Of a stretch of 64,000 nt of DNA, positions 1 to 64,000 are shown piece by piece (position 1 is the first letter of the stretch; each line of letters starts with the position of its first letter). The notes below the pieces were generated by a model, which was given only the letters and a program-made list of their open reading frames with translations, did not search any database and had not been told where the DNA came from. The DNA comes from Thermoprotei archaeon (lineage in GTDB: Archaea; Thermoproteota; Thermoprotei; Thermoproteales; B15-G16): assembly GCA_003649205.1 (NCBI GenBank), contig QMRC01000001.1, positions 160,001 to 224,000 of the forward strand, read 5' to 3'. Made by a program: the position numbers and the translations under genes.

Positions 1-2
1 AG

Positions 3-197
3 ATAATCAAGAACCTAGTTCCAGTAGCGATACCAGCAGTAATCGTAGCTACATTGAGGGCTATAGACCTAGCTGAAGTCCTAGCACTAAGAGGTGTAGC
101 ACTCAAGAAAGTAAGATCTAGACCATCCATAACCCACTATGATGTACTACTGCTCGCAGTAGTAATAGCAATAGCAACAATACCCTTCACCACCTAA
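3..197 (+). CDS. 3' end of a probable ECF transporter transmembrane (T/CbiQ-like) component, partial
   Basis: Frame from base 3 reads IIKNLVPVAIPAVIVATLRAIDLAEVLALRG...hydrophobic tail, stop TAA 195-197; RAxxLAxxLxxRG resembles the EcfT coupling helices. Confidence 0.55.
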   Translation: MIKNLVPVAIPAVIVATLRAIDLAEVLALRGVALKKVRSRPSITHYDVLLLAVVIAIATIPFTT

Positions 198-256
198 AAT
201 GAGAAACCTAAAAGTAGATACATTAAAAACCTAGAGAGAAGTACACAGTCGATAGA

Positions 257-344
257 GCCGGGGTGCCCGAGCCAGGTCAAAGGGGGCGGATTCAGGGTCC
301 GCTGGTGTAGGCCTGCGTGGGTTCAAATCCCACCCCCGGCACCA
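257..344 (+). tRNA. tRNA-Leu(CAG)
   Basis: Acceptor GCCGGGG/CCCCGGC, anticodon arm GCGGA-TTCAGGG-TCCGC, long variable arm, GTTCAAATC T-loop, encoded CCA. Confidence 0.96.
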
Positions 345-349
345 CAAAC

Positions 350-793
350 CTAGCTCTCTAGCACCTCTATGTAGACTCTAACTCTCTTACCTATCAACCT
401 AGCTGGAACCTGTACCTCAATAACAGCTCTTCTCCTAGTTTGTTTCTGCTGTTGCTGCTTCTTGGTCTTTCTCTGTGGTTTCTTCTCCTTAACAACAACT
501 TCCTTAGGCCCAATTCTCTCAACTACCTTTGGTGATGTCTTAGCTACAACTTGTTCAATTGCACCGATACCCCACTTCGTTAGTGAGTATATTGCATTAG
601 CTACTTCAGGTACCTCCGAGGGGAGAAATATTGAACCGCACTTAGGACATCTAACCTCACGTAGGTCAACTAACTCCATACCCTGGTACTCAGCCTTTAT
701 ACCGTATACGTACCTCAATTCGAATCTACCATCAAATACAACAATAACTTCACTCCAATCAGCTCCACATCTAGGGCACTTACCGTAGCTCAA
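350..793 (-). CDS. Hypothetical Zn-ribbon protein with C-terminal DUF2080-like beta segment
   Basis: CPRC...CPKC pair, Lys/Gln-rich linker, C-terminal VPARLIGKRVRVYI; GGTGA SD before TTG start. Confidence 0.65.
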   Translation of the reverse strand: MSYGKCPRCGADWSEVIVVFDGRFELRYVYGIKAEYQGMELVDLREVRCPKCGSIFLPSEVPEVANAIYSLTKWGIGAIEQVVAKTSPKVVERIGPKEVVVKEKKPQRKTKKQQQQKQTRRRAVIEVQVPARLIGKRVRVYIEVLES

Positions 794-883
794 GTCTGAT
801 CACCGTATTGAGAAACCATGATTTACTTATAAGGTTGTTCACCTCTGTGGTTCTAGGGTTACTGTACTTAGAGGTGAGAGTAC

Positions 884-2281
884 TTGATATCTAGAGCTAT
901 GATAAGGAATGTTGATGAACTTCGTGTAGCACCTGATGATGTAACTGCCAAAGCAAGAGAAATTGCTATAGCTCTTCTCGAAGCTGGATTGAAAGCAGCT
1001 GATCCTGTAACTGCTATTGAGAGAAACGTAGTTCTCGAAGGTGAGAAGCTAAGGATTAGAGACCTTGTCCTAGACTTGTCTAAGTACGATAGGGTACTTG
1101 TGGTTGGTGGTGGTAAGGCTTCAGCAGCTATGGCGTATGCTCTTGAGAAGGTACTCGATAAGTACATAACTGCAGGACTAGTAGTCGTACCCAGGGGTCT
1201 AGCTGAGACGTATAGGACTGAGAAGATTAGACTTCTTGAAGGTACTCACCCAATACCTAGTGAAGTGAATAGGAAGCACTGTGAGGAAATTATTGAGTTA
1301 CTGAAGCAAACTACCGAGAGAGATCTCGTGATATGTCTCATATCCGGTGGTGGTTCAGCTCTTCTCTGCTGTCCATACGATACCATATCTATGGAGGATA
1401 TGATGATGCTCACCAAGATACTGCTCAAGTGTGGTGCAAACATCAATGAGATCAATGTCGTGAGGAAGCATGTAGAGAAGCTCAAGGGTGGTAGATTAGC
1501 TAAGTTAGCTCACCCAGCAACCGTAGTCTCACTAATAGTATCTGATGTTGTTGGTGATCCACTCGATACAATAGCATCAGGACCGACAGCACCAGACCCA
1601 TCAACGTATAGTGATGCAATAAGCATACTGAAAAGGTACGGTGTGTGGGATGAAGTACCGGAGAGCGTGAGGGAAGTACTGAGTAAGGGAGCTAGAGGAG
1701 AGTTGGAAGAATCTCCAGGACCCGAAGACCCGGTATTCATGAAGGTACATAACGTAATCATAGCTAGTAATGAGCTTTCTCTAAAGGCTATGGAGCAAAA
1801 GGCTAGAGAGCTAGGTCTAAACACCTTAGTACTGACATCGTATCTAGAGGGCGAAGCAAAGGAGGTAGGTAAGGTCTTAGCCTCATTAGCAAAGCAGGTA
1901 CACTTTAAGGACTATCCACTTAAGAGACCATGTGCATTAATTGCTGGTGGTGAGACAACAGTTACATTACCTGCATACGGTGTTGGTTTAGGTGGTAGGA
2001 ATCAGGAGCTAGCGCTATCAGCAGCATTAATGATAAGAGGTTTGAGAGGTGTCGTCATAGCATCTATGGGTACCGATGGTATAGATGGTAATAGTGACGC
2101 AGCTGGAGCTATAGTGGATGGGTATACAGTAGATGAAGCATTGAAGAAGGGATTAGACCCCTATGACCACCTAGCTAAACACGATAGCTACACGTTCTTC
2201 AAGAAATTAGGGAGACACTTAATCATGACAGGACCAACAGGAACAAACGTGAATGACATAATGACTGTAGTCTGTCTCTAG
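884..2281 (+). CDS. Glycerate 2-kinase (MOFRL/GckA class)
   Basis: GGGKAS, ISGGGSAL, KGGRLA, SDVVGD..IASGPT, GGETTV, GGRNQE, GTDGIDG, TGPTGTNVND. Confidence 0.93.
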   Translation: MISRAMIRNVDELRVAPDDVTAKAREIAIALLEAGLKAADPVTAIERNVVLEGEKLRIRDLVLDLSKYDRVLVVGGGKASAAMAYALEKVLDKYITAGLVVVPRGLAETYRTEKIRLLEGTHPIPSEVNRKHCEEIIELLKQTTERDLVICLISGGGSALLCCPYDTISMEDMMMLTKILLKCGANINEINVVRKHVEKLKGGRLAKLAHPATVVSLIVSDVVGDPLDTIASGPTAPDPSTYSDAISILKRYGVWDEVPESVREVLSKGARGELEESPGPEDPVFMKVHNVIIASNELSLKAMEQKARELGLNTLVLTSYLEGEAKEVGKVLASLAKQVHFKDYPLKRPCALIAGGETTVTLPAYGVGLGGRNQELALSAALMIRGLRGVVIASMGTDGIDGNSDAAGAIVDGYTVDEALKKGLDPYDHLAKHDSYTFFKKLGRHLIMTGPTGTNVNDIMTVVCL

Positions 2282-2298
2282 CTCCTTAACCTACGCGT

Positions 2299-3360
2299 TC
2301 AGAATACTCCGTAGAGTGGTCGCTTAGGTGGAACTACGTATCTACCTACAATTGGTATTTTTGCTCCACATTCGGGACAAGTCATATCCTCCCTTAGATT
2401 CCACTCAAGTATTTCGAAGCCGAATCTAGCTATGAGTCTCTTACCGCATTCCGGACAGTAAGTATGTTCGTACCTGTGACCTGGTACATTACCTATGTAC
2501 ACGAACTTAATACCTTCCTCTCTAGCTATTTCACAAGCCTTCTCAAGTACCTGTACCGGTGTTGGTTCTACATCGAGGAATCTGTACTCTGGGTAAAACC
2601 TCGAGAAGTGTAGTGGTGTATCTGGTCCCAGTTCATCAACTATGTACTTACACATCTTCCTTATGTCGTCGAAGTTGTCATTTACTGTCGGTATGATTAG
2701 GTACGTTATCTCTATGTGTAGACCTCTTCTCTTCATTTCCTTAGTAGCGTGAAGTACTGGCTCTAGTCTTGCCTTTATGTACTTGCTGTATACTTCCTCT
2801 CTGAATGCTTTCCAATCGACGTTTGCAGCATCTATGTACTTACACAGCTCATCTAGAGCTTCATCAGTTGCGTACCCATTAGTGACGAGGATGTTCATTA
2901 ACCCCTCTCTCTTTGCTAACTTAGCGACATCTACAACGTACTCAAACCAAATTATTGGTTCATTATATGTGTAGGATATGCTCATACAACCATACGACTT
3001 TGCCTCCTCGACAACTAGCTCAGGATCCATGTGTCGGAGATGCCATGAGTAGTTCTTTATCGTTGTCTGCGATATCGGCCAATTTTGACACCATGGACAT
3101 CTGAAGTTGCAGCCTACACTAGCTATGCTGTATGTTAGGTGATTTGGCCAGAAGTGGTAGAGCGGTTTCTTCATTACTGGATCAATACCTATTGACGATA
3201 CCTTACCGTATGAGAGGAGAACTAGCTTACCACCCCTATTCTCACGCATACCACATATACCTGTAGCACCTGGAGGTATAACACACCTGTGAGGACATAC
3301 GAGACACTGAAAGGTTCCATTACCTAGGTCCTTACATAATCTAGCTAGTACTTCAGGCAT
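2299..3360 (-). CDS. amrS: AmmeMemoRadiSam-type radical SAM enzyme (PFL-activase-like)
   Basis: N-terminal CxxCPxxC...C, DPVMKKPLYHF, GCNFRCPWCQN, YTYNEP, HFSRFYP, YIGNVPG, C-terminal CPECG pairs. Confidence 0.85.
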   Translation of the reverse strand: MPEVLARLCKDLGNGTFQCLVCPHRCVIPPGATGICGMRENRGGKLVLLSYGKVSSIGIDPVMKKPLYHFWPNHLTYSIASVGCNFRCPWCQNWPISQTTIKNYSWHLRHMDPELVVEEAKSYGCMSISYTYNEPIIWFEYVVDVAKLAKREGLMNILVTNGYATDEALDELCKYIDAANVDWKAFREEVYSKYIKARLEPVLHATKEMKRRGLHIEITYLIIPTVNDNFDDIRKMCKYIVDELGPDTPLHFSRFYPEYRFLDVEPTPVQVLEKACEIAREEGIKFVYIGNVPGHRYEHTYCPECGKRLIARFGFEILEWNLREDMTCPECGAKIPIVGRYVVPPKRPLYGVF

Positions 3361-3416
3361 GTGGATGCACCTACGTTATGTAGTGCACCTGTGTAGAATA
3401 TAAGATCTCTTGAGAT

Positions 3417-4613
3417 TTGTTTAAGAGCTTTGAGAGTAGTTCTATGGGGTGTCTGTACGTGGGTTTACAGACAGATGCTATTCACTCACACGGTTACTAC
3501 GATGAGGCTACAGGTACGTTCATACCACCGATCTACCAGGTAGCTATGTTTGAGCAAATTGTTGAGCCTAGACTCAGCGACCGTGGTGTTGACCTCAAAT
3601 ACTCTAGGGAGGAAAATCCAACTGTTAGATGTTTAGAGAGAGTAATTGCAAGGCTTGAAGAAGGTGATGATGCACTGTGCTTTTCAAGCGGCATGGCTGC
3701 AATATCCTGTGTGTACATTGGCTTACTCAGGAAGGGAGATAGAGTCGTGATACCTATGGAAGCTTATGGAACAACCATACAGCTCGCACTCGAGCTAAAG
3801 GAGAAATTCGGAATAGAGGTTGTTACCGTGTACCCAGAAACCGAGGAAGTAATCAATGCAGTGAACAGAAACACGAAGCTAGTCCTCGTTGAGACAATAA
3901 CGAACCCAATGCTCAGAGTAATAGACGTACCTGAAGTAGCTAAGGTATGTAAGGAATACGGAGTTACACTAGTAGTGGACAATACCTTCGCAACACCAGT
4001 ACTGTACAAACCACTGAGAGATGGAGCAACACTAGTTATCCACAGTATGACTAAGTATATAGCAGGTCACAACGATGTTATTGCTGGATCAGTAATTGGA
4101 TCAAGAGAATTAATCCTACATCTATGGGATTGGAGAAGAAAATTAGGAACGATAATACCACCCTTCGAAGCGTACCTAGTACTTAGAGGAGTCAAGACAC
4201 TTGAGCTTAGAGTTAGAAAGCACTGTGAGAATGCACAAGCAGTAGCTGAGTTCCTAAAGGAGCATTCAAGAGTTGAGGAGGTCTTGTACCCTGGATTACC
4301 AGATAATAGGTATCACGAAGTAGCTAAGAAGCTACTTAGAGGTGGATTTGGAGGAGTTGTCTCATTTAAGATTAAGGGAGGTAAAGAAGAAGTACGTAAA
4401 TTCTTCAAGAACCTCAAAGTAATTAAACCAGCACCAAGTCTAGGAGGACCTGAGAGCCTAATAACGTACCCAGTGCTCAGTGCAGCAAGGACAATACCTG
4501 TAGAATTTAGGGAGAAATTAGGAATTACAGAGAACTTAGTTAGACTATCAGTTGGTCTCGAGGATGTTAATGACATAATCGAGGACCTAGATAGAGCACT
4601 TAAAGCAATTTAG
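3417..4613 (+). CDS. PLP-dependent Cys/Met metabolism enzyme (cystathionine gamma-synthase/lyase family); true start probably GTG near 3459
   Basis: YSREENPT, FSSGMAAI, ETITNP, VDNTFATP, HSMTKYIAGH (PLP Lys), SLGG.ESL, RLSVGLE. Confidence 0.9.
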   Translation: MFKSFESSSMGCLYVGLQTDAIHSHGYYDEATGTFIPPIYQVAMFEQIVEPRLSDRGVDLKYSREENPTVRCLERVIARLEEGDDALCFSSGMAAISCVYIGLLRKGDRVVIPMEAYGTTIQLALELKEKFGIEVVTVYPETEEVINAVNRNTKLVLVETITNPMLRVIDVPEVAKVCKEYGVTLVVDNTFATPVLYKPLRDGATLVIHSMTKYIAGHNDVIAGSVIGSRELILHLWDWRRKLGTIIPPFEAYLVLRGVKTLELRVRKHCENAQAVAEFLKEHSRVEEVLYPGLPDNRYHEVAKKLLRGGFGGVVSFKIKGGKEEVRKFFKNLKVIKPAPSLGGPESLITYPVLSAARTIPVEFREKLGITENLVRLSVGLEDVNDIIEDLDRALKAI

Positions 4614-4825
4614 TTAATCATCTTCGCCCTCTAATTAGCATCAAGAATTTCCTTAACAACCCCCATCTCCACCTATACCTCCACCTATGTCTATACCTCA
4701 TCAACACACCCAATAGAAAAGAGAATTAGACACAGTAAAAGAACTTTTCCCTCACACAACAACAGGGTAAACCCATGTAGAAAGCCATATAAAGCCCTTA
4801 GAGATGACAAAGAGAGACGAGAACT

Positions 4826-4933
4826 GGGCCCGTAGCTCAGCCTGGTAGAGCGTCGGGCTCTTAACTTGGGTCTGAGGATCGATGACTGGGAGAGACCCGA
4901 AGGTCCCGGGTTCAAATCCCGGCGGGCCCGCCA
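4826..4933 (+). tRNA. tRNA-Lys(CTT) with 31-nt intron (4864-4894) at position 37/38
   Basis: Acceptor GGGCCCG/CGGGCCC, anticodon stem TCGGG/CCCGA, loop CT-CTT-A|intron|A; central helix CTCT/GGAG with 3-nt bulges gives a BHB-type splice motif; CCA encoded. Confidence 0.95.
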
Positions 4934-5047
4934 TACTCCCTCCTCCTCACCACAATCACTAGAGGCAAATCTACGACCCTTAAGATGTTAAGCTATAAAT
5001 TAGCCTTAAGAGTTTAAACCTTAGATCGACTAGGGTTGTGACAGTGT

Positions 5048-6343
5048 ATGAGACTACTGGCTTTGTCCGTAATACTGAGCTTACTCTTGATATTTACTGC
5101 CATAACGTCGATGTATGGTGATTATGAGGAGAAGGTTGTTTCATTACGTGGTCTCGAAAGGTATAGGATTACTATCGACTTTAAGGTGCTTCAGTATGGT
5201 TTTGTGTTGCCTAGTCTTGAGGTTTTGCTGAGTAACTCAAGTACCTTTAAGGTGTACCTAAACAGTAAGTTCACTCCCCTACCTGGATTTTACCTATTTT
5301 TGAGGCGTATTGTTGAGCGTAGACATGCGATGCTGTGCTGTGGTTCTTGGTATGAGCTTGAGATTCATAATGACGGTAGGTTCATGAGGTTTATTGTCAA
5401 GGTGCTTAATTCAACGTTTATCGTAACCAGGGTACACACCGTACCTGTACTGTTTAGTCAGGGATTGACGTATGGTGGTGGGTATTGGTACTTTACTGGA
5501 ACAGCTTCAATCTACAAGCTTTCTCCGGACATGAGTAAGGTAGTGGAGTACAGTGATGATCCTATACCGGTGTTTCTGAAGGAGGAAGGGTACTTTCACC
5601 TAGGTGACCTGGATTACTATAGGGGCTTGTTGCTGATACCTATTGAGAAAACTGGATATGTGAGACCTGCTGTCATAGCTTGTTACAACGCATCGACGTT
5701 GGAGCTTGTTAGGTATGCGTATGTGCCTCAGGATCACATGCCGTGGATTGCTGTTGATGGGAGTGGTTACATCTATACCTCGGAGTTCTCACCTGTTCGT
5801 GAGATCTATGTGTATCACGTAGATTTGATTGGTAGGGGGAATTCTATTGAGCCTACTAGGATTTTGAGGTTGAGTTGTGAGTTGAGGAATGTCCAGGGTG
5901 GTGTTGTGCTTGGTGGTGGTAAGCTCCTTCTCTCAGCTGATGATGGTGATAATCTCTACGTTGTTGATTTGAGGAGTGGTGAGGTGAGTAAGTTAGTTAC
6001 GTTACCTGGTCTCTACGAGATGGAGGGTATTGAGTTTGTTGGTGATGATAATTCGATCTATGTACTTGTGAATACTCATGAGGAGGAGAACATCGTGTAC
6101 GAGCTCAAGTACTTTGAGAGAGGGTCTTCTCTAGAGGTATTTAGGTTGAGGACTAGTGATGTTGAGGTGCATGATAAGGTGATTATTAGGTACAGAGCAT
6201 CTGAGGTCGTTCTAGGGGGTGTGCGGTGTGAAGCTACTGGATTTGGCATGAAGACTAACCTTGGGGTAGTGCTTGGTGTTGCTGTGGTGTGTGCTCTGTT
6301 GATTACTCTCTACCGGTACTTCAGGCTTAAGAGAGTAAAGTAG
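5048..6343 (+). CDS. Secreted/membrane-anchored protein with probable beta-propeller domain
   Basis: N-terminal signal/TM helix, blade-like repeats (FSQGLTY, HLGDLDY, NVQGGVV, EMEGIEF), C-terminal TM helix plus basic tail. Confidence 0.65.
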   Translation: MRLLALSVILSLLLIFTAITSMYGDYEEKVVSLRGLERYRITIDFKVLQYGFVLPSLEVLLSNSSTFKVYLNSKFTPLPGFYLFLRRIVERRHAMLCCGSWYELEIHNDGRFMRFIVKVLNSTFIVTRVHTVPVLFSQGLTYGGGYWYFTGTASIYKLSPDMSKVVEYSDDPIPVFLKEEGYFHLGDLDYYRGLLLIPIEKTGYVRPAVIACYNASTLELVRYAYVPQDHMPWIAVDGSGYIYTSEFSPVREIYVYHVDLIGRGNSIEPTRILRLSCELRNVQGGVVLGGGKLLLSADDGDNLYVVDLRSGEVSKLVTLPGLYEMEGIEFVGDDNSIYVLVNTHEEENIVYELKYFERGSSLEVFRLRTSDVEVHDKVIIRYRASEVVLGGVRCEATGFGMKTNLGVVLGVAVVCALLITLYRYFRLKRVK

Positions 6344-6348
6344 TTAGG

Positions 6349-6403
6349 TATCAGCTAAGAGAAACTTCTTCACCTACTCTGTGAGTAGGGGCTTCATCAT
6401 CGA
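6349..6403 (-). ncRNA. Box C/D methylation-guide sRNA
   Basis: Minus strand: C box ATGATGA (6400-6394), 12-nt guide AGCCCCTACTCA, D' CAGA, 4-nt spacer, C' GTGAAGA, 12-nt guide AGTTTCTCTTAG, D box CTGA (6354-6351). Confidence 0.8.
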
Positions 6404-6455
6404 TCCCTTAATGGTGAGTACGATTATCTAGGTTACTACTTACCTTCTCCATTAA

Positions 6456-7412
6456 CTATTCAGTTCTTACCTTTACTTCATTCCTCAATCTAGTCCAAAC
6501 TTCGTACATCACTAATGACTTTGCTGTACAGCATGTGTCGAGTACATAGTCTAGTAAGTTGTCTATGGTCGTGAGTTCATTGTGTATGCTATTTCTTACA
6601 TAGTGCATCACAGGAGAACACAATACTCTGTACAATGTCTCTAGGTGGTAGAGTCTTGCTATGCTCAGTCCATGACTATACGCCTTCACCACTATTTGAT
6701 CTATGTCCTCTACCTCTAGACTACTGAGTTTCTGTAGTGAACTTACTTCACTTAGGAAGTCCATCTCAAATGCATCTATTGGTTCAGCGAATTCATCGCC
6801 TATGACAGCACTTGCCAGTAGAACTTTATTGGAGAGGTGTCTACTCGCTATCTCAATTGCTAAACCGCTTGTGTTGAGTACATTACTGTGCTTGACTATG
6901 TTCATAAGTGCTCTACTCACTTCACTTTCCATTTCCATACCGTTTACTGAGCTACCTACTGTTAAGTACATTGTCAAGATCTTGAGGTCATGGAGGAACC
7001 AGTTGAGGTGCTCAAATACTATTACCCTATCCACGTAGTATGGATCTTCTTTAGCTTCAAGTACTTCTCTGAAGTACTTAATAGCTAGGCTCAGTACCTC
7101 TTCAAAGCAATTGAGTTCTGTAGCTTTTACCCTAGTCTCTAATTCATGACTTACATCTAGTAGGTATCTCGTTACCTCACTGTAGTTACATGTCTCGACA
7201 AGTATGGTACTGAGTTTAAAGAACTTCCATTCCAACCAGTCAATTAATTTCAGTTTCTTAGCTATGTGCTGAACTAAGTGATTGCTACTAGTTACTGATT
7301 CCAGTAGGTGAGTTGACTGATTTAATTCCTGGATATGTGTAATGAGTTCTCTGTGGAATCTATAGGTGTTGAAGTTGTTCTTAATCACTAGGTTTAGTAA
7401 GTGAATCAGCAC
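6456..7412 (-). CDS. Hypothetical helical protein, last gene of a 4-gene operon
   Basis: 318-aa ORF co-oriented and closely spaced with the upstream ATPase module; no recognisable motif. Confidence 0.6.
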   Translation of the reverse strand: MLIHLLNLVIKNNFNTYRFHRELITHIQELNQSTHLLESVTSSNHLVQHIAKKLKLIDWLEWKFFKLSTILVETCNYSEVTRYLLDVSHELETRVKATELNCFEEVLSLAIKYFREVLEAKEDPYYVDRVIVFEHLNWFLHDLKILTMYLTVGSSVNGMEMESEVSRALMNIVKHSNVLNTSGLAIEIASRHLSNKVLLASAVIGDEFAEPIDAFEMDFLSEVSSLQKLSSLEVEDIDQIVVKAYSHGLSIARLYHLETLYRVLCSPVMHYVRNSIHNELTTIDNLLDYVLDTCCTAKSLVMYEVWTRLRNEVKVRTE

Positions 7413-7433
7413 AGTGTATAATACGTGGTTGTC

Positions 7434-8081
7434 TTACTTCAGTATTTCAGTTAGTAAGATTATGGGGTCTATGTTCCTGTCTACTAGCTCTTGTTGAAGG
7501 AGCCAGTATGTGAAGATACCTAGTGCTAGCTTCTTCACGTAGTACGTAGTTGCTGAATTGTACTTCTCTAGTAACTTAAGTGGTGTAAATCTTAGCTGTA
7601 TCTTTGTACTATCTAAATTCAGTACCATTCTCGTTTCTTGGTCTAGTGGTTTATCGACTAGGAAGTTCTGTGGTACCTCTGTGCTTAGGTAGGATCTCCA
7701 GCCAATACCCCTACTGGTGTAGAGTACGTACTCTCTCGTAGCTACTACTATTGATGAGTTTGGTAGCTGCACCATAAACCCTCTCTTCTTTAATGTTTCG
7801 TAATCCTTTTTGACTAATTCAGCTATGTTCTTCGGTGTTGATGTTGTTAATCTTATGAGTACTGCCTTCTTTACAGCTACTCCCTTCTCTTCAAACACTA
7901 TAAACCCTTCATACCTCCTCCTTCTCGGTATTACATGGCCACTTCCAATCTGTACTCTTCCAAGGTGTATTGCCACAATACCGAACTTAGGTAGTGCTTT
8001 ACTGTATTTCCTCAGTGCATCGCCTACATACTTGAGCATCTGGTATACTTCTCGGTACCTTCCCTCAACCTCACTACCCAC
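7434..8081 (-). CDS. Hypothetical protein
   Basis: 215-aa ORF starting 1 nt after the ATPase stop, with GGAGG SD inside the upstream gene. Confidence 0.65.
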   Translation of the reverse strand: MGSEVEGRYREVYQMLKYVGDALRKYSKALPKFGIVAIHLGRVQIGSGHVIPRRRRYEGFIVFEEKGVAVKKAVLIRLTTSTPKNIAELVKKDYETLKKRGFMVQLPNSSIVVATREYVLYTSRGIGWRSYLSTEVPQNFLVDKPLDQETRMVLNLDSTKIQLRFTPLKLLEKYNSATTYYVKKLALGIFTYWLLQQELVDRNIDPIILLTEILK

Positions 8082-8082
8082 A

Positions 8083-9117
8083 CTAATCGACCTCCATAGT
8101 TATGTCCAGTTCATTGAGTAGGTTCTGGAAGTGTCTGAGTACCTGCTCATTGTACACAGTGCTCTCGAGTAGTCTACGAAGTACGTCGGATTCGGTACTA
8201 GCTTCATGCAGTCGAAGCTTCATCAAGGCCTCGTACAGTGCTCTGATGCTACCGGGATTCCTCGAGGACCAAACTAGCTTAGTAACGATGTCAGCAACTA
8301 GTTCTTCGAGGTCAGTACTACTTCTCAGCATTGGGAGTAGGGACCTGAGTATGTACCTGACATCGCTTTTCTGAAGTGGATCAAGTACGTAGATGCTGAG
8401 TATTCCTCTCTGGTACGATAACCATCTCTCAAAGCTTAGCTTATTTTCCTCTGTGAGTATTGGTAGCACTGCTACTACGACCTTTACGTGTTCTTCATGA
8501 CTTCTACTCGTTAAGTGGTTGAAGAAGGTCGATAATCCTCTCCAATCGAGACCTGGTACCTCTATGAGAGGTTCAAACTGATCCCATAGTAGAGCTACCT
8601 TCAGATTTAGCTTCTCAATTAATCTACACATAGCTAGAACTAGCTCATGGATACTAGCTCTCGTCTCTGTAGAGGACTTAACTATCTCCTTCATGCTGGG
8701 AATTAGTGATTTGGCTTGAGATAGTACTCCCACCTCATCTAGATTATCGATGAAGTCTACTGGTGAATTACCTATGTGAATGGGTCCATATGGTGGTCCT
8801 CTAGCTAGATCACTAACTACATACTCAAGTAAATTACGTATCAATTCGTTAACTTCAACGTAACTCCTTCTCATGTACTCAAAAGCATACCCAACTCTAA
8901 ATCTAATGACGAAGAATCCTCTCCTAATTAGTTCACTACCGATAGCTTTGAGCAAGTGCGTTTTGCCGAAACCGTAGTCTCCAATGATGATTGTGGGTCT
9001 ATATCCTTCAGCTAGAATTCTAGCCTTTACGCTTCTGTAGTCAATGTACTTAGTCCTCTCGATATCACTTAGAGATTTAAGCTCTTCGGCATCAATTAGT
9101 GTAAGTGTGCTCTGCAC
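8083..9117 (-). CDS. P-loop/AAA+ ATPase of unknown function
   Basis: Walker A IIGDYGFGKT, variant Walker B ALLWDQFE, lid-like LDPL...NPGSIR; GGAGGTG SD. Confidence 0.8.
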   Translation of the reverse strand: MQSTLTLIDAEELKSLSDIERTKYIDYRSVKARILAEGYRPTIIIGDYGFGKTHLLKAIGSELIRRGFFVIRFRVGYAFEYMRRSYVEVNELIRNLLEYVVSDLARGPPYGPIHIGNSPVDFIDNLDEVGVLSQAKSLIPSMKEIVKSSTETRASIHELVLAMCRLIEKLNLKVALLWDQFEPLIEVPGLDWRGLSTFFNHLTSRSHEEHVKVVVAVLPILTEENKLSFERWLSYQRGILSIYVLDPLQKSDVRYILRSLLPMLRSSTDLEELVADIVTKLVWSSRNPGSIRALYEALMKLRLHEASTESDVLRRLLESTVYNEQVLRHFQNLLNELDITMEVD

Positions 9118-9183
9118 ACACCTCCCATTAGGTGCTTGGTATGTTGAGGATAATTAATTATTTACGACTCACAATTACCTGTA

Positions 9184-10092
9184 CTAGATAACTACGTAGA
9201 GCGAGTACGTAACTGAGTACCTTCTAAATCCTCTTCTAGTATCCGGTATAGCAGCTCCACCCCACTTCAGTATGAAACCCCTCCTTCTCAACTCCTCAAG
9301 TAACTTCATTACTTCGATACTGGTTAGGGGTGAGTAACCTCGCTTTACGAGTTCTCTATTTATTTGTTCAAGAGTTAGTGGAATACGTAGGTGAGGTCTA
9401 TACACGAGATCTACCTTAGCTTTCCCCCTCTTCACACTAAGTTCCTTAATACTGAGTATAATCTCATACATTACTTCAGGTGATGGAAAAATTTCACTAG
9501 GGATTTCAGCCTTAAGTAACCAAGTTGAGAGCAAAGGATTGAGAACTATTACTTTGTCTCCTAGGTCTTTACTACATTGCACTAATTTGAGGGATTTGAG
9601 TAGAGAAATCATGTTGTTGAGAGTCGTCTCATCAGCAACTTCCTTAGAAAGTAATTCATTCCTTAATACGTCTAGATCTACAACTCTACATCCAGAGGAA
9701 GTTATCTTCTTTAGAAGTCTCAGTAGTTCTCTGAAGCATCTAAAAGTGAGGAATCTTTGAATAATTGTGAATTTCCATTCACAATCCCCAGACTTCAGTG
9801 ATGTTAGCACCTTTTGTCCATCCTCGAGTAGAATTACCTTAAGGTTATTTCCTCTACCTTCTCTCCTCACTAGACCAAGGTAGGATAAGATCTTCAGATT
9901 CTCCCTCAGCACCCTATCACTGACACGTAACCTACCTCTAAGTGCATTAAAGTGACAAGAACCACCAAGATCATTAATTACTTCAAGTACTTTCAGTAAT
10001 GACCTAACTGAAATCCTACTAATTGGTAGCTTAACAGCATGCGTTCGAGCATGTGGCATGTGGACTCCATACAGGTAAGTGCTGAGTATCAA
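9184..10092 (-). CDS. Multi-winged-helix putative DNA-binding protein
   Basis: Three wHTH-like segments (RVLRENLKILSYLGLVRR; TLNNMISLLKSLKLV; EVMKLLEELRRRGFI). Confidence 0.65.
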   Translation of the reverse strand: MILSTYLYGVHMPHARTHAVKLPISRISVRSLLKVLEVINDLGGSCHFNALRGRLRVSDRVLRENLKILSYLGLVRREGRGNNLKVILLEDGQKVLTSLKSGDCEWKFTIIQRFLTFRCFRELLRLLKKITSSGCRVVDLDVLRNELLSKEVADETTLNNMISLLKSLKLVQCSKDLGDKVIVLNPLLSTWLLKAEIPSEIFPSPEVMYEIILSIKELSVKRGKAKVDLVYRPHLRIPLTLEQINRELVKRGYSPLTSIEVMKLLEELRRRGFILKWGGAAIPDTRRGFRRYSVTYSLYVVI

Positions 10093-10140
10093 CTTAATCT
10101 TCCTCAGAGCAGATGTACGTATTATGGTGTAGGTAATGGG

Positions 10141-10941
10141 CTACTCAATACAGTACTCAATCTCTGACTCAGCATGTGAAACACCCCTAGCTTGCTCAAG
10201 TAACTTATCTATTAATCTGATGTAGACCCTAATTCCGTACTTCTCGTGAATTAGCTCAGCAATGTGCTTGAGGTACTTGGGCTCTGTCTTACCAATACCC
10301 CTGAAGTGACTAGACAATGTATTGACAGGAACATACTGCTGTAGGACGTACTTGACTTTAGTGAAGTCAATACCTAGCTCAAGTAGTTCCTGAACTAACT
10401 TCAGAATATCAACTTCACTAATCAACGTAGGTACAACAACTGTACGAATCTCAAGATCAATACTACTACCAATTAGCAATCGAAGGCTCTCTATTATTTT
10501 TCTAAGCAGATCCCTCATAACCTCGATATTGAGTCCAGTAACCTCACTGTACTTAGCTACATCACTTAAAGGAGCTTTAACATCACACGTTACGTGATCT
10601 AGCAAACCACGTCTCAGTAATCTACCAAGCACACTAGGTCTCGAGAGATTCGTATCCAGACTACATGCAAGATCAAAATCCCTCGCTAAGGTAAATACCT
10701 CCTCAAGAGTATTGGGGTGAAGAGTTGGTTCACCTCCAGTAACGTGAATGTACTTAACACCTCCCTCACTAATAAACCTCTTCAATTCATCAGCTGTAAT
10801 CTCAAGTACTCTCTCACCAAGAACAACATCCCTAAAGCAACACCAAGGACACCTAAAGTTACACCCTGGTAACCAAAGCATTAATGATAATCCATAACCA
10901 ATTAGAGGAGCCCTATCAACCCTTGAAATCAGCAACTTCAC
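10141..10941 (-). CDS. Radical SAM activating enzyme (anaerobic RNR activase/NrdG-like)
   Basis: GCNFRCPWC, VTGGEPTL, LDTNLS, DVKAP, EIRTVVVP, VLQQY. Confidence 0.8.
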   Translation of the reverse strand: MKLLISRVDRAPLIGYGLSLMLWLPGCNFRCPWCCFRDVVLGERVLEITADELKRFISEGGVKYIHVTGGEPTLHPNTLEEVFTLARDFDLACSLDTNLSRPSVLGRLLRRGLLDHVTCDVKAPLSDVAKYSEVTGLNIEVMRDLLRKIIESLRLLIGSSIDLEIRTVVVPTLISEVDILKLVQELLELGIDFTKVKYVLQQYVPVNTLSSHFRGIGKTEPKYLKHIAELIHEKYGIRVYIRLIDKLLEQARGVSHAESEIEYCIE

Positions 10942-10966
10942 GCAATGAGCACCTCCTACAATTTAG

Positions 10967-12565
10967 TTAAACTCTCAGCTTTCTAAGCATAACTCTAGCT
11001 ATTAGCACAACTACTATCAGCAATGCTACACCTATTCCTGGTGGTATGAGTATGTACGTGCTGAACTCACCCTCTATGAGTGATAGGGGTAGTACCATGA
11101 TGAGTATGGTAGCTACTACCTGAGCTGGTAATAGGAATAGCTGGACGATATACTCCTTAATGTGTAGCGATCTTTGTTGTAGTGTTACCTCGAGTTCACT
11201 AACTGTTACAGGTAGTTGAGTAGCTCTTAGATACGTTCTCAAGCCTAGAAGTAGTGTTAGATCGATGTGTATGTGTAGTGCTACTCCGTACGAAATTAGT
11301 ACAGCCACCAGGGCCATTACTGAAGTTAGCAGTGCTACATCAGGTAGGTGCAGTACTGTACTTAGCACTAGTAGAGCTAGTGATACTGCACATATCGGTG
11401 TTGTGTAGTACCTTAGAGCTAACTTCCTTATGTAGTGACCTAGGTGCCTTATCTCGAGACCAGCGGTGATGAAGTGCCACGATATGAATCCAATTAGTGA
11501 GGTTGTGCTTGTTAGAATCGTGTTAGGTGCTATGACTATAGCAATCATCAATATGCCAACGATTATTGATGGTATTATCTCAGCTCCTTCTATTGATACG
11601 TAGTTTCTCACGATGTAGTCAATCACTGGTGTGAGGATTATTGCAGTACACACTCCAACTGATACTTTGATTAGTTTGTTCCGTAGTAGGGTTTTCATTA
11701 GAGAATTGAGGTCAGTGATGCGTGGTTCATGTAGAGATATAGTGATTGATTCTCCAAATACCACATCTAGCGGCTTAGCTGCTAGTTCATGCCCTGTAAT
11801 ATACATAAGCAGTATTGCCGCAACAACTACGTAGAGTAGTGTTGCTGCAACAGCTGGTGTGAACCTAGCTTCTGCTATGTCGATTACCGCCATTGCAATT
11901 GCTGAGCTAGGTAGTAAATGTGGTACGTACTCGATCTTTAGCCATATGAAGATGGGTCCTAGTACGGATAGGGGTACCATCACTACACGTACAGTACTTA
12001 GAGCATTACTCAACCTAGCTAAGTTACAGTAACGACTCAACTCTGGTAGTGAGGTAATGTACTCAACCGTGAATCTCAATGCTACTAGAGAGAGTAGACT
12101 AGATAGTACGTACATGAAACTGCGAGGAGATGAGACTACTAGCCACACAACCGTGTACACCATGTATGGCATGTATACTAAGATATCGGTAAGTATCGAG
12201 GAGAATACTAGCGTTCGTAGTGAAGTTGATGATACGTAGATTAGATCTAAATCCTCTAGAAGTACATGTGGTATTCCTGAGGGAACCCCAAGACTACCAT
12301 ACTTCCTACCTCTAGCAAGCCCCTTCTTACGTAGTCTAGGTGCTATGGCTGAAAGTATGAGGATTACAGCAAATGCGGTGGACAGAGCTAATTCAGTTAA
12401 ATCTCTCGACATCAAAGTAACTTGTGACCTACTACTTCTCTCTAGAAATCTCGGTAGGATACCAAGCGCACCTATGGCTAGTGCTAGGTATGAGAATTTA
12501 AGTGCTCTAACCGTAGCTAGTGTCTTGTAGTAAGTGAGCTTGAGTAAAGTCGATAACTCACTCAC
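10967..12565 (-). CDS. ABC exporter permease (multi-TM)
   Basis: About 12 hydrophobic segments; overlaps the stop of the upstream ABC ATPase. Confidence 0.75.
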   Translation of the reverse strand: MSELSTLLKLTYYKTLATVRALKFSYLALAIGALGILPRFLERSSRSQVTLMSRDLTELALSTAFAVILILSAIAPRLRKKGLARGRKYGSLGVPSGIPHVLLEDLDLIYVSSTSLRTLVFSSILTDILVYMPYMVYTVVWLVVSSPRSFMYVLSSLLSLVALRFTVEYITSLPELSRYCNLARLSNALSTVRVVMVPLSVLGPIFIWLKIEYVPHLLPSSAIAMAVIDIAEARFTPAVAATLLYVVVAAILLMYITGHELAAKPLDVVFGESITISLHEPRITDLNSLMKTLLRNKLIKVSVGVCTAIILTPVIDYIVRNYVSIEGAEIIPSIIVGILMIAIVIAPNTILTSTTSLIGFISWHFITAGLEIRHLGHYIRKLALRYYTTPICAVSLALLVLSTVLHLPDVALLTSVMALVAVLISYGVALHIHIDLTLLLGLRTYLRATQLPVTVSELEVTLQQRSLHIKEYIVQLFLLPAQVVATILIMVLPLSLIEGEFSTYILIPPGIGVALLIVVVLIARVMLRKLRV

Positions 12566-13283
12566 CTGTAATCACCTTTAGGAGAGCATCCTCAAGTGTA
12601 GATACCTTCATAGCTTGCTTAACCTCGGTAATAGTACCCTCAATTACCTTGATTCCACGATGCATTATGCATACTCGATCTGCAATTCCTTCAACCCAAG
12701 GGAGTACGTGACTTGATAGTAGAACTGATGAACCGGACTTAACGAGTTCCTTAATCTCCTCCTTGAGCACTTTCTGAGCTAGGACGTCGAGAGCCATGTA
12801 TGGTTCGTCCATGACTATAAGCTTGGGTTGAGGTATGAAGGCCATCGTTAGTATTAGCTTCTGTATGTTACCTCTCGAGAGCTTAGATACCTTAACCTTC
12901 TCAAGACCTTTCAGCTCGAAGCGTTCGAAATAGTACTCCGCTCTCCTCTCAGCAAGCGATTTCTCGAGACCACGAATAGACGCTAGTAAGTACACATACT
13001 CCATAACAGTTAGCTCACCGTAGAGTACCGGATTGTCTGGTACGTAGGTGACGTACTTGAGTGCCTTGGTTCGTTCACGATGTACGTCGTAACCCATGAC
13101 CTTGACTGAACCACGGCTTGGTGAGAGGAGCCCAACTACTGTCCTCAAGGTGGTTGTCTTACCAGCACCATTAGGGCCAACCAATGAGTACACTATGCCC
13201 TCATCTATTGCGAACGTAAGTCCACGAACTGCAGGGTAAGAGCCATAGAACTTCCAGAGATCGTTGACCTCAAGTACCTGCAT
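12558..13283 (-). CDS. ABC transporter ATP-binding protein
   Basis: GPNGAGKTT, LSRGN signature variant, IVMDEP, SSH. Confidence 0.92.
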   Translation of the reverse strand: MQVLEVNDLWKFYGSYPAVRGLTFAIDEGIVYSLVGPNGAGKTTTLRTVVGLLSPSRGSVKVMGYDVHRERTKALKYVTYVPDNPVLYGELTVMEYVYLLASIRGLEKSLAERRAEYYFERFELKGLEKVKVSKLSRGNIQKLILTMAFIPQPKLIVMDEPYMALDVLAQKVLKEEIKELVKSGSSVLLSSHVLPWVEGIADRVCIMHRGIKVIEGTITEVKQAMKVSTLEDALLKVITGE

Positions 13284-13438
13284 CGTGGGTGTAGAGTTTT
13301 CTTGACTGTAATTAAAACTTTACACCTTGACCCGCATCCTACACCCTAGGTACTAGGTGGGTTAGGTACTGCTACGTAATTCACTTAAGAGCTTCAACAC
13401 CACTCTTAACTCGGAAATACCATCCATAGACAGTACTG

Positions 13439-13849
13439 TTACATGCTTCGCCTCACTACGGTCTCTGAATCGTTTATGTGCCTCCATAGCCCACTCTTTG
13501 CTCTCAGTATCACAATACCTAACCTCTCTATCAGTGCATCCGACATAGCAGGTTCATCGAGACCGGGCTTTATTAGGACTAGTGTCTCTGCTTCAGATAG
13601 CTTATTTCCGTGTTCATCAAGTAGTTCTATGGTTATTGGTTCCTGAATTAAGTACCCTATGGTTTCTGAGGTAAATTCCATAACTGGTACAGCAGTGCTA
13701 CTCTCGGTAGGCCATATACCAAGTTGTTCAGCTACCTCTGGTGGTATAGCTATGATAGGTACATCGGTTTCAGCACCTGCACTAGCTAGAGCAACAATCT
13801 CAATGCTTCTATCCCTTGACTAAAGCCTATCTTTGACTCGCACAACCAT
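13439..13849 (-). pseudogene. Clan-AA aspartic-protease-like crenarchaeal paralogue with in-frame TAG at codon 10
   Basis: ATG 13849 reads MVVRVKDRL*SRDRSIEIVALASAGAETDVPIIAIPPEVAEQLGIWP..., in frame with the listed 13439-13681 ORF; stop at 13820-13822. Confidence 0.6.
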
Positions 13850-13851
13850 GT

Positions 13852-14043
13852 TCAAGTTCCCTTAATCAGCTTCTTGACATCTACCTTTATCTTGAATTTT
13901 CTAAAGCAGATTTTCAGATCTCTCCTCAATTTTAGTTCTCCTCTCAGAAGTGCTTCAAATTCCTCTCTCGTCAGTACCAAGACTACTCTTCTCCCCCGAT
14001 TGTACATCTGGGCTTCCCCAAATATTCCACAACTTGATCCCAA
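13852..14043 (-). CDS. Small hypothetical protein (possibly a fragment)
   Basis: 63-aa basic ORF ending 2 nt before the next ATG. Confidence 0.35.
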   Translation of the reverse strand: MGSSCGIFGEAQMYNRGRRVVLVLTREEFEALLRGELKLRRDLKICFRKFKIKVDVKKLIKGT

Positions 14044-14141
14044 TATACTTCACGCTACCATGCCCAGCTGTATGCCATGTCTTTACGTAGGTCATAACTT
14101 TAACATTTGGGGTACTTCTCTCTTCTCTATGGTGATTATGG

Positions 14142-14429
14142 TTGAGGAGGGTCGCTCTTGTCCTTGATCGTAGAGATAATGTTGCTATTGCTCTTCGTGA
14201 TCTCAGAAAAGGTGAGAGAGTTCGCGTTGAGGTTAATGGTGGGGTTATTGAGGTGACGTTGTTAGATGATGTTCCTTTTGGTCATAAGTTTGCTATTAGG
14301 GAGGTTAGGGAGGGTGAGTACATAGTTAAGTGTGGTGAGGTTATTGGTCGTGCTACTAGACTGATTAAGGTTGGTGAACACGTTCACGTTCACAATGTTG
14401 AGAGTGTAAGGTTTTCACCACGTACCTGA
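14142..14429 (+). CDS. UxaA/GarD-family dehydratase small subunit (SAF domain)
   Basis: DNVAIAL, VPFGHKFA, VKCGEVIG, GEHVHVHN. Confidence 0.9.
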   Translation: MRRVALVLDRRDNVAIALRDLRKGERVRVEVNGGVIEVTLLDDVPFGHKFAIREVREGEYIVKCGEVIGRATRLIKVGEHVHVHNVESVRFSPRT

Positions 14430-14438
14430 GGTGTCGAT

Positions 14439-15599
14439 ATGTATGAGCTTAGAGGTTTTGTAAGACCTGACGGTAGAGTTGGATTCAGAAATCACGTACT
14501 TGTTCTCCCTACTGTTGCTTGTGTTAGTGAGGTTGCTATGAGGGTAGCTATGAAGGTTGAAGGTGTTGTTGCTGTGTGGAATCCCTATGGGTGTACTCAA
14601 ATTGGTAGAGATCTCGAGATAACTACGAGAACTCTGATTGGTATTGGTAGAAATCCAAATGTATTTGCTGTACTTGTCCTCGGTCTTGGTTGTGAAACTG
14701 TTGATACTGATAAGGTTGCTGATGCTATTGCTAAGACAGGTAAACCTGTTGAGGTTGTTAGAGTTCAGGATGTTGGTGGTATTTTGAGAGCTGAGGAGCT
14801 TGCTACATCTATCGTTGCTAGGTTTCGTCAAGAAGCTTCAGTACAGAGACGTGTGAGTGTTGATTTCTCATCACTTGTAGTTGCTGTTGAGTGTGGTGGT
14901 TCAGATACTACGTCAGGTATTGCTGCTAATCCTGTTGTTGGCTACGTAGCTGATAGAGTTATTGATCTAGGCGGTACAGTTATTATGTCTGAAGTACCTG
15001 AGATGATTGGTGCTGAACACATCCTTGTTAAGAGAGCTGTATCGAGAGAGGTCGCTGAGAAGTTACTTCAGTTAATTAGGGAGTGGGAGGAACTAGCTAA
15101 ATCAGCTGGTGCCGATATCAGGGGTTCACAACCAACTCCAGGTAATATTGCTGGTGGGATAACGACATTGGAGGAGAAGTCTCTAGGTGCTATCTTGAAG
15201 GGGGGTACTAGACCTATTGTTGGTGTTCTTGATTATGCTGAAGAGCCGAAAAGTAGGGGATTATGGGTAATGAATACACCAGGATTCGATATTGAGTCTG
15301 TTACTGGTATGGTTGCTGGTGGTGCTCAGGTAGTGCTCTTCACAACAGGTAGGGGAACCCCTGTAGGTTCAGCTATAGCTCCTGTCATTAAGGTAACAGC
15401 AAATTCAGAGACCTACAGGAAGATGAGAGATATAATTGACTTCTATGCAGGTACTGTAATTGAGGGAGTAGAGACCATCAAACAAGTAGGTGAGAAGTTA
15501 TTTAAAGAACTGATTGAGGTACTTAATGGTAAGTTAACCAAGTCGGAGATTCTGAAGCATAGAGAATTTGGCATAATGAAGGTATCGCCATCACTTTAG
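14439..15599 (+). CDS. UxaA/GarD-family (altronate/galactarate-like) dehydratase large subunit
   Basis: RPDGRVGFRN, GLGCE, ECGGSD, GNIAGGITTLEEKSLG, FTTGRG. Confidence 0.9.
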   Translation: MYELRGFVRPDGRVGFRNHVLVLPTVACVSEVAMRVAMKVEGVVAVWNPYGCTQIGRDLEITTRTLIGIGRNPNVFAVLVLGLGCETVDTDKVADAIAKTGKPVEVVRVQDVGGILRAEELATSIVARFRQEASVQRRVSVDFSSLVVAVECGGSDTTSGIAANPVVGYVADRVIDLGGTVIMSEVPEMIGAEHILVKRAVSREVAEKLLQLIREWEELAKSAGADIRGSQPTPGNIAGGITTLEEKSLGAILKGGTRPIVGVLDYAEEPKSRGLWVMNTPGFDIESVTGMVAGGAQVVLFTTGRGTPVGSAIAPVIKVTANSETYRKMRDIIDFYAGTVIEGVETIKQVGEKLFKELIEVLNGKLTKSEILKHREFGIMKVSPSL

Positions 15600-15726
15600 T
15601 TACCACATGTAGGAAGTGGAGTAATGTAGTAACACATTATATCTGTAACTAATAAAGTGGTAGTAATTACCTCAATAAATGGATTACAGGTATTTTTCAT
15701 AAAAGAAATTCAGAAATTCCTATGTA

Positions 15727-16173
15727 GTGGGTGCTATCTTGAGTATTGAGTACGTGGAGATTTTGAAGAGGAGAGCACAGCAATTTGTTAAGTATGGTGA
15801 TGTAGCTTTACAGAATGAGGACTATGACTTAGCATGCTTTATGTACCATCAAGCTAGTGAGCTATACCTTAAAGCCATACTACTTAGATTAACAGGACAT
15901 GTACCTCGATTACATTCGATTAGACAATTACTTGCTCTCTTAATCAAAATTCTCGAAGAGGTATTTCACCAGAGACTTAATGATATAATTGACTTACTGA
16001 GATACTTTACCTCACGTTATAGGAGCGAACTTAAGCTTCTCGATGAAGTTTACGTACAGGCTAGATATGCTCCTCGAAGATATTCAAGGGAGGAATGTGA
16101 GAGTTTAAGAGATTTATCTAGACACATACTTGAGGTGGTGAAGCTTATTGAAGAGAGACTTTCAAGCATCTGA
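15727..16173 (+). CDS. HEPN domain protein
   Basis: LACFMYHQASELYLKA, PRLHSI, YVQARY. Confidence 0.88.
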   Translation: MGAILSIEYVEILKRRAQQFVKYGDVALQNEDYDLACFMYHQASELYLKAILLRLTGHVPRLHSIRQLLALLIKILEEVFHQRLNDIIDLLRYFTSRYRSELKLLDEVYVQARYAPRRYSREECESLRDLSRHILEVVKLIEERLSSI

Positions 16174-16540
16174 AGAAGTATACCTTAGAATTAGAGCAGA
16201 GATGTTTCGTGAACTACTAAAGTGGAGGCACTACCTAAAGTACTTAATTGAAGCTAGTGAGAAGGTACTTGGTGAGAATGCTGAGATCTATGTCTTCGGT
16301 AGTGCTATTGAGGGTAAGTTAACTGCTGATAGCGATGTTGATGTAGCTATCGTACTACCTCAAGTACCTTCCTCTGGTGCTGAGAGAGCTAAGGTGATTG
16401 ATAGGATCTTTAGGTATATGGAGGAGAGGGGTGTTCCTTGGTGGTATCCCTTCGAAATTCACTTAGTGACTAGAGAGGAAATGGAGGTATTGAAGAGAGG
16501 AGGAGCTAAATTCTACAACGCTAAAGAACTAGTCAAGTAG
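16148..16540 (+). CDS. Minimal nucleotidyltransferase (MNT), partner of HEPN
   Basis: YVFGSAIEG...DSDVDVAI, FEIHLV; overlaps the HEPN gene. Confidence 0.88.
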   Translation: MKRDFQASEEVYLRIRAEMFRELLKWRHYLKYLIEASEKVLGENAEIYVFGSAIEGKLTADSDVDVAIVLPQVPSSGAERAKVIDRIFRYMEERGVPWWYPFEIHLVTREEMEVLKRGGAKFYNAKELVK

Positions 16541-16553
16541 ATGCATATTGCTA

Positions 16554-18377
16554 CTAGTGTGTGACTTTCTTCACTAGGTACCTGGGTGAGTCAATTGGTC
16601 TTCCTAGTAATTCTCCAAGTCTATACGATAGGAATTGTAGTGGTATTGCAAATGCTATTGGTGCTATATGTCTTGTAGTTGGTGGGACGAGTAGTGTGGG
16701 TACACCTACCATACGTAGATTTTCATCGTGCTCAAACCCTACACTGATTACGGTAGCTCCCCTCTCCTTAGCTACTTTCATTAGAGGGTACGTAGCTTCT
16801 GCTGCTACCTTCTCGACGGGTACTATGAATATGGTGAAGAAGTTCTCACCTATGAGTACTATTGGTCCATGTTTGAACTCTCCTGCTTCAATACCTTCAG
16901 CGTGAATGTATGCTACTTCCTTGAGCTTAAGTGCTCCCTCTAGTGCTATTGGGTACGTAATTCCCCTAGATATGACGTATCCACTCCTACACTTTACTAT
17001 TTTCTTAGCTGCTTCAGAAGCTACTGCATCAATGTTCTTCATGTGTTTGGTAAGTTCCAAAGCATACTTCTTCAGCTCTTCAACTCTATTCCTGAACTCT
17101 GAGGCTGATAGCTCTCTCCTCTCCTTCGCTACTCTTAGAGCCACTATGTAGAGTACTGCCAGGGTAGAGGTAAAGGTCTTTGTTGCTGGTACAGCTAATT
17201 CAGGTCCTGCCGCTATTGGTAAGTACAGATTCGAGAGATTTGCTAATTTAGAACCTATGTAGTTTGTTATTCCAAGAATTGTTGCACCTCTAAGCTTTGC
17301 TTCGTATACTGACTTTATGACATCTGATGTCTCTCCTGACTGTGATATCGCTATCACGACAGTTCCTGGTCCTACATTCTCAACGTAGTATAGTGGGAAT
17401 TCAGCAGCACTAACAACTATTGGACTTATCTTAGCTAGTTCAGAGAGATAGTATGAACCTACGAGTCCTGCATGGAGACTAGTACCGTCAGCAATTATGT
17501 ATATGCTCTCAGCTTCTTGGAGTAGTCGAGAAGCAAATGTCAGGTACTTTTCCTGAATTGACGATAATGTCCTCAGTAGAGCATACGGTATCTCATAGAT
17601 TTCCCTAAGCATATGGTGTGGAAATCCATCAGTGTAAATATACTCCGCCTTTACTTCAAGTGGTTTAAATTCCTTCTCCAAAGGCCTCATCTCTTTTACA
17701 TCCATGAAGCGTACACCATCTCTAGATAGAACAGCTAACTCACCACCCCTAAGTTCCGTAACTACGTCAGTAAAACCATGTAGAGAGCTCCTTGTTGAAG
17801 CTATAGCAATCAGATCTCTCGATAACCCAACATAGAGTTCCTGAAGAGAGGTGTAGGCAAGTATCGATCTCGATTCAGCATGTAGAACTACAAAGCTAAA
17901 GAAACCTTCAAGTTTCCTAGCTACAGCAGCTACAGCTTCCTCTACACTTATACCCTCTTTCAACTCATCCTCCAGCAAGTGAGCTATAACTTCGAAATCA
18001 CAGCGAGAAACTACTCTATGCCCTTTCACAAACAATTCATCCCTTAACATCTCGTAGTTTGCTATAGCACCATCACCAACAACAGCAATCAAACATGAGC
18101 AATCAGCGTGTGGATGAGCGTTATCCACATGTGGTCTTCCATGTGTAGAGAACCTGGTATGACCAATAGCTACATCACTTCGGCAAGAGGATAGGGCACG
18201 ATCCCGATACACCTTATTGATATCACCAACACCCTTGCGTACCTCAATAATATGGTCTCTAAGGAAGGCTATACCAGCTGTATCTGAACCCCTAAATGCC
18301 ATCCTCCTCAAACACTCAACAACGATACCAATGACGTCCGAACCCGATCTCGAAATCACACCACATACACCACCCAC
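16554..18377 (-). CDS. GlmS-architecture protein (Ntn domain + two SIS domains) lacking catalytic Cys1; probably a sugar-amine-phosphate isomerase/deaminase
   Basis: GHTRFSTHG, NAHPH, SQSGET, ATKTF, LKLKE, EFKHGP, C-terminal PRYLVKKVT; likely start GTG 18377 after GAGGTGA gives MGGVCG rather than MCGI. Confidence 0.88.
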   Translation of the reverse strand: MGGVCGVISRSGSDVIGIVVECLRRMAFRGSDTAGIAFLRDHIIEVRKGVGDINKVYRDRALSSCRSDVAIGHTRFSTHGRPHVDNAHPHADCSCLIAVVGDGAIANYEMLRDELFVKGHRVVSRCDFEVIAHLLEDELKEGISVEEAVAAVARKLEGFFSFVVLHAESRSILAYTSLQELYVGLSRDLIAIASTRSSLHGFTDVVTELRGGELAVLSRDGVRFMDVKEMRPLEKEFKPLEVKAEYIYTDGFPHHMLREIYEIPYALLRTLSSIQEKYLTFASRLLQEAESIYIIADGTSLHAGLVGSYYLSELAKISPIVVSAAEFPLYYVENVGPGTVVIAISQSGETSDVIKSVYEAKLRGATILGITNYIGSKLANLSNLYLPIAAGPELAVPATKTFTSTLAVLYIVALRVAKERRELSASEFRNRVEELKKYALELTKHMKNIDAVASEAAKKIVKCRSGYVISRGITYPIALEGALKLKEVAYIHAEGIEAGEFKHGPIVLIGENFFTIFIVPVEKVAAEATYPLMKVAKERGATVISVGFEHDENLRMVGVPTLLVPPTTRHIAPIAFAIPLQFLSYRLGELLGRPIDSPRYLVKKVTH

Positions 18378-18399
18378 ATCCATCACCTCATCAATTAAT

Positions 18400-20157
18400 T
18401 TACACCAGTAACTTTACACCGAAGTCCCTGAGCAACCTAGTAACAACCTCTCTAACCTCCTCCGGAGTAGAAGCTTCATCAATAAGCTCATCAATTATCG
18501 GCTTTATCTTTGAAACATTGAGTTTTCTAATCACGTACTTAGTCCTACCAACAAAGCTTGGTGATACACTGAGCTTCCTAATACCAATGGATATCAGTAT
18601 AGGTATGGCATAGACATTACTAGTCATCTCACCGCAGATCTCAACATCTAGGCCACACCTCCTAGCTCTCTCAACAACATCCCTAATTAACCTTAGAACA
18701 GCAGGATGAAGTTCACTATAGAGATGAGCTACGCGAGGATTCTCTCTATCTACAGCAAGAACGTATTGCGTCAAGTCATTTGTACCCAAGCTTATAAACT
18801 CTATTGGTCCTGCTTTAACGAACCTATCAAGTAAGATGGCAGCAGCAGGTGTTTCAACCATTATACCGAGCTTTGGTCTCGAATATCTCACACCTTTCTC
18901 TCGAAGTTCATTCTCAACCTCTTCCACGATCTTCATAAACTCCTTAACCTCGATAGGACTTGAAACGAGAGGTAACATAATCCGTAATTTATCACCAACC
19001 CTAGCTGCGAGACGTAGAGTAGCTTCAATAAATGGCTTCAGCAACTCGTCCCTGTACTGAAGCAGAAGCCTAATACCACGAAGGCCAAGTTGAGGATTCG
19101 ATTCAGGTGTTAACTGTAGGAACTTCACAGGTTTATCAGCACCAATATCAAGTGCACGAACTGTTACCTCTCCATCAACTGAGTTCACTATCTCCTCAAG
19201 TACCTTCTCAATATCTTCAGCAGTTGGGGGAGAAGATCTACCCATGTAGACGAACTCCAGACGAAGTATACCAATACCTTCACCACCGTAAGACTTAAGC
19301 ACCTTTGCCTCCTCAATAGAACCTACATTACAGAGGACATGGACTCTAATACCATCTCTAGTCACAGCTTCTTTAAGTGCTTCCTCCCTACATACCCTAC
19401 TCAATTCTCTATACATCGCAATTACGTCACGATACCTCTCAAGAGTACTCTCTCTCGGATTAATTATCAAGACACCATTTATGCAGTCAAGGATACATGT
19501 ATAACCGTCACTCAATGTAGATACGTCGAGATCACTAACTATCAGGTACGGTATTCCATAGCTCCTAGCTAGTATAGCTACATGCGATGTTAAACCACCT
19601 TCTCTTGAGACAATACCACTGATACCACATCGAATTAGGTTCATAAAGTCTAGTGGTAGTATCTTATCAGCAACAACAACCTTACCCCTCAGAAGCTTTA
19701 CTTCCTTCTCGTAGACCCCCATCAAAATACCTATCAACCTTGTAGCTAGATCCTCCAAATCGTGAACTCTAAGAGCAATAGTAGAGCTGCTAGCCTCCTT
19801 AAGCTGTTTAGCATATCTTTCAAATACATTCTTCACAGCTACCTCAGCCCTAATTCCTTCAGAGAGTATAAGCTCGGTAGCTTCAGCTACTAACGCTTCT
19901 AACATCATGACCTCAGCATCAAGTAGATCCTTTTCCTCCTCTGGTGCAGACTCCTTAAGCTTCTCAAGCTCCTCCATTAACCTCTTCTTCGCTCTCTCAA
20001 GTCTATCTACCTCAGCATTCACATCACGAACCTTCTCACTCTCAATAGCACCCTCCAAGACTACTTTCCGTTTAAGAACAGCAATAGCACTGTACGTCAA
20101 ACCTGGTGAAGCTACTAATCCCCTATAGATCCTCTCCACATCAACACCTCCAAACAC
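18400..20157 (-). CDS. ptsI: PTS enzyme I (PEP-protein phosphotransferase)
   Basis: GGLTSHVAILAR (phospho-His), RALDIGADK, ESNPQLGLRGIR, GIMVETP, SLGTNDLTQY, ICGE. Confidence 0.95.
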   Translation of the reverse strand: MFGGVDVERIYRGLVASPGLTYSAIAVLKRKVVLEGAIESEKVRDVNAEVDRLERAKKRLMEELEKLKESAPEEEKDLLDAEVMMLEALVAEATELILSEGIRAEVAVKNVFERYAKQLKEASSSTIALRVHDLEDLATRLIGILMGVYEKEVKLLRGKVVVADKILPLDFMNLIRCGISGIVSREGGLTSHVAILARSYGIPYLIVSDLDVSTLSDGYTCILDCINGVLIINPRESTLERYRDVIAMYRELSRVCREEALKEAVTRDGIRVHVLCNVGSIEEAKVLKSYGGEGIGILRLEFVYMGRSSPPTAEDIEKVLEEIVNSVDGEVTVRALDIGADKPVKFLQLTPESNPQLGLRGIRLLLQYRDELLKPFIEATLRLAARVGDKLRIMLPLVSSPIEVKEFMKIVEEVENELREKGVRYSRPKLGIMVETPAAAILLDRFVKAGPIEFISLGTNDLTQYVLAVDRENPRVAHLYSELHPAVLRLIRDVVERARRCGLDVEICGEMTSNVYAIPILISIGIRKLSVSPSFVGRTKYVIRKLNVSKIKPIIDELIDEASTPEEVREVVTRLLRDFGVKLLV

Positions 20158-20280
20158 TGGAATTACAATTGAGGTGGAGAACTCAGCGTCTCAATCATGA
20201 GACAGTTACTCGAGTTAAAGTACTTATTTATATTCACTTACACTTAACACCTCTCTGAAGTGTAGACAAGGTGTTGAGTC

Positions 20281-20709
20281 ATGACCGGCGTAGTAATTGT
20301 ATCACATGGTAGGTTTGTTGATGGGATACTCGACTCTGTAAGGATGCTCCTAGGCTCTGATGTACTGAATAAGGTCACTAGCGTCGTATTGACTGAAATG
20401 GATTCTGTTGAAGGGCTTGTACAGAGAGTTAAGGAAGCTATTGAGAAGGTAAGAGATGAAAATGGAGTACTTGTATTAGTTGATCTCTTTGGTGGTACAC
20501 CATCGAGAGCAGCTGCCATGATAGTTATTGAGAACCCTAATGTTGAGGTAGTAGCTGGACTCAACTTACCAATGCTACTACAAGTCCTTCTAAATCTAGA
20601 TAAACCTGCTAATGAACTTGCAAAGCTAGCTGTTGAAGCAGGTAGGGAAGGGATAATACATGTAAGCGAGAGAATTAGGGAACAAGTACTGAAGACTAAG
20701 GAGCAGTAA
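20281..20709 (+). CDS. PTS mannose-family EIIA
   Basis: IVSHG, LVDLFGGTP, GLNLPML. Confidence 0.93.
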   Translation: MTGVVIVSHGRFVDGILDSVRMLLGSDVLNKVTSVVLTEMDSVEGLVQRVKEAIEKVRDENGVLVLVDLFGGTPSRAAAMIVIENPNVEVVAGLNLPMLLQVLLNLDKPANELAKLAVEAGREGIIHVSERIREQVLKTKEQ

Positions 20710-20721
20710 CCCACTAGGTAT

Positions 20722-21225
20722 CTAGGCCTTGACCAGACCTTTACTCTTTAGTAGCTCATAGAAGTCCTGAGCTTTTTCACTGGGAAGCATCTGGTACACT
20801 AATCTAATACCCATCCTCACCATCTCTTCAAAAGCCTTGACATCATCCATATCAACAGCAAAGCTCTTAACAACGAGAACCTTACCCTCTTTCCAAGCAC
20901 TTTGCCCAACATTAACCCAATCTATACGTAGATTACTCTCTTTAATTAGCTTCAGACAGGTAGTTGCTTTAGCTACAATTATCATTATATTGCTCCTCTC
21001 GTCAAAATTTCGGTTTCGAATCTTCTCAATAGCTTCACTGACCTTTAGCACCTCAACCTTCGTATTTGGTGGTGCGAGTGCAATCTGAAGCTGCTTCAGT
21101 ATAGGGTTTGAAGCTATAGTATCGTCAACGACCCAAATCTCATTTATGCCATATGCATTGACCCAACCAACAGTAACCTGACCGTGGATGTACCTATCAT
21201 CTATTCTTATCAACTTAATAGGCAT
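20722..21225 (-). CDS. PTS mannose-family EIIB
   Basis: RIDDRYIHGQV (phospho-His), VNVG. Confidence 0.93.
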   Translation of the reverse strand: MPIKLIRIDDRYIHGQVTVGWVNAYGINEIWVVDDTIASNPILKQLQIALAPPNTKVEVLKVSEAIEKIRNRNFDERSNIMIIVAKATTCLKLIKESNLRIDWVNVGQSAWKEGKVLVVKSFAVDMDDVKAFEEMVRMGIRLVYQMLPSEKAQDFYELLKSKGLVKA

Positions 21226-21327
21226 AGTAACTCAACTCCACGCTCTTTAAAGAGGTAGGAAGCGAGTAGGGGAATTAAAATTTAGGTTAAGTATTAAGGA
21301 AGGAAAAGATAAGGGGTTATAGGTGGC

Positions 21328-23073
21328 TTAGCCAGGTGCTAGGACGCCTATCAGTCCAAGTACGAAACCAATTACGAAGTACAGCCCAAGTACCTTTATC
21401 GGTGAAATACCCTTCTTCATCAATGCAAATGCTCCTAGGAAGAATGCCAGTGGTATTAATCTAGGCATTATCTTATCGATACACTCCTGTATTGATATTG
21501 CTGCACCCTTCATACCAACAATCTGTAATGGTACCTTAACATTTACGTAGGTTACACCTAAAGCAGCAATAACTGCAACTGCTAAAGCGGCTAGTGCTGT
21601 TCTGATAATCTCTATTCTACCTGTCCTTAGTATAGTTGCAATACTTAGGCCATACTTGTAACCGTAGTACAGTAGAAGCCAACCAACGATGAACACAACT
21701 GGTATCCAAAGTACTGCTGCTACAACTGGTCCTACGAAACCTGCAGTCATAGCTAGTGATGCACCTATACCAAAGGCAATTGGTCTCCAGGTGAACCAGA
21801 AAATACCATCACCGAGACCAGCTAGTGGTCCCATGAGTGATGTCTTGATGCCACGAACGGTCTCCATGTCTGCTCCACTCTCTTCTAGTGCAGCGTCTAT
21901 ACCTACGATCAGTGGTATCATAACTGGGTTTGTGTTGAAGAACTCATTGTGCATCTTCATCCAAGTCTTCAATTCATCCGGTGTCTTCCTCAGTTTCTTC
22001 TCTATGTGAGTCATGATGAAAGCGTAAGCTGAACCTTGCATTCTCTCGTAGTTCCAAGCCCATTGTGACGCAAAAGCAATCTTGAGAAATGTCTTCACTA
22101 AGTCCTTCTTAGTGAGAACACGCTGCCCTTCTGTAGGTGTGGCAGTAGTTGGTGCTGCAGCTCTAATAGCCTCCCAAAGTTCTTTGCGCCAAACAAGGAA
22201 TATTAGACCTGCAACCAGTAATGCAACACCTAAGATGGGTAGCTTTAGGTAGGCTATGAGGACGTAACCTAGTATCAACCATGGAAGCATTTCACTAGTG
22301 TAGAGTAGCTTTAGCAACCAACCTAGACCAATAGCAGGCATTAACCAACCTGCGACGCCAAGTGCGGTGAAAATCTTCTTCACTATTGGTGTATTGACGA
22401 AGGTCCTCAACGTCTCCACTGCCTGTGGACTCATGCCCAATGCCGCAAATGCGACAACTGGGATCAGGTACGCTATAAACCACTGGAATGTACCTAGAGC
22501 AACTACTGGTCCAATAGCACTAATATTACCTGAATCAATGAGCCTATCAACTAGGTGTGAGTAACCAACACAACCCATTCTAGCTAAGACAACCTCTATG
22601 TACATAGCTAGTAGACCTATTGGAACTACCAGAGCTACTATGCTAGAGAGAGCTTCTGTCGTAACCTCAGTAATACCTAGGATCTTTGCAAACATCACTG
22701 CTACGATTGTTGCAACCCAAGCACAGGGTGCAGCAGCACCACCAATAGGGAAGACACCTAGGTACACTAGCTCTAACATTGCTGATAGGACGAGAGCGAC
22801 TTCAGGAATACCGAGTATGAATCCAGCGATAGTACCTATGAGGAGTGGTTCAGTGAATCCTAGTGGGTTAAAGCCAAGAAATGTATAGACAATTACTAGC
22901 AGCAATGCAGCAAGGCCAGCTAGCTGCAGTGGTGTGATTACGACACCAGCTTGCGTTGGTGATGGTAGGAATGTATTGAGTCCTAGAACTGGTTTAGCTA
23001 AGGCTAGTGTCAAGAGTATTAGGCAGAGGGTAGAGATGTATAGCTTACCATTAGTACGTATTTGCGCGATCAT
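21328..23073 (-). CDS. PTS mannose-family fused EIIC-EIID permease
   Basis: IIC: EPLLIG..LELVYLG..PIGGAA, MPAIG; IID: WNYERMQ, FFNTNP, KTSLMGPLAGLGD, IDKIMP. Confidence 0.92.
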   Translation of the reverse strand: MIAQIRTNGKLYISTLCLILLTLALAKPVLGLNTFLPSPTQAGVVITPLQLAGLAALLLVIVYTFLGFNPLGFTEPLLIGTIAGFILGIPEVALVLSAMLELVYLGVFPIGGAAAPCAWVATIVAVMFAKILGITEVTTEALSSIVALVVPIGLLAMYIEVVLARMGCVGYSHLVDRLIDSGNISAIGPVVALGTFQWFIAYLIPVVAFAALGMSPQAVETLRTFVNTPIVKKIFTALGVAGWLMPAIGLGWLLKLLYTSEMLPWLILGYVLIAYLKLPILGVALLVAGLIFLVWRKELWEAIRAAAPTTATPTEGQRVLTKKDLVKTFLKIAFASQWAWNYERMQGSAYAFIMTHIEKKLRKTPDELKTWMKMHNEFFNTNPVMIPLIVGIDAALEESGADMETVRGIKTSLMGPLAGLGDGIFWFTWRPIAFGIGASLAMTAGFVGPVVAAVLWIPVVFIVGWLLLYYGYKYGLSIATILRTGRIEIIRTALAALAVAVIAALGVTYVNVKVPLQIVGMKGAAISIQECIDKIMPRLIPLAFFLGAFALMKKGISPIKVLGLYFVIGFVLGLIGVLAPG

Positions 23074-23196
23074 CGGGGGAAAAGTAGTAATATTGACGTT
23101 TTTATAGATTTAATGATACTACCCTGTCAAGTGATGAAATAAATTTAGAGAGATAGGTAACCGTGTAAGTACTTGAGTACTAATTGAGGGGTCAGC

Positions 23197-23475
23197 ATGA
23201 CTGTGGAAGCTAGTTTCAAGATCCTAAATAGGTTAGGTCTACATGCTAGGCCAGCTGCACTATTCGTTAAGACCTGTCGTAAATTTAAGTCGAAGATAGT
23301 GATCTTCAAGGGTGATAGAATGGCGGATGCAAAGAATATACTTCAAGTACTTGCACTTGATGTAAACCAAGGAGATGAGATAAAGGTAGTTATTGAGGGT
23401 GAAGACGAGAAGGAAGCCTATATGGAGATAGAGAATCTTATCAAGAAGGTACTACCTGAGGTAGATAGAGGATAG
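23197..23475 (+). CDS. ptsH: Phosphocarrier protein HPr
   Basis: NRLGLHARPAA (His15), ADAKNIL, GEDEKEA. Confidence 0.93.
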   Translation: MTVEASFKILNRLGLHARPAALFVKTCRKFKSKIVIFKGDRMADAKNILQVLALDVNQGDEIKVVIEGEDEKEAYMEIENLIKKVLPEVDRG

Positions 23476-23514
23476 TGTTCAGTACTTGAAGAGTATTGCA
23501 GACATGAATCATAC

Positions 23515-24798
23515 ATGAATCATAAACGAAATTTAAGTTGGGACAACGTGGATCAGTTAGGTGATTCCCTCTTGAGTCTTTCATTGAGGATAAAAGACAT
23601 CGGTCCTGTATCGGAGTTAAGAGGCGAACTTCCTAGACTAACTGTAGTGTATGGGAGAGTAGGCTCTGGTAAGAGCTACATCTTCAGAATATTGACACTA
23701 CTACACCTAGCTCACCAGCTAGCAGAGCTGTGGGGTTTTAGGAAGGGAGGAAGGGAGGACTATGCTAAGGCATTAGCTAGATTAGTTATGTTGGAGTGTG
23801 GTCATTTTGAAGAGGCTTTCTCTGTTGATCCAGAAGTCTTGAGAACTCAGTACGTACCTCATTTCCTTCTGAAGAGAGGTATGGAGAGAGGTACCTACGA
23901 GGTACTTACTTCAGGTAATTTCCTCGCAAGACTTGAGGTATTAAAGAAAGGTATGGACTTAGAGCTTGGAGATGAGTTTAGTGAGTACGTCATTGTGACC
24001 ATACCACAGGAGAGGAATCCAGTACTGATACAGCGCGATTTAGAGACTTTCTCAGCTCGCTTAAGGAAATTGTATGAGAGGTGGGGAACCAGTATACCAA
24101 TACGTCAGCAGGCTTACCTAGCACTTACCTCTGAACTAATGCGGAGAAGTCCTGTCTACATGCACTACCTCATGAATTTACTAGTTGCTACATCCTTTTT
24201 CCTAGAAGAGCGAGAGGTTGAATGTATTGAGCTTGGTAGAGATCATAGACTCAAGCTACTTGTTCACGACATTGGTGAGGTCCTGATATGTGATGAGTAT
24301 TCAACAGGGTCCAGCTACTATGACCTTGAGACACCACTCGTACTTCCTCAAGGAGCAATTGACTACCTACTACTCACACTACTACTCAAAGCTCTTAGAA
24401 AGGCCGCGAGGGAAGTACGTGGTATCAAGTTTTTCCTCGTAGTTGATGAATTCATGGCACACGCAGATCCATTACTAACGATGAAGGCACTAGACCTGGT
24501 TCTCGAGATACTTTACAGTGAGGAGAGAATAAGCATAGTTCTTGTAACTCACAATCCAGATGTAGTGAGTAGGTTACTGAACATCCTTCAGCATAGTAAG
24601 GAGTTCAGAGAGAGATTACTGAATCAAGTAAAGTTCCTCTACCTCGAGTACTTGTCCGAAAAACAGGGAGTAGTAGGCCAATTCTCAGGATTGAAGTTAG
24701 AGGACAATGTTGTGTTACCCGAAAGAGAAATACCTTGGTTAGAGGAGTATACACGGAAACTCACATCACCTACCGAAATACCGAAGGTACCTAGTTGA
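23515..24798 (+). CDS. ABC-fold (AAA_15/AAA_21-like) ATPase; start possibly TTG near 23572
   Basis: IKDIGPV, YGRVGSGKS, IPQER, VVDEFMAHADP, VTHNP. Confidence 0.8.
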   Translation: MNHKRNLSWDNVDQLGDSLLSLSLRIKDIGPVSELRGELPRLTVVYGRVGSGKSYIFRILTLLHLAHQLAELWGFRKGGREDYAKALARLVMLECGHFEEAFSVDPEVLRTQYVPHFLLKRGMERGTYEVLTSGNFLARLEVLKKGMDLELGDEFSEYVIVTIPQERNPVLIQRDLETFSARLRKLYERWGTSIPIRQQAYLALTSELMRRSPVYMHYLMNLLVATSFFLEEREVECIELGRDHRLKLLVHDIGEVLICDEYSTGSSYYDLETPLVLPQGAIDYLLLTLLLKALRKAAREVRGIKFFLVVDEFMAHADPLLTMKALDLVLEILYSEERISIVLVTHNPDVVSRLLNILQHSKEFRERLLNQVKFLYLEYLSEKQGVVGQFSGLKLEDNVVLPEREIPWLEEYTRKLTSPTEIPKVPS

Positions 24799-24807
24799 GG
24801 TACCTAA

Positions 24808-25239
24808 ATGAGTCTCGTGCTCGATGCATCAGCATTTAAAATACTTGCAAAGCAGAGAAACCTATACGACTTATGTAGGATGTTAAGTGAACTAAGTAGA
24901 AGAGATGGTCGAAGATACATGATTTTGGTACCGAATTCGCTACTTAAGCTATATGAGCGATTAGTTCCAAGGCTTAGATTTGAACCTCGAATATTGAAGA
25001 GAAGCATCCCATTAGCTATTCCAGAAGCTCAGCAGTATCGAAGCAATAGGCTCTTTCAACAGCTTCTACGTGATTTAACTGAATTCTTTAGATCTGAAAA
25101 GCATACTGGTGCTGAGGAAGATGCTGAGTGGCTAGCAACAGCATTGATGTACCACATAGAGTACATAAAGGATGGAGACTTCCTCGTCATAACTCATGGT
25201 GAGTACGAGTATAGACGATTTGCATCAGCAAAAAACTAA
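24808..25239 (+). CDS. PIN-like protein; possible -1 frameshift extension to 25310
   Basis: N-terminal LVLDAS, EEDAEWLATA, LVIT resemble the PIN acidic layout; ends at A AAA AAC TAA. Confidence 0.55.
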   Translation: MSLVLDASAFKILAKQRNLYDLCRMLSELSRRDGRRYMILVPNSLLKLYERLVPRLRFEPRILKRSIPLAIPEAQQYRSNRLFQQLLRDLTEFFRSEKHTGAEEDAEWLATALMYHIEYIKDGDFLVITHGEYEYRRFASAKN

Positions 25240-25846
25240 TCGAGCACAGGATACAGCAACTAGGAGAAGCTCACTGGCAACCATGTTGGTACAAAGTTGA
25301 GCACCTCTAGACCTCAGTAATCAGTACAAGTAAGAGAATTATCAGCATCTAACTTAACTTCAAACCATGTATAGGGTTTCGAGCAATGACCACAAAGCTT
25401 ACACAGCACTCAAGTACCTGTGACATTAGGTATGTAAGTAATCGCTATCTCTCTGAACTTAAGCTCACAAACTCCAGCACAAGCAACTCTCTGAACATTC
25501 TACACCATGCCTATGACAATAATGCACTAGCTACGCGTAAGACCCAGGCACATAATCCTGGGATTTAACCTCTTCACTTCCCTTACTTTACTAACCTCAA
25601 CATGCCTATGTAATTCAGTATCGTTACAGGTAGTAGGACCGTGAGCCTCCAAGTATTCAAGTAGGTATTCAGGGTAATTCCTGTAATTTTTGATTGAGTT
25701 CCCATTAGATAGCAGGTCTCTTCATATAGCTTGTCTGTATCACATACCCAGCATTTAAAGCACCTTGCTAACAGGAGTTGCTTGGCAGGAACTGTCGCCT
25801 CTTAGCAAGCTTGAAGTTAGGAAGTGTGTGTTAGGTGTAGGGGGTT

Positions 25847-25924
25847 TGGCGCCCCGGCCGGGATTTGAACCCGGGTCGGCGGAGTGACAGTCCGCCATAC
25901 TAGACCAGGCTATACGACCGGGGC
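25847..25924 (-). tRNA. tRNA-Asp(GTC)
   Basis: Reverse complement GCCCCGG...GCGGA-CTGTCAC-TCCGC...GTTCAAATC...CCGGGGC-GCCA. Confidence 0.96.
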
Positions 25925-26087
25925 TGTTACGTCGTCTACCATATCTCCCTACTGCGTTTTTATTCGTTACTTCATGAATTCCCTTTACTTTGCTATGTGT
26001 CTTGCTTCATTTCAGCTGCTCAGTTCACGCATTAGTTTGTTTTTGTTTTTCTGTATTTCTTTTGGTGTTCTGTCTCTGTGATGTACC

Positions 26088-26948
26088 TTGTTTTTGGTCA
26101 TTGTTTTGTGTGGTGTTTCGTCCTTGGTTTCTTGTATGGTTGTTCTTGTTGTTGGTTTTGATCCTGGTCTTAAGTCGTATGGTTATGCTGTTGTTTGTCG
26201 TAGGTTTGATGTTGTTTTGAGGTTTTGTGATCTTCTTTGTCGTAGGGGTGTTTCTCCTGTTTTGGTTTGTCGTATTGGTGGTTTTGGTGTTGTTGCTGGT
26301 GCTCTTGAGGTTAGTAACTACGTTGATCCTAGGGATTTCGTTGTTGAGTTCTTGCTGAGGTTTAGGGATTATGTTTCTCGTGGTTCTGATGTTGTTCCTC
26401 ATTATCGTTACTGTGGTTTTAATTGGTTGATTCCTCATTCTCTTCTACATGATTTGGGGATCTACGTTGTATCTCCTTCGAGATTGAATAGGGTTATTAG
26501 GTGTGCTCTATCTACTTGGTTTAGGAAGTACAAGTATTGTCTGAGGTGTGTTCTTGGTCATCTCTTCTGGTCGTTGTCTAGGCTCTATCACTTCTATAGG
26601 TCTAGGGATGTTGTTGAGATTGTTGTTGCTAGTGAGAGTATCAAGTACGTTTATGCTGGTGGTGAGGAGCTGTATACTAGGTATGTGTGGAGGAGCGTTG
26701 CTAGGATAGCGACTGCAATGTTTAGGTACTGTGTAGCTGGATTCAGTAGGACTGTTATTCTCGATAATCGTACTGTTATGCGACTTGTTAAGCGTTGTCC
26801 TCTCTGTTTAACTAGGTTACGTAGGAAGAGAGCTAGGTACCTTAGTTGTCCCAGGTGTGGTGTTATGCTTCATAGAGATGTTGTTGATGCTGTTAATTAT
26901 GGTGTCTACGTTGCTCGTATGCTTTGTGATGAGCGATCGGAGCGCTGA
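26088..26948 (+). CDS. Short TnpB-like protein (RuvC + Zn ribbon only; IS200/IS605 derived)
   Basis: RuvC-I VVGFDPGLK, RuvC-II IVVASES, CPLC...CPRCG zinc finger, RuvC-III HRDVVDAVN; no N-terminal WED/REC region. Confidence 0.75.
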   Translation: MFLVIVLCGVSSLVSCMVVLVVGFDPGLKSYGYAVVCRRFDVVLRFCDLLCRRGVSPVLVCRIGGFGVVAGALEVSNYVDPRDFVVEFLLRFRDYVSRGSDVVPHYRYCGFNWLIPHSLLHDLGIYVVSPSRLNRVIRCALSTWFRKYKYCLRCVLGHLFWSLSRLYHFYRSRDVVEIVVASESIKYVYAGGEELYTRYVWRSVARIATAMFRYCVAGFSRTVILDNRTVMRLVKRCPLCLTRLRRKRARYLSCPRCGVMLHRDVVDAVNYGVYVARMLCDERSER

Positions 26949-27033
26949 GGAGGTGATGATGCATTGCTGACCTAGCTAATTTTCCGCACCCGAGAGGTGC
27001 GGGGGCGATCAGTCCGCCGTCTGAACTCTTTTT
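26926..27033 (+). ncRNA. Putative omegaRNA/right-end RNA carrying box C/D (K-turn) motifs
   Basis: GTGATGA 26926-32, CTGA 26945-48, GTGATGA 26953-59, CTGA 26967-70, hairpin CCGCACC-CGAGA-GGTGCGG 26984-27002, TCAG 27009-12, CTGA 27021-24, then a T-run. Confidence 0.55.
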
Positions 27034-27055
27034 ACTAACTGACTGACTGTGTGTT

Positions 27056-27865
27056 GTGGTGATGCTCATGGTCTTGCTGTGGCTTCTCGGTACTGGTGCT
27101 GCTGAGGGTATTCCTGTTCATGGCTGTCACTGTACTGCATGTATGGAGGCTAGGAGGAATCCGCTGTATAGGAGGAGACAGGCGACTTACCTCGTTGATA
27201 CAGGTAACTTAGTGATGTTACTTGATTGTGGTTCTCAGGAGGTTGTTCATAGGGAGCTTCTCGATGTTGAGATTGATTACGTCTTTATATCTCATCCTCA
27301 CTTAGATCACGTAACTGGTATACATGATCTTAGGTGGAGTAAGCAGAGTAAGCAACCTACTTTGGTCATTAACCGTAGGTTCATGTACTGTGATGAGATG
27401 ACTTACCTAATACCTAGGTTGAGGATCTTCTCTGTTGAATACTATGAGGAAGGTAGTGTGTATAGGTTGTGTGATGGTACTAGGATCACTCCCATTAGGT
27501 TGAGGCACGGTGATTTACCTACGTATGGCTTCCTCATCGATTGTGGTAAGGTTATTGCGTATCTTCTCGATACGAAGGGTCTTCCTCAGGAATCTCTGAA
27601 GTTGCTTAGAGAGTACAGTATTGATGTTGCTCTAGTTGACTCTACATTTGGTAGTGGATACGTAAGTGATGCTCACAATACCGTTGTTGATGCTCTTGAG
27701 TTCTCACGTATGCTCAATGTTAGGAAGCTCGTGTTGACCCACATCTCGCACAATGTTACAGGTGGTATGAGAGAGATTGAGGAGCTTGCTAGGAGGTACG
27801 TGAAGGAGCTCTCAGTTAACTGTGAGATTTTAATTGCTCTCGATGGTATGGAGATTCACCTATAG
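27056..27865 (+). CDS. Metallo-beta-lactamase-fold hydrolase (PhnP-like)
   Basis: LGTGAAEGIP..GCHCTAC, SHPHLDHV, LRHG, DTKG, AHNT, LTHISH. Confidence 0.88.
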   Translation: MVMLMVLLWLLGTGAAEGIPVHGCHCTACMEARRNPLYRRRQATYLVDTGNLVMLLDCGSQEVVHRELLDVEIDYVFISHPHLDHVTGIHDLRWSKQSKQPTLVINRRFMYCDEMTYLIPRLRIFSVEYYEEGSVYRLCDGTRITPIRLRHGDLPTYGFLIDCGKVIAYLLDTKGLPQESLKLLREYSIDVALVDSTFGSGYVSDAHNTVVDALEFSRMLNVRKLVLTHISHNVTGGMREIEELARRYVKELSVNCEILIALDGMEIHL

Positions 27866-27901
27866 TAGCAAACTTTTTATACTTGTAATACATGTATTAC
27901 A

Positions 27902-28411
27902 GTGGTGACATGTATGGGTGAGCGAAGTGAGAAGAAGGTACTGAGTGTTAGAGGTGTTGACGAGGTTACTTATCGTGAATTTGTTGCTACTGCTAAGGAA
28001 CTTGGTAAGACTGTTGGTCAGGCATTGACTGAAGCTATGAGACTGTACTTACTGTTTGCTAAATCTGCATCTACTGCCCTCTCATCACTAGCCAATAACA
28101 TTAATGCTTTGAAGAAGTTGACTAAAAATGCCCTATCAGCAGCATCTGAGGGGTTTAGGGAGGTTATCCCTGAAACCATTAGTAATATCGATGAATTAGA
28201 GGTTGGTAAGGCTGATTTAGAGGCTCTTGGTAAGAGAGTTACGTTCAACAACATTAAGAGGCTCATATTTAGAGAAGATGTCGATAGAGAGACCTTCGAA
28301 AAGTATGTTGTCAGCATATCGAATATTGATGAATTAGTAATTCCTAGTACGCTACCTAGGTTGCTAGTGCTTGCAAGGTGTTGTAATGTTAAGAAGTTAG
28401 CTGTTAGATAG
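27902..28411 (+). CDS. Conserved hypothetical protein with RHH-like N-terminus
   Basis: SVRGVDE..YREF..AKELGKTVGQALTEAM; repeated ISNIDEL. Confidence 0.7.
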   Translation: MVTCMGERSEKKVLSVRGVDEVTYREFVATAKELGKTVGQALTEAMRLYLLFAKSASTALSSLANNINALKKLTKNALSAASEGFREVIPETISNIDELEVGKADLEALGKRVTFNNIKRLIFREDVDRETFEKYVVSISNIDELVIPSTLPRLLVLARCCNVKKLAVR

Positions 28412-28467
28412 GTTTAATTCTCGTAAGATTTTTCTAGCTCTCTCTCACTTCCCTCTTTTGTGATTGT

Positions 28468-29853
28468 ATGAGGAGGACGAAGATAATAGCTACCATTGGG
28501 CCTTCTAGTAGATCTTATGATATACTGTTTAGGTTGGTCCTTGAGGGTGTTAGTGGTTTTAGGCTGAATTTCGCTCATGGTACTCATGAGGAGAAGCTTG
28601 AGGAGGCTAAAGCTGTTAGAGCTATTGAGCGGGAGCTAGGTACCTACGTTACTATTGTCTGTGATCTATCTGGTCCAAGTGTGAGGTTAGGTAAGGTACC
28701 TGAGTTCTACGTTCATGAGGGTGAGCAAGTTCATTTAGTGTACTCCGATGTTGGTAAAGCTGAGGAAAAGGAGGTACCTGTACCTGTTAGGCAGTTCTTT
28801 GAAGTTCTTGAGGATGGCGACATCGTCCTTATTGACGATGGTAGGGTTTGGCTTCGTGTAGATAAGATACGTAGGGATAGAGTGGTGTGTACAGTCTTGA
28901 CCAGTGGTGCTATTAGACCTGGTAAGGGTATAGGTATTAAGGGTAAGGACTTAGAGTTACCTCCACTAACTAGCAAGGATGTCGAGGACATTAAGTTCTG
29001 TGTAGCTAATGGAATTGTCGATTACTTTGCACTATCATTCGTTAAGCGTGGCGATGACGTTAAGATACTGAGAGACTTACTAAATGACCTCGGTGCCGAT
29101 GATGTTGGTATACTAGCTAAGATTGAAACTAAGAGTGCTGTTGATAGGGTGGATGAGATTGTTCAGCAGAGTGATGGTGTTATCATTGCTCGTGGTGATC
29201 TAGGTATTAGTCTTGGTCTTGAGAAGGTACCAATTGTTCAGCATGAGATCGTTAGGAAGTGTAGGTACAGTGGTAAACCGTCGATAATAGCTACGCAGAT
29301 TCTCGAGTCAATGGTTGAGTCACCAGTACCCACGAGAGCTGAGGTCGTTGACATCATGGTGTCAGTACAGGAAGGTGTCGATGCTATCTTACTAACCAAT
29401 GAAACTGCTATTGGTAAATACCCAGTGACCTGTGTTACGTGGTTGAAAAGAGTCTTACTGGAGGCAGAGCAGAGGTATCAACCTGAACAAGTTGATGCTA
29501 CTGATGACCTCTACGATAAATTCGCTAGAGGTGTTGCCTCTCTAGCTGACTTCATCGGTGCTAAGCTACTGATCTTTACAAGGAGAGGAACAACAGCTAG
29601 GAGGATAGTGAAGTATAGACCGAGAACAGCAATCTACGTAGCAACACCAAGTGAGGTCATTGCTAGGAGGCTCAACGTCATGTGGGGTGTAAAGTCATTT
29701 GTAATTGAGGAGAGAGATGTCAGTAAGGCGCTCGATAAATTCCTTGAGCACCTAAAGGAGAGGGGTGACTTAACGTACGGTGATATCGTCATACTGACAG
29801 GTGGTATGAGAGGAGGAGCAACAGACTTAGCAAGAGTAGAGATTGTCAGGTAG
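28468..29853 (+). CDS. pyk: Pyruvate kinase
   Basis: RTKIIATIGP, RLNFAHG, LSFV, AKIE, ARGDLG, ATQILESM..PTRAE, ETAIGKYP. Confidence 0.96.
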   Translation: MRRTKIIATIGPSSRSYDILFRLVLEGVSGFRLNFAHGTHEEKLEEAKAVRAIERELGTYVTIVCDLSGPSVRLGKVPEFYVHEGEQVHLVYSDVGKAEEKEVPVPVRQFFEVLEDGDIVLIDDGRVWLRVDKIRRDRVVCTVLTSGAIRPGKGIGIKGKDLELPPLTSKDVEDIKFCVANGIVDYFALSFVKRGDDVKILRDLLNDLGADDVGILAKIETKSAVDRVDEIVQQSDGVIIARGDLGISLGLEKVPIVQHEIVRKCRYSGKPSIIATQILESMVESPVPTRAEVVDIMVSVQEGVDAILLTNETAIGKYPVTCVTWLKRVLLEAEQRYQPEQVDATDDLYDKFARGVASLADFIGAKLLIFTRRGTTARRIVKYRPRTAIYVATPSEVIARRLNVMWGVKSFVIEERDVSKALDKFLEHLKERGDLTYGDIVILTGGMRGGATDLARVEIVR

Positions 29854-30334
29854 ATACATCTCTCTTACCCAGCTTCTCTATGAATTCACAACATCGTCTA
29901 ACTAAGTCAGGTCTCCTAGCGTCAATAACTACATCAACAGAGTACCTATGTGCAACACCACCATCCTCACTACTTCTGAACGAAATTACAACATCAACTC
30001 TCTGTAGGTAGAACGGTGCTTCGGTAGCGAATTCAGACATCACCCTATTAGCTAGCGCTATAGCTGTCTCAAGATCAGGTACATCAGGTACATGAATTTG
30101 AACAACATTACCACGATTGAGAGTAATAGGTCTAAAACCTCTCATCTGTAGCCTACGAATGTAGTCAAGAGGTACATACGGTGGTTCAGAGACAGCTCTA
30201 AAAGCCTCCATGATATCCTCACGAGATCTAGCTAACACAGCAACCTTACCAATGAAGTACACCCTAAGCTTACTAACATCAACACCCAGTACCTCAGCTA
30301 CCTTAGAGAGAACCTCACACATAAGTACACCCAC
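29846..30334 (-). CDS. Hypothetical protein
   Basis: 162-aa ORF with typical codon usage, convergent with pyk. Confidence 0.55.
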   Translation of the reverse strand: MGVLMCEVLSKVAEVLGVDVSKLRVYFIGKVAVLARSREDIMEAFRAVSEPPYVPLDYIRRLQMRGFRPITLNRGNVVQIHVPDVPDLETAIALANRVMSEFATEAPFYLQRVDVVISFRSSEDGGVAHRYSVDVVIDARRPDLVRRCCEFIEKLGKRDVST

Positions 30335-30422
30335 AGAGATCTTTGAGAACAGGAATAAGTACTTTGAAGCTTAGGGAAGTAGAGTGAAGTGAGAAGTACA
30401 CTGTTGGTGGTGTTGGTTAGTC

Positions 30423-30886
30423 GTGATTTCTGGGTACCTAATTACAACCGTCAGTATCATAGTAACTGTAGTGTCGTCAGCTGCTACTTTAGCTTATTGG
30501 CTTGGTAGAAAACTTACTCGTATCGAGTATGAGGTAAGTACCTTGAGAAGGATGATTAAGGGTCTTGCAGAAGCTTCAGTGGAAGCACACTCAATAGCTA
30601 TGGAGTACCCGTCACTAAAGGGATTCTTGAGAGGAGTGAAGTCGATTATTTGAGGAAGAGAGTTAGTGCTGTGTACAGTATGCATGTGAGATCCAATCCT
30701 GCAATTAGTGAAGAGGAGTTGAGACTAATTAAGGAGTTCATTGCTAAGGATCCAGATGAAGTAACTCTTGAAGAGTGTGAGCGAGTTTACGATGCTGAAA
30801 CTGGAGATTTGAGAGGATTCTACGCAGCTATATACGCAACCTACGTTAGGGGATACCTCATAAGCAAGAAAGCTAGAAAGAGATGA
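30423..30886 (+). pseudogene. Frameshifted crenarchaeal paralogous-family (PaREP-like) membrane-anchored protein
   Basis: TM helix + LAYWLGRK; adding one base near 30630 joins the two ORFs as ...KGFLERSEVDYLRKRVS...NP.ISEEELR...DPDEVTLEECER. Confidence 0.6.
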
Positions 30887-30937
30887 GCAGTAGCGCCATA
30901 CCACGCCCCTTATATTCTCTCTCAACAAGGTAACTAC

Positions 30938-31732
30938 TTGATGCACTACCCTCGGTACCTAATCAAGGAAAGAAGTACATTTGATCCTATAGAGTTAGCT
31001 AGAGTTACGGAGTCCATTGTGTGTAAGCACATTAATGGTGTACAGTTACGTAAGTACGATGACTTCTATGTAGTTTGGGTTTATAATGGTGTAGCTACTG
31101 GCTACGTTGTTGGGTGTAACCTTCGTTGCTACTTCTGTTGGTCATATATTTCGAGAGATTTCCCTGAGAGATACGGTACCTACTATAGTCCTGAGGAGGT
31201 CGTTACTAACCTAAGGAGGTTAGTCAAAGAGTACGGTGTTGACAAAGTTCGTATTAGTGGTGGTGAACCAACAGTATCTAGAGATCACTTACTTCAAGTT
31301 CTTGAACTCGTTGAACAAGTACCTGAAATCAAGCTCTTTCTACTTGAGACAAATGGTATTCTCCTTGGTCACGATGAGGGTTATGTTCGTAAGCTAGCTC
31401 AATTCAGAAAGATTTTAGTTCGTGTTAGTTTGAAAGCAGGTACACCGGAGAAGTTTAGTGAGAGAACAGGAGCTAAACCAGAGTTCTTTGAGCTTCCCTT
31501 CAGAGCTATTAGACATCTTCTGAAGTACGGTGTTCCTGTCTATGTAGCTGCTATGACTGATCCTAGGTTGATGAGTAATGAGGAGAGACTTGAGTTGATG
31601 AAGAAGTTAGCTGAGATAGATCCTGACTTGGTTAAGAATCTTGAGGAGGAGAGTGTTGATCCATATGAGACTACACTTCTAAGACTTGAAGCAGCTCAAG
31701 TCAATATACCTTGGGAATCACTTGAGTTCTAG
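30938..31732 (+). CDS. Radical SAM protein
   Basis: GCNLRCYFCW, RISGGEP, LETNG, RVSLKAG. Confidence 0.88.
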   Translation: MMHYPRYLIKERSTFDPIELARVTESIVCKHINGVQLRKYDDFYVVWVYNGVATGYVVGCNLRCYFCWSYISRDFPERYGTYYSPEEVVTNLRRLVKEYGVDKVRISGGEPTVSRDHLLQVLELVEQVPEIKLFLLETNGILLGHDEGYVRKLAQFRKILVRVSLKAGTPEKFSERTGAKPEFFELPFRAIRHLLKYGVPVYVAAMTDPRLMSNEERLELMKKLAEIDPDLVKNLEEESVDPYETTLLRLEAAQVNIPWESLEF

Positions 31733-31735
31733 CTG

Positions 31736-32860
31736 GTGAGTGTAGTGAATGTGAATTGGTGTGAAACGCTAAGTAGGTTACATGAGTATGTAGTTCCTGA
31801 TCTAGGAGTGAAGTTCATTGATAGAGAACTAGAGTTTGAGAAGCTCATTAAGCATTACTGTAGAGGGGATGCACCTTGGATTCACGTAATTACTGGTCCT
31901 TGGGGTTGCGGAAAGACACAGTTTGCTAGAGCAATGACGTATGCACTCCAGTTCTCAAGTGACTACGTGGTATTTTACGTGAATTTAAGTGAGGAGGAAC
32001 TCGATAGGGTATTCTACCCAACAAAACCAGAGTTACAGGACTTAGTCATTAAGCTAGTTATTGAAGTTTTAGGTGGAACTGTACTCAAGCTACCTACGAA
32101 TCTGTATAGGTTCGTGAAGTATGTAGTTGAGAGGCTACGTGTTAGAGGTAAGATCTTCTTAGTGATAATTGATGAAATAACTAGGTCACTAGATCAATAC
32201 CGTGTATCGATTAGGGATTATGTTGCTAGTCTCAGCTTGAAGATATACGATATCTCAAATGAGTACAGCTGTACATTCTACCCAATACTCCTCACGAGTG
32301 ATCAAACAGCTACAGAACTCTTTATAAGGGAGAGAGGTAAGAACCTAAGTACTCACCTACTATGGAACTTACCTAAAGAAGCACTCACTGAACTTCTTCA
32401 ATTACTCAATTCACCACTTGACACTGCTGTAGTTTGGTACATTACTGGTGGAAATCCTAGAGAAGTTCTTCTACTAATGAGGGAGTATAGGTGGGAGTTG
32501 ATACCCTACATAGATGCCAGGGTGAGGGATGTTGTATCTGTAATTGCTGAGTACATCCGAGATGTTGGTATCTCCATAGATGAGGTAATACATCAGTGTC
32601 GAGTAGCAGTTGAGAATCCAGATTACTTAAGTTATCAGAGATTTTGGAATTACCTACTTAGGTACAACGTAGCTATGTACGTAGATGCTAGATTGCACAG
32701 ACTATCAACTATTGATAGGTGTGAGTGGATTGGTGAGGATTGTGCATTTCAATTACCTATCTACTACTGGATACTGAGAGCTATCGTCGATAGGAGGAGA
32801 TTGAGAGTAACAGCAAGAGATGTACTGGAGGTACTTAGATCACGTACTAACATCTTTTAA
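31736..32860 (+). CDS. Archaeal ATPase (AAA+, STAND-like paralogue family)
   Basis: FIDRELE, GPWGCGKT, VIIDE, LTSD, LWNL, TGGNPR. Confidence 0.85.
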   Translation: MSVVNVNWCETLSRLHEYVVPDLGVKFIDRELEFEKLIKHYCRGDAPWIHVITGPWGCGKTQFARAMTYALQFSSDYVVFYVNLSEEELDRVFYPTKPELQDLVIKLVIEVLGGTVLKLPTNLYRFVKYVVERLRVRGKIFLVIIDEITRSLDQYRVSIRDYVASLSLKIYDISNEYSCTFYPILLTSDQTATELFIRERGKNLSTHLLWNLPKEALTELLQLLNSPLDTAVVWYITGGNPREVLLLMREYRWELIPYIDARVRDVVSVIAEYIRDVGISIDEVIHQCRVAVENPDYLSYQRFWNYLLRYNVAMYVDARLHRLSTIDRCEWIGEDCAFQLPIYYWILRAIVDRRRLRVTARDVLEVLRSRTNIF

Positions 32861-33665
32861 ATACTACATTGATTGGGTGTAGAGCTGGTCTAAAGGTGGA
32901 TTCTAGCTCTAGTGTTGGTCCTAGTACTTTGTAGAGTTTCCAGCCAACGTCTTCAGCTAGTTTAATCAGTTCATTAAGTGAGTAAGCACGTAGTTGGAAT
33001 GAGACCTCACCAAGGTACTTAAGGTCGTGATTTTGCTGCTTGTAAAATCTCCACGTATTGATGAATAAACCCCTCTCAGACCTGTAATCAGGGTACTCGA
33101 TAACGACTAGGTCATCGTAATGTGAAATAATACCCTCAACAGGTACTATATTCCTTATCAGCGATATAAAGTGTGGATTACTATGTTCAAGAATTAGTAG
33201 GTACCCACCTTCCTCAGTTAGTTCTAGACATTGCTTCAGTATTGATTTATCGGTTTCTTCATCGTAGTACCCAATTAACGTAGTCCAGATGAAGTACACT
33301 ACCTTGAAGGGTGCGTAATCACGTAGGTACTTCACTAGCTCTCTAGCATCACCAGCAATGAACTTAACTCTGTCTTCAAGACCTAGCTCTCTAGCTCTCT
33401 TAATACCATCCTCGATGAGGATAGGTGAGATATCTATACCATAGACCTCATACCCATACCTAGCGAGGTGTAGAGCAACTCTACCATTACCATAACCAAC
33501 TTCAAGCACCTTACCAGACTCAACACCAAGTGACTTCAGTAATCGAGCAATTGCCTCAGCACTCCTCCTACCTCTCTCCCACATTTGCCCTGAACTAACC
33601 ATCTTTAGGAATAGCTCACCATAGTCTATGAATAGCTTCTCAATCCAGTTACTCAGGCACTTCAC
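32847..33665 (-). CDS. Class I SAM-dependent methyltransferase
   Basis: VLEVGYGNGR, GIDISP, GDAREL, WTTLIGYY, GGYLLI. Confidence 0.9.
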   Translation of the reverse strand: MKCLSNWIEKLFIDYGELFLKMVSSGQMWERGRRSAEAIARLLKSLGVESGKVLEVGYGNGRVALHLARYGYEVYGIDISPILIEDGIKRARELGLEDRVKFIAGDARELVKYLRDYAPFKVVYFIWTTLIGYYDEETDKSILKQCLELTEEGGYLLILEHSNPHFISLIRNIVPVEGIISHYDDLVVIEYPDYRSERGLFINTWRFYKQQNHDLKYLGEVSFQLRAYSLNELIKLAEDVGWKLYKVLGPTLELESTFRPALHPINVVFKRC

Positions 33666-33669
33666 CTCA

Positions 33670-33909
33670 CTAGGTACCTGTTAAGAGGTCAAGCAATCTA
33701 ATACCTTCCTTGATACCATCAATAACTTCCTTGCTGTAGAACTCAGTGTACCCACAACGACAGCAGATAACAGCAACGTACTCGTAAGCTTGCCAGTCAA
33801 GTAATCTAGTTAGTCCTGCACCTGTGAAGGCATGTTCCTGTATCTTAAATTCAATTGAGCCACACTTAGGACAACGCCAACCGGAAAAGTACTGACTTAG
33901 CTCGACCAA
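33670..33909 (-). CDS. Zn-ribbon protein (DUF2082-like)
   Basis: CPKCG...TGAGLTRLLDWQ...CCRCGYTEFY. Confidence 0.8.
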   Translation of the reverse strand: MVELSQYFSGWRCPKCGSIEFKIQEHAFTGAGLTRLLDWQAYEYVAVICCRCGYTEFYSKEVIDGIKEGIRLLDLLTGT

Positions 33910-33948
33910 GAGAGTTCACCTCTACTCATCTGGAGTATGGTATTATAG

Positions 33949-34428
33949 CTATACCTTGTCTCTCCTCTTGTTGAGTATTTCTAAGAGTTTATCAATGTAG
34001 TGAGCAATTGTACTGTATACTCTGAGGTATGTAGTGATATCATGTCCAAAGGGATCCTCTATATCGTCGTCAATACCTGTGATGTACCCAATCAATGTCG
34101 TTACTGGTACATCAATTCCATGAATCTCACAGATGCACTTAACTTCATCAACTAGATTACGCTCCATGGTCAGCACTAAATCTGGTCTAAAGACCTTAAT
34201 TACATCACCTACGTACCTAGGTACGTGATCACTTAAATTCACACTAAATATCCTAGCCGCTTCAATAGCTTCATGCGGTATTCCATATCTGTACGGTACT
34301 GTACCTCCTGAGCTAGCTACATGAGGTAAATTGATATCTCTACACCTCTTATTGAAGTACCTCTCAGCAAAAGGACTCCTACACACATTACCGATACACA
34401 CAAAGACTATTCTCATGATTTCTCTCAA
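33949..34428 (-). CDS. Low-molecular-weight protein phosphatase (LMW-PTP family)
   Basis: P-loop VCIGNVCRSPFAE, SSGG, H.PR, LTME, DIEDPF. Confidence 0.9.
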   Translation of the reverse strand: MREIMRIVFVCIGNVCRSPFAERYFNKRCRDINLPHVASSGGTVPYRYGIPHEAIEAARIFSVNLSDHVPRYVGDVIKVFRPDLVLTMERNLVDEVKCICEIHGIDVPVTTLIGYITGIDDDIEDPFGHDITTYLRVYSTIAHYIDKLLEILNKRRDKV

Positions 34429-34705
34429 GTAATGTGGGTTATTTTAGAAATTCTCTTAGTTACATACCTATCCTCAAGTGATTAGAAGGTGATACAGCTG
34501 GCTTAGCTTAAATTGCGTGATCTCAAGTTGGAGTTGTACCATGACTACATCGTTATACCAAATTATGTAACTTGTCAATCTCGTTTAGAGAAGTTACTCG
34601 GGATAAGGAGCATACTTAGTGATTTGTACATGAAGGTTAATCGACGTACTTCCATATTGAGATGAGAAAACGTTTATCTTTTAGCTTGTTCTTCTTTCTC
34701 ACAGC

Positions 34706-35299
34706 ATGCTGTTACTCCTAAAGCTGACAGAGGAGGGCTACGTTCCAGTTCTATTCTCAAGAGAGGACGATCCTCTAGATGAGGAACGTGATCTAGAGTT
34801 ATTGACTTCCTTGACTGTAGCTGTGCTCGGTTTTGCATCAATACTATCACATGACACTGTTGAGCTCAGTACTGATACTGGTCAGAAGCTCTTTGTTGTA
34901 ACTTCTCAGAGCGGATACTGTTTAGCTATTTGGAGTGATAGCGAAATCAATAGGAATTTAGCTAGGGAGACATTACGTAAACTCGAGGAGCTGCATAAGA
35001 GTAGTAAACTTACGCCTCTTCACATGTGCGTTGCTGAGTCCCTACTACGTAGTAATTTACCTCCCGATGTTCTTGACTTTGTTGGGAGAGCTATTGACTT
35101 TGCTGAATCCGAGTTTAAGTATGCTCTTGACCTATCAGTCAATTTCACTGAGCTTCCAGATGACGTGAAGAAGAGAATGATTGCTATCCTCGAGAAGCTA
35201 CCTATGAAATTTGAGGAATTACTTCACTATGTTTCTGATAGGGATGTCCTTATGGGTATTCTCGAGTTAATTAAGTTAGGTATTCTCATAGTTAGGTGA
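34706..35299 (+). CDS. Longin/roadblock-like domain fused to a C-terminal winged helix
   Basis: Predicted beta-beta-alpha-beta-beta-beta-alpha order with LLTSLTVAVLGFASIL helix; C-terminal KFEELL...ILELIKLGILIV; fold inferred by eye. Confidence 0.6.
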   Translation: MLLLLKLTEEGYVPVLFSREDDPLDEERDLELLTSLTVAVLGFASILSHDTVELSTDTGQKLFVVTSQSGYCLAIWSDSEINRNLARETLRKLEELHKSSKLTPLHMCVAESLLRSNLPPDVLDFVGRAIDFAESEFKYALDLSVNFTELPDDVKKRMIAILEKLPMKFEELLHYVSDRDVLMGILELIKLGILIVR

Positions 35300-36321
35300 G
35301 CTTCATGTTGTGGATGCTCGAAGCGCTCAAAATTGCACGCAAGGTTGATGACTACGTACTGCACTGTGTTTGGGATGAACTCAATAAGCTTGGTATTGTT
35401 GATGAATTGAAGAGAGGTACTGAGCCTACGGTTATTGCCGATAAGTTTGGTCTCGATAGATCACTATTCTTGTCATTGTATAACGCTCTCACTCAAACAA
35501 GACTTATTAAAGCTATTTTAAAAGGTGTTAAGAAACCGAAACTTGGTCCTGAGTTTTCTAAATTTGAAACTGGTATGAGAATGCTTGTTAGAGCTTTCTT
35601 CATGAGGATGCAAGGTAAGGTTCCAGATGAAATGGAGATCTTTGATAGAAGGTTCTACATCTTGTCGTTTAAGTCTATACATGTAAATAGAGCTATTATC
35701 AGAGCAAAAGCGATAGGACTTAGAGGTCTTGGCTTTAAACCTAAAAACGGTGTTAAGCTTATTGAGCTTGGTGCTGGTTATGGCTCATTTACACTATCTA
35801 TCCTCAGTATGTTAGCTAGATACGGTGTGAGAGACTTCAAGCTAATATGCGTTGACATGAGTGAAGATATGGAAAAGGAATTCTATAAGACTGTGACATC
35901 TGAAATGTTAACGTCATTGAACATACCTGAAAAGTATCTTGAAAATATCGAGTATAAGATTGCTGATGTCTCAGAGCTTCCTAAGTTTGCCAACGACCTT
36001 GGTAAGGAATCCTTCGATTATGCTCTATCCTGCGCTCTTCAGCATTGGGTTAGGAATAGGCATGAGATGTATAGAGGTATTGCTACGTTACTTAAACCTG
36101 GTGCTATTTGGTTTGATGTAGGTTCTCTCTATACTGAGAAGGTTCCTTCACTAATGTCAGTACTTCTACTATTTACGAGGGATTATGCTGGTGCACTTAC
36201 TGAAGCTGATTTAGATGAAATTAGGAAACACCTTGTAGTTGAGAAGGTTAAGACAAGGAGAACTAAGACCTTTACATCAATTCACATCCGAGCCGCTAAG
36301 CCAGTGTACTTGGTGATGTAG
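35296..36321 (+). CDS. Class I SAM-dependent methyltransferase with N-terminal helical/wHTH domain
   Basis: LIELGAGYG, CVDMS, ADVSEL, LQHWV, LLKPGA; GTGA overlap with the upstream gene. Confidence 0.85.
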   Translation: MSFMLWMLEALKIARKVDDYVLHCVWDELNKLGIVDELKRGTEPTVIADKFGLDRSLFLSLYNALTQTRLIKAILKGVKKPKLGPEFSKFETGMRMLVRAFFMRMQGKVPDEMEIFDRRFYILSFKSIHVNRAIIRAKAIGLRGLGFKPKNGVKLIELGAGYGSFTLSILSMLARYGVRDFKLICVDMSEDMEKEFYKTVTSEMLTSLNIPEKYLENIEYKIADVSELPKFANDLGKESFDYALSCALQHWVRNRHEMYRGIATLLKPGAIWFDVGSLYTEKVPSLMSVLLLFTRDYAGALTEADLDEIRKHLVVEKVKTRRTKTFTSIHIRAAKPVYLVM

Positions 36322-36322
36322 G

Positions 36323-36952
36323 ATGAATATTGACATCAGGTCTCTCCTGGAGAGATTGAGGACTGTTAAAGTCATGGTAATTGGCCCCCCGTATGCAGGT
36401 AAGACTACATTACTGCAAGCTATCGATAGTAGGTGTAGGTGTATCACTACACAAGCAAATTCTCCAGCTCCGTACAGGAGTACAGTGTTTATTGATAGTA
36501 GCTGTATTGTTTTTGATTTGAATACCGGTAGGTGGTTCTCAAGTGGATCTGAGTTCAGTAATTACCTTCTGGAATCTCAAAGTGCTATTGACAATGCTGT
36601 GAAACGCTTTATCAAGGTTAAGTTCATAGGTACCCCAGGTCAGCGAAGATTTGAGTATCAACGTGATATACTGTTTAGTCTACATAAGGTAGTTGATGTT
36701 GTTGCTCTTGTCGTCGATTCTGCTTCTGAAAGTAGCATCAATGAGATTCCTAAGTTTCTTGACCTTGTTAAGGCTAAGTTGAGGTATAAGGCTCTGTTAC
36801 TAGTTGCTAATAAGCAGGATATACCTGGTGCATTGCCTGGTTCTGAAATTGCTAAGAGATTCGGTATTCAGGAATTTGTTGAGACTAGTGCTCTCCATGG
36901 TTGGGGTGTAGACAGATTTGTCAGGAAGTGCGTTGAGTTAGGACTTAGCTGA
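36323..36952 (+). CDS. Small GTPase (MglA/COG2229-like, Ras superfamily)
   Basis: G1 GPPYAGKTT, G2-like STV, G3 GTPGQRRF, G4 ANKQD, G5 ETSAL. Confidence 0.9.
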   Translation: MNIDIRSLLERLRTVKVMVIGPPYAGKTTLLQAIDSRCRCITTQANSPAPYRSTVFIDSSCIVFDLNTGRWFSSGSEFSNYLLESQSAIDNAVKRFIKVKFIGTPGQRRFEYQRDILFSLHKVVDVVALVVDSASESSINEIPKFLDLVKAKLRYKALLLVANKQDIPGALPGSEIAKRFGIQEFVETSALHGWGVDRFVRKCVELGLS

Positions 36953-37046
36953 TCAAGGAATTACCTTAAGAATATTCCTGAAGAGGTACTAGGAAGCCTA
37001 AGAAAGAGAACGAAAATAGAGAAAGCCTATGAGAGAACCCACCTCC

Positions 37047-37601
37047 TTACTTCTCCTTCCCCTCCCCCTCTTCACTCTTACCTTCTTTGCCAATTCGCCT
37101 CTCAGCCTCCTCAATAATCCTACGTACATCCACTTTATACCTCTTCCTCCTCTCGACACCATACAACCAGCTAAAGTCAGGATCACTCCTTATACATGGA
37201 TGTTCAGGATCGACAAGAATGACCTCGAAGTATTTATAATGACCGTCTTCACCTACCCAGTAGCTTCCAAGGACCTCCATGTTTGGGTACCTTCTTGCTG
37301 CTCTCTCCTCTGCTATTAGCTGTAGGCTTTTCTTTGCTGCATGGTAAATACCCATTCTCTTTGGTCTTCGACCTGAGTCAGGTCTTGGTTTCTCGAGTAG
37401 TCCTCTACGAACCTTTACTCTCACAACTATGATACCGGGCTTTGCCTTGTAGCCTAGTTGTCTAGCTTTGTCTAGTCTCGTTGGTTTTGGTATCCTAACT
37501 ACTGTTGGTTGCTTTCTCCACTGAACCATCCTTTGTTTGATGATTTCCCATATCCAGCTCTTTCTAGCTCTTCTCCAAGCTAACTTAATGTACTTGTACA
37601 C
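37047..37601 (-). CDS. rpl15e: 50S ribosomal protein L15e
   Basis: [57 protein letters not shown]. Confidence 0.96.
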
Positions 37602-37660
37602 TGAACTTCACCGCGTAGGTCTTCCTTGAGGTACTTCTCTAAAAACTTAACCACTTTGAG

Positions 37661-38926
37661 CTAGGTAAGTACCTTAGTGAGGAGTGACTCAGTAGCTACT
37701 ACGAGGGGATCTCTCAAATTAGTTAGCTCTGGATTGTATCCAATGGTGATGTGTAGTAGTTCCTGTAGTGATGTACTCTTCAGTATGCTTATTGCAATGA
37801 GTTTAGCTATGTCACATACTCTCTGATCTGTACCAGCTATGAAGCTACCGAGTAGTCTCTGTGTTCTGTAGTCGCAGATTAGCTTTAGCGTGATCTCACT
37901 AACTTCCTTCCCTGGAAGGGGTTGAGTTATCGGTGATCTAATTCTCGAAGCTACAGTGTTCACACCTTGCTTTCTTAGGAAGGTAGCTGTGTAGCCGATG
38001 AGTGCTATGATGTACTTACCTAGCTTCAGTAGCCTAATTGGTACGAAACCTCTTACGTGGATGCTGTACCCAGCTAGCTTCAGTGCTACGTACAGTGCAT
38101 GGAGGTAGGAGAATGTATCTGATTCAAGCTTATTAGCTATACCGAGTACAGGATCTACTACCTTGCTGCATCTACCTACGCAGTAGATATTGCTGTACTT
38201 CGTTGATCCGATGGTATTAGTTGCAGGTTCTTCACCGAGATCGAGATTAGGTACCTTAGACCAACTACGTAGCTCTACCTTAGCAATTACGTCAACTTCA
38301 TACACTTTCTCAGGCTCCGTGACGACACCGTACTTAATACCTTCCTCTTCAAGCACCTTGGTGATTAGAGACCAAGTATCTGGATCTAGGTACTCACGAA
38401 CATAGCTAGGTATTAGGAGTACACATTCGATACCTAATTCCCTCAATACGGTGAGTAGAGTTGATGCAAGAGTAGAGAAACCGTAGACACCAATGACCTT
38501 ACCCCTATCAACTAGCTTACGAAGCTCTAGAGCACTATCCTCACTCCAGAAGTGAAGAATTACCCTATCATCAATCACGAGAGGACCATGTACTTTGGGT
38601 CCAGTACATACTGCCAGAATATCGAAAGCTATCTCTTCATCACCTACTACAGCTATACGCTCAGTAGTGCTGATGCTTGAGACTGTAGATCGGAGTAGTA
38701 GTTCAACACCACAGTAATCTTGTAGATGTTCACGAGTATACATCTGCACATCATCAAGTGACAAAACATCAGAAACCACGTAAGGAAGTAGAGACCTAAT
38801 GACAGCAATTCTCTCGTGTTCCTCAACTACGGTGATATCTACCCGTGGTAAGTACCTACTTAGCAAGACTGCGAGCGAGCAACCAGCAATACCACCACCA
38901 ATGATGAGTACCTTCATGGCTATCAA
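37661..38926 (-). CDS. FAD-dependent pyridine nucleotide-disulfide oxidoreductase-like (CoADR/Nox family), degenerate
   Basis: IIGGGIAG, CTG, C-terminal dimerisation domain (LKLI...RLLG; Y.P...DP); redox Cys and second GxGxxG not evident. Confidence 0.75.
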   Translation of the reverse strand: MIAMKVLIIGGGIAGCSLAVLLSRYLPRVDITVVEEHERIAVIRSLLPYVVSDVLSLDDVQMYTREHLQDYCGVELLLRSTVSSISTTERIAVVGDEEIAFDILAVCTGPKVHGPLVIDDRVILHFWSEDSALELRKLVDRGKVIGVYGFSTLASTLLTVLRELGIECVLLIPSYVREYLDPDTWSLITKVLEEEGIKYGVVTEPEKVYEVDVIAKVELRSWSKVPNLDLGEEPATNTIGSTKYSNIYCVGRCSKVVDPVLGIANKLESDTFSYLHALYVALKLAGYSIHVRGFVPIRLLKLGKYIIALIGYTATFLRKQGVNTVASRIRSPITQPLPGKEVSEITLKLICDYRTQRLLGSFIAGTDQRVCDIAKLIAISILKSTSLQELLHITIGYNPELTNLRDPLVVATESLLTKVLT

Positions 38927-38941
38927 CCTCCATACTTTCCC

Positions 38942-39475
38942 GTGGAGAAACTTAATTTAGCTACCTACGCAATTTGGACATCAATGGGAAGGATCAAGGT
39001 ACTATTCCTCGATCTAGATGGTACAGTGTGGGATCACCTTGACATATCGAGCCTTAAACCACCATTCACAAGAATATCTGACAACACCATTGTAGACAGT
39101 ACGGGTGTGACTGTACACCTTCACCAGAACGTACGTAGATTTCTGTCAGAGATTAGGGAGCTAGGTATCAAGGTCATTGCACTGAGCTGGAACGTCTACG
39201 ACATAGCATACCAGGCACTACAGGCATTTGACTTAGTTAAGTACTTTGATGCACTCTACATAGAACCTCATCCACATAAGGGCTACCTAATGGCGAGAGC
39301 ACTTCAGGAACTCAACCTAAATGTTAAACCGTGTGAGGTCCTGTATGTCGATGATCGAGATATACACATTGATGAGATTAAAGCAATTGTTGGAGATGTA
39401 GTTTTTATCCAGGCTTGGAAGCACTTTAAGAGCTTTAATGAGCTTCTCGACCTTGTAAAGAAGTTATGCTCATAG
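38942..39475 (+). CDS. Magnesium-dependent phosphatase-1 (HAD family)
   Basis: FLDLDGTVW, LSWN, PHPHK, YVDDR. Confidence 0.88.
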   Translation: MEKLNLATYAIWTSMGRIKVLFLDLDGTVWDHLDISSLKPPFTRISDNTIVDSTGVTVHLHQNVRRFLSEIRELGIKVIALSWNVYDIAYQALQAFDLVKYFDALYIEPHPHKGYLMARALQELNLNVKPCEVLYVDDRDIHIDEIKAIVGDVVFIQAWKHFKSFNELLDLVKKLCS

Positions 39476-39583
39476 TGCTCTCCTCCAACTACTTGCTGCT
39501 CTAGGTACTTTACTCATTACCTCAATTGAGCTAGGGTTTTTTATTCTGAGCTGGTCTACAGGACTCCTTGAGGTATCCCTACG

Positions 39584-40612
39584 TTGATCACTATGAGGCG
39601 TGTAGTTAAGGTTGATGGTGATCTTCCGCTTATTGGTTGTATAGCGTTTGGGATAATTGATCGTGGTACCAACCTACTTCAGATTAGGGTTACTACGTTA
39701 TGTCCCTACAACTGTATCTACTGCTCGGTTGATGCTGGACCTCACTCACGTACTAGACAGACTGAGTACGTGATTACTGATGTTGACTATCTAGTTGAGA
39801 CCTTGAGGCAGGTAATTGAGTATAAGGGTGTTAAGCATGTTGAAGCTCACTTAGATGGTGTTGGTGAAGTTATGACCTATGACAAGATTGTTGAGTTAGT
39901 TCAGAAATTGAGTGAGATTCCTCAGATCAAGGTAATTTCGATGCAGACTAGGGGCTATAGATTCACCTATCATATCCTCGATGAGTTAGCTGATGCAGGT
40001 TTGAGTAGGGTCAATTTATCGATTGATGCTTTGGATTCTGACTTAGCTAAGTACATGGCTGGTGTTGACTGGTACAATGTTGAGGAGGTTATCAACTATG
40101 CTGAGTACATTGTGCGTTCAACTAAGATGGATCTTCTGATAGCTCCTGTTTGGGTTCCTGGTATTAATGATCGTGAGATACCTAGATTGATTGAGTGGGC
40201 TAAGAGAATTGGTGCCGGTAAGAGGTGGCCTCCTCTTGGTATTCAGAAGTTTGTTGTTCATAAGAGAGGTAGGAAGCCTAGAGGTGTTAGGGAGATGAGG
40301 TGGAGTGAGTTCTATAGGTGGTTGAGGAAGTGGGAGAAGGAGTTTGGTATTAAGTTGGTGCTCTCTCCTGAGGATTTTCAGATATTTAAGACTAGGTCGC
40401 TACCAACTAGGTTTAGAGTTGGTGAGAGAATTTGGGTTAAGGTCGTTGAGTGGGGGTGGCAGAAGGGTGAGTTACTTGGTGTTTGTGGTGATAGATTAGT
40501 AACTATTGTTGGTGTTCGTAGCGATGAGGGGGAGTATCTTCTTGGTAAAGTTGTTAGGGTTGAGGTTATCGAGAATAAGCACAACATATACCTAGCTAGG
40601 TTACATCTATAG
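39584..40612 (+). CDS. Radical SAM protein with C-terminal TRAM-like domain
   Basis: GCIAFGIIDRGTN, CPYNCIYCSVDAG, EAHLDGVGE, APVWVPGIND. Confidence 0.88.
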   Translation: MITMRRVVKVDGDLPLIGCIAFGIIDRGTNLLQIRVTTLCPYNCIYCSVDAGPHSRTRQTEYVITDVDYLVETLRQVIEYKGVKHVEAHLDGVGEVMTYDKIVELVQKLSEIPQIKVISMQTRGYRFTYHILDELADAGLSRVNLSIDALDSDLAKYMAGVDWYNVEEVINYAEYIVRSTKMDLLIAPVWVPGINDREIPRLIEWAKRIGAGKRWPPLGIQKFVVHKRGRKPRGVREMRWSEFYRWLRKWEKEFGIKLVLSPEDFQIFKTRSLPTRFRVGERIWVKVVEWGWQKGELLGVCGDRLVTIVGVRSDEGEYLLGKVVRVEVIENKHNIYLARLHL

Positions 40613-40889
40613 TTTATGAGGTGTTTTAGTAACTTATTTGCTATCTCCATGTAGTAAGCTAAGGTGGTACTAGCTTGTGTAGCAGAGCAACACCATGTAC
40701 GTCTCCAGTAGCTCCATTAGTTGTAAGGAGGTATTGAGTGCATTCCAGAGGAAGCTCAGTACAATTTCATTAAGCTAGGGTAATTGTTTAAGTGTAGGTT
40801 ATTGTGAAAGCTTATATAGTTAATTTGTATGTTTTACGAGGACGAGGTGAAGTCTGTGGTGCAGAGCTTTCTATAAGGCTCTTGAGCAA

Positions 40890-43853
40890 ATGCTTCATGA
40901 TCCTAGGGTTAGGGGTTTTGTAGAGTACTTAAGGAAGATTGAGAGTAAGTGGCAAAGGAAATGGATGGAAGAAAGGGTTTTCGAGGCTGATCCTGATCCT
41001 AGCAAACCTAAGTTCTTCATAACAGTAGCATTTCCGTACCCCAATGCCCCTCAGCACCTAGGTCACGTCAGGACATACAGCATAACTGATGTACATGCTA
41101 GGTACAGGAGAATGAAGGGGTATAACGTACTATTTCCAATGGGCTTCCACTACACAGGTACTCCGATACTAGCAATGGCTAGGAGAATAGCTAGGGGAGA
41201 TTCCGACCTAGTATGGTTACTTACAGAGGTGTATGGTGTACCTAAGGAGAAGCTACCTGAACTCACTGATCCACTTAAACTAGCTAGGTACTTCCATCAG
41301 GAGATTAAGGAGGGCATGATTAGACTTGGCTATAGCATTGACTGGCGTAGAGAGTTCACTACAGTTGATCCTGAATTCAATAAGTTCATTGAGTGGCAAT
41401 TCCTAAAGCTTAGGGAGAAGGGATTTATTGTCTCCGGTACCTACCCCATACCTTACTGTCCAAGCTGTGAGAATCCCGTTGGTATGCATGATACAGAGGA
41501 CGATGTAGAACCTGAGGTAGCTGAGTTCACGGTGATTAAGTTCAGGTTAGAGGATGGTACAGTACTCCCAGTGGCAACCCTTAGACCAGAGACTATCTTT
41601 GGTGTTACAAACCTCTGGATTAATCCTGACGCCACTTACGTAGTGGCTGATGTCAATCAGGAAAGGTGGATTATATCGAGGGAGGCTGTTGAGAAGTTAA
41701 AGCATCAGAACTACAGCGTGGAGATTCTATCTGAAGTTCGTGGTTCTGATCTCATCGGTAAGTTCGTGCTAAATCCAGTAACTAATGAGAAGGTACCTGT
41801 ACTACCAGCTACATTCGTTGATCCTGACTTTGCAACAGGTATAGTAATGTCGGTACCTGCTCACGCACCCTTTGACTATGCAGCACTCAAGGACTTGAAA
41901 CAGAGGTCTAGAGAGGTAGCTGAGAAGTACGGTCTACCTGAAGAACTCATTAAATCTATAGAGCCAAAGATAATCATTAAGGTAGATAGTACCCCTAAAG
42001 CCACTGCTGTTGAGTATGTCGAGAAGTACGGTATTAAGTCGCAGTCTGAGAAGCTAGCTCTCGAATCTCTCACTCGAGAGGTATACTCACTGGAGTTACT
42101 TAGAGGGGTAATGCACGATAATACGCCTTATGCAGGAACATCAGTTAAGGATGCACGAGAGAAGGTGAAGGAGGATCTCACTTCACGAGGTTACGCTACT
42201 ATAGTGTACGAGATTGTGAATAGACCTGTCTTCTGTAGGTGTAAGACAAAGGTTATAGTGAAGATACTTCCAGATCAGTGGTTTATCGACTACGGTAATG
42301 AGAAGTGGAAGGAATTAGCTAGAGAGTGCTTAAGGAAGGTCAACATAATTCCACCTGAGATACGTAAGGAATTTGAAAACACTATTGAGTGGTTGAGGAG
42401 AAGACCATGTGCGAGGAAGAGAGGTTTAGGTACTAAGCTACCTTGGGATAGAAGGTGGGTTATCGAGTCGCTAAGTGACTCAACCATATACATGGCATTC
42501 TACACAATAATTCACCTCATAAGGAAGAACAGGATACCACCAGAGAAGTTAACGCCAGAATTCTTCGACTACATACTCCTAGGTATAGGAGATGTAGAGG
42601 AGCTATCGAAGAAGCTAGGAATACCTACGGAAGTACTTGAGGAAATTAGAAGGGAGTTCACCTACTGGTACCCCTGTGACGCTAGACACAGTGGAAAGGA
42701 CTTAGTACCAAATCACTTAACATTCTACCTCTTCAATCATGCAGCAATATTCCCTGAGGATAAGTGGCCTAGATCGATAGTTGTCAATGGTTGGGTACTA
42801 CTTGAAAAGCAGAAGATGTCTAAGTCAAAGGGTAACATAATTCCTGTACGTAAAGCACTTGAGCTACTTCCAGCAGATGTCATAAGGTTAACCATACTAT
42901 CAGCTGCTGAGTTGATGCAGGATGCTGATTTCTCGCTTGAAGGTGTTAAGACTTCGATAGACATACTGTCCAAGATGTATACACTCATTAGGAAGGTAGT
43001 GGAGATGGGTAGACCGGGACCCGTGAAGAGTACTGAGTTAACGTACTGTGACAAGATCTTCATTAACAAGGTTAAGTTGCTGATTAAGGAAATAGATGAG
43101 TCACTGAGTAGATTGAGAATTAGGGATGCAGTGCAGAAGGCTTACTTCAGTATGTACAATTTTGTTATGGACTACTTATCGCTTGTAGAAGATGAGATGA
43201 GTGACGAGAGGAGGCGAGAAGTGATTAAGTATGTGCTGTGGTATGTGATCGATAAGTGGATTAGGGTCATTGCTCCTTTCACACCACACATAGCTGAAGA
43301 GCTTTGGTCTATGATTGATGGTGAAGGTTTTGTATCCATTGCTAGGTGGCCTGAAGTAAGGGATGAGGAGATTGATTACAGCTATGTCCTAGCTGATGAG
43401 TACATCAAGAGGTTAGTAGATGATATCTCTGCTGTTGTGAGAGCTACAGGAAAGAAACCTAGCAGAGTGTTCATTTACGTTGCTAAGAGAGAACACCTAG
43501 AGCTACTACGCAAGGTACTACACTACATAAGTACCGAGAAGCTTAGTGCTAGCGAAGCTGTTCGTAAGGTACTCAGTGAGGTCAAGGATCGTGAACTCAA
43601 GAAGTGGCTTGGTGAGAGAATGAAGAAGTTCATTGAGTACGTTGTCACAATTCCAGAGCTAATGAGGGATCTAGTGATTAGAGGAGTACCTATAGACGAG
43701 TATAGTGTGCTGAAGGAAGGTAGTAAGTACTTAGCTAAGTTACTGCACTGTAGTGAAGTCATTGTGTATCACTACGATGATCCTGAGAGGTATGATCCAG
43801 CAGGTAGGAGTAAACTAGCACTACCACTTAGACCGGCAATATACATCGAGTAG
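40890..43853 (+). CDS. leuS: Leucine--tRNA ligase (archaeal type)
   Basis: FPYPN..HLGH, ATLRPET, TGIVMSVPAHAPFD, IESLSDSTIY, GKDLVPNHL, KMSKSKGN, ALPLRPAIYIE. Confidence 0.97.
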   Translation: MLHDPRVRGFVEYLRKIESKWQRKWMEERVFEADPDPSKPKFFITVAFPYPNAPQHLGHVRTYSITDVHARYRRMKGYNVLFPMGFHYTGTPILAMARRIARGDSDLVWLLTEVYGVPKEKLPELTDPLKLARYFHQEIKEGMIRLGYSIDWRREFTTVDPEFNKFIEWQFLKLREKGFIVSGTYPIPYCPSCENPVGMHDTEDDVEPEVAEFTVIKFRLEDGTVLPVATLRPETIFGVTNLWINPDATYVVADVNQERWIISREAVEKLKHQNYSVEILSEVRGSDLIGKFVLNPVTNEKVPVLPATFVDPDFATGIVMSVPAHAPFDYAALKDLKQRSREVAEKYGLPEELIKSIEPKIIIKVDSTPKATAVEYVEKYGIKSQSEKLALESLTREVYSLELLRGVMHDNTPYAGTSVKDAREKVKEDLTSRGYATIVYEIVNRPVFCRCKTKVIVKILPDQWFIDYGNEKWKELARECLRKVNIIPPEIRKEFENTIEWLRRRPCARKRGLGTKLPWDRRWVIESLSDSTIYMAFYTIIHLIRKNRIPPEKLTPEFFDYILLGIGDVEELSKKLGIPTEVLEEIRREFTYWYPCDARHSGKDLVPNHLTFYLFNHAAIFPEDKWPRSIVVNGWVLLEKQKMSKSKGNIIPVRKALELLPADVIRLTILSAAELMQDADFSLEGVKTSIDILSKMYTLIRKVVEMGRPGPVKSTELTYCDKIFINKVKLLIKEIDESLSRLRIRDAVQKAYFSMYNFVMDYLSLVEDEMSDERRREVIKYVLWYVIDKWIRVIAPFTPHIAEELWSMIDGEGFVSIARWPEVRDEEIDYSYVLADEYIKRLVDDISAVVRATGKKPSRVFIYVAKREHLELLRKVLHYISTEKLSASEAVRKVLSEVKDRELKKWLGERMKKFIEYVVTIPELMRDLVIRGVPIDEYSVLKEGSKYLAKLLHCSEVIVYHYDDPERYDPAGRSKLALPLRPAIYIE

Positions 43854-43859
43854 GTAGAA

Positions 43860-44486
43860 GTGAAGAACTTGAAGCTAAATACCCTACTAGAGATTCGTAC
43901 CAAAAAATTAAGAGATCTTGAGTTCATTGAGTTAAAACCAATTCAAGCACTCCTCCTCTTTCTATCTCAAGAACCTAAGGGATTTAGTAGCTATTTAAAA
44001 CTACACCTAGCCATATTTCACGTACATGACTTAGTTCCTTACAATTTCATGGTAACACCATTCATGCCCTACAGCTCTGAACTTGAAAACGATATTGAGC
44101 AGTTACGTAGGTTGAGATTGCTTGAGTTCAGGTACAGGAAGTACTACAGTGGTAGGGTGTGTGAGATCGTGGTTACTAATCGAGGAATTGAAATCAGTAA
44201 TCATTTGCTCAATCTCGTTCGTAAAGGTAGCATTTTGCTATGGTCATCACTCATAGTGAAGGGAAAGGATTACGTGAGTAGGTTACGGTACATGAAGAGA
44301 TTACTCGCTGAGTTACCTATGAGGAAGCTAGTAATGAGCTATATCGTGAAGTTCCTATTTAGAAGTAATGAAGTGATCTTCAAGCATGATCTGAGTAATC
44401 TCAAGAAACTAGCTCTGTACGAAGCTTTATCGGTAATCTCAGCAGATACTTCTTCAGACCTATACATATTAATCCCTTCATACTAG
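43860..44486 (+). CDS. Hypothetical winged-helix protein (YwgA/SocA-like motif)
   Basis: KLHLAIF...YNF...PYSSELENDIEQL...TNRG pattern. Confidence 0.55.
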   Translation: MKNLKLNTLLEIRTKKLRDLEFIELKPIQALLLFLSQEPKGFSSYLKLHLAIFHVHDLVPYNFMVTPFMPYSSELENDIEQLRRLRLLEFRYRKYYSGRVCEIVVTNRGIEISNHLLNLVRKGSILLWSSLIVKGKDYVSRLRYMKRLLAELPMRKLVMSYIVKFLFRSNEVIFKHDLSNLKKLALYEALSVISADTSSDLYILIPSY

Positions 44487-46532
44487 TTCAAGAATGGAGT
44501 TTATGAAGGTATCAGCACCAACTACTCTACATCCAAGTACTTTAAGTACCTGAGGAACAATATTGGATAGCCTAATCGAGCGCATCCTACCTATTTTCCT
44601 CCTCAATCTGGCGTACAAGCAATCGGGAATTACTACCAGTACATCACCCCTCTCAAGACCTCTAGGTTCAACTTCACTACTCAACACTACAATGCGTGTA
44701 ATACCTTGAACTGGGTTCTTCAGATGAACTTCATATCCTAGGTACTCAACCTCCATACCTAGTAGCTGAAGTGTAGTAGCAAGCAATGCAGAAATTTCTT
44801 CACTATGTACGGTATCCTCAATCTTTGTTAGTGGTTTTGGTGAGTAGAATCTTGATCCATCTCGGGTATACGATTGAGCTACGTTCTCTACTTCCTTAAT
44901 TACGTAGCTCAGTGGTACATATAGGTGAGCTAGGTTTAGTACTGAGTAGGTGAAGAGGGTAAGAGATAGCGCTCTCAATCTCTTTTCACGTAATTTACGA
45001 AAGAGCAATATGAATATGTATGGTAGGAGCTTAGAGAGTGTAGGTACCTTACCTACGACATCATTATCCACGTACTGGGTGTGTAGGTTCTTAGGTTGTT
45101 TAAGGCTACAGATGTTGGTGTATACTTCTAGAGCTAGATTCCTCACTTGTTCATCTAGATCACGTAGGAGGTAACTAGATATGGTTCTTAGATTGAGCAA
45201 TTTCTCTCTTTTCTGTAAGGTCTTTCCCTCTGTAAACTCCATGACTGTGGTTATCCATCCCTGTAGTTCATCTAGAGGTTTACCTCTCTCAGCTGCTCTT
45301 GTTTCAAGTCTTGAGAGCGAGTACGTAGCTTCTCTTAGTGTGAAGTTGTTTAATCTACGTATACGTAATACTTCAGGTACAAGTCCACATTTAGTGAGGA
45401 CGACCAACTTGCCGCCTTTGCTGGAGTTATCTAATATTGTGTTTAAACTTTTCAGTTCACTTTGATCCGTAACCTCGATGAAGATCGTGTGTCCTTGCTT
45501 TATCTGTCTTATCTGCTCTATGTCTGATGTACATGCGATGGTTGCTTTACATGACATTACCTCATCTATGTTACCCCATCTGCAGTAGTTACTTAGCTCA
45601 CGAATAGCTTCCTTTCTGGAGTCTAGGTACTGTTTGAGGAAATTCTCAAGGAATAGTGGTAGTGCAACTTCGACAATTAGTGGTTTTGCTTCATTGATCT
45701 TACTCATGTACAATTCTCGAATACATCTGAAGAGAGCTGTACCTATTTCTCCAAACTTTTGCTGAAGTATTTCTTGAAGAGCATCAAATGAAGTTCTTAG
45801 TCTCGTATTGAGTTCACCAATTACAAGAGGATTCAGTACCCTTGAGAGACCACATCTGCACCTACTACGTAATTCAGCAAGCACAGGTACGTAGTTCAGT
45901 ATACGCAGTACATCACTTGATAACCAGTCAATGATTAGTTTCCTTGCATTACGTTCATCTACATTAAGATTTTGTCTGGTCAGTTCAAGAAGTTTGCTGA
46001 AGCTCATAGGGAAGCTCAAGTCCTTTAAGAACACCTTACTCTTACTCTCATGATTACGGTGTTCACTTGAGAAAGTAAGTACAGGTTCCCAAACAATGCT
46101 CTTTACATCAACTAACTCTCCGCAACCTTTACACCTTACCCTATAGAGATTCCCTAGCTTCACAACCTCACCATTCAGATTCACAGTATACTCCAACATG
46201 CTAGATATTGCGGCACTTAGTTCCTTCCTCAGTTCCTTGACATTGCATACATGTGTTAGTGCTCTAAGAGCTACACATTCTAGCTCATTACATAAGCAAA
46301 TTACCTTCCTCCTAAGTCGTAGTGCTTCATAAGTTGTAACAGGTAGTCCGGATGATACGTTAATCACTACATCACCAGAGTTGGTGTACTCCTTTAAATA
46401 CGTCCTGACTACACTCCACGGTGTACGTACTAAGAGCCTAAATGGTCTATACACTGATCGTGGAGGATACTCACAGGTAGATATAGGTGCGCCTAGATTC
46501 CTAACAACACTAATAACTGATCTATACGACAT
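44478..46532 (-). CDS. Degenerate DNA-methyltransferase-like protein with Zn ribbon
   Basis: RTPWSVVRTYLKEYTNSGDVV...TTYEALRLRRKVI matches the amino-MTase N-terminal layout; CKGC...CRC; SAM motif eroded (NVSSGLP), no DPPY/NPPY. Confidence 0.65.
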   Translation of the reverse strand: MSYRSVISVVRNLGAPISTCEYPPRSVYRPFRLLVRTPWSVVRTYLKEYTNSGDVVINVSSGLPVTTYEALRLRRKVICLCNELECVALRALTHVCNVKELRKELSAAISSMLEYTVNLNGEVVKLGNLYRVRCKGCGELVDVKSIVWEPVLTFSSEHRNHESKSKVFLKDLSFPMSFSKLLELTRQNLNVDERNARKLIIDWLSSDVLRILNYVPVLAELRSRCRCGLSRVLNPLVIGELNTRLRTSFDALQEILQQKFGEIGTALFRCIRELYMSKINEAKPLIVEVALPLFLENFLKQYLDSRKEAIRELSNYCRWGNIDEVMSCKATIACTSDIEQIRQIKQGHTIFIEVTDQSELKSLNTILDNSSKGGKLVVLTKCGLVPEVLRIRRLNNFTLREATYSLSRLETRAAERGKPLDELQGWITTVMEFTEGKTLQKREKLLNLRTISSYLLRDLDEQVRNLALEVYTNICSLKQPKNLHTQYVDNDVVGKVPTLSKLLPYIFILLFRKLREKRLRALSLTLFTYSVLNLAHLYVPLSYVIKEVENVAQSYTRDGSRFYSPKPLTKIEDTVHSEEISALLATTLQLLGMEVEYLGYEVHLKNPVQGITRIVVLSSEVEPRGLERGDVLVVIPDCLYARLRRKIGRMRSIRLSNIVPQVLKVLGCRVVGADTFINSILELV

Positions 46533-46678
46533 ACCGAGGTTACCAGATGGTATTACAGTGATCTTGGATTTGCTACTTCTCGAAAGGTTAAAAAGATTAG
46601 CTAGTACTCTCTTGTAAGCTCGGAGAATATCCCAATCATTACCTTGGTATTACAACATTGATGTGAGGTGTAGCGGTT

Positions 46679-48208
46679 ATGTCAGTTGATCTAGCAAGAG
46701 AAACGTACAGAGGTCTCAGCCCAGCTGAGTTCTTCTACAGGAATAAGGAGATTGCAGGTTTTTCGAATCCAGCTAGAGCACTCTACCAAACAATTAGGGA
46801 GCTTGTTGAGAATGCACTTGATGCTACGGAACTTCACGGTATACTACCTGACATAAAGATCTTCGTTGATGTAGTTGATCCAGGTAAGAACATAGTGAAG
46901 GTAAGGGTTGAGGATAACGGTATTGGCGTACCTAAGGAGGAGGTACCTAAAGTCTTCGGAATGGTCTTCTACGGCTCGAAGTACAAGATTAGGCAATCAC
47001 GTGGTGTCTTTGGTCTTGGTGTAAAGATGGCTGTACTCTATGCTCAAATAACCACCGGTAAGCCAGTTTACGTAAAGAGTTCAACAATTGACTCGAAGGA
47101 GATCTATGAATTTGAGGTCATGATAGACGTCATTAACAATAGACCGATTGTACTCTCTCACCGAAGCTATCGCAAAGATAATCAATGGCATGGTACGGTT
47201 GTCGAACTGACAATTGAAGGTAATTGGTCATATGCAAAGAAGAGAATTGAGGAATACATAAAGAGAACAGCACTCATAACACCCTACGCAAACATATACT
47301 TCAAAGGGCCTGACATAGAGTTAGCGTTCACAAGAGCAACTAGGAGAATACCGAAACCACCAAGGGAAGGCCTACCACATCCTAAAGGTGTCGACATTGA
47401 GATGTTGAAGCAAATGATAGCTATGACCGAGGAAAACCTATCGCTTAGAGACTTCCTGATTAAGTACTTCGATGGTGTTGGAAAGATATCAGCAGAGACA
47501 TTCCTCAAGTGGGCTGGCTTCAATCCAGAACAGTCAATAAAGACACTCACATTGGAGCAACTTGATGAGTTAGCTCGTAAAATGCGTGAGTACAGTGGTT
47601 GGAAGAGACCAAAGGACATCTCACTATCTCCATTAGGTGAGGAACTCCTTAGGAGAGGAATTGAGGAGGTACTGAAGCCAGAATTCATAGCTACTGTCAC
47701 ACGAAAACCCTCATCCTACATAGGTAATCCATTCGTAGTTGAAACAGCAATAGCGTGGGGTGGTAAGATACCACCATCGGAGAAACCAATACTGTACAGA
47801 TTCGCTAACAAGATACCACTACTCTACGATGAGGGTGCTGATGTAACCAGAAAGATTGTTGATAGTATTGACTGGAGTGTGTATAAGGTTAAGTTCCCTG
47901 CACCACTCCTTGTCGTGGTTCACATATGCTCAACGAAGATACCGTTTAAGGGTGTAGGTAAGGAAGCTATTGCTGAGGTACCTGAACTTGAAGAGGAGAT
48001 AGAGGCTGCTCTTAGAGAATGTGCTAGAAAGCTGAGAATGTACATAACTAAGAAGGAGAAGGAACTTGAACTAGCACTCAAAAGAGTTACCTTCATGAAG
48101 TACCTACCCGAAGTAGCATCAGCACTATCCTACATAACTGGTAAGGATAGGGCACACATTGAGAGAAATCTCATAGATATCCTCGAAGCAAAGCTCAGAG
48201 GTAGCTAG
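46679..48208 (+). CDS. top6B: DNA topoisomerase VI subunit B
   Basis: SPAEFFYRN, ELVENALDA, EDNGIG, QSRGVFGLG, PHPKG, RFANKIPL, KGVGKE. Confidence 0.97.
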   Translation: MSVDLARETYRGLSPAEFFYRNKEIAGFSNPARALYQTIRELVENALDATELHGILPDIKIFVDVVDPGKNIVKVRVEDNGIGVPKEEVPKVFGMVFYGSKYKIRQSRGVFGLGVKMAVLYAQITTGKPVYVKSSTIDSKEIYEFEVMIDVINNRPIVLSHRSYRKDNQWHGTVVELTIEGNWSYAKKRIEEYIKRTALITPYANIYFKGPDIELAFTRATRRIPKPPREGLPHPKGVDIEMLKQMIAMTEENLSLRDFLIKYFDGVGKISAETFLKWAGFNPEQSIKTLTLEQLDELARKMREYSGWKRPKDISLSPLGEELLRRGIEEVLKPEFIATVTRKPSSYIGNPFVVETAIAWGGKIPPSEKPILYRFANKIPLLYDEGADVTRKIVDSIDWSVYKVKFPAPLLVVVHICSTKIPFKGVGKEAIAEVPELEEEIEAALRECARKLRMYITKKEKELELALKRVTFMKYLPEVASALSYITGKDRAHIERNLIDILEAKLRGS

Positions 48209-48312
48209 GTAGCGAGGTATGGAGGTACCACAGCAATACCACCCAACGTATTACTGGAAGGCTTATAGGGGCTTTTCTACGGAGTTAGAAAGAACTTACT
48301 GGGGGATTTCCT

Positions 48313-49416
48313 GTGAACAAGAGGGATGAAGCTCTAAGGAGATTGGAGGAGTTCGCACTGAAGTTACTGGAGCAGATTGAGAATAAGCAACCTCCATACA
48401 TGGAAATACCATCGAGGACACTAAGCAATACAGTATGGGACCCAGAGAGGAAGATGCTACTACTTGGACCAGCTAAATTCAGGAGAGAGCTCTTCGACAT
48501 GAAGGAAGCGAGGAAGTTCATGCAGACAGTACTCATGCTTAAGCTCTTAGTTCAAGCTATTAGGGAAGGGGTTTACCCTACGATAAGAGATCTGTACTAC
48601 CACGGTAAGCACACAATAGAGTTCATTGATCACTTAGGTAGGAAGCAGAAGGAGAATACCTGGGATGAGCAAACTGAGTCAAATGCTGTTCTTCAGGATA
48701 TTGAGGTAGCTACTGGATTGCTTAGAGAGGAGATGGGTATTTCAGCTGATGTTAAGGGTAAGATGGTTGGCCCAATAATTGTTAGGTCTAGAGGTTACGA
48801 AATTGATTGTACGAGAATGGGTGAAGGAGCTTTTGGACTACCTCCAAATCCTGATGATCTGGAGATAGTTAAGATTGAAGCTACGTACGTGCTCTGTGTC
48901 GAGAAGGATGCTATTTTCCAGAGACTTAATAGAGAGGAGTTCTGGAAGAGGGAGAACTGTATTCTCATAACTGCTAAGGGCATGCCTGATAGAGCTACTA
49001 GGAGGATGCTTCGTAGGCTTTGGGAGGAGTATAAGTTACCTGTTTACATACTGACTGATGCTGATCCATATGGATGGTACATCTACAGTGTGTACAAGAG
49101 TGGTTCAATAGCACTTAGCTACGAGAGTGAGAGACTTGCTTGTCCTGGTGCTAAGTTCATTGGATTAACGACAAGTGACATTATTGAGTACAGGATATCT
49201 GATGAGTATGTCATAGCTGCAACTGATAGGGACATAAAGAGAGCTACTGAGTTAATGAAGTACCCATGGTTTCAATCACCACATTGGCAGAAGGAGCTTA
49301 AGCTATTCTTGAAGTTGAAGAAGAAAGTTGAGATTGAGGCTTTAAGTACTCATGGGTTTAAGTTCCTTCACGATTACATAATTGACAAAATTCATCATGG
49401 AAAGTTCATAGATTAA
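48313..49416 (+). CDS. top6A: DNA topoisomerase VI subunit A
   Basis: TIRDLYY (catalytic Tyr), VEKDA, KGMPDRATR, TDADPYG, EIEAL. Confidence 0.97.
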   Translation: MNKRDEALRRLEEFALKLLEQIENKQPPYMEIPSRTLSNTVWDPERKMLLLGPAKFRRELFDMKEARKFMQTVLMLKLLVQAIREGVYPTIRDLYYHGKHTIEFIDHLGRKQKENTWDEQTESNAVLQDIEVATGLLREEMGISADVKGKMVGPIIVRSRGYEIDCTRMGEGAFGLPPNPDDLEIVKIEATYVLCVEKDAIFQRLNREEFWKRENCILITAKGMPDRATRRMLRRLWEEYKLPVYILTDADPYGWYIYSVYKSGSIALSYESERLACPGAKFIGLTTSDIIEYRISDEYVIAATDRDIKRATELMKYPWFQSPHWQKELKLFLKLKKKVEIEALSTHGFKFLHDYIIDKIHHGKFID

Positions 49417-49426
49417 TGGTGAGTTC

Positions 49427-51091
49427 GTGAGTCCTGAAACATATGTATTTAGACCGAGGAGGTATCTTGAGAAGGAGGACTTTGAGAAGTACCTACAGCT
49501 AGTTAGGAAGGTAGCTACCTTCGATGCTAGTACTAAGCATTGGGTATTTTCACCTGAAATAGCTGCAAAGTACTTTGGAAGTAGTGACGAATTGCTAGAT
49601 CACTTAATTGAGTTAAGAAGTTACGTAGATCTAGATTACAGCACTATACTCGATCTAGTGGATCTATTTGAGGATTACTTGGATAGGTTGAAGTGTGTTA
49701 TTGTAACTAGGGAAGGGGGATTGCTCAGGTTAAGAGTACATAGGAGATACTTTCGTGATGTGTTGTCAATCCTCAGGGAGGTAGCTGTTGTGAGCTATTA
49801 CATTGAGGTTCCTAAAGTTGATGAGGTCACTGGTGAGTTTCAGGGTACGGAATTAGTTGAGAAGAGATTGAAGCTGTATAGGGTTGCTAAGGTTGGTGAA
49901 GAGTTTGTTACACCAGTTGGGCTACTTCATGTATTGAGAAAAGAACTTCAGAGAAGAGGGTTTGGTACTGATGTCAAGATTGAAGTCAGAAAGTTCGATA
50001 GGGATGTACCTATGGAACTCAATTTCAAGCTGTACCCCTACCAAGAGGAGGTTTACAGTAAGTGGCTTGAAGCAGGTTGTAGAGGAACAGTCGCTATATT
50101 CACAAGAGGTGGAAAGTCCTTCATCGCAATGAAAGCAATATACGACCTCAAGGTCCCAACAGTGATTTTCGTTACTACTAGAGAACTTGCCTACACCTGG
50201 AGGGAGTACCTCAAGAAATACCTATCTATTCCAGAGAGTTACATTGGGTACATAGGTGAGGGTGAGTTTAGCATTAGACCAGTTACTATCGCTACTTACA
50301 AGAGTGCTGTTCAGCACATCGAGAGGTTGAAACAGGTATTTGAACTAGCAATATACGATGAGTCACACCATGTACCAGCAAAGACCTTCAAGACCGTAGC
50401 TATACACCTCGATTCACTGTATAGATTAGCTCTCTCAGCAACACCAGAGAGGAGGGATATGAATCATGAACTCCTCTACAGACTTTGTGGTGATCTCCTA
50501 GCTAGTATAGATTACATACAGCTAGTTAGATTGAAGGTTGTTGCACCAATTGAGGTATTTGATACCCTCTACGCTAGAGATCAAAGCGAGAAGCTTCTCC
50601 ACCTACTCGCTGTACTGGATAAGCATAGAAATGAAAAGATTTTCGTATTTACTCAGTACAGGAAAACAGCCGAGAAGCTCTATACCGAACTGATGAAGAG
50701 GGGGTACAAGGTAGCTCTAATCACTGGTGAAACACCTCAAAGCAAGAGAGCTTTAGCGTTTAAGGAGTTCATCTCTGGCCAGGTAAATATCATAGTTACA
50801 ACGACGGTACTCGACGAGGGTATTACTGTACCTGATGCGGATGTAGCTGTGATATACGAAGGTACCGGTGAAGCTAGACAAATGATTCAGCGAATAGGTA
50901 GAGTCCTCGGTTACATGCCGGGTAAGACAGCTAAGGTCTACGAGATAGTTGACCTGTCCAATACCAGAGAGAGGAATGCTCATCTGAGGAGACGATGGGT
51001 TAGAGATCTGTACATGAAACCTGAAGTTAGGAAGTATGTTCTTGAGGAGAAGAAGTTGACTACACAGAAGTTAATGAGCGATTACCTCTAA
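49427..51091 (+). CDS. SF2 helicase (XPB/Rad25-like)
   Basis: LYPYQ, TRGGKS, DESHH, LSATPERRD, VLDEGITVPD, QRIGR. Confidence 0.9.
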   Translation: MSPETYVFRPRRYLEKEDFEKYLQLVRKVATFDASTKHWVFSPEIAAKYFGSSDELLDHLIELRSYVDLDYSTILDLVDLFEDYLDRLKCVIVTREGGLLRLRVHRRYFRDVLSILREVAVVSYYIEVPKVDEVTGEFQGTELVEKRLKLYRVAKVGEEFVTPVGLLHVLRKELQRRGFGTDVKIEVRKFDRDVPMELNFKLYPYQEEVYSKWLEAGCRGTVAIFTRGGKSFIAMKAIYDLKVPTVIFVTTRELAYTWREYLKKYLSIPESYIGYIGEGEFSIRPVTIATYKSAVQHIERLKQVFELAIYDESHHVPAKTFKTVAIHLDSLYRLALSATPERRDMNHELLYRLCGDLLASIDYIQLVRLKVVAPIEVFDTLYARDQSEKLLHLLAVLDKHRNEKIFVFTQYRKTAEKLYTELMKRGYKVALITGETPQSKRALAFKEFISGQVNIIVTTTVLDEGITVPDADVAVIYEGTGEARQMIQRIGRVLGYMPGKTAKVYEIVDLSNTRERNAHLRRRWVRDLYMKPEVRKYVLEEKKLTTQKLMSDYL

Positions 51092-51100
51092 CCTCAGGAT

Positions 51101-52039
51101 TTAGAGGTACACCCTACACATTAGACTAAATGGACATTCATGACAGAGCTTTTTCCTACATAACACACGACCTATGTACGATAGTCCGTATAGTATTGTT
51201 GGGTCTTCAGGATTTAGTGACCGAGCTAAGTTCTGGAGAAAGTGATACTTCTTGTCATTGAAATCTGGTGCTGTTGCTCTGTCAACTACACCTATGTTTT
51301 TCATGACCTTAAGGAGGTCACTATCAAGTGGGCAATGCAGTAACCTAAGTACATCCTTTGTAGGTTCACTTAGGAGCTTTATTGTGAAGTACAGTGTTTG
51401 GTCTACTACCTGTGCTGTGCTTGAAGGTAGTGTTGCTAGTGCTATCCTAAGTATCTCGATAGCTTTCTCCATACTTGTTGCATTTCGCTCCTTAATGAGT
51501 AAACCTATGTAGTATGCTCTTCTGTGGTATTCACTATGTGGTAATGCCATAGGTAGTAATTCAAGTAGCGTTGCTCTGAAGCATTGAGTAAGGAGTATTA
51601 CGTCATTAATGTTCTCGTACTTGAGCAGTCGTTGGAGCTTGCTTAGTGCTTCAGCAAGTAGGGTTAGTGATGCGATTACTCTATCACGCACCCTACCATC
51701 TAATTTGTACGCATATCGTGTGTGGTCTATTGCTGCTTCTAGTAATTCAGGATCTCTGTAGTTCTCGAGTTCATTTAGTGGATCACCAAGATGATTGAAT
51801 ATTACTGATAAGTCCTTAGCTAACGACAATGTACTTGCTCTAAGTATACGTTTGTATCGATAAAGCAGTGCAAAGAAATACGTTGTAAAGAGCTTTATGG
51901 GAAGTGGTAACTTCTTGACTATTCCTGTAGCCGCTAAGACCCTTACGAAGAACTCACTATTCTTGTTATCTAACTCTAGTATCTGCTCCTTTAGAGGTTC
52001 TAGGTACTTAACCTTATACTCTAACTCCTCACTTCTCAT
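51101..52039 (-). CDS. Divergent HhH-GPD/endonuclease III-like protein with C-terminal Fe-S cluster motif
   Basis: CPLDSDLLKVMKNIG (aligns to IPVDxHxxRV), IGRVLCRKKLCHECPFSLMC. Confidence 0.6.
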   Translation of the reverse strand: MRSEELEYKVKYLEPLKEQILELDNKNSEFFVRVLAATGIVKKLPLPIKLFTTYFFALLYRYKRILRASTLSLAKDLSVIFNHLGDPLNELENYRDPELLEAAIDHTRYAYKLDGRVRDRVIASLTLLAEALSKLQRLLKYENINDVILLTQCFRATLLELLPMALPHSEYHRRAYYIGLLIKERNATSMEKAIEILRIALATLPSSTAQVVDQTLYFTIKLLSEPTKDVLRLLHCPLDSDLLKVMKNIGVVDRATAPDFNDKKYHFLQNLARSLNPEDPTILYGLSYIGRVLCRKKLCHECPFSLMCRVYL

Positions 52040-52067
52040 GGTATCTTATTGGGTTCTGTTTAAGGAT

Positions 52068-52631
52068 CTATGGTGTGAACCATGAGAGAACCAAGTAATT
52101 TACCTTACCGTAGATCTTATCCCTGTAAGCTAGTATGAACTTCTTCCTAACTGTGTGTGAAAGCCTGCCTGCTCTAATTATGTCAAGAGGTTCGAGCTTG
52201 CTACCGGGTTCTAGTACATGTACTAGGTATGGCGCATGATCTATACCGGGGCCTTTCTCGTACACGGCAAAGTAAGTACCGTACTTAAGTCCTGTCCTAA
52301 CGACGTACCCCCTAGATCTGAGATCCCTGTAGACTTCGTAAAGTAGGTCGAAGTTTGCTATGTACTTCCTACCAACCTCCAACAATTCATCTCTACTCAG
52401 CACCTTACCGCTAATGTCCACTACCTCGATTCTACCCTCATCGAGTAGATACAGTGCTTCCAATAGTGAAAGCTCGAGAGGTCTCGCTACCTTACTAACC
52501 TCATCAGGTTTTACCTTGTCTATCCCTATGAACTTTCCGAAGAATCCTCTCTGGAATAGTTCCCTAGCTTTCTCAATGTCAAGTACTATAACTCTAGAAC
52601 CTATGAGAATTGCTTGAGCTTTTGATGACAT
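52068..52631 (-). CDS. endA: tRNA-intron endonuclease, catalytic subunit
   Basis: LSLLEALYL, VYRDLRSRG, GLKYG.YFAVY, DHAPYLV, RLSHTVRK (Tyr/His/Lys triad). Confidence 0.92.
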   Translation of the reverse strand: MSSKAQAILIGSRVIVLDIEKARELFQRGFFGKFIGIDKVKPDEVSKVARPLELSLLEALYLLDEGRIEVVDISGKVLSRDELLEVGRKYIANFDLLYEVYRDLRSRGYVVRTGLKYGTYFAVYEKGPGIDHAPYLVHVLEPGSKLEPLDIIRAGRLSHTVRKKFILAYRDKIYGKVNYLVLSWFTP

Positions 52632-52638
52632 GAAATCA

Positions 52639-52947
52639 CTAGGCTTGCTTTAAAGGTGCTCTAACAGTAGCTATTGTATTGTCTGCTATACCCAGAGTCT
52701 TTAGTTCATCCGCATTGCACCAAACCTCATTCTCAGGAACGTCACCGGATGCTAGTACGTTCAGCACTAATCTCTTTGGTCCTGCACCACCACCACCTGA
52801 TACCACGATCTCAACTTTATCCTTTATGTTCAGATACTGAATTGCCTTAGGATTCATCTTAGCCCAACCCTTCTCAACAACATCCTTCCTCCTAATTCTC
52901 AATCTTTTCTCTCTTCTGGGTTGTACTATTGACACAGGATCACCCAT
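52639..52947 (-). CDS. Conserved hypothetical protein (double-psi beta-barrel-like)
   Basis: Internal duplication AKMNPKAIQYLNI / VWCNADELKTLGI. Confidence 0.6.
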   Translation of the reverse strand: MGDPVSIVQPRREKRLRIRRKDVVEKGWAKMNPKAIQYLNIKDKVEIVVSGGGGAGPKRLVLNVLASGDVPENEVWCNADELKTLGIADNTIATVRAPLKQA

Positions 52948-52997
52948 CTAGAGTTCTAGGTTACTATAATTTAACCTATGCTATGTATCTCTACTAG

Positions 52998-54782
52998 CTA
53001 AGTAAATTTAGTTAGATCACTGAAGCTTATTGACTTATCACTAAAGTACTTCATGAGCACCTCAGGTAGCTTCTCTATCGGCACCCTTATCTGTGTCCAG
53101 GTATCTCTATCCCTGAGAGTTACTGTGTTATCCTGTAGTGTCTGCCCATCAATCGTTATTGCAATTGGTACACCTATCTCATCTGCCTTAACGTACCTCC
53201 AACCTATGGTACCTCCATCGTCATACATTGCGTAGAAGTACTTCTTCAGCATGTTGTACACTTCTCTAGCCTTTTCAACGAACTCAGTTTTCTTTACTAG
53301 TGGAAAGACAGCTACCTTTATGGGTGCTACATCTCTAGGTAATCTAAGCACTACCCTTCCATTCTTTTCAGTGTACGCATACTCAAGAACTACGTAGGTA
53401 ACTCTATCAGCACCAAACGACGGCTCAGCAACATGCGGTATAAATCTCTCAACCTCAATCTTCTCCTCTCTCTCCTCAATTATGAAGTATTCTCTACTCA
53501 ACTTCACATCCTGTACCTCAACGTACCCTACCTCATTTAGCCTTTGAACAATCTCATCTCTACTCAACCTACTCAAGTCACGTAAAATGTACTTAGCATT
53601 TTCACCAAATTGCTTCTTGATTAACTCAATGTTTGGTTTCACAATTAACTTCTTCTCGATTCTTGGTTGTGAAAGCCTTCTATAGGCTCTTAGGTCTCTC
53701 TTACTGTACTCCATGTGTCTACGTAAGTCATAATCCGTTCTATACGCATGTCCTGATACCTCAATCCATCCCCACCTCTCAGTCCATACAACTTGGTCAA
53801 AGGTCTGTGCTGCGTAGTGTGCTCTTTCCTCTGGTAACTTCTCAATAAACATCTGCTTTTCATGTGGTATACCTAGATCCTCCATGAACAACTTAGCTAG
53901 TGCCATGAAGTATGCATTCCATTCAGTCATTATGAGCTTCTTCTCAATAGCTTCCTTAACCGTTACCTCTCTAGGTTCTTTCTTACCTTCCCTAATGTCT
54001 TCACAGGTAAGTAGCCTCAGCTTAACGTCCTTAACCTCATCGATCAGAGGACATGATGGATTCTGTGGGTCGAAGAACAGCTCAAGTTCCATTATTGTGA
54101 ACTCTCTAAGCCTAATCGGTCCTTGTCTAGGTGATATCTCATTCCTCAAGACCTTACCTATCTGAGCAATACCGAGCGGTAACCTCCTATCCATCATCTC
54201 ATAGATTCTGTGGAAGTTAACAAACATACCCTGCGCAGCCTCTGGTCTTGCATAACCTATGTTATCACTGTATGGACCTATCGTAGTCTTGAAGAGTAGG
54301 TTAAACTTCTTAACAGGCCCAAATTCTCCACCACACTCTGGACACTTAATGCCGTACTTTCTAATTATCTCGGTAAGTTCATCTGCTGTCTTACCCTCAA
54401 GACCTGTTAAGCCAGTTAAATCCTCTATCAAGTGATCTGCTCTATACTTCCTACCACACCTACTACACTCAACAATGTAGTCAGTAAAGTGCTCCACGTG
54501 TCCTGAAGCTTCAAAGACTATGGCAGGCATTACTACTGGAGTCTCTATCTCAACTATGAAGTCTTGATGCCTCTTAACAAACCATTCTCTCCACTTCTCC
54601 TCGATATTCTTCTTAAGTAAAGTACCAAGTGGACCATAGTCTATGAAACCACTTACACCACCGTAGATCTCACTAGATGACCAGAAGAAACCCCTCCTCC
54701 TACCTAACTCACACAACTTCTCGTACTTATCCTGTTTAGTAGTCATGGTGAGGAGCCTCTCTTTGTAAACATCTTGACCCAA
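52998..54782 (-). CDS. glyS: Glycine--tRNA ligase (alpha2 type)
   Basis: RRGFF..EIYGG, ASGH, RPEAAQG, RNEISPRQG..RLREF, EPSFGADR, anticodon-binding domain. Confidence 0.97.
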   Translation of the reverse strand: MGQDVYKERLLTMTTKQDKYEKLCELGRRRGFFWSSSEIYGGVSGFIDYGPLGTLLKKNIEEKWREWFVKRHQDFIVEIETPVVMPAIVFEASGHVEHFTDYIVECSRCGRKYRADHLIEDLTGLTGLEGKTADELTEIIRKYGIKCPECGGEFGPVKKFNLLFKTTIGPYSDNIGYARPEAAQGMFVNFHRIYEMMDRRLPLGIAQIGKVLRNEISPRQGPIRLREFTIMELELFFDPQNPSCPLIDEVKDVKLRLLTCEDIREGKKEPREVTVKEAIEKKLIMTEWNAYFMALAKLFMEDLGIPHEKQMFIEKLPEERAHYAAQTFDQVVWTERWGWIEVSGHAYRTDYDLRRHMEYSKRDLRAYRRLSQPRIEKKLIVKPNIELIKKQFGENAKYILRDLSRLSRDEIVQRLNEVGYVEVQDVKLSREYFIIEEREEKIEVERFIPHVAEPSFGADRVTYVVLEYAYTEKNGRVVLRLPRDVAPIKVAVFPLVKKTEFVEKAREVYNMLKKYFYAMYDDGGTIGWRYVKADEIGVPIAITIDGQTLQDNTVTLRDRDTWTQIRVPIEKLPEVLMKYFSDKSISFSDLTKFT

Positions 54783-54817
54783 GTATTTATAATAAACTCA
54801 TCTAGCTAAGTACTCTC

Positions 54818-55729
54818 GTGAGTTTCAGAGAGTTGTTGCTAGTACCTACTTCACCTGCTTTCGGTGGCGTGAGTAGGAAGTATGAGGAGAGCGAGTGGGT
54901 ACTGCTAGGTACTCCGTTCGATTCCACAACCACATATAGACCAGGTTCACGATTTGCTCCGAGGAGAGTAAGAGAGATTTCTCAGGAAATAGATCTCGTG
55001 AATCCATTCATACCTGAGTTGAGATATGAGATGTACCCAATGTGTGATTTAGGTGACTTAGTATTTACAACAGATGTCAATGAGTTTCTACGTTGTTACT
55101 GTAGGGTCTTGAGAGAGCTATTGTCTGATTCCAAGAGGGTTTTGGTGTTGGGTGGAGAGCACACTGTGACTATTGGTACGGCTAGAGTTCTGAGGGGGTT
55201 AAGCAGGAAGGTGTGGATTGTGTACTTTGATGCACATCTCGATCTCTATGATGAGTACCCTAGAGGGTGTAGGATCTCACATGCAACTGTTGTCAGTAGG
55301 TTAATTGAGTGTGATTGTGAGGTAGTTGCTATTGGGTATAGAGCCTACTCAGAGGAGGAGTATAGGAAGTTGAGGAAATTGACTTTTTGGATTAGTGCTA
55401 GTGATGTAGTTCGTAGTAGAGAGGAGTGTTTTCTTGAGTTAGCTCAGGTACTACAGTGTGTTAGTGGTGATGTTGTTATCTCACTAGATGTAGATGTTCT
55501 TGATCCGTCAGTAGCTCCTGCGGTTGGTAATCCTGAACCAGGTGGTTTAGATTACTGTACCTTGTTGGAATTGCTTCGTATTGTGCTCCTATCTCTTGGT
55601 CAGAAGGTTAAGGTGATTGAGATTGTTGAGTATACACCCATGCTTGATCACAATGGTGTGACTGGTTGCTTAGTTGCTAAGTTAGTTTCCGATCTGTACT
55701 TACTAGCATTGATTGGGAGTAAGTGCTGA
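54818..55729 (+). CDS. speB: Agmatinase (arginase family)
   Basis: PFDSTTTYRPGSRFAP, GGEH, DAHLD, SHAT, SLDVDVLDPS.AP..GNPEPGG. Confidence 0.88.
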   Translation: MSFRELLLVPTSPAFGGVSRKYEESEWVLLGTPFDSTTTYRPGSRFAPRRVREISQEIDLVNPFIPELRYEMYPMCDLGDLVFTTDVNEFLRCYCRVLRELLSDSKRVLVLGGEHTVTIGTARVLRGLSRKVWIVYFDAHLDLYDEYPRGCRISHATVVSRLIECDCEVVAIGYRAYSEEEYRKLRKLTFWISASDVVRSREECFLELAQVLQCVSGDVVISLDVDVLDPSVAPAVGNPEPGGLDYCTLLELLRIVLLSLGQKVKVIEIVEYTPMLDHNGVTGCLVAKLVSDLYLLALIGSKC

Positions 55730-55734
55730 ATCTA

Positions 55735-56739
55735 CTACTTCTCTACCTTTTCAACTCTAACACCTTCAACACCTAGCTCCGTAATTATTGGTGTGCCATT
55801 AGCTATTGCTATTGCTGCTGCTACTTCCTTTAATTTATTTGGCGCTAGAGCTAGCATACAACCCCCACCACCCGCACCACTGAGCTTAGCACCTATCGCT
55901 CCAGCCATTCTAGCTGCGTAAACCATATCGTTTAGTCGTTTATCTGAGACGCCAAGAGCTTCTAGTAGACCATGGTTTATATTCATGAGCTCGCCAACTG
56001 TCCCTAGCTCACCCTTCTCAATAGCTACTCTAGCTCTCTCAACTAACTCGCCAATTGCCCATATGATTTGATCAATGAGCTTAGTATATTTATCACGTAA
56101 CTTCCTAACCCACGCAACCAACTCCTTAGTAGTTGCTACCCTCTTGACATAGCCAATAACTGTTGGTAGTTCAGCACCCTTCCTAACAGGTTCAATTATG
56201 GGGCTTGAGCTTGTTGGCTTTATGTAGAGCAAACCACCGTAGGTAGCTACAGCAGTATCCATTGGTGAAGCAGCTCCCTGAACTGTCAATTCCGTCCTAT
56301 GACCGAGCTTAGCTATTTCCCTCTTCTCCAATTCATGACCTGTTATTGTAGCATAGGCAAAGACTGTCGCCACCGAGACGGCAGCGGAGGTACCTAATCC
56401 AGCACCTACTGGCATGTCAGACTTTATCTCAAGCTCAACACCGGCTCTTTCTCCAAGGTACTCACGAGTTAGTTCAATAGCTTTTCTGACGTATGCTATA
56501 GCTGGAATTACCTTACCGTAGTCTGTACCTACGACAATTTCACCATTTGGTTTAAGCGTAACTATTACACCATGTGTAGATAGGTCGTACGCAGCTATTT
56601 TGACCTCACCATTATTTCGAAGCCTAGCAGTTACGTAGAGTCTCCTATCTATTGAAGCAGCTATAGCACCTGTACCGTAGACAACAGCGTGTTCACCAAA
56701 GAACTTAACAACGCCAGGTGCAGAAACGACAACCTTCAT
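55735..56739 (-). CDS. mvk: Mevalonate kinase
   Basis: GEHAVVYG, PVGAGLGTSAA, QGAASPMD, AKLSGAGGGG. Confidence 0.95.
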   Translation of the reverse strand: MKVVVSAPGVVKFFGEHAVVYGTGAIAASIDRRLYVTARLRNNGEVKIAAYDLSTHGVIVTLKPNGEIVVGTDYGKVIPAIAYVRKAIELTREYLGERAGVELEIKSDMPVGAGLGTSAAVSVATVFAYATITGHELEKREIAKLGHRTELTVQGAASPMDTAVATYGGLLYIKPTSSSPIIEPVRKGAELPTVIGYVKRVATTKELVAWVRKLRDKYTKLIDQIIWAIGELVERARVAIEKGELGTVGELMNINHGLLEALGVSDKRLNDMVYAARMAGAIGAKLSGAGGGGCMLALAPNKLKEVAAAIAIANGTPIITELGVEGVRVEKVEK

Positions 56740-56801
56740 ATTTAGTCGAACGGAAATACGACAAACAACAAATTTTATCAGTTACTACGTGAGGAAACTA
56801 G

Positions 56802-56969
56802 CTATACGGCCTTAATTCTCTTAGTTACAAAGGATCTAGTCTTAGCAATGATCTTGTACCCACAGTAGGGACAGTGAACACCAGGTATTAGCTCCATATC
56901 AGCAGGATCGAAAGTTCTCTTACATCTGAGGCAGATGTACTTCTTCCATTCACGATACTCTAGACTCAC
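56802..56969 (-). CDS. rpoP: RNA polymerase subunit P (Rpo12)
   Basis: YICLRC...CPYCGYKIIAKTR...IKAV; start likely GTG 56969. Confidence 0.9.
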   Translation of the reverse strand: MSLEYREWKKYICLRCKRTFDPADMELIPGVHCPYCGYKIIAKTRSFVTKRIKAV

Positions 56970-57486
56970 CGTGCTCAACCTCCCATAGAATCCTGACTCT
57001 CTCTTCACCTCCAATCTCCTTAATAAACTGTGCTACGGACTTAGGTACTAACTCCTCCCAGGGACCACCTTCAACCATTAACTTCCTAATGTATTTACCA
57101 CAGTACCTCTCCCTATTGAAAAACGGTATGCTAAGTACCTTCACCCCTGCTCTCTCAAGTAGGAATTTAACGAAGTGATTATTGCTGTAAGCTACATCGA
57201 ATTTAGGTACATATGAGAGTACTAGAGTTGCCCATAGGTAGTGCATTCCTCCTGTATCTGGTACGATAGCTATAATGCACCTATTGTAGATACCGCACTC
57301 TCTAAGAGCTCTAACAATCATCTCAATTCTCTCACCTGTCGTGAATGGATTCTCGTAATTTAGACCGTACTGGGGACTACCGATAGCTACTATAACCTCA
57401 TCTTCTCTCCCTAGAATCCACTCAATAGCCTTTAGGTGACCGAGGTGAAATGGTTGAAATCTACCAATGAAGAGAGCCCTACCCAT
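56950..57486 (-). CDS. nadM: Nicotinamide-nucleotide adenylyltransferase
   Basis: GRFQPFHLGH, GSPQ, NPFTTGER, WEELVP. Confidence 0.93.
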   Translation of the reverse strand: MGRALFIGRFQPFHLGHLKAIEWILGREDEVIVAIGSPQYGLNYENPFTTGERIEMIVRALRECGIYNRCIIAIVPDTGGMHYLWATLVLSYVPKFDVAYSNNHFVKFLLERAGVKVLSIPFFNRERYCGKYIRKLMVEGGPWEELVPKSVAQFIKEIGGEERVRILWEVEHGESRVS

Positions 57487-58609
57487 TACCTATAACCTCT
57501 CTTGCAATTACTTCAAGACCTTCAATAACACTGTCGACAGATACGTAATCGATGAGATCCATGTCAGTACCACTGAAGAAGTTCGGTACTCTGGTAACTA
57601 ATACAACTTCTCTACAATCAACATACTTACCAACATCAACAAGCAATCCATACCTCCTACAAGCTTCACGACATCTAAACACTGTAACCTGACCAGCAAC
57701 AAAACCAATAGCCTTAACCCCAATAACCTTGGTGATCGAGATACCACACTCATCAGTAATTCTACGTACTTGCTCCCAAAGGCGCCTACGTACTCTCCTA
57801 TAGAAGCTGTAGGAACCTGAAGACGTAACAGCAATTACGAGAGAAGGGACATCAGAACATCTTCTCCTCAACTGCACATACGCTCTAGCAAACTCCAAGA
57901 TGCCAATAACACCACTGAGATTATCTACATATCCAGGACAAAAGAGCTTGGAGTCGAGATTAGCAAGCAGTAAAACTCCTGAGTCCTTCTTCCCCTCAAT
58001 AACAGCAATAACATCAACAACTCTACCACTACCCTTCTCGCACTGACACTCAACATAAAGATCCTCACAGACGTACCTAGTAGCTAGTTTCAGAGCTTCT
58101 TCAAGAGGTAACGTAGCTAGTACTGGTCCCTCTTCGATATCTGGGCTCAATGATATGAGCTTCGTAGCTCTTCCAGGTTTAGGTACTGAGAGAAGTACAC
58201 CATAAGCACCATGCTCCCTTAAAGAGGAATAAAGCCTACTAACACTTAGCCTACTAGTAACAATAGCTAATACACAGCGACCCTCGACCTCACTTCGAGG
58301 AGGTAAATTTGAGAGATTCCTCAGGTAGAGTAACCTCCCTACAAAACCACCCGAAGGTGAGAAGTATGCAGGATAGCCCTGTACAGGTATCATATCCCTA
58401 AATGTGTAGATGTTAAACGTAGTTACAACCCAAGTCGGGACCTCGTACTCAAACCTATACACGTGAACTTCCTTACCCAAGTACTCCCTACAGTATGTGT
58501 GTACGAAGGTACCTGCGGAGTAGCATTCTGGATACCCACATACTCTAGGTTCATACCTCTGAAATTCCTCAAGTAAATTCCTCACATTATACCTCGAGAA
58601 CTCTAGCAT
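57479..58609 (-). CDS. M28 peptidase-like protein with PA domain, metal ligands eroded
   Basis: LLANLDS (for AHxDS), GYVDNLSGV, TSSGS (for EE). Confidence 0.6.
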   Translation of the reverse strand: MLEFSRYNVRNLLEEFQRYEPRVCGYPECYSAGTFVHTYCREYLGKEVHVYRFEYEVPTWVVTTFNIYTFRDMIPVQGYPAYFSPSGGFVGRLLYLRNLSNLPPRSEVEGRCVLAIVTSRLSVSRLYSSLREHGAYGVLLSVPKPGRATKLISLSPDIEEGPVLATLPLEEALKLATRYVCEDLYVECQCEKGSGRVVDVIAVIEGKKDSGVLLLANLDSKLFCPGYVDNLSGVIGILEFARAYVQLRRRCSDVPSLVIAVTSSGSYSFYRRVRRRLWEQVRRITDECGISITKVIGVKAIGFVAGQVTVFRCREACRRYGLLVDVGKYVDCREVVLVTRVPNFFSGTDMDLIDYVSVDSVIEGLEVIAREVIGNG

Positions 58610-58667
58610 CTGAGTTCCATAGTTAGTGTGTAGAGAAAAAGATTACGAAGAGTTTTACGTAGTCTAA

Positions 58668-59027
58668 CTACAGTACGAGGAATGAGAGAGCAGCAAGTAT
58701 GAGAGCAGCAAACATCAATTGTTTACCTCTATAAGGTGACCAACCGGTTGACCACAGCACAACCCCTAGAGCGCCGAGCGCCATCGATGCCACCTTAGCT
58801 ACAGCCTTTATCAGATCAAGAAGTTTTTTGAAGAAGTGTGAGAGTGCTGTCTCAACAGCTGTAAACATTGAGTCTACAACGTTAGAGACCTTCTCTGCTA
58901 AGTCATTTAACTTAGTTTCTTGTGTAGTTTGGCTCTGTTGCTGATTCTGAGTACCTTCAGCTGCATAGCACATTACCGTTACGACCATCAGTACCAGTAC
59001 AAGTACTGTAATTACCTTACTTAGCAT
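58668..59027 (-). CDS. VirB2-like pilin (CedA1/TedC-like)
   Basis: Signal peptide, amphipathic helix, then hairpin [39 protein letters not shown]. Confidence 0.6.
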
Positions 59028-59084
59028 TTTTCCACCGCTATGCTTTTAAATAGAAATAAATTTAGTGACCCCAAGGGTGTCACT

Positions 59085-59240
59085 ATGCCAATTACAGATC
59101 CAGAGAAGTTGAGGATTGCACTTGAGTGGAATTTCAATGTGTGGATTTGTAGGAGATGTGGTGCTAGGAATCCTCCTGGTGCTGAGAAGTGTAGGAGATG
59201 TAAGAGTAAGAACTTGAGACCGAAGAGATTCAAGAAGTAG
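59085..59240 (+). CDS. rpl40e: 50S ribosomal protein L40e
   Basis: MPITDP...[27 protein letters not shown]. Confidence 0.95.
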
Positions 59241-59267
59241 CTGTAATGGAGCTGGAATCAACGCAGA

Positions 59268-59408
59268 TTAAGGGTCGTTGATCTTGGTTGCGATACAGGT
59301 CGTGTAGCTAAGGTATTCAACATCAAGTATAGATACTATGTTCTCTGCCTTGACCTTAGCTTCGATCTAGGTCTTTCCCTCTTAGCTACCATAAAACCAC
59401 CTACCTAG
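59268..59408 (+). pseudogene. SAM-methyltransferase gene remnant
   Basis: LRVVDLGCDTGRVA...VLCLDLS, no in-frame start codon, early stop; no long ORF in the rest of the 59240-59725 gap. Confidence 0.55.
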
Positions 59409-59725
59409 CATAAGTGCTATCTCAGCATTTTCACAATGTAGCTAGAGTACTTAAGCGATACGGCTCATACATCATTGATTGCGTCTATCAATGTGCTAAG
59501 ACATGTGAGGAATGGGAAGTATTCAATGGTGTAGATACGTATAAGGTAAGGTCAAGTGGTTCACTAAGACAGTAAATGGATTTAGGGTCACGAATAGAGT
59601 TGTAGTTTACCTTAACGATAGGGTACTTCTCTCAGATGCTTAGAACTCACGTACCTGAGTAAGGATGTAGCTACTGAACTGGTTAGAGATAGAGTGTTCA
59701 CTGTGTTTATGAAATAGCTTAGTGA

Positions 59726-60319
59726 TTATATCTTCCAGATGACCTCTCCTGTCTTAGCTAACTCAACTTGGTACAGGTATATTCCATCGAGTACTCCAGG
59801 ACCTCCTTCTCTACCATGTGGACAAGGTCTGTTCTTACCTCTTAGGCGTACTGCGTTGTGTATGTTTGCTGCTGTCTGACTAACCTTCTCGATATCGATA
59901 CCCTCGATTATGACTTCATCCTTCTCTACCTTGACCTTGACATCACCCACTATCTTAGCTACCTTCTTATCCTTCTGACCGAGGAAGTTCTCTATGACAA
60001 CCTTATCGCCTTCAACCTTCACACTCATTGGGAAGTGCGCATAAACTATCTTCATCCTGTACCTAAAGCCCTTAGTTACTCCGGTTATCATGTTCTTGAT
60101 GTGCTTAGCTATTGTGCCGACAAGTGCTCTTTCACGCTTCTTAGCGAAGTAACACTCAACAATTACCGTATTTCCTTCCTTCCTTATGGTGACTGGTTGC
60201 TTTGAAAAGTCTCTAACTAATTCACCTAGTGGACCCTTGACCTTAACAACATTGTTCTCTACAGTTACCTCAACACCTTCAGGTACCTCAACTTCCTCTG
60301 ATACATACGGTATCTTCAT
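59726..60319 (-). CDS. rpl6: 50S ribosomal protein L6
   Basis: VPEGVEV, KGPLG, NMITGVTKGF, YAHFP, NFLG, VSQTAANI, DGIY. Confidence 0.96.
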   Translation of the reverse strand: MKIPYVSEEVEVPEGVEVTVENNVVKVKGPLGELVRDFSKQPVTIRKEGNTVIVECYFAKKRERALVGTIAKHIKNMITGVTKGFRYRMKIVYAHFPMSVKVEGDKVVIENFLGQKDKKVAKIVGDVKVKVEKDEVIIEGIDIEKVSQTAANIHNAVRLRGKNRPCPHGREGGPGVLDGIYLYQVELAKTGEVIWKI

Positions 60320-60359
60320 GACCTATCCCGAGAGACACGACTAGACCCCCCTAATTAAC

Positions 60360-61616
60360 TTACTTCACTACAGCCGACGTCACTCCTGAGCTGAGTGATT
60401 GCCTTAGAGATGAGATGAGAGGTCTTAGCTGTGGCTCCTCTTCAAGTGCTTTAAGCAAATGCTCATCACCAACAATGAGCTTCACTCTGCGGGTCCTCCC
60501 ATACCTCCCCAAATTAACGACCTTAGCCTCAACAAGACCGAGTAGCTCTAACTGAGCTAAGATATCACTGACCCTCCTCTGAGTCAGAGGTGTAACACCA
60601 ATACATGAACAGACTTCACAGTACGTACTATACACATCGCCAGTAGTCACAGTTAGAGGATACCTCTTAGTAGCTACGTATATAGCCAATAAGACCAACT
60701 TCATGTGAAACGGCATACCACGAAGAAGCTCACTAACCCTATCTCTCTCAAGCTGAACAAGAGCTTTCTTCACATGCTCCTCAGTAACCTGCTCACAACC
60801 CTCCCTCTCGGCTATTTCACCAGCAACCCTCAGTAAGTCAAGAGCCTTCCTAGCATCACCATGCTCTCTAGCAGCAATAGCTGCACAGAGCGAGATAACG
60901 GAGTCAGATACAACACCAGGCTTAAAAGCTAACCTAGCTCTCTCCCTAAGAATATCACATAACTCAGCATAGTTGTACGGTGGAAACACAATAGTCTCCT
61001 CACCTAAGCTACTCCTAACCCTAGGGTCAAGCAATTCTGTGAACCTAAGATCATTACTGATACCGATGATAGATACCTTACCCTTCGACAAGCTAGTATT
61101 CAACCTAGTTAAGTGATACAAAACAGCATCACCAGATCTCTTAACAAGAACATCAACCTCATCAAGAACAACAATAGCAACCTTACCATACTCCTCAATA
61201 CCATCACTAAACCTCCTCAAAACCTCACCAGTCGACAAACCAGAATTAGGTACGTGAAGTCCCAGTTGCCTACAGAGCTCAGTCAACACCCTATAGCTAG
61301 TATCGTACTGTCTACAGTTCACGTAAAGAGAAATAACACCACCACGAGATTCCTCAACAAGCTTCCTCAAGACAAGGAGAACACAAACAGTCTTACCAGT
61401 ACCTGTAGGTCCATAAACAATGACATTAGACGGTTTTGAACCACGAAGTGCAGGAGCTAGGATTAGAGCTAACTTCCTCAACTGCTCCTCCCTATGTGGG
61501 AGAGCTTCAGGAATGTAATCAGGTAGAAGAACATCCCTACACAAGAAGATACGTGACTCCTTAAACCTCCTAAAGACCTCCTCAATAACGGCAAGAGCTG
61601 TAGTCAATGTAATCAC
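60360..61616 (-). CDS. cdc6: Orc1/Cdc6 replication initiator
   Basis: PHREEQ, GPTGTGKT, VLDEVD, DPRVRSSL, FPPY, HGDARKALDLLR, GRYGRT wing. Confidence 0.96.
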   Translation of the reverse strand: MITLTTALAVIEEVFRRFKESRIFLCRDVLLPDYIPEALPHREEQLRKLALILAPALRGSKPSNVIVYGPTGTGKTVCVLLVLRKLVEESRGGVISLYVNCRQYDTSYRVLTELCRQLGLHVPNSGLSTGEVLRRFSDGIEEYGKVAIVVLDEVDVLVKRSGDAVLYHLTRLNTSLSKGKVSIIGISNDLRFTELLDPRVRSSLGEETIVFPPYNYAELCDILRERARLAFKPGVVSDSVISLCAAIAAREHGDARKALDLLRVAGEIAEREGCEQVTEEHVKKALVQLERDRVSELLRGMPFHMKLVLLAIYVATKRYPLTVTTGDVYSTYCEVCSCIGVTPLTQRRVSDILAQLELLGLVEAKVVNLGRYGRTRRVKLIVGDEHLLKALEEEPQLRPLISSLRQSLSSGVTSAVVK

Positions 61617-61709
61617 CTAGGCATCTAGAGAAAAAAAGAGAACTATCCACGTAACGTAGTGTAAAGTGAGTGGAGTAGCTACATAATACCTAGAGAACAT
61701 ATACGTAAA

Positions 61710-61770
61710 TTCCACGAGAAATGAAGCACTGAAATAGAGGGGGTAAGGTATGTACATTAGCTCTCGTGAA
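61710..61770. promoter_or_regulatory. Candidate origin recognition boxes (oriC) upstream of cdc6
   Basis: TTCCACGAGAAATG and CACTGAAATAGAGGGGG, plus an inverted partial copy (reverse complement TTCACGAGAG) at 61761-61770. Confidence 0.5.
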
Positions 61771-61818
61771 GAGAGAAACCTTAAAATCAGTAAAGTGTAG
61801 GGAGGAATGTAGAGTTAA

Positions 61819-61895
<77 letters not shown>

Positions 61896-61912
61896 ATTTC
61901 CTCAATTCCTAC

Positions 61913-62599
61913 TTGAGATATCTTTTAGTGCTTCAAACACTAATTAGTTCAGAGAGCATGGAGGCTGAAGTGGAATCAATATGGTCGGTTGCTAGATTCC
62001 TTGAAAAGACCCTACACTATAGGTTGGTTAAGGTACCTAGAGATGGTTTTATTGAATTTACCTGTACTCACTGTGGTGAATGTTGTAGGGAGGGTCCTAT
62101 CATTACCGTATTTGACGTTGCTAGGATTGCTCGTGGTCTCCACACTACATTCACTGATGTGATTGATAGGTACTGTAGTGTTGAGTGTGTTGAAGCTAGA
62201 AATTGGGTATGTCCTATTGTTAGGTTGAGGAAAGGAGCTAAGTACTGCATCTTTCACGATGATTCAGCTATGAGATGCCGTATACACGACTTTAAACCAC
62301 TGACCTGTAAGCTATACCCCATTAAGGTTCTTGATCCTGCTAGTGATTGGATTTGGATTGACTGTAGTTGTGAAGGTGTTGGCTCTGGAGAACGCGTACA
62401 AATACCGAATAACTTAATTGATCAATACATTGCTGAGGTAACTGCACACTACCTAGCTCTCGCAATGATGTACATACTGGGTTACAGAGGCAAGGAGTGT
62501 GTTCTCAAGGCTGCCGAATTAATTGGTGTCTATAGACCAGGCCTCGATTCACTGAAGAGCACAGTGTTGAAGTCTCTGGTATTCAGCTCTCAGCACTAG
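61913..62599 (+). CDS. YkgJ-family cysteine-cluster protein
   Basis: FTCTHCGECC, YCIF, CRIHDFKPLTCKLYP, CEGVG. Confidence 0.85.
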   Translation: MRYLLVLQTLISSESMEAEVESIWSVARFLEKTLHYRLVKVPRDGFIEFTCTHCGECCREGPIITVFDVARIARGLHTTFTDVIDRYCSVECVEARNWVCPIVRLRKGAKYCIFHDDSAMRCRIHDFKPLTCKLYPIKVLDPASDWIWIDCSCEGVGSGERVQIPNNLIDQYIAEVTAHYLALAMMYILGYRGKECVLKAAELIGVYRPGLDSLKSTVLKSLVFSSQH

Positions 62600-62636
62600 T
62601 CATCACGTATCAGTGGCCAGTCCAATCATCACCAGT
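62581..62636 (-). ncRNA. Box C/D methylation-guide sRNA
   Basis: Minus strand: C GTGATGA (62632-26), 12-nt guide TTGGACTGGCCA, D' CTGA, TAC, C' GTGATGA, 13-nt guide CTAGTGCTGAGAG, D CTGA (62586-83); all four boxes match consensus. Confidence 0.85.
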
Positions 62637-62649
62637 ACCAACTAGCTAC

Positions 62650-63573
62650 TTACCTCCTTAAAGCAATTCCTCTAATCTCGTTAACATCATCGAAACCTCT
62701 ATTCTCAAGCTCCTTCACTAGTTCCTGGAGAATCTCAGATACAATAGTAATGCCACAGAGTAGAACAGCTGAGCATATACCAACAGCTCTAGCACCTAGA
62801 GCTATGTACTCGAGAACATCTGTTCCACACATGACACCACCTGTAGCAATAACTGAGACATCAGGATACTCACTACATACCAAGTACACTAGCCTCTGTA
62901 CAATTGGTTTAATACCAGGACCTGAGTAACCACCACATCGATCAAGTGATGGTAGAACTAGAGCTAGAGTTGATGGATCTACGTAGGTTGCGGGTACGGT
63001 GTTAGCTACTACCAAACAGTCGCAGAACTCAAGCACTGTATCAACTAGTTTGAGGAAGTACCTCTTTAAGGTGATAGCAGGTAGTTTTACCAAAAGTGGT
63101 TTAGCTGAGATATCACGTACCTCACGTAGGAGATTTCTCAATGCTGATACATCCTCGCTTAATCTAAGGTACTCCTCAACATGAGGACAGGAGATATTTA
63201 GCTCAAAGGCGTGTGAGACATCGCTTAGGTAGTTCGCGACGTACCTAAACTCATCACCTGTCGTAACGGCTAAGCTAGTTATGACCTTAGTATCTACCTC
63301 AAGGAGCTTAGGTAGTACTGTCTTCAGCTCATTAGCTAACTTCACAGGACCTGGATTCTCTAGACCAATGGCATTCACTAGACCAGTAGGTAGTCTAACT
63401 ACCCTCCTACCTCTATACCCAATCCTTGGTTGAGGAGTTACAGTCTTAGTCGTTACAGCTCCGAGATCTAAGAAGTGGAGGAGAGAACGCGCATTAGCTA
63501 CAGCACCAGAGGATAGAATTAAGGGGTTTTTCAAGTGAAGGCCAGGTACTAGATCAGTAGATAGCTTAGGCAT
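62650..63573 (-). CDS. pyrD: Dihydroorotate dehydrogenase, family 1
   Basis: LKNPLILSSG, TTKT, NAIGLENPG, ELNISCPH, VKL, ANT, GGYSG..IKP, ATGG. Confidence 0.85.
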   Translation of the reverse strand: MPKLSTDLVPGLHLKNPLILSSGAVANARSLLHFLDLGAVTTKTVTPQPRIGYRGRRVVRLPTGLVNAIGLENPGPVKLANELKTVLPKLLEVDTKVITSLAVTTGDEFRYVANYLSDVSHAFELNISCPHVEEYLRLSEDVSALRNLLREVRDISAKPLLVKLPAITLKRYFLKLVDTVLEFCDCLVVANTVPATYVDPSTLALVLPSLDRCGGYSGPGIKPIVQRLVYLVCSEYPDVSVIATGGVMCGTDVLEYIALGARAVGICSAVLLCGITIVSEILQELVKELENRGFDDVNEIRGIALRR

Positions 63574-64000
63574 CTGTAGCTCTCCTCAGGTACTCTACCA
63601 CTTCCTCAACATTTTCATTAGTTACCTTCGTTGCATACGATACTAAGATAGTGACTAACCAGTTCAGTGCAAATGCCCAGATGAAGTCAGGTATTCCTAG
63701 TGGTGCTACCTTCATTATCCTGAAGCTCACTAGTACGATTAGTCCTGTGAGGAGTCCAGTTATCGCACCCCACTTTGTAACCCTTCTCCAGTATAGACCA
63801 AGTATGAGAGCTGGAGCTACTTGTGCTGTACCGACAAATGTTAGCTTAATTACAACTTCAACAATTAACTTTGGTGGACTAAGAGCTATGAGGTACGCCA
63901 TTGCTATCAACGCAGCACTTATCAACATACTGAGCCTAACAGCTGCCTTCTCACTGATACGAGTTCGTAGACCCTCAATAACAATATCCTTTACAACCAT
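63566..64000 (-). CDS. 3' end of a sodium:solute symporter family protein, partial
   Basis: PALILGLYWRRVTKWGAITGLLTG, ILVSYAT; runs off the window edge. Confidence 0.8.
   Translation of the reverse strand: MVVKDIVIEGLRTRISEKAAVRLSMLISAALIAMAYLIALSPPKLIVEVVIKLTFVGTAQVAPALILGLYWRRVTKWGAITGLLTGLIVLVSFRIMKVAPLGIPDFIWAFALNWLVTILVSYATKVTNENVEEVVEYLRRATDA

Follow-up and report, generated by a model that had tools for sequence, protein, structure and literature searches.

Longin domains working with small GTPases are regarded as characteristic of eukaryotes and Asgard archaea; for the archaea outside Asgard, the familiar pair is that of roadblock and MglA. In Streptomyces, the conservons (CvnA-D) comprise a kinase-like sensor, a roadblock protein, a DUF742 protein and a GTPase, and SAMTOR is a SAM-binding sensor with a methyltransferase fold. 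In the available portions of two sources (PMC10933270, PMC3521125), roadblock and longin dimers are described as platforms that bind small GTPases.

The locus described here lies in a 64,000-nucleotide stretch of the genome of a Thermoproteales archaeon (the window), and is a rare three-gene set of an uncultured hot-environment archaeon. Our verdict, drawn from very few sequences, is that it is a previously undescribed variant of the roadblock/longin-plus-GTPase switch. We give a probability of roughly 50% to the reading that it is a lineage-specific, three-part small-GTPase switch module, in which the first protein (P1) stands in the place of roadblock and a methyltransferase-fold protein is the third subunit. 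No description of this gene layout was found in a search of the literature (supplements aside).

Gene organization

Three tightly packed, co-oriented ORFs of the + strand occupy positions 34706-36952 (ORF listing), behind a promoter-like string:

34667..34678, + strand: BRE/TATA-like motif AAAACGTTTATC, putative (sequence reading)
34706..35299, + strand: P1, 197 aa, ATG start (ORF listing)
35296..36321, + strand: class I SAM-dependent methyltransferase, 341 aa, GTG start (ORF listing, Pfam, motifs)
36323..36952, + strand: small GTPase, 209 aa, ATG start (ORF listing, Pfam, alignments, profiles)

The ORF listing and the reading of the sequence agree with the initial annotation, which had reported three co-oriented genes with a GTGA overlap and a 1-nt gap, preceded by a BRE/TATA-like string. 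The overlap, at 35296-35299, exists because the methyltransferase start is taken as GTG; the alternative ATG at 35305, found in the ESM Atlas record, gives a 5-nt gap and no overlap. The junction between the methyltransferase and the GTPase, at 36319-36325, reads TAG-G-ATG. From the end of AAAACGTTTATC to the first ATG of P1 there are 27 nt, a spacing that would be compatible with leaderless transcription. Other samples differ at position 34671, within the motif (C>T).

The GTPase and its roadblock-paired relatives

Translation of the ORF, together with alignment, bore out a GTPase with G1, G4 and G5 and a G3 devoid of Asp. The motifs are GPPYAGKT (G1, residues 21-28), GTPGQ (G3, 103-107), NKQD (G4, 163-166) and TSA (G5, 188-190), and the conserved Thr54 is a candidate for G2; residue numbers were counted by hand, save those listed as invariant in the alignment. 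In G3, a Gly stands where Asp is usual, as in the MglA type; the window copy reads GTPGQ, three relatives GTPGH. According to the accessible part of PMC4316618, this Asp is conserved across small GTPases, MglA being the sole exception. The adjacent mglB (roadblock) gene that would accompany an MglA was not there, the neighbour being the longin-type P1.

Pfam gave matches to Arf (39.7 bits) and Ras (32.5 bits). The Arf match is above the cut-off, with a best stretch of only residues 122-186, and the Asp of the WDxGGQ-type G3 is absent, so that the protein does not qualify as an Arf. The GTPase profile matched the roadblock-paired archaeal GTPases of sister families with an E of 2e-24 and the Asgard longin-Arf-like fusions with an E of 8.4e-17; judged by profile, the GTPase is closer to the former than to the latter. 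In the GTPase tree, the triad GTPases form a single clade (support 95/97), whose placement with respect to canonical and Asgard GTPases has a support of only 51/72. Within the Ras-like superfamily, we would place the protein on the MglA/Arf side. Its nearest outside relative (G447, E 1e-21) has quite different neighbours, which counts against the module reading.

In one of the sister families (f2), all 7 of the 7 loci examined have, directly upstream of the related GTPase, a roadblock-like ORF whose product begins with a helix, and the sister-family GTPase profile matches the solved MglA 3t12 over its full length (E 2.3e-13). Neither the source genome (G000) nor its sister genome (G001) has a relative of the f2-type GTPase closer than the triad GTPases, or a match to the roadblock partner profile. 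The ordinary roadblock-plus-GTPase pair carried by the sister families was thus not found, by sequence, in this genus, and P1 would occupy the position that the roadblock (MglB-like) protein holds there.

As in MglA/MglB and the archaeal roadblock-GTPase pairs, a GTPase with an Asp-less G3 has as its neighbour a small platform protein with an alpha/beta fold that belongs to the roadblock/longin superfamily. Unlike in those pairs, P1 has no leading helix, a longin-type model and an extra C-terminal helical domain, and the cassette has a constant methyltransferase-fold third member and a GTPase with an insert of approximately 25-30 residues between G2 and G3. In the conservons, too, a GTPase of this G3 type is accompanied by a member of the roadblock superfamily and by a small HTH-like protein, and P1 would match a fusion of these last two; however, no sensor-kinase gene was seen in the cassette, which has a methyltransferase instead, and P1 has no DUF742 or Robl_LC7 match.

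A second triad and its conservation

A second, diverged triad lies on another contig (C4) of the source genome, in the order methyltransferase-like, P1-like and GTPase (29%, 27% and 58% identity to the window proteins, respectively), and the sister genome also holds a triad of this type. The three genes therefore do occur together elsewhere, a point on which the initial annotation had made its proposal depend: all three were present in 3 of the 3 loci with enough context, which represent only two independent lineages. Between the two genomes, the second triad is under purifying selection, with dN/dS values of 0.16 for the GTPase, 0.12 for the P1-like gene and 0.28 for the methyltransferase-like gene. 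In an independent vent metagenome, the differences at third codon positions, among those listed (there are 59 further differences), were 9 of 10 in P1, 2 of 2 in the methyltransferase and 16 of 21 in the GTPase; in metagenome runs X3 and X4, the contigs span only small parts of the stretch. Given the paralogous triad, the purifying selection and the third-position differences, the cassette is more than a chance arrangement, and the methyltransferase-fold protein would be an integral third subunit rather than a chance neighbour. The cassette family is so far represented by two genomes and a few metagenome fragments. Beside the second triad, a 146-aa ORF that appeared roadblock-like by eye was discarded, as Pfam, PADLOC, hhalign and a PDB sequence search returned nothing for it.

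The window triad has no counterpart at the syntenic position of G001, and it may therefore be dispensable; a different P1-family gene is found elsewhere in that genome. Such a distribution would be expected of a mobile conflict or defence cassette, and PADLOC did match the methyltransferase to mad2 (6.4e-12) and the GTPases to mad8 (2.7e-4 and 1.2e-8). These matches, however, are confined to the Rossmann core of the one (147-271) and the P-loop half of the other (17-135), pointing to similarity of a generic kind. The MADS defence system comprises eight genes in one operon (mad1-mad8), including those for an N6 DNA methyltransferase and for ATPase-nuclease modules. The cassette consists of three genes, with partial mad2 and mad8 matches only; the other MADS genes are absent from it, no nuclease or obvious effector was seen, and no DPPY/NPPY-type motif was noticed on reading the methyltransferase by eye. 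Furthermore, neither tRNA genes nor flanking repeats are present, the composition is unremarkable (76th percentile of tetranucleotide distance), no viral relatives were found, viral contigs giving P-loop matches only, and the second triad is surrounded by housekeeping genes. A role in defence or conflict is, in our opinion, extremely unlikely.

Predicted fold of P1

In the AlphaFold2 model, residues 1 to about 120 of P1 form a predicted longin-type domain, with the order beta-beta-alpha-beta-beta-beta-alpha-alpha (E2-7, E12-14, H23-46, E52-55, E61-66, E71-77, H83-98 and H104-116). The model was obtained from an alignment of 5 sequences, with a pLDDT of 76.9; two of the five models reached approximately 76 and the remaining three 53-58, and folding of the single sequence was poor (pLDDT 42.3). 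No helix lies ahead of the first strand, which is the longin order, in a model whose mean confidence is low (43-59) over residues 11-60. The open frame of P1 has only 204 codons (204 and 220 for the frames examined), and there is therefore no space for a leading helix.

A wide structural search with this model placed longin-type chains at ranks 1-19, headed by the longin domain of a Lokiarchaeota protein (8yqg_B, Z 9.7, rmsd 3.2, 111 residues aligned), and the first roadblock chain at rank 20 (Z 7.8, 86 aligned). A second structural look was in agreement, with longin chains at ranks 1-39 and 29 chains with a Z of at least 8. The model is thus similar to solved longin domains above other folds, with modest Z scores, and the search tool itself cautions that a best Z of 7-8 is common among models without clear relatives. 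With Foldseek, no match was obtained at E <= 0.001, the best row (9o5a_C, E 5.7e-3) being a GATOR1 chain; another GATOR1 chain, 7t3b_C (Z 8.7), was also among the top matches. The longin-type order without a leading helix, which had been proposed from the letters alone, is supported by the model and the structural ranks, and in the choice between longin and roadblock the predicted structure favours the former.

By sequence, P1 matched no Pfam or NCBIfam family and no PDB sequence (E up to 10), and none of the 5 P1-family members matched Longin, Sedlin_N, Sybindin or the other longin families of Pfam at an E of up to 10. The Robl_LC7 profile (PF03259) did not match P1 either, and the leading helix of Roadblock/LC7 (MglB) is missing. 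The P1-family search also returned a 1224-aa match (P0009, E 8.6e-4) and four weak phylum-level matches (E 0.002-0.01) to ORFs of 316-436 aa, all probable noise. Residues 127-197, approximately, would form a helical, wHTH-like domain according to the predicted helices and the sequence pattern; helices 152-162, 169-175 and 179-190 and a strand at 194-196 were predicted with a pLDDT of 84-91, and most of what the structural searches aligned lay within residues 1-129.

The structure nearest to P1, 8yqg, comes from an Asgard archaeon and is the longin domain of a roadblock-longin protein. The Asgard longin-GTPase fusions, such as that of the Freyarchaeia locus L022, likewise join a longin domain and an Arf-like GTPase, whose G4 region reads ANKQD(L/I)P. 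In the cassette, however, the longin and the GTPase are separate genes of one operon and not a single chain, the Freyarchaeia longin parts have no sequence similarity to P1, and the host belongs to the Thermoproteales.

P1 might instead descend from a roadblock protein by loss of the leading helix and acquisition of one at the C-terminus, and be unconnected with the Asgard or eukaryotic longins; the locus would then be a fast-evolving MglA/MglB pair, and the methyltransferase would be co-transcribed and functionally separate. The GTPase is nearest by profile to roadblock-paired GTPases, P1 is similar in length to the roadblock partners of the sister families (165-196 aa), and roadblock structures also fit its model, with Z scores of 7.4-7.8 over 86-93 residues (3kye, Z 7.8; MglB 3t1r, Z 7.4). 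In the part of PMC10933270 that was available, moreover, longin is described as a roadblock whose N-terminal helix was exchanged for an additional C-terminal one. Nonetheless, hhalign gave a probability of only 0.5% between P1 and the local roadblock partners of the sister families, and the methyltransferase-like gene stays with the pair in both diverged copies despite the change of order and is under purifying selection even without SAM motifs. We regard this reading as rather unlikely.

The methyltransferase-fold protein

The middle gene had been annotated as a SAM methyltransferase, and Pfam, the motifs and the ESM Atlas model all confirmed it. Methyltransf_11 matches residues 157-271 (32.7 bits, cut-off 21.2), and the window copy shows two features of class I enzymes, a GxGxG-type motif I (ELGAGYG) and, after beta-2, an acidic residue (VDMS); it probably still binds SAM. 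The N-terminus is a helical or wHTH-like region. The ESM Atlas model has a pLDDT of 0.86, and its neighbours are generic class I methyltransferases. Against PDB sequences, only ubiquitin-repeat rows appeared, which were judged spurious.

The intact motifs, the scores above the Pfam cut-offs and the tight gene coupling, which suggests co-translation, would all suit a methyltransferase acting as the catalytic heart of the module, methylating the GTPase, P1 or a third substrate in a reaction gated by the GTP switch. No clue to a substrate emerged from Pfam, NCBIfam, PDB or Atlas, and in the second triad the methyltransferase-like paralogues have VEFVGVPYG and VLPS at the SAM-motif sites, which depart from the class I pattern, and are nonetheless under selection; therefore, catalysis cannot be the shared core of the module. 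The same observation weakens the earlier proposal of a GTP switch that governs methylation or is governed by it. A catalytic heart seems to us unlikely, and the conserved role of this protein would more probably be one of binding, as an effector, sensor or scaffold.

The proposed switch and its parallels

In the three-part switch module that we favour, P1, probably a dimer, would use its longin-type platform to bind the GTPase and would set the nucleotide state of the latter as a GAP or a GEF. The contacts between the proteins, the direction of the regulation and the output are all points that we infer. If this is true, a Thermoproteales lineage with a longin-type protein in roadblock's place would be a natural partner switch from roadblock to longin, and such a switch would not be limited to the line leading to eukaryotes. 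A constant methyltransferase-fold gene, of which one copy is intact and the other degenerate, would also make the cassette a compact system in which to study how a GTPase is wired to a metabolite-binding or effector protein.

A longin domain followed by winged-helix-type domains is the architecture of the NPRL2/NPRL3 type in the available part of PMC3521125, and P1, with its predicted wHTH-like C-terminal part, would resemble it in outline. GATOR1/SAMTOR offers a second likeness, as there too a longin-GTPase system is accompanied by a protein of methyltransferase fold; SAMTOR is named in the title of a structure entry, 'KICSTOR-GATOR1-SAMTOR'. P1 is, however, far smaller than NPRL2/NPRL3, the cassette GTPase is not Rag-like, and PDB sequence searches with the cassette proteins gave no relation to NPRL2/3 or SAMTOR. 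By analogy, P1 could be an NPRL2/3-like regulator in minimal form (longin plus winged helix), occurring beyond the Asgard archaea and eukaryotes, and could make up a metabolite-sensing switch with an MglA/Arf-clade GTPase and a methyltransferase-fold subunit that binds SAM; the longin platform would pass the SAM occupancy of that subunit on to the GTPase, as a prokaryotic counterpart of SAMTOR-GATOR1-Rag. We find this very unlikely. Were it true, the second copy, in which the SAM motifs are gone from the methyltransferase and the G3 is GTPGH, would mark a copy uncoupled from SAM. The change of Gln to His in G3 accompanies the loss of the SAM motifs in a comparison of one intact copy with two related degenerate ones.

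Organization of the three-gene locus

For the locus at 34706–36952, the best-supported reading is a GTPase switch of three parts, where a longin-type protein (P1) would hold the position of the roadblock partner beside the GTPase and a methyltransferase-fold protein would be the constant third subunit; the contacts of both proteins, and the biological output of the module, are what we infer. According to the ORF listing, the genes are the following:

34706–35299, co-oriented with the other two: P1, 197 aa
35296–36321, co-oriented with P1: methyltransferase, 341 aa
36323–36952, co-oriented with P1: GTPase, 209 aa

The coordinates and the sequence bear out the co-oriented trio described in the initial annotation, with GTGA as the start/stop overlap of the P1 and methyltransferase genes and one base separating the methyltransferase gene from that of the GTPase. 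This overlap presupposes a GTG start, and the ESM Atlas record starts at ATG 35305. Upstream, AAAACGTTTATC lies at 34667–34678 and ends 27 nt 5' of the P1 ATG. The gene anatomy stands and the three-gene observation is confirmed; the earlier interpretation as a whole is partly supported, a verdict limited by the tiny family and the moderate confidence of the models. The papers and passages covered by a literature search describe neither this layout nor a longin-type GTPase partner in Thermoproteota, and a review table (PMC4917890) gives "Longin/Roadblock" as one joint entry for TACK archaea.

Contigs from an independent vent metagenome carry pieces of all three genes at roughly 91–99% identity. 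Third codon positions take 9 of 10 (P1), 2 of 2 (methyltransferase), and 16 of 21 (GTPase) of the differences listed, with 59 further differences outside these counts.

Fold and relatives of P1

At the sequence level, nothing ties P1 to longin or roadblock families. Pfam has no family for it (none at E up to 10 for any family member), the PDB sequence search gave no match, and in a word-based search of 5.8 billion proteins P1 matched itself alone. With hhalign, the roadblock partners found in sister families scored a probability of 0.5%, and the longin-GTPase fusions of Freyarchaeia 0.1%. Running phmmer exhaustively over 1.84 billion cluster representatives recovered the relatives P0007 (E 7.6e-12) and P0008 (E 1.8e-8), and a profile search added a paralogue on contig C4 of the same genome; a further phmmer match, P0009, is probably noise. 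P1 is thus close to an orphan protein. P1-family genes occur in 2 of the 62 genomes searched in the order, and among 401 genomes sampled from the phylum the window's genome alone gave a convincing match; as these searches covered samples, the family was not found in the other genomes searched rather than proven absent.

AlphaFold2 modeled P1 poorly without an alignment (pLDDT 42.3). With a five-sequence alignment it reached pLDDT 76.9 and pTM 0.75, three of the five models being at 53–58 and residues 11–60 averaging 43–59. The predicted order is two strands, a long helix, three strands, and two helices, followed by a helical C-terminal part (pLDDT 84–91). A leading helix cannot be encoded, because the open frames reach only 7 and 5 codons 5' of the starts. 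PMC10933270 distinguishes longin from roadblock domains by the lack of the N-terminal helix and by an extra C-terminal helix, exactly the difference that the P1 order matches.

Foldseek, proposed as a check in the initial annotation, found nothing in the PDB that matched the P1 model at an E-value of 0.001 or lower; even so, longin proteins make up nearly all of the weak rows (GATOR1 chains, TRAPP core, Mon1-Ccz1, sedlin, Sec22b, Ykt6, and DENN proteins). In a Foldseek-independent search of 48,161 chains, the top match was 8yqg_B, a longin domain from a roadblock-longin protein of Lokiarchaeota (Z 9.7, rmsd 3.2, 111 aligned), and ranks 1–19 were longin-type, covering the model from residue 1 to about 120. 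Roadblock proteins entered the list at rank 20 with 3kye (Z 7.8, 86 aligned), and MglB scored Z 7.4. A second structural look gave 29 chains with Z 8 or more, including FNIP2 at 9.6, with the first roadblock at rank 40. Sigma-adaptins and TRAPP small subunits are counted as longin folds in these rankings. By the tool's own warning, a best Z of 7–8 is common among unmatched models; the longin argument comes from the uniform match list and the agreement in topology, not from score. As leads only, the ESM Atlas model (pLDDT 0.64) neighbors sybindin, sedlin, Fuzzy-longin, longin, and roadblock clusters (TM 0.42–0.56), and the language-model features place P1 near unnamed Asgard proteins (0.88–0.90). 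Taken with the predicted order and the short open frames, the longin-led lists favor the initial suggestion of a longin-type N-terminal part without a leading helix. The C-terminal domain (about 127–197), a region hardly covered by the structural searches, has three helices and a final strand in the model, and we read its end as a pattern typical for winged-helix recognition helices.

The GTPase and its relatives

Pfam assigned the GTPase to Arf (39.7 bits), Ras, and other GTPase families, and NCBIfam matched the generic small_GTP domain alone, under the cut-off. The motifs reported initially are all there in the sequence and alignment: G1 GPPYAGKT, G3 GTPGQ (Gly replaces Asp), G4 NKQD, and G5 TSA, with an insert between G2 and G3. 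Its assignment to the MglA type is reasonable, as a divergent offshoot, because MglA is the one exception among small GTPases to the conservation of the G3 Asp, according to PMC4316618.

The triad GTPases (window, C4, sister genome, and the 1050-nt metagenome contig L019) form one clade (support 95/97), with no resolution of the deeper branching. In profile-profile comparison, the GTPases of sister families within Thermoproteales (99.6%, E 2e-24) come nearer to them than does the GTPase portion of the longin fusions from Asgard archaea (98.8%, E 8.4e-17). Among PDB sequences, the triad profile matched Arf/Arl best, mainly via the ANKQD-P region, and the sister-family profile matched Arl8, plus MglA over its full length (3t12, E 2.3e-13). 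On a Freyarchaeia chromosome (L022:4372–7373), three tandem paralogues of 312–329 aa have an N-terminal longin-like part fused to an Arf-like GTPase.

Triad-type GTPases occur in 2 of the 120 genomes searched in the class, with one intermediate in genome G447 (E 1e-21). This protein (L060, contig C35, 4861–5463, minus strand), the nearest outside relative, has a similar pre-G3 insert and is preceded by mostly helical proteins of 535 and 256 aa, not by a longin protein or methyltransferase.

In the sister family f2, a roadblock-like ORF of 165–198 aa with a leading helix lies directly 5' of the related GTPase (G3 FG[VTL]PGQ; Pfam ATP_bind_1, 4e-15) at all seven loci examined (L003–L009, from seven genomes); of these upstream ORFs, the two that were scanned matched Robl_LC7 below threshold (E 0.017 and 0.028). 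At the loci from genus g5, the pair follows a gene for a 167-aa AAA_assoc_C protein (Pfam 2.1e-25). In the window's genome and its sister, the closest homologues of this GTPase are the triad GTPases themselves (E 7e-6 and 2e-4), and the profile of the roadblock partners has no match. The single Robl_LC7 match in the window's genome (23.9 bits) is a 262-aa ORF on contig C6 (L037:1339–2127, minus strand) whose hydrophobic N-terminus leads into a long helical middle and then a roadblock-like C-terminal part; by eye, the ORFs listed for this 3.2-kb locus (70 aa or more) include no GTPase.

A second triad and the methyltransferase-fold protein

Contig C4 of the window's genome (93.8% complete) encodes another GTPase with 58% identity to the first, with a P1 paralogue adjoining it (27%, E 6e-9) and a methyltransferase paralogue nearby (29%, E 1e-35). 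The order there is methyltransferase-like, P1-like, GTPase, the last two overlapping by 4 nt. An orthologous triad is present in the sister genome (71% complete), the sole other genome of the genus. The three genes do, then, recur together elsewhere, and the set is complete in all three loci with enough context, loci that come from no more than two independent lineages.

Several class I methyltransferase families of Pfam exceed their cut-offs over residues 146–272 of the window protein, which has ELGAGYG as motif I and VDMS after beta-2. In both second-triad orthologues, VEFVGVPYG and VLPS stand in these places. Between the two genomes, dN/dS of the second triad is 0.16 (GTPase), 0.12 (P1-like), and 0.28 (methyltransferase-like), and amino-acid identity is 90, 93, and 70%; by these estimates, the methyltransferase-like genes are kept by purifying selection despite their altered SAM motifs. 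Because one of the two copies has lost these motifs, the shared role of the subunit is probably not catalysis. Atlas neighbors of the window protein are generic class I methyltransferases and its Atlas model resembles polyketide C-methyltransferase domains (TM 0.66–0.69), which gives no substrate clue. The N-terminus of the C4 paralogue gave sub-threshold HTH matches (HTH_29, 6.5e-5), and we read the same pattern in the corresponding region of the window protein.

In the alignment, the second-triad lineage and L019 have GTPGH as G3, versus GTPGQ in the window. GTPGH coincides with the loss of motif I and of the acidic residue after beta-2, in a sample of one lineage versus one.

Convergent with the second-triad GTPase, and overlapping its 3' end, is a conserved 146-aa ORF (L011:5119–5559 on contig C4, plus strand; orthologue L012:4699–5139 in the sister genome) with 90% identity between genomes and dN/dS 0.14. 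Pfam, PADLOC, hhalign, and the PDB sequence search returned nothing for it, and it has no paralogue in the genome; by eye, its pattern looks like helix-strand-strand-helix-three strands-helix (roadblock-like).

Genomic setting

The sister genome matches the window flanks at 86–88% nucleotide identity; on the left the match reaches the gene next to the triad, and on the right it resumes at a ribosomal protein gene. The window triad is missing from the syntenic place, where there are a 189-aa HTH-like ORF and transporter genes on the left flank and another ORF on the right. Elsewhere the sister genome carries a further P1-family gene, P0008, whose contig ends 256 nt downstream; 3' of it, a 39-codon ORF fragment (L025:3–119, minus strand, contig C75) runs off the contig end and starts MSF, as does the window methyltransferase from its GTG start, the fragment being too short to judge.

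No tRNA gene, flanking repeat, or viral relative was found for the window triad, and its composition is not odd (GC 40.4% versus 43.2% for the genome; tetranucleotide distance at the 76th percentile). In PADLOC, mad2 and mad8 are matched over no more than the Rossmann core and the P-loop half, and the other MADS components are absent from the window cassette. Synteny with the sister genome (L041:5384–6456) stops precisely at the triad's left-hand neighbor (33949–34428, minus strand), which we read from its CIGNxCRSP motif as a putative phosphatase of the low-molecular-weight type.
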